Source: Neolecta irregularis DAH-3 (lineage: Eukaryota). Taken from it: DNA of 20,000 nt. The translations under genes and the position numbers were made by a program. The notes under the pieces were generated by a model that saw only the letters and a list, made by a program, of their open reading frames with translations, ran no database searches and was not told where the DNA came from. Below, piece by piece: positions 1 through 20,000 of this stretch (position 1 is its first letter; the number at the start of each line of letters is the position of its first letter). The DNA lies in contig LXFE01004217.1 of assembly GCA_001929475.1 (NCBI GenBank), forward strand, positions 49,048 to 69,047, in the 5' to 3' direction.

Positions 1-1249
1 TCCTTCCTCCTCCGGAAGACTAATCTTGTTCGCAAGATCACTACCCATTAACTTGTCTTCCCAGCCGTTTTATACCGTATGTTGATTCTCTGGTGAATCC
101 TACAATATGCTTCCGAGATTAAGAATCTGCAATTGACAATAAAAGGTTCAGCAAGCGCTACCAGAAAAAAATCATTCGAAAGCACAAATTTAGCTTCTCC
201 CAACAAAAACTGTGCCTGCTCAAAGTCGAAGCGGATATACAAAGCATGCATAAATTCCGTTACCGGATCCGAATATTCGTATCGTTCTTGATCGATGATT
301 TTAGCTACTTCTTTTATTCTTTTGTTATTTTGAATTGTATTTTTGCCTTGTTTTCGTGAGACGATTACTGAGACTACGAGGTAGCGTAGGAGCCATGGAC
401 AGGCTGTTTGTATTGTATTCAAGTATGCTGGTTGGAAAAATACTTCGCAGAGGGCTTCGCGGCCTGATTCGTGGTTGAAAAAGGGGAATAACGACCAATG
501 CAGAATCCACGTTCGATGATGAAGTTGAGCTACTGGAGACGAGAATGTCTAATTTTAGTATGCGAGGAAATTCAGATGTACCTTAGAATCAAGGATTTCA
601 CGCAATTTGACGAGTTCTTCAAGCGTCTCATCCCAATTCGTTTGCAATATCTCTGAAGCAAAGACTCCCCATGTAGCTGAAGTCACGAGATCCGAATCAG
701 TAGACTTGAATTAGATGTAATATGAAAAGGAGATACAAGTATTCGAAAATGGTAGAGTAAATCAGCTGCTCTGGTATAATCTCCACAGTCATACTGGAAT
801 CGACCAGATTGGTATAATACATTAATCATATCGACAGTAATCTGTCTGGTGTTAGTATAAACCAGATTTCGGGGTACATCATGTTTTTCACGCAAGTATT
901 GGAGGTTTTGTGCTTTATCTTGGCGCAAGGCAGCTTTAACTTCGGGATCTTCCAATACACGCAAGACTTTCTCGCCTTCTTGTTCAAATCGACTCATTTG
1001 GTCTAAAACAAGTTGTCGTTTCTCCGCGTATTCAGAGGGAATATCATCGTCAGATGCGTCGGGATGGAGTTGTTTCCATAGAGTTGAAACGTAGTCTGTC
1101 ATATTGGTAGGTGCCAACAAAGCGAATTTGGCCTGTAGCATTTCGTGGTCAGTGTAGATTCCATTGACTTGGAGAAACTCGAGTAGTGGAAAGACGAGAT
1201 GGCGGTCTAGAAAGGGTGTGATTTTCGGAGTAAGATCGTGGGCGGGCAT
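1..1249 (-). CDS. INT6: Translation initiation factor 3 subunit e (eIF3e/Int6); 3' end runs off the window
   Basis: Motifs FLDRHLVFPLLEFL, RTWILHWSLFPFFN, YLNTIQTACPWLLRY and PCI region FLISEAYCRIHQRI. Frames are joined by inferred GT-AG introns 877-842, 736-705, 581-549 and 75-41. Confidence 0.95.
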
Positions 1250-1320
1250 GGTTAAGAATTTGAGACTTGAATTTTTACGTGTGGTAGACCCACTCCCATA
1301 CTACTTTTCACATCCATTCA

Positions 1321-1636
1321 ATGTCGGCGCTACCGTTTTATGTGTCGCGGACGCGGTCACAGCGGCTGCCTGTGTATACGGATATAAAATGCGGAGGCAG
1401 TAAGCGGCTGCTGCTGGTTCGCCGAGTCACTGGAAATGCTTCAGTATTTATTTCTATCTTATTGCACCGCTGTTTTACTGATCCTGCAGGTGCTCGCATC
1501 CCGCATCGCGGTCTATCTGCGCATCCCACGCGAGGACGTTGCGGTTAATTCGCTCACCAATCACATTGTCATCAAACAGTCATCCGCCGTGTCAATGCTG
1601 CAGCTGCGCACTTTTCTCAAAGACCTGGGGTTCTAG
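1321..1636 (+). CDS. IMG2: Mitochondrial ribosomal protein mL49 (Img2 family)
   Basis: LPFYVSRTRSQRLPVYTDIKCGGSKRLLLVRRVTGN...VAVNSLTNHIVIK...LRTFLKDLGF matches the L49/Img2 pattern. Intron 1444-1489 (GTATTT...tactgat...CAG). Confidence 0.85.
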
Positions 1637-1741
1637 CTTTATCTGCTGTAGATATATATATTGAACACATCTGCCCTTTTCTCAAAGACCTGGGTTCTAG
1701 TTTATCTGCTGTACATATATATATATATATTGAACATATCT
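1611..1741 (+). repeat. Imperfect tandem duplication of ~62-66 bp (1611-1672 and 1676-1741) with (AT)n microsatellite
   Basis: CTTTTCTCAAAGACCTGGG(G)TTCTAG(C)TTTATCTGCTGTA-(AT)n-TGAACA(C/T)ATCT occurs twice. Confidence 0.95.
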
Positions 1742-4421
1742 ACACTGCGTCCATGTCCGCCTCCTCCTCGCAGTCCTCTTCAGCCCGCCGCGGCACCAAA
1801 GTCTCGCCCACAACCATACCCAGCGCCTCCAGGAGCACCGTGTCTTCTGCCGGCCCCGTCAGCACAGCCAAGTACATTTGCGTCGACAGCCCGCCCCGCA
1901 GCTGCAACGGCTCGTCTGTCCCGCGAGAAACAACAGTCTTGCTTACTAGCCCATGAATCACCTTGGAGATCCGGTTGAGGGCAGAGCGCTGGCCATCATC
2001 CACACCACCAGGAATAAACGACGCCCGTGACAGACTGTTGCCCTGTACTAACTGTAGCAACCGCCGAATCAGACTGTCAGTATTGAGCCATAACTCTGCA
2101 AGTCCGCTTTCCGGCGGCAGCAACTGCACCAGCACATCCAACGCAAGTGCTGCCAGCCCAACGAGAGGGAGCTGCTCCTCCCATATCGCCCGGATAGGCA
2201 TAGAAGGAGACTCCAGCAACGGCGATACTGCCATTGAAAACAGCCTGGTGTGCTGCAGCGGATTACTCGATAGAATCAAGGCCAGAATCTGCCGGTTCGG
2301 TACGTCTCGTGCAAGCAGTCTCGCCAGCACTTCGATCGCCGGGGGCAAATACGGATTGAATTCAGGAAAGTATTCAGGATAATGCAAATCTTCCAACGTA
2401 ATCGGTCTCGGCGAGCAAGGCGCAAAAATTAATATTAGGTCCAGGTAGGCTGCCAATGACTCCTTGTCATTCATTTTCATAGCATGCGAAATGTTTGCGA
2501 GAAACACAAGCGAATCCTTGGAAATTTCCAAGGCTATCTGAGATTTCCCAATGTAAAACTCGAGACTCGATGAACGTAAATAGTCGACCAGTTTTACAAA
2601 TATCCGCAGCGTTCTTGAACTCGTGGCAAGTATTTCCATATTGAAAGCAAAAAATGAAAGATTGCGCATTATCGTAGTAAGGGCCTCAAGCCGATCAAGA
2701 GCAACCCTCCTCCGAGTCTCTTTCAAAGTCTGAGCAGGCGGCGACAAATCCAGAATCTCTTGAGCTGCCATATCGAGAAAATCTTCATAATCGTAAGGTA
2801 TCCCGGATTCCGTCGTTGCTAATACAAAAGAAGCCAGAATTTCCATTTCAGACTCTATCACATCCAACAGTGCATCCAAAAGATCTCGGCATTCACTCAA
2901 AGGTATCGAACATCTTGGATCGCCCATGATTACCGACAACGAATCAATAGCTACACTAACTTCACCAAGCAGCCCGGATTGCAGACTCATCGTGAGCGCT
3001 TGAACATTGATACTCGCCAGCTCCATAATTCCATAAGGATGGTCTCGAACTCGTTCAAGCTCTGATGATAGACGAGCCATGGTTTCAATATCCAGGCCCC
3101 CATATGTCTGAGGAACATGTTTACGAGGTTTGTATTCTTTCGGAGGAGCAGGCTCATCCGGTTCATTCTCTAGTTTCTTTACTGATTCTAGTTCAACCGG
3201 GATTGATTGTGACGGGCTTCTGGAACCAGAGACTCCAGAACTTGGCGGCGGCGGCGATACAGGTTCTACTTTCATGGATTTTGGGTGGGCGTGATCGGAA
3301 GCAGTGGTAGGTTTTGGAGGTTGAGAGTCTCTGGGTGACCCGGCTGTTTGAATATTGGGTGATAGTGCACCCTGACTAGTGGACGTTGATTGTTGCAATC
3401 GATTTTGAGGAATAGATTGCATCTTGACTGCGTGTTGCCGCTGCATCATATGCTCTTCAAAAGGTCCGAGGTAGGTACTGAAGTAGGTCGAAAGAATCTC
3501 TCCATCAGACTCGGTGAAACCCATCTTTTGAGCGAATGTTGGCCATAAATTCTGAGCCGTTACGGACTTTGACCCTCCACTTCTTGAGACGGCAATAAAT
3601 AACTGGGGCAGATTGACGGCCTTGTTCCCTATAGAAGGCATATTGGTGATCGGAGTGCCTCGTTTGCTCATAAACTCCATCAGAGATCGCATGAAAGCAG
3701 CGTAGTCGTTTTTTGGGTTATGAATAGGCGGCGGCCTAGAATGCTGCATGGGCTGCTGTGGCTGTACATTGGAAATCTGCGGACGACTCATGTGTGGAGA
3801 ATGGTTGGTCTGCTGGGCGGTCAATTGATTGGGTGGCCTTGTGATCGAGTGAGGATGGTTTTGCGGTGACCGGGTGGCAGCTAGCCCCATACTGCTTCTA
3901 GGAAGGGCCATCGCCTGACCGGGAGGACTTTGTGAAGGTCGGCCTGAGTTGTGATTTGACTGAAACGGCGAATTCACGCGCCCCTGAGAGGGAAGATTTT
4001 GATATGCAGCGGCAGGGTTATAATGATGGAACTGAGGATTTATAAATTGTTGCTGGGGAGTTTGAATGGGAGCGCTGCTAATAGTTTGTGATTGCTGCTG
4101 CTGGGATGCCAGTTGTTGCACGTTTATGCTATTTAGCGTCAGTATCTTCCAGCGAATTTCTGTGCCGAATCCTTCGTCCACCATATCTAAACCAGTGTAT
4201 TTGTGTATAATGTCTTCTAGCCTGAAGATCATCCACTAAGGAAAGATATTCAACAGGATACGAAGGATGAACAAACGAAAGACGTACCCCTGAGGCGCGT
4301 AGTTTTGATCAAAGGTCTGAAATGGCATATTCCCCGGTTGCTGCTGTTGTTGGTTGACATCACGCTGGCGCTTGTACTGATTATAACCAGAATACATGTT
4401 GAGATAATCCTGTTGATCCAT
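1740..4421 (-). CDS. SWI1: SWI/SNF ARID-domain subunit (Swi1/Sol1/ARID1-like)
   Basis: Q/P-rich N-terminus, ARID domain (FMRSLMEFMSKRGTP...VNLPQLFIAVSRSGGSKSV...W...YLGPFE) and BAF250_C-like segment (ALTMSLQSGLLGEVSVAIDSL). First exon MDQQDYLN...APQG (4421-4288) is joined in frame by a 159-nt intron 4287-4129; the 5' structure is less certain. Confidence 0.88.
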
Positions 4422-4497
4422 TTGTATTAATTGTGGGTGGAGGAGGGTTGAAATTACAGCTATTGCACCCCAAAAATTGAATTTTGCCTTTACCACA

Positions 4498-5872
4498 ATG
4501 TCGACTTCGATAATTTCTGCCCAGGATCCGCTGAAAAGCATTCAAGCAGAAGATCAAGAGGATCTTTACTCAAAACTCAAGCGACTACAAAAACATCTCG
4601 AATTCATCAACCGTAAGCTAATATTTCCCACGCTTACGCAATATGTTGCCAACATTCTATAGTTCAAGAAGAATACATCAAAGACGAACAGCGCAATCTG
4701 AAGCGCGAACTTGTCCGGGCTCAGGAAGAAGTTAAGCGAATCCAGTCCGTACCACTCGTGATAGGCCAATTCCTCGAACCGATAGACCAACATACCGGCA
4801 TAGTTGCTTCCACCACTGGTTCAAATTACGTAGTCCGAATCCTGTCCACTCTTGACAGAGAACTCCTTAAACCATCGTCTTCTGTTGCTCTTCATAGACA
4901 TTCAAATGCTCTTGTCGACATCTTGCCTCCCGAGGCCGATTCTTCAATTGCCATGCTCGGAGCGGAGGAAAAACCCGATGTTTCTTATCAGGATGTAGGT
5001 GGTCTCGATATGCAGAAACAAGAAATCAGAGAAGCGGTCGAACTCCCATTGACACATGCAGAATTGTATCGATCAATTGGTATAATGTATATTACTACCA
5101 GAACTAATATATCTAGGTATCGATCCTCCACGAGGTGTGCTATTGTATGGTCCACCTGGTACTGGGAAGACTATGCTAGTAAAGGCTGTTGCCAACAGCA
5201 CCACTGCATCATTCATTCGTGTCGTTGGCTCTGAATTTGTTCAAAAATATCTAGGTGAAGGTCCTCGTATGGTGAGAGATGTCTTCAGATTAGCCCGTGA
5301 AAATTCTCCTGCAATCATATTCATTGATGAAATTGACGCGATTGCAACCAAACGATTCGATGCACAGACGGGTGCTGACAGAGAGGTGCAACGCATCTTG
5401 CTCGAACTACTCAACCAAATGGATGGTTTTGATCAAACTTCAAATGTCAAAGTATTGTTTTCATTCACATCTTCATTTATTAATCGAAAAGGTGATTATG
5501 GCCACGAATCGAGCTGATACACTGGATCCGGCTCTTCTTCGTCCTGGCCGGTTGGATCGAAAAATTGAATTTCCCTCGCTTCGAGATAGACGTCAGCGAC
5601 GGTTGATCTTTTCAACGATTGCAGGGAAAATGTCTCTTTCGCCAGAAGTCGACCTGGATACATTTATCCTTCGTCCAGATGCCGCATCTGGCGCAATGAT
5701 TGCTGCTATTATGCAGGAAGCAGGACTTCAAGCAGTGCGGAAGAATCGATATGTCATCATTCAGGCAGATGTTGAGGACGCCTATAGAACTGTCGTCAAG
5801 CCTGACACTTCTGTGTTTGATTTCTGTATGGTTCCATCCTTGGTTTCATTACTTACCTTTCAAGACAAGTAA
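4498..5872 (+). CDS. RPT3: 26S proteasome AAA ATPase subunit Rpt3 (regulatory subunit 6B)
   Basis: Walker A GPPGTGKT, Walker [26 protein letters not shown], spliced C-terminus FDFYK. Introns 4613-4662, 5080-5116, 5452-5491, 5826-5864. Confidence 0.97.
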
Positions 5873-5992
5873 TCTGGACAAAAGCAAAAGCAAGGTTTAT
5901 TGAGGGTATTCATTTGGGTATTCAATAAAGCATTATAGGATACAAATGACAACAATTCACTCTACCAGTTCAAATTGAAACGTTGTATTTGA

Positions 5993-7596
5993 TTAGCTGC
6001 CCACCTCCACCTTTGGTTTTTTAACCTTTTTGTCCTTTTTCGACTTTTTGGGTTTCTCCTCCTCCTCATCAGCTATTGATTTCCTCTTTCTCTTTTTCTC
6101 CTTTTTAGAGGATTTAACATCCACTTCTTCATCAGAGTCCTTCGTTTCAATATCAGTCCGAGCGTTGGATGCAATTCCCCCTACTGATACAGAAGCAAGA
6201 ACAAAGTCCATAGCTTCTCTCATAGCGTCCGCATTTTTCGTGGGTGGAACACCACTCTCATAGAATGAAAGACGTTCTTCGACTTGTTTTCGAAGAACTT
6301 CGCCAAACTTTGTTGTAGGTGTATCTGTGAAATTATCGATTCTGCTGGCAATTGAGCATTTGTTGGCGAGAAACCTTGAAATGCGTCCTTTATTCTTCAG
6401 TCCTGCTCTCCCGATAAACGATGAATGATAAATAAGCCCATATTTGGGAGTATTTCCCTTTGTTTTCAAGGCTCTATCAGATTAAGGCATGATCAAAGAT
6501 GATATTTACCGGAAAAGTGCCTTTTCTGCTCCAAGAATCTGCAATGTGGAAGCAGGATATTTAGCAAGATTGGTCAGGCTTCCTGCATGTGAGATAAGAC
6601 GGGCACCGACGACCTCTCCAATCAACTCGGCGAGATTCGGGGCGACGACGCTCATTTTGTCGATGAGGTATATATGAAGACGTTTGCGATGGTCTGCGAG
6701 ACTAACTACCCGGTCGGCAAAAGTGACAATGTTTTGGAGATCGACGTCGGATATGTCTTGTCCCATGCTAATCTTTGCAGCGTCGATTATACTCTGGGCG
6801 ATAGCAGAGTCGTCTCCGACCAGGGCAGTGATATCGTGCAAGTTTTCATCAGTCAGATTGGATTTGTTTTGAATCAAACGGGTTAAACGCGCGTATTGTT
6901 GGCTGTCAGCGACGAGCCTGGAGAGTTCCGGAAAATGCCAAGAATACCATTCTCTGTCGGTCAATAGACGAATAAATTATAAAACTCGCCTCATCCTCAT
7001 AGAAAATGTATTGATATCTTTGTCAAGCTGATCTAACAATGCGATGGCTTGAATGATCATATTATCGCTTCTGTTGACGTTGAACTTCACTTTTGCTCGA
7101 GAATATGAATGCCCGAGGCCCAGCTGAGCTTGAGCAAGGTCTCCGGGTTGAAGTTGCTTCAGCAGCTTTTCTCCGTGCAGGCGGACGCCTCGAAGTAGAT
7201 CTTGGACAACCTCTGAAGTTTGGCATTCGATAAAAGGGAATTCAGCCTTGATAGCACAAGCAAGATTCTTGTCTGAAAGACCAAGGGCCGACTTGCTTTT
7301 CTTTTTACCTTTTGGCACATTCATCTCGAGGAACGCCTTTAGATGGTCGTTGACAATGCCTGTCATTTAGAACTGGCATGAAACAAGGGCCTGATGCCTT
7401 CCGAGATGTCGTTTGCATTTTCCAGCGCATGAGCGGCGCTCTGGAAGGGCGCAAAACTCGTGAGTTTGACGATGCGGCCAAACTTTGCGAGATCTGCAGC
7501 GGCCGCTTGGACTTCTTTCAGCCGCGATCCAATTTCCTCCGTCTGCAGCACATCGAACAAGCAATAGCCAGAGGCCGTTTCGTGCAGGAGTTGCAT
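5993..7596 (-). CDS. NOP56: Box C/D snoRNP protein Nop56
   Basis: [36 protein letters not shown], Nop domain [18 protein letters not shown]-rich tail. Introns 7397-7360 (GC-AG), 6989-6954 (GC-AG), 6509-6474. Confidence 0.97.
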
Positions 7597-7610
7597 GGGG
7601 AGGTGGGAAC

Positions 7611-7620
7611 TGAAATTTTT
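7611..7620. promoter_or_regulatory. RRPE-like element TGAAATTTTT upstream of NOP56
   Basis: Matches the ribosome-biogenesis promoter motif TGAAAWTTTT, 14 nt from the ATG of a ribosome-biogenesis gene. Confidence 0.45.
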
Positions 7621-7683
7621 CTCGGGATCAGGGTCACGTTTAGAGGCAACGCTTTTGACTCCGCCATTCTCTGAAGCAACATA

Positions 7684-9604
7684 ATGGCACTCTCGCTACT
7701 AAATGCAAAATCAGAATCATTGAGGCGGGATCAGGCGCTGCAGGTCAATATTGCAGCGGCATGTGGCCTCCAGAGCGTTCTTCGCAGCAATTTGGGCCCT
7801 TCAGGTATATTTCTACCCGCAACTACTGCTGATTGCATTACAGGAACCCTCAAAATGCAAGTGCGCCCGCCACTGCCGTATTGCTGATGTGTTTTCAGGC
7901 TTGTTGATGGTGCGGGTGCCATAAAACTGACCAAGGATGGAAAAGTACTGCTGGCTGAAATGGTGCGTCGCTGGCCACTGGCTTCCTTGCTGCTGCTGAT
8001 TGTGTTTTCACAGCAAATCACCAATCCAACGGCCCTCATGATTGCCAAGGCTGCCACCGCACAGGACGAGGTCGCAGGCGATGGCACTACCTCAGTCTGT
8101 CTTCTGGTTGGAGAGCTCCTCAGGCAAGCAGAGCGATATATTTCTGAAGGTCTGCATCCTCGTGTCGTCGTAGAAGGCTTTGACTTGGCCAAGAAAGAAG
8201 CACTCGATGTGAGCCGTTAAACTGTTGGTTCTGCTAATGCAAAGTTTCTTGACAAATTCAAAGTCGAAAAAGAAATAGATAGGGAATTACTCCTACAAGT
8301 TGCTCGCACGTCACTTTCAACAAAGATCAACAGTCGTCTCGCAGGGTCCTTAACTGCGGGCATTGTGGATGCCGTTTTGGCAGTACATGAGCCTCCTAAG
8401 CCCATTGATCTTCATATGGTTGAAATTATGAAGATGCAACACCGTGATGCAGCAGAGACACGTCTGATCAAAGGTCTATGCCTTGATCACGGTGCACGTC
8501 ACCCGGACATGCCAAAAAGAGTAGAGAATGCGTATATCCTCACTCTGAATGTATCGCTTGAATACGAAAAGAGTGAAGTCAATTCAGGCATCTACTATAG
8601 TACTGCTGGGCAGCGCGAGAAGCTCATTGAAAGCGAAAGACGTTTTGTTGATGACAAGCTCCGAAAAATTGTGGAATTAAAAAAACACGTTTGCGGAAAT
8701 GATTTAAAGAAAAATTTTGTGGTCATCAACCAGAAAGGTATCGACCCGTTGTCCTTGGATGTACTTCAGAAAAATGGAATCCTTGCCCTTCGACGAGCAA
8801 AGCGTAGAAATATGGAAAGGTATGACGAAATTAATCTCGTGAGCTTATGTTACAGACTTCAGCTAGTGTGCGGAGGTGTTGCTCAAAACAGTGTCGATGA
8901 CCTCACACCTGAGGTGCTCGGGTGGGCGGGGTTGGTTTACGAACAGACTCTTGGAGAAGAAAAGTACACTTTTGTTGAAGAAGTGAAGGATCCCAAATCA
9001 GTTACACTCTTAATCAAAGGTGCGACTCGAGATCCTAATTTTGCTGAAACGCAGGTCCTAACGCCCATACCATTACTCAGATACAAGAGGCGGTTCGTGA
9101 TGGTTGTTTCAGCTCCTTCCTTATTTACTGAGTCTTAGGTCTCCGTGCTGTTAAGAACGCTATTGAAGATAAATGCGTTGTTCCGGGGGCTGGAGCTTTT
9201 GAAATCGCATGTGCGGCTCACCTTTCCGGTGACTTCAAACGCAAGACCGCTAAAGGGCGAGCTAAGATGGGCGTCCAAGCGTTTGCCGATGCCCTTCTCA
9301 TTTTGCCCAAAACACTGGCTGCAAATGCTGGATTTGACACGCAGGAAGTCATTGTGGCTCTCCAGGACGAATGTGCCTCGGCTCACGTTGCGGGAGTCGA
9401 CCTTCGGACCGGAGAACCTATGGACCCAGCCGTTGAAGGCATTTGGGACAACTATCGTGTGAAACGTCATGCTCTGCACAGTTGCAGTGTTATTGCCTCC
9501 AATCTGTTGAGCGTAGACGAGATTATGAGGTTTGTGCCATACTTGTGGCCACTACTGACTGGTTCAGAGCAGGGCGTTCAAGTCTCAAAGAAGGAGGCCA
9601 CTAG
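7684..9604 (+). CDS. CCT6: Chaperonin CCT/TRiC zeta subunit
   Basis: [38 protein letters not shown]-terminal RAGRSSLK. Eight introns: 7805-7843, 7857-7898 (GC-AG), 7963-8013, 8209-8244, 8820-8855, 9020-9054, 9103-9138, 9530-9567. Confidence 0.97.
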
Positions 9605-9820
9605 TCGTAGATTTAGACTTATATACAATTTTAAACCTCGGTCGCCTAGTACATCTTTTTCTTGCACTGGACATTTTCATGTTAGACCGTGCTCGGCCTG
9701 CGACGGGTTTCACAACACCGCAACTCCATAAAAGACAGATATCGCTCCTTACGTTCCTTTCTCAAAATTTTGCCTACTTTCCTTCGGATCAATCGATCCA
9801 GTGTCACTACCATTCGCGAT

Positions 9821-10633
9821 ATGTCTCATCCTATTAAAGTCGTTGTTCTAGGTGAGGGTGCCGTTGGTAAATCCGCTGTGACGATGAGTTTAATACGTTC
9901 GCGTTTTGTGACTGAATAGTACTCCAATGTCATGGCCGATGCTGATACAGCAGTGATCCTACAATTGAGGACTCCTACTCAACATCCCGAACCATTGAAG
10001 GTGTAGAATACAGATTAGACATCCTTGATACCGCGGGGCAGTATGAATACCGAGGTTCTAACTGACTTTTGACTGACTAACTAACAAGAAAGGTCTTTTT
10101 GCGGCACAACATCTGACCTCTGCAGACGCCTTTCTTTTGGTATATGGTACGATTTCGCTTCATTTCTTTATATCTGAGAGACAGACATAACCTCACCTGA
10201 TAGTCTCCTTGCTCTTGAAGAGTTCAACGATATGATCTGCGCCTCAAGTGAGGCAGAAGCCGAAGCCCGCGGCGACCAGTTCTTACACCCTGTTCGAATC
10301 GTTGTTGGTAACAAATGCGATTTGGCAAGTGAGCGGAAAATAGTCAGTGGGGATGGTCTGAGTTGGGCCAGAGGGAAAGGCTGTTATTTCATGGAGACAT
10401 CGGCGAAGCTCCGCGTATAATGCTCATGAAAAAAACAAAAGTTTGACAGCAAGGTCAACATTGAAGAAACGTTTGCTCTTCTCGTTCGAAGAGTCGTCGA
10501 ACAACGCCAAATACAAGGGAACCCGATAAGAGGGCCAGTCAGTTCTTCATCAATAGCTCACAAAGAGCACCAGTCGCTTCCAAAGATTCCATATATTGAA
10601 TCAAAACGTCGAAGATTTTTATGCTTTTGCTAA
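9821..10633 (+). CDS. Ras-family small GTPase with C-terminal CFC
   Basis: G1 GEGAVGKS, effector YDPTIEDSY, G3 DTAGQ, G4 NKCD, G5 ETSAK. Introns 9919-9953, 10055-10092, 10147-10184, 10415-10453; ends KRRRFLCFC*. Confidence 0.9.
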
Positions 10634-10671
10634 TCTTTATTTTCTCGGAGTCTCTATTTTTTGCGGGTTTA

Positions 10672-11706
<1,035 letters not shown>

Positions 11707-11798
11707 CAAAGTCCGAATGCAGTCAAAAATAGCTATGTAGACCGATTGGGACTCGATAACAAGACCACGCCACGAACCAACCAGAAGGCAAAAATAGC

Positions 11799-13218
11799 AT
11801 GAGCAGTTGCAAGCAGTCATCGGCGTCGCATCATTCTCGCCAGTCCTCTATTTCTTCTCAGAGTGTTAGCATTGCTGAGCAACTGCTGCCTCAGAGCACC
11901 AGCATTTTCCACAGAGACTGGTTGTCAGTCACCGCCGCAGAACTAGTTTCCGGCCAAAATATCCGTTATGTCGACGGAGAAATGCCTGTAGAACGGGCCT
12001 GCGAGATGCTCGTTGATCAGAATTTCTATTCCCTTCCTATAAGAAGCTCTCCTTCTGACCACCGTGTAATTCGAACCTTTGACTATTCGGACGTGATCAC
12101 CTTTCTCCTGCGAATCTTGGGCCATGGACACAGCGCCCATGAAGAAGGGTCTATAGACTTTAAGAAACTTGTTCGCGATGCCAAAGAAGTAGGCAAGGTG
12201 CCTATTCGTCTGGTTGGCGATCTGGGTCCTAAGAATCTTATCCCCAGTCTCGAAGCTTCCAGCTCTCTGGCCAAAATATTGGAGTCTTTCGGAAATGGCT
12301 TTCACCATATCGCTGTGACGCGTGATTCAGATGGTCATACAATTGGACTTTTGAATCAGAAGACTGTTTTGAGATTTCTTTGGAACAATGCTCGTTCGTT
12401 TCCGGCGATCGAGCACTTTTTCCAAAAGACGGTATTGTCTTACAATATCTGCCTACTTACCCGGAAGCTTCGCGAGTTGAATATTGTCCGGAAGAATATC
12501 ATCGCTATTGCCGCAGATCGAAAAGTTATCGAGGCCTTTGAGTTACTAAGTAGGGAATAGCGCATCCAAATTGCTTATAGTCACAGATACACAAGGGATC
12601 AGTTCATTGGCTGTAGTCGATGGCGTAGAAGGTAACCTGTTGGGTAACATATCCATTGTGGATGTCAAGGTTTGATTGTTTCCGGCTCGATACTGACAGA
12701 AAGTATGTCACTCGTGCAAGATCTCTTTTGCAGACCACATGTGGTCATTTCCTCGGCGTTGTTAAATACGAGCAAGGTTGTCTACATCTATATCCACGCT
12801 TACTTTAGGCGTCGAAAGTGGTCAAGATTCATTCCCTGTGTATTCCGTATATCCCAGTTCAACTCTAGCCCATACTGTGGCCAAACTGATTGCTACTCGA
12901 GCACACCGTATGTGGATTGTTTCTCAAGGGTCACCCGCACATTCAGTGTCTTCTACCCCTGTTCTTGGGCAATCGTCTGCTAATATTGCATCTTTGCCGC
13001 AGACTAGCCAATTCATACTCTCCCCTAGTCACCCTGCTGGTTCATGTGGTGAAAAGCTACTTGGGGTCGCTTCAATCACAGACATTCTCTCTTTTTTTGC
13101 CCGAGTTGCCGGTGTTTGTGATGTTGATCCGAATGAAGCACGAAGGAAGCGAAGAGCCAGCTCAACCAGTACGGCGACAACGGTGAGCGAAAGAGCAGAA
13201 ATAGTCAATCGTGGATGA
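11799..13218 (+). CDS. SDS23: CBS-domain protein Sds23/Sds24 family
   Basis: CBS repeats: FDYSDVITFLL, LRFLWNNARSFP, GISSLAVVD...LLGNISIVDVKY, GQDSFPVYSVYPSSTLAHTVAKLIATRAHRMWIV. Introns 12432-12467, 12550-12586, 12670-12703, 12777-12808. Confidence 0.9.
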
Positions 13219-13321
13219 ATTTCCTGGTGTTTTGTGTATTCTTTCTACTAGCAATGATAATTTGCAATTTTTACTATTTCGAACCACAAAAATTTCCAAC
13301 CCAGCCTAAATCCCCCATGCA

Positions 13322-14382
13322 ATGTTAATATCGCGTCCATTCTTTCGAAATTCCTTTCAAGAATTAACAGAAATCTCTCGGCGGTTTTTTTCGGCATCTT
13401 GTACTTTATCCTTGGAGTCGCAACCAACAACGACAGAGGATTTGAATTCCTCGAGCATCGCCGATAACGAGGAATCAAAAAACGACACCACTCAGGATCT
13501 ACTCAGCGATAAGGAGCTGTGGGATAGGAAAAAAAGGGCAGGTTGATATTCTTTAAAAAGTCGATGCTGATTGAAGATTCTCAGTATGACAAGTGGGAAT
13601 TTAAGTGCCCTACTACATTACATCGACCGTTTACAAGAGTAAAGCATCCGACTGGACCTGCGGATTTGACTTTGGCTCTTCTCCTTGCTTCTCAAGCCCA
13701 TCTTGGCCATTCTCCATCACTATGGAATACGAAAACTCAAGCGTACATTTACGGAATACGTCAGGGCGTTCATATTATTTCGCTTGATGCAACTCTATCT
13801 CACCTAAAATTGGCGGCTTCTGTGGTTCGTGGAGTTTCTGCTAATGGTGGGTTGATTCTATTCGTTGGGACCAGATCGGGTCAGGATCAGGCCATAGTTG
13901 GAGCAGCCCGACGTACTGGAGGTTATCATCTTTTCCATCGATGGTTACCTGGAGCCATCACGAACGGAGAATACGTTATAGGAAGAGGTCGTCTCAAGGC
14001 CGAGCCCGTAGATCCAAGAAAACTTGAATTTGGTCTGCCCCCGCAGCCACCAGTTATTCCCAAAGCCCTGAAACCGGATCTTGTTGTCATCATGAATCCA
14101 CTTGAGAATCACGTTCTTTTACGAGAATGCACCGCTCATAGGATACCTACTATTGGCATTATCGATACTAATGCAGATCCGTCTCTGGTCACATACGCCA
14201 TTCCTGCGAACGATGACAGTCTTCGATGTGTCGAAGTAATTGCTGGAACCCTTGGTCGTGCCGGCGAGGATGGCCGTCTCGAACGCGAAGCCAGGGATAA
14301 GAGACGGAACATGAGGATAGCTATGAAGGAAATCAAAGCCGTAGACGGAAAAGTTACTATTAGAGTGGCAGAACATGCTTAG
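13322..14382 (+). CDS. MRP4: Mitochondrial ribosomal protein uS2m
   Basis: Presequence-like N-terminus and S2 motifs HLGH, YIYGIRQGVHIISL, ILFVGTR, RWLPGAITN, IPTIGIIDTN, YAIPANDDS. Intron 13542-13576. Confidence 0.93.
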
Positions 14383-14389
14383 ATATTAT

Positions 14390-15173
14390 TCATTGATTCT
14401 GTGATTGCCCAATAGTTTTAAGAGTCTTTTTGAATTCTTTGAAATGCCCATGACTTGTGCGAGTAGCAATTCCTTGATATCGCACAATTTCAAGATACAA
14501 ATCGGGATTTTTATAAGAACCCGGGGGACCATTAAACCCGGCTTTATTCATCAGATTGTCGAGTGTTTCTTCCTTGGTCCAGCCTTGCTCTGGGGCTACT
14601 TCCGGGAGATAAGTGGATGACTTTCTGCGGCCTGGTATCAGCGTGAGGGAATGACGCCCAGACCATTGTATTTAAAGGTAATCCGCAGTCCGTGTGTGCC
14701 CACAGTCCAGTCCATAGGATCGTCGACTCTCTCAAAGTGAAGCAGAAACGTGACACTGTACAGACGTTGAGAAGTACTCTATGAGCAAGTATACCAACAC
14801 TCGAGGGAATAGACTTCTTCTTTGGTCAGGGGAGGGAAACGATTGTCTTCAAATGCTCTAAAGAATAAGCATGGCATATAAGAACGACTGACGCAGCTAC
14901 TGCGTATGTTTTAAGGCCGGCTTCGACAGGGAGTGGTTCAAACGTTCCAATACAGCCCCGTAAACGCTTTGAGCCTGATTTTGAGAGAGTAGACCAAGTT
15001 ACAAAGAGTGGGCTGGGTGTAAGTCGGGTATGAATTCGTGCGTACTAGGATTTGTCTAGCGAAATGCCCCTGGGCAGACCAAGAACGACATAGTCATGTA
15101 GAAATAGGACGGGCTCAGTTTTTCGCAAATACACTCTGATAATATCGAAGCAAAAAGCGGTTGCTGCAGCCAT
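14390..15173 (-). CDS. AMMECR1-domain protein (not recovered by the ORF track)
   Basis: Spliced translation gives YPLFVTW, RLRGCIGTF, AAFEDNRFPP, DWTVGTHGLRI, STYLPEVAPEQGWTKEETLDNLMNKAG, VRYQG. Introns 15045-15013, 14892-14858, 14794-14756, 14663-14632. Confidence 0.93.
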
Positions 15174-15254
15174 GGATGAATGTGCCCTGTCTAGGAATTA
15201 AATTCCAGGGTCATTCCAATCTTGAAAACAACTCCACGTCACCCTGGCAATGCT

Positions 15255-16929
15255 ATGAATGTCCCTTTTGTCTTCGCATACCTGTTTGCCGCAACTGTTG
15301 CACAAGAGGCCTCGCTTGTCGCGACAGCGGACGGATTTCTGGCCGCTGGGAATTTCCAGGAGGCCTTGATCAACTATGATACTGCATTGCGTGACGCGCC
15401 CTGAAACTCTACAAACTGACCCATGCAGAACAGGATCATGGGAACTATCTGATACATTTTAAACGAGGCCTGGCTTATCAGAGTCTTGGCAGGCACAACG
15501 CCGCACTGTCTGATTTTGACAATGCGCTTGAATCAAAGCCCGATTTTTCCCAGGCGCTCAGCCGTCGAGCCACGCTCCTGGCTAAAGTCGGGAATTTTCA
15601 GAAAGCTATTGAAGATTACGAGCAGCTCGCGAATACAGAAGAGGTATCGTTGTGTCTTGCGGAATCTCATATCCCAGGTTGCAATCATCAGCGACCTAGC
15701 AAAAGCCGTTGCTGCGGCTGAAGAAGCAAAGGCGTCTGCTGATACCGAGACCTGCATTCAGGAATCTTCGCGGGCTATCGCCGTCGCCACATCTTGTGCC
15801 AAACTGCGAAATCTTCGAGCCCAGTGCTACATCACTCGGGGCGATGTCCATGAAGCCGTTGGGGATTTGACGCAAGACTCGAAGAGATTCAAACTAACAG
15901 ACAGACATGCTGTTATCTTGGATCCTGCATCAATAGCTCCGCATGCCCTGTTATCGAACCTTGTTTACTTTTCATTGCACGATTCTAAGCGTGCTCTCGC
16001 TCATATTAAAAAGTGCTTGCATTTTGACACTGATGCCAAGGAATGCAAGAGACTGTTTCGCACAGTGAAGAAGATGGACAAACAATATACCCAGGCTCGC
16101 AACTTTCTCGACAGCAAGCAATGGATTCGCACGACCAAGGTGCTGGATAAATCCAGCGAGGGCGAAGGATTGTTGGCTGCTCTAAACGTGGAATTACAAG
16201 AGCTTGCAAAAGCTGGCATATCGATGCCTAGTGAATTCTTGGCAGACCTAGAAGAAATGCTCTGCGAGGCGTATTCAGAGGTATACTGGCGTTGTTGCAA
16301 GTTGACATTATAGTCCAAGAAAGACGCTCTTGCACGACCGCACTGTGAGGCTGCGCTCACAAAGAGGCCAGAGTCTATTCCCGCAGTCCTTGCAAAAGCC
16401 AATGCTCTGATCGCTGAAAGCGAATTCGAAGAGGCTATCAAGGTTTTAAGTAGTGCGAATGAACGCACGGGCGGACGGAATCCTAAGATTAATGAAGCGA
16501 TTCAGCGGGCGCAGAAGCTAGCCAAACAGGCGAAACAGAAAGATTACTACAAAGTCCTTGATGTTGCTCGGGACGCCGATGTCAAGACGATCAAGAAGGC
16601 GTACCGCGCCATGAGTCGAAAGTATCATCCTGATAAATATGATAAAGGGGGTGGACTGTCGGCTGAAGAAGTCGAACGAAAAATGTCGGCGATCAATGAA
16701 GCATATGGTTTGAAAGTTGGGTCTCCGTGTTGACGATTCAGAGATCCTTTCAGACCCAGAGCTCAAGGCGCGCTATGATGCTGGCGATGACCCAAATAGT
16801 CTAGAAGGACAGCACCCAGGTGGAAACCCATTTGCCCATTTCGGAGGGTCGCCATTCATGTTTCACCAAGGAGGGGGTCAGCAATTTTTCCAGCAGGGGA
16901 ATGGGTTTAATTTCAAGTTTGAATTTTGA
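15255..16929 (+). CDS. ER-luminal TPR plus J-domain co-chaperone (DNAJC3/P58IPK/Jem1-like)
   Basis: Signal-peptide-like start, TPR repeats, J domain DYYKVLDV...IKKAYR...YHPDK, G/F-rich tail. Introns 15391-15428, 15644-15677, 15872-15904 (GC-AG), 16281-16313, 16708-16741. Confidence 0.92.
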
Positions 16930-16948
16930 ACCATGAATTTATAATATA

Positions 16949-19211
16949 TCAATTTATTTGCTGGTGTTCACAGAGCATTTTGTAGAGAGCGGATATACCT
17001 ATTCTCTGTGCTGGTAGCATTGAATACGAGAAGCTGTATAGCTTTGAGCGGTCTAGGAGAGGGACGCCCTCGCCGCTTAAAAGACCTTGAAGCATCTTGA
17101 ATGATAAATAGTGCTCCCGCAGTCGTGCGGCTAATTGAAAATATTGGTAAAAGATGATGTTGAGGGACAGGGGTATAGACTGAAAGTTAGCGCTAAAGTG
17201 TGCTGCCGACCTTTATGATAATGTATGACGTTGGAGTTTTGCTGTCTGGTTCTCCGGTTTCCGTGATCAGATCAAAACACACGCCGCCTGGAATTAGCGT
17301 TGAATAAATGGGTGCAACCTGGAAGTCTGTGAGGATCTTTGACTCGCAGCATCAGGGCAAAGAGGGGAAAGTAATTCAGGCAAGCGAGGATTGTTTCGAG
17401 GATAGCCTTTGCAATGATGATGAACAGTCGGGCAGATGCAAAAGTCGCATAGAATACAAAGACGGTGGGAAAAAGGAAAACAAGCAATGTGAATAAAATG
17501 GTGCCGAGGATGAGTTGATCAAGTTCGTAATCGCAAGAGTCAATTCTGTTGCGCAAGACGTTCTTTTTCTTTCCGCGGAAGAGATGGAACAGGGAAATGA
17601 GTATGTGAAGCTGCCAGTGGAAGATTCGCGACGCCGCAATATTGAAAGCGTAGATGTGGACAGTCAGGATTGATAGCAAATCCGAGCAGAGCGAGATTGA
17701 CATTGAGGCGCCCAAGAATCCGGATGCGCCGATGATGGTGATGATGAGCTGAAAGTATGGCTGGATCAGACGTAATGCGGCAGCCGTGAGCAAAATAGAG
17801 GAGGAGGCATACTGGACCATATCTCGATGAGCCATATGAAAAGGTCACCGAGAAATGCAGCAAGCTCATTGTTGAGCTTGAGGCCGGCAGGCCAGTCCAT
17901 GAGCCAGAGGATGGTTCTGTAGAGGCTTTCGATGGCATATCGCTAGAGTGAGCAGAGTGTGGCAGGCTACATACGCGAGAGTAGCGATCGAGCAGGAGGG
18001 CGAGTTGGAGGCCATTGTCGATGAGATAGGTACCGAGGGCTATGCCGATAATGATATCATTTGCGACCAGCCAGAGGCTGTTGTAGAAGCGAATGTAGTC
18101 TGAATGGTTTGTAGTGATGCTTGCCCAGTTGCGTTTTCGTTTCTGCAGGGTGATGTATTGGATGGGCCAGTAGCATGTCTGTTGAAGACGCATGTCGATC
18201 TGTTGTGCTTATGTAAGTATTAGAGGGGAGAAGGCGCACCGCTAGCGAGGATGTCCTTGAGGGCGGGAGATCCGGTTTCGACGAGGAGGAGACAAATTTC
18301 GGCAAACAGGCGTTGGGCCATAAAAGCATAGAGCGAGACCCAGAGCACCAAGGGTGCGAGGAAAAGGAGAATTTTTGCGGATAGGGAGAGGATAAAAGAC
18401 AAGAGAGATTTGAAGGTGTCATTTGCGGACTCGCGGACTCTCTCTGAGACGCTGCGGGCGCGTCGTCTGCGGGTAAAGGTATTGTATTCTCTGTCGAAGA
18501 AAGTTTGCAGTTCGTGGGCGCAATTAATCTATATATCAATCATATTAATGTGTATAATACCTGGTTGAGGGATGTATGCAAGCCGCTTGCTTGCGGGGGG
18601 ATATCCTTGATGTGGAGCAGTAATTTGAGGGCGAGATTGTGGGAGCTGTGGGGGAGGGTTGTGTGGTGGACGAGATTCAACGAGATTGGTTTGAGGGAGA
18701 TGTACTGCATTTTGTGAGGATTTGGCCGGTAGTATATGACGACTTGGACAGGATGGGGATGATTGAAGCGGGGGTAGGGGGAAGCGGGGTGTATGGTAGC
18801 ATGCAAGAGGNNNNNNNNNNTTGCATTTTGTGAGGATTTGGCCGGTAGTATATGACGACCTGGACAGGATGGGGATGATTGAAGCGGGGGTAGGGGGAAG
18901 CGGGGTGTATGGTAGCATGCAAGAGGGATTTTTGAGGGGGGCAGTTTAGAAAGCCGAGGATGTCTAGGGGGTTGTCGCCGCCGAGCTCGTAGATCTGGGC
19001 GAACGAGTGCTGGCAGGAGTTTCTGCCGTTTGCGATGAGGGAGGCGAGGTTTACAGACTTGCGGTCAGATAAGATTGGTGAAGGCAACCTCTGGGAGAAC
19101 GGTGACGACAAAGATGTGGGTGTGAGAGTTGCGCCAGCCGACCAAGACGCCGGCGTGAGAGTGGGAGCGGAGATCTGCGGGCCAAAAGACGCTCAGGGGG
19201 ACAGTGTCCAT
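16949..19211 (-). CDS. GPI1: GPI-GlcNAc transferase subunit Gpi1/PIG-Q
   Basis: N-terminal VFWP...GVLVGWRNS, then YIRFYNSLWLVANDIIIG, WLMDWPAGLKLNNEL, LFRGKKKNVLRNRIDS, DQLILGTILFTLL. Introns 19088-19058, 18560-18529, 18239-18208, 17974-17943, 17812-17781 (GT-TG), 17318-17288, 17210-17180. Frame is continuous once the gap duplication is collapsed. Confidence 0.93.
18706..18926. other. Assembly gap (N x10, 18811-18820) flanked by a 105-bp direct duplication
   Basis: 18706-18810 and 18822-18926 are identical except T18744/C18860. Confidence 0.95.
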
Positions 19212-19517
19212 CAGAAGCTGCCTCTCCTGCGCAGCTGTTCGCGGGCGGAAGTCGATTCAAAGCGGGAGGGATTCAAGCGGGTTTCCTTTGCGGCGAGCCT
19301 CTCTAGGGGAAGGAGGATGGCGAAGAAGAGCAGGGAGAGGAGGGCTGAGGCGGCGAGGATGCGGTACTGGGGTTAGAGGGAGGCGAGGGGGGCGCACCGA
19401 GGCGATGCGGTAGGCGGCAAGCAGGATGTGGAGGGACCTGGAGGCGAAGGCGGGCTTTGCGGAGAGGTAGCCAGCGAAGAAGATCAGGGCGCATATAGGC
19501 ACGGAGAGGGGGTGCAT
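19211..19517 (-). CDS. Small (91 aa) two-TM protein of unknown function; stop codon overlaps the GPI1 ATG
   Basis: Exon 19517-19398, 31-nt intron 19397-19367 (GTGCGC...CTAAC CCCAG), exon 19366-19211. Product: MHPLSVPICALIFFAGYLSAKPAFASRSLHILLAAYRIASYRILAASALLSLLFFAILLPLERLAAKETRLNPSRFESTSAREQLRRRGSF*. Confidence 0.78.
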
Positions 19518-19533
19518 GGGGAACAGGGAGAAC

Positions 19534-19570
19534 GGGGAGACAGGGGAGACAGGGGAGACAGGGGAGGACA
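19534..19570 (+). repeat. 9-bp tandem repeat (GGGGAGACA)x3 plus one degenerate copy
   Basis: Read directly; lies in the 65-nt spacer between bL35m and the 91-aa ORF. Confidence 0.9.
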
Positions 19571-19582
19571 GAATACAACTAG

Positions 19583-20000
19583 CTAGGCAAAAGGCATCAG
19601 GTGGCGGAGGCGGGGCAGGTGGCCGCCGTGGCCGCGGGCGAGGGCGAGGGCGGGGCGGGCGAGGCGGCGCCTGCGTGCCGAGGCCATTCCAGAGTTGAGA
19701 TGGGAGCGGAAGGCGTGGGCCTGGGAGTCAGCGCAGGGGCGAGGGCGGAGGAGCGGGACCCGGCGAAAGTGGCCGGTGGCCAGCGGCACCCAGCGCTTCT
19801 TTGCGCCCGAGTGCGTCTTGAGGCCGCGGGCGGGCTGGGCAGGGTACTGGGGAGAGTACTGGGGAGAGTACTGGGGAGAGCACTGGGGAGAGTGAGAGCA
19901 CCGGGCAGAGTACTGGGGAGAGTGCAGAGGAGAGCACCGGGCAGGGCACCGAGCAGAGCACCGGGCAGAGTACTGCAGCAGGGCGCAGGCAGGCCGGAGC
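19583..20000 (-). CDS. Mitochondrial ribosomal protein bL35m; 5' end just outside the window
   Basis: RGLKTHSGAKKRW...GHFRR|AHAFRSHLN...RRRRL...LRHLMPFA* follows the bL35 pattern (KTHSGAKKR, HAF.SH, C-terminal LPY/F). Intron 19759-19721. Frame is open to the window edge (LRPACALL...). Confidence 0.85.
   Translation of the reverse strand, partial: LRPACALLQYSARCSARCPARCSPLHSPQYSARCSHSPQCSPQYSPQYSPQYPAQPARGLKTHSGAKKRWVPLATGHFRRVPLLRPRPCADSQAHAFRSHLNSGMASARRRRLARPALALARGHGGHLPRLRHLMPFA
19840..19975 (-). repeat. Coding 12-bp minisatellite (TACTCTCCCCAG / TGCTCTGCCCGG variants)
   Basis: About 10 degenerate 12-mers translating as YSPQ / CSAR / CPAR in the bL35m frame. Confidence 0.88.

Follow-up and report, generated by a model that had tools for sequence, protein, structure and literature searches.

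A GT-TG intron in the GPI1 gene of Neolecta irregularis and a Prp18 protein with a degenerate loop

Can a spliceosomal intron end in TG instead of AG in an intact gene of a wild organism, and what would allow the spliceosome to accept such an end? The question is raised by a 20,000-nucleotide stretch of Neolecta irregularis DAH-3 (contig LXFE01004217.1 of assembly GCA_001929475.1, positions 49,048 to 69,047), referred to here as the window, in which all positions are numbered from the first letter. The first-pass annotation of the window proposed that positions 17781-17812 form an intron of GPI1 with a GT donor and a TG acceptor. We compared this proposal with assembled sequences, homologues and orthologous loci, and searched the genome for similar introns and for the splicing factors that would handle them.

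The GT-TG intron of GPI1

GPI1 (PIG-Q) lies on the minus strand at 16949-19211 and is modelled with seven introns; leaving out a scaffold duplication, it has 641 codons. The family assignment comes from Pfam PF05024 and from homologue matches, and the gene is single-copy, with one locus in the assembly. No near-identical Gpi1 protein was present among the best 120 matches of either homologue search. Within the gene, a 106-base repeat (18705-18810 and 18821-18926, 2 differences) flanks a gap of 10 N; this repeat is a scaffolding artefact that both lengthens and breaks the GPI1 gene model.

The intron in question, the fifth of the seven, is 32 nt long and in phase 1 (17781-17812, minus strand). 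It opens with the 5' splice site GTATGC (17807-17812), followed by a tract in which 14 of 15 positions are C or T (17792-17806) and which may serve as a pyrimidine tract. Next comes a branch-point-like motif, GCTCAC (17786-17791), with a putative branch A at 17787, position -7 of the intron. The acceptor is CTG (17781-17783), which keeps the pyrimidine at -3 and the G at -1 and replaces the A at -2; the first base after it (+1) is C. The consensus-like GT donor and the precise removal described below are features of a major (U2-type) intron, from which the terminal AG is missing. U12-type introns have an RTATCCTT donor and a TCCTTAAC branch site, and we rejected this class since neither the donor GTATGCCT nor the branch motif GCTCAC matches that consensus.

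In length the intron agrees with the other six of the gene (31-32 nt), and the neighbouring GT-AG intron (17943-17974, minus strand, 32 nt) shares both its branch motif and its -7 spacing; the lengths and the spacing had been noted at first pass. A length of 31-32 nt holds for GPI1, while AG-ending intron candidates from other parts of the genome range from 30 to 45 nt, with a peak at 34-36 nt. A putative branch A stands at -7 or -8 in all seven GPI1 introns, in branch motifs that are varied. The annotation had suggested that the 3' site is chosen by its distance from the branch point; the uniform spacing across the gene is consistent with this suggestion, for branch sites that are themselves putative.

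The annotation also stated that conserved Gpi1 sequence changes frame here and that a cut at TG, unlike cuts at the next AGs, restores it, and on these points our results agree. Each flank of the intron has an intact reading frame, which changes across 17812-17781, within conserved coding sequence. The upstream exon (17813-17942, minus strand) matches PF05024 positions 69-110, and the downstream exon (17319-17780, minus strand; 68-76 % identity to the best homologues) continues from position 114 (114-181), so that the two flanks are contiguous with the TG cut. The nearest downstream AG (17761-17762) lies 20 nt beyond the TG, is out of frame and is used by no contig; the second (17749-17750), for which the annotation had given the position of the A, is likewise out of frame. 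Ending the intron at 17761 (a 52-nt removal) shifts the frame and meets a stop 74 codons on, and ending it at 17749 (64 nt) does the same with a stop 70 codons on. Retention of 17781-17812 leads to a stop after 16 codons. Slid junctions and GC donors were considered as alternatives and none fits. RNA folding around the acceptor gave structure no stronger than that of shuffled sequences (z +1.14), which argues against a hairpin that draws a distant AG nearer. We know of no mechanism for U-to-A editing that could account for the TG.

The public data compared here consist of two runs of one study, X1 and X2, both in the form of assembled contigs and neither recorded as RNA; X2 is labelled 'DNA?' and has no library record. 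An X1 contig (depth 559) spans 17209-18237 and retains the intron; X1 skips nothing. Its sole other letter is at 17250, and it keeps the T of the acceptor at 17782, which speaks against the base error (CAG read as CTG) that had been offered as the alternative at first pass. An X2 contig (depth 307.7) skips exactly 17781-17812, with ends CA..AC on the plus strand and 130 letters on its shorter side. No letters fit both sides of this junction, which therefore has no positional ambiguity, and the proposed intron is thus the stretch that X2 removes. In total, five stretches are skipped in four X2 contigs, all at intron borders: 17781-17812 and four GT-AG introns. These four, the neighbouring intron 17943-17974 among them, belong to the other six introns of GPI1, whose remaining two lie one outside the compared stretch and one (17288-17318) not among the joints. 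Because its skips fall at intron borders only, X2 behaves as RNA, and we infer from its joints that it is transcript-like.

Depth in X2 gives a further view of the junction. The bin depths of 197.4 and 270.9 equal 307.7 x 43/67 and 307.7 x 59/67, values that match the spliced contig alone; assembly over the intron thus yielded neither a retained nor an AG-spliced form. Contigs omit rare variants, and a minor use of AG, or the share of each junction, is therefore invisible in X1 and X2. Taken together, these results make it very probable that the GPI1 intron is real and is spliced at TG.

Two observations on the same data concern the samples themselves. Other letters and alternative short contigs occur in the runs at 17250, 18208-18298, 18705 and 18744, places at which the samples are polymorphic or mixed. 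Between 17202 and 17335, the X2 bin depths are matched if 30 of the first 38 letters of one contig fall at or below 17268, unlike what would be expected of a simple junction; there may be another small skip near 17252-17278.

Ancestry of the intron and further TG candidates

Cutting at TG leaves eight residues between a conserved Trp and a conserved Pro, and 105 of 120 homologues have this same spacing. Three of the rest lack the anchors, and 12 have longer spacing; most of these 12 look like gene models in which an intron at the same place was taken for coding sequence. We also compared 80 metagenome loci that encode Gpi1 relatives, many of them redundant. The intron position proposed at first pass proved to be shared: 50 of the 80 fungal loci have an intron at the identical phase-1 position, 49 with GT-AG ends and one with GT-CG. 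Another 25 have no intron there (some may be transcripts), four could not be anchored and one has a 3-nt insertion. The orthologous introns are longer, at 44-76 nt. Since 49 of the 50 end in AG, the TG end is derived, and the intron is best read as old, with TG a lineage-specific change from AG. The exception, a 49-nt intron of an unrelated fungus (contig Ga0160429_1006613, L147:2435-2483), seems to end in CG; this is one contig and the letter could be a sequencing error.

How common are such ends in the Neolecta genome? Whole-genome motif counts found 418 AG ends against 136 in a reversed control, an excess carried by GTRYG donors, and 119 TG ends against 120. The counts thus show no genome-wide TG excess, by a method that is blind to a class below roughly 10 %, and TG ends would be a small minority. 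The branch motif signal across the genome is weak, with branch-to-end distances of about 7-10 nt. Tables of donor, branch and end (0.11, 0.31 and 0.71 Mb) show an AG peak at 8-10 nt and no interpretable BG (non-AG) signal.

Individual candidates were sought by homology in 901,960 nt of the genome, counting overlaps, by taking AG-less combinations of donor and branch motif and testing their flanks on Pfam. A codon-frame model failed to tell frames even at the known GPI1 introns and was kept as a loose filter. The strict screen sent 76 segments from 34 BG donors to Pfam and found contiguous flanks on both sides in GPI1 alone; four of its 14 AG controls were positive, and four matches that we inspected proved to be canonical introns or no intron. 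The loose screen tested 66 of 70 candidates, the omitted ones being GPI1, one already tested and two second acceptors of the same donor, and it placed both flanks in one family for five of the 66. Four loose-screen cases (Leo1, cullin, PRPP synthetase and alcohol dehydrogenase) are explained by GT-AG or GC-AG introns. Two apparent GC-AG introns were seen in one segment (L210, G000:C589:20001-30000), in a carboxyl transferase near 9268-9308 (plus strand) and in a zinc alcohol dehydrogenase near 2398-2431 (minus strand).

Two genes stand out as further candidates by homology. In NPR2, a putative GT-TG intron of 35 nt (G000:C2514:44362-44396, plus strand; L188:4362-4396) has the GCTCAC branch motif, like GPI1, and ends in ATG 8 nt from the putative branch A. 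With the TG cut its flanks adjoin at Pfam positions 226|227 and align in exact register to yeast Npr2; no canonical intron explains the case, and AG is missing from the 45 nt downstream of the TG. In RRP46, a putative GT-TG intron of 40 nt (G000:C891:25548-25587, minus strand; L219:5548-5587) ends in TTG at 9 nt. Its TG cut gives exact register with yeast Rrp46, for a gene in which in-frame AG cuts (+4 or -3 residues) also exist. The first-pass annotation had treated the GPI1 intron as a single case; the TG end stands, and the intron now seems to belong to a small class in the Neolecta genome, to judge from these homology-based candidates.

A rough rate can be derived from a sample of AG-ending candidates, in which eight of 40 were positive; for 464 candidates this corresponds to about 93 detectable AG introns. 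One or two new TG cases per about 93 AG introns is a rough 1 %, with an interval of about 0.03 % to 8 %. In Ganoderma lingzhi, 22 of about 92,000 introns are GT-TG (0.024 %) and TG, CG and GG ends together make up 0.09 % (PMC11590231); the Neolecta interval is so wide that a rate above this 0.09 % is not proven. The Ganoderma report, in the part concerned, gives no mechanism, and its GT-TG introns are no commoner than those with non-G ends (GT-AA, GT-CC).

The Prp18 loop and other splicing factors

Prp18 is encoded at one locus in the genome, and one of its exons is identical to a protein recorded for Neolecta irregularis. We examined the loop of its conserved region (yeast S187-I211; in Neolecta on the minus strand of G000:C702, L180:1400-1641) against the 144 of 149 homologues that cover it, leaving out five truncated ones. 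Fourteen loop positions are at least 85 % conserved. Neolecta Prp18 keeps seven of them, the lowest number among the 145 sequences; the others keep 8-14, and 128 keep 13 or 14. The lost residues, with the number of the 144 homologues that conserve each, are Trp (144), His (143), Arg (143), Val (137), Thr (134), Asn (129) and Val (129), and an Ala-His pair just past the loop is also lost. The Trp, His and Arg are all kept in 142 of the 144 homologues and never are fewer than two of them present; Neolecta keeps none, while the Prp18 proteins of Saitoella and Pneumocystis, its two best matches, keep all three.

The changes are concentrated in the loop. Outside it Neolecta Prp18 keeps 11 of 14 positions conserved to the same degree, and its overall consensus match (46 of 95, median 52.5) is ordinary. 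They affect plain exon sequence to either side of a single intron. Elsewhere in the protein, the position matching yeast R151 (helix 2) is Glu, as it is in 11 of 149 homologues.

By contrast, the Prp8 residue equal to yeast Q1594 is kept in a stretch nearly identical to that of human, Slu7 is present with an intact-looking zinc knuckle, and both Fyv6 and U6 are present. U2AF35 was indistinguishable among 24 CCCH matches. The U6 snRNA match (G000:C1963:269-417, minus strand) covers 149 nt against a model of 105 positions, which suggests an intron or insertion within the U6 gene. Partial extra matches to the U6-binding domain of Prp8 occur on two small contigs (G000:C4303:125-265 and G000:C2568:207-436) and probably are fragments, pseudogenes or contamination. 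Our literature search, thin in subscription journals and confined to main texts, found nothing on Neolecta together with Prp18. Among the papers listed on Neolecta introns or splice sites, titles and abstract openings mention nothing on TG ends.

How the TG end may be used

The explanation that we favour, with moderate confidence, is that this is a major-type intron whose ancestral AG became TG and whose excision still takes place mainly or solely at TG, its end being set by distance and the terminal G under relaxed proofreading. Its strong donor and its branch site would suffice for the intron to be recognised as a unit, with no AG involved. Once branching has taken place, geometry would dock the acceptor that lies 7 nt from the branch A. 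In the yeast post-catalytic structure the first and last G of the intron pair with each other, as do A(-2) and the branch A; Prp8 Q1594 reads the pyrimidine at -3, and the Prp18 loop supports positions -3 and -4 (10.1101/212811). By analogy, the last G of the GPI1 intron would still pair with the first, the -3 pyrimidine would fit an intact Prp8 pocket, and only the contact between A(-2) and the branch A would be lost. U at -2 causes a strong second-step defect in yeast (10.1101/212811); the loss could be tolerated here if second-step proofreading is relaxed in a lineage with a degenerate Prp18 loop.

Decay of the loop may thus be the reason why TG introns are tolerated. In yeast, loss of Prp18 activates CUG, AUG and UUG sites as well as sites 7 nt from the branch, and deletion of the loop favours non-consensus sites that deviate at -2 and -1 (Roy et al. 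2023, PMC10711555). A point against this reading is that Prp18 is reported to be missing altogether from Stentor and C. merolae (PMC9505925, PMC10711555), so that its loss is not unique, and the passages concerned mention no non-AG class in them. More tentatively, and with a little less than even confidence, we hypothesize that the spliceosome of Neolecta is naturally relaxed, with ends set by position and terminal G, and that about one in 100 of its introns is obligatorily non-AG, in conserved single-copy genes.

One explanation that needs no relaxed proofreading, and which we consider less likely though the main competitor, is that the short branch-to-end geometry alone lets an ordinary spliceosome use TG, the Prp18 loop having decayed later, as a consequence, since it is not needed over such distances. 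Prp18 and Slu7 are dispensable at short branch-to-3' distances in yeast (PMC10711555, 10.1101/212811), and the GPI1 branch A lies at -7 or -8; the rare GT-TG introns in the curated annotation of Ganoderma and the lack of a TG excess in our motif counts also fit this explanation. However, the sequence fidelity conferred by Prp18 has been read as independent of distance (PMC10711555). Slu7, equally dispensable, looks intact, and Prp18 is conserved outside its loop, so that the loss is concentrated there. The finding of three TG cases within some 0.9 Mb likewise weighs against geometry alone.

The remaining alternatives are all improbable, to differing degrees. In a tandem of the human style, the first step would rely on the AG 20 nt downstream to define the intron, the TG would be selected only at the second step, and a minor frameshifted AG isoform would be degraded. 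That AG does lie within the 28-nt limit of human TG sites, which are never constitutive (PMC2374985), and contigs hide rare isoforms; yet it is out of frame and used by no contig, and NPR2 has no AG in the 45 nt after its TG, which leaves the tandem reading improbable. We think it still less probable that a base error or allele difference is involved and that the true or expressed allele has CAG. The assembly may have been made from X1, splicing hides the intron allele carried by the X2 sample, and the sample is polymorphic nearby (17250, 18705, 18744). Against this, X1 shows no other letter at 17782 at depth 559, even though it reports variants elsewhere, GPI1 is single-copy and intact, and there are other introns that appear to require TG. 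Least probable of all is that the joined sequence of X2 is DNA, from a processed copy or an intron-less allele, and that the genomic gene is frameshifted or dead. The label 'DNA?' would allow it, but five separate introns, of which four are GT-AG, are missing from four X2 contigs and all are retained in X1, the assembly has one GPI1 locus, and the frame is intact to either side of the intron.

The closest parallel to the favoured reading, relaxed proofreading at a TG that replaced AG, is found in yeast prp18 deletion and loop mutants, whose BG sites resemble the Neolecta sites in that the terminal G is kept, A(-2) is lost, the branch lies less than 10 nt away and the Prp18 loop is altered (PMC10711555). 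Their validated BG sites include CUG, AUG and UUG, and in Neolecta the GPI1 intron and the NPR2 and RRP46 candidates end in CTG, ATG and TTG at 7, 8 and 9 nt. In contrast, the yeast sites are aberrant mutant alternatives beside an annotated YAG, whereas the GPI1 TG is the only in-frame end and belongs to a wild organism; and Neolecta Prp18 is present, with a substituted loop. The GPI1 site therefore works like a BG site of a prp18 mutant and yet is not a member of that class, as it has no competing YAG and Prp18 is present.

Human TG acceptors offer a second comparison. In U2-type introns 36 cases were described, all alternatives to a nearby AG and judged unable to be constitutive, and AG>TG mutants were never spliced at TG (Szafranski et al. 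2007, PMC2374985). GPI1 shares with these sites the GT-TG ends, the -3 pyrimidine and an AG within 28 nt. It differs in that human TG sites prefer a purine at +1, where GPI1 has C, and stand beside a used AG, whereas in GPI1 the TG took the place of an ancestral AG, the downstream AG is out of frame, and the assembled junction is at TG alone. Among other systems, fission yeast has GT-TG among novel, probably aberrant junctions (10.1101/045922), and the term GT-TG is absent from the accessible text of a cross-kingdom intron survey (10.1101/616565). The Ganoderma frequencies stand beside the Neolecta estimate of about 1 % with its wide interval. A 3' end held near the branch site, as in Neolecta, is known from Yarrowia, Debaryomyces, Trichomonas and Giardia; those genomes are intron-poor, with a strong branch consensus and a terminal AG, whereas Neolecta is intron-rich, with tiny introns and loose branch motifs (Irimia and Roy 2008, PMC2483917).

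TG acceptors as such are already known; what is new here is a TG that replaces an ancestral AG in an intact gene, together with a degenerate Prp18 loop. A TG that acts as the assembled junction of an intact single-copy gene runs against the view, based on human sites, that TG cannot be constitutive. Gene prediction programs that require an AG will give wrong models for genes of this kind. If decay of the Prp18 loop is the reason, the AG rule would be enforced in part by one short protein loop and could be relaxed in nature, and the questions of why AG is so invariant and of what proofreads the A at -2 would become testable. Neolecta would then be the wild equivalent of the yeast loop-deletion mutant.
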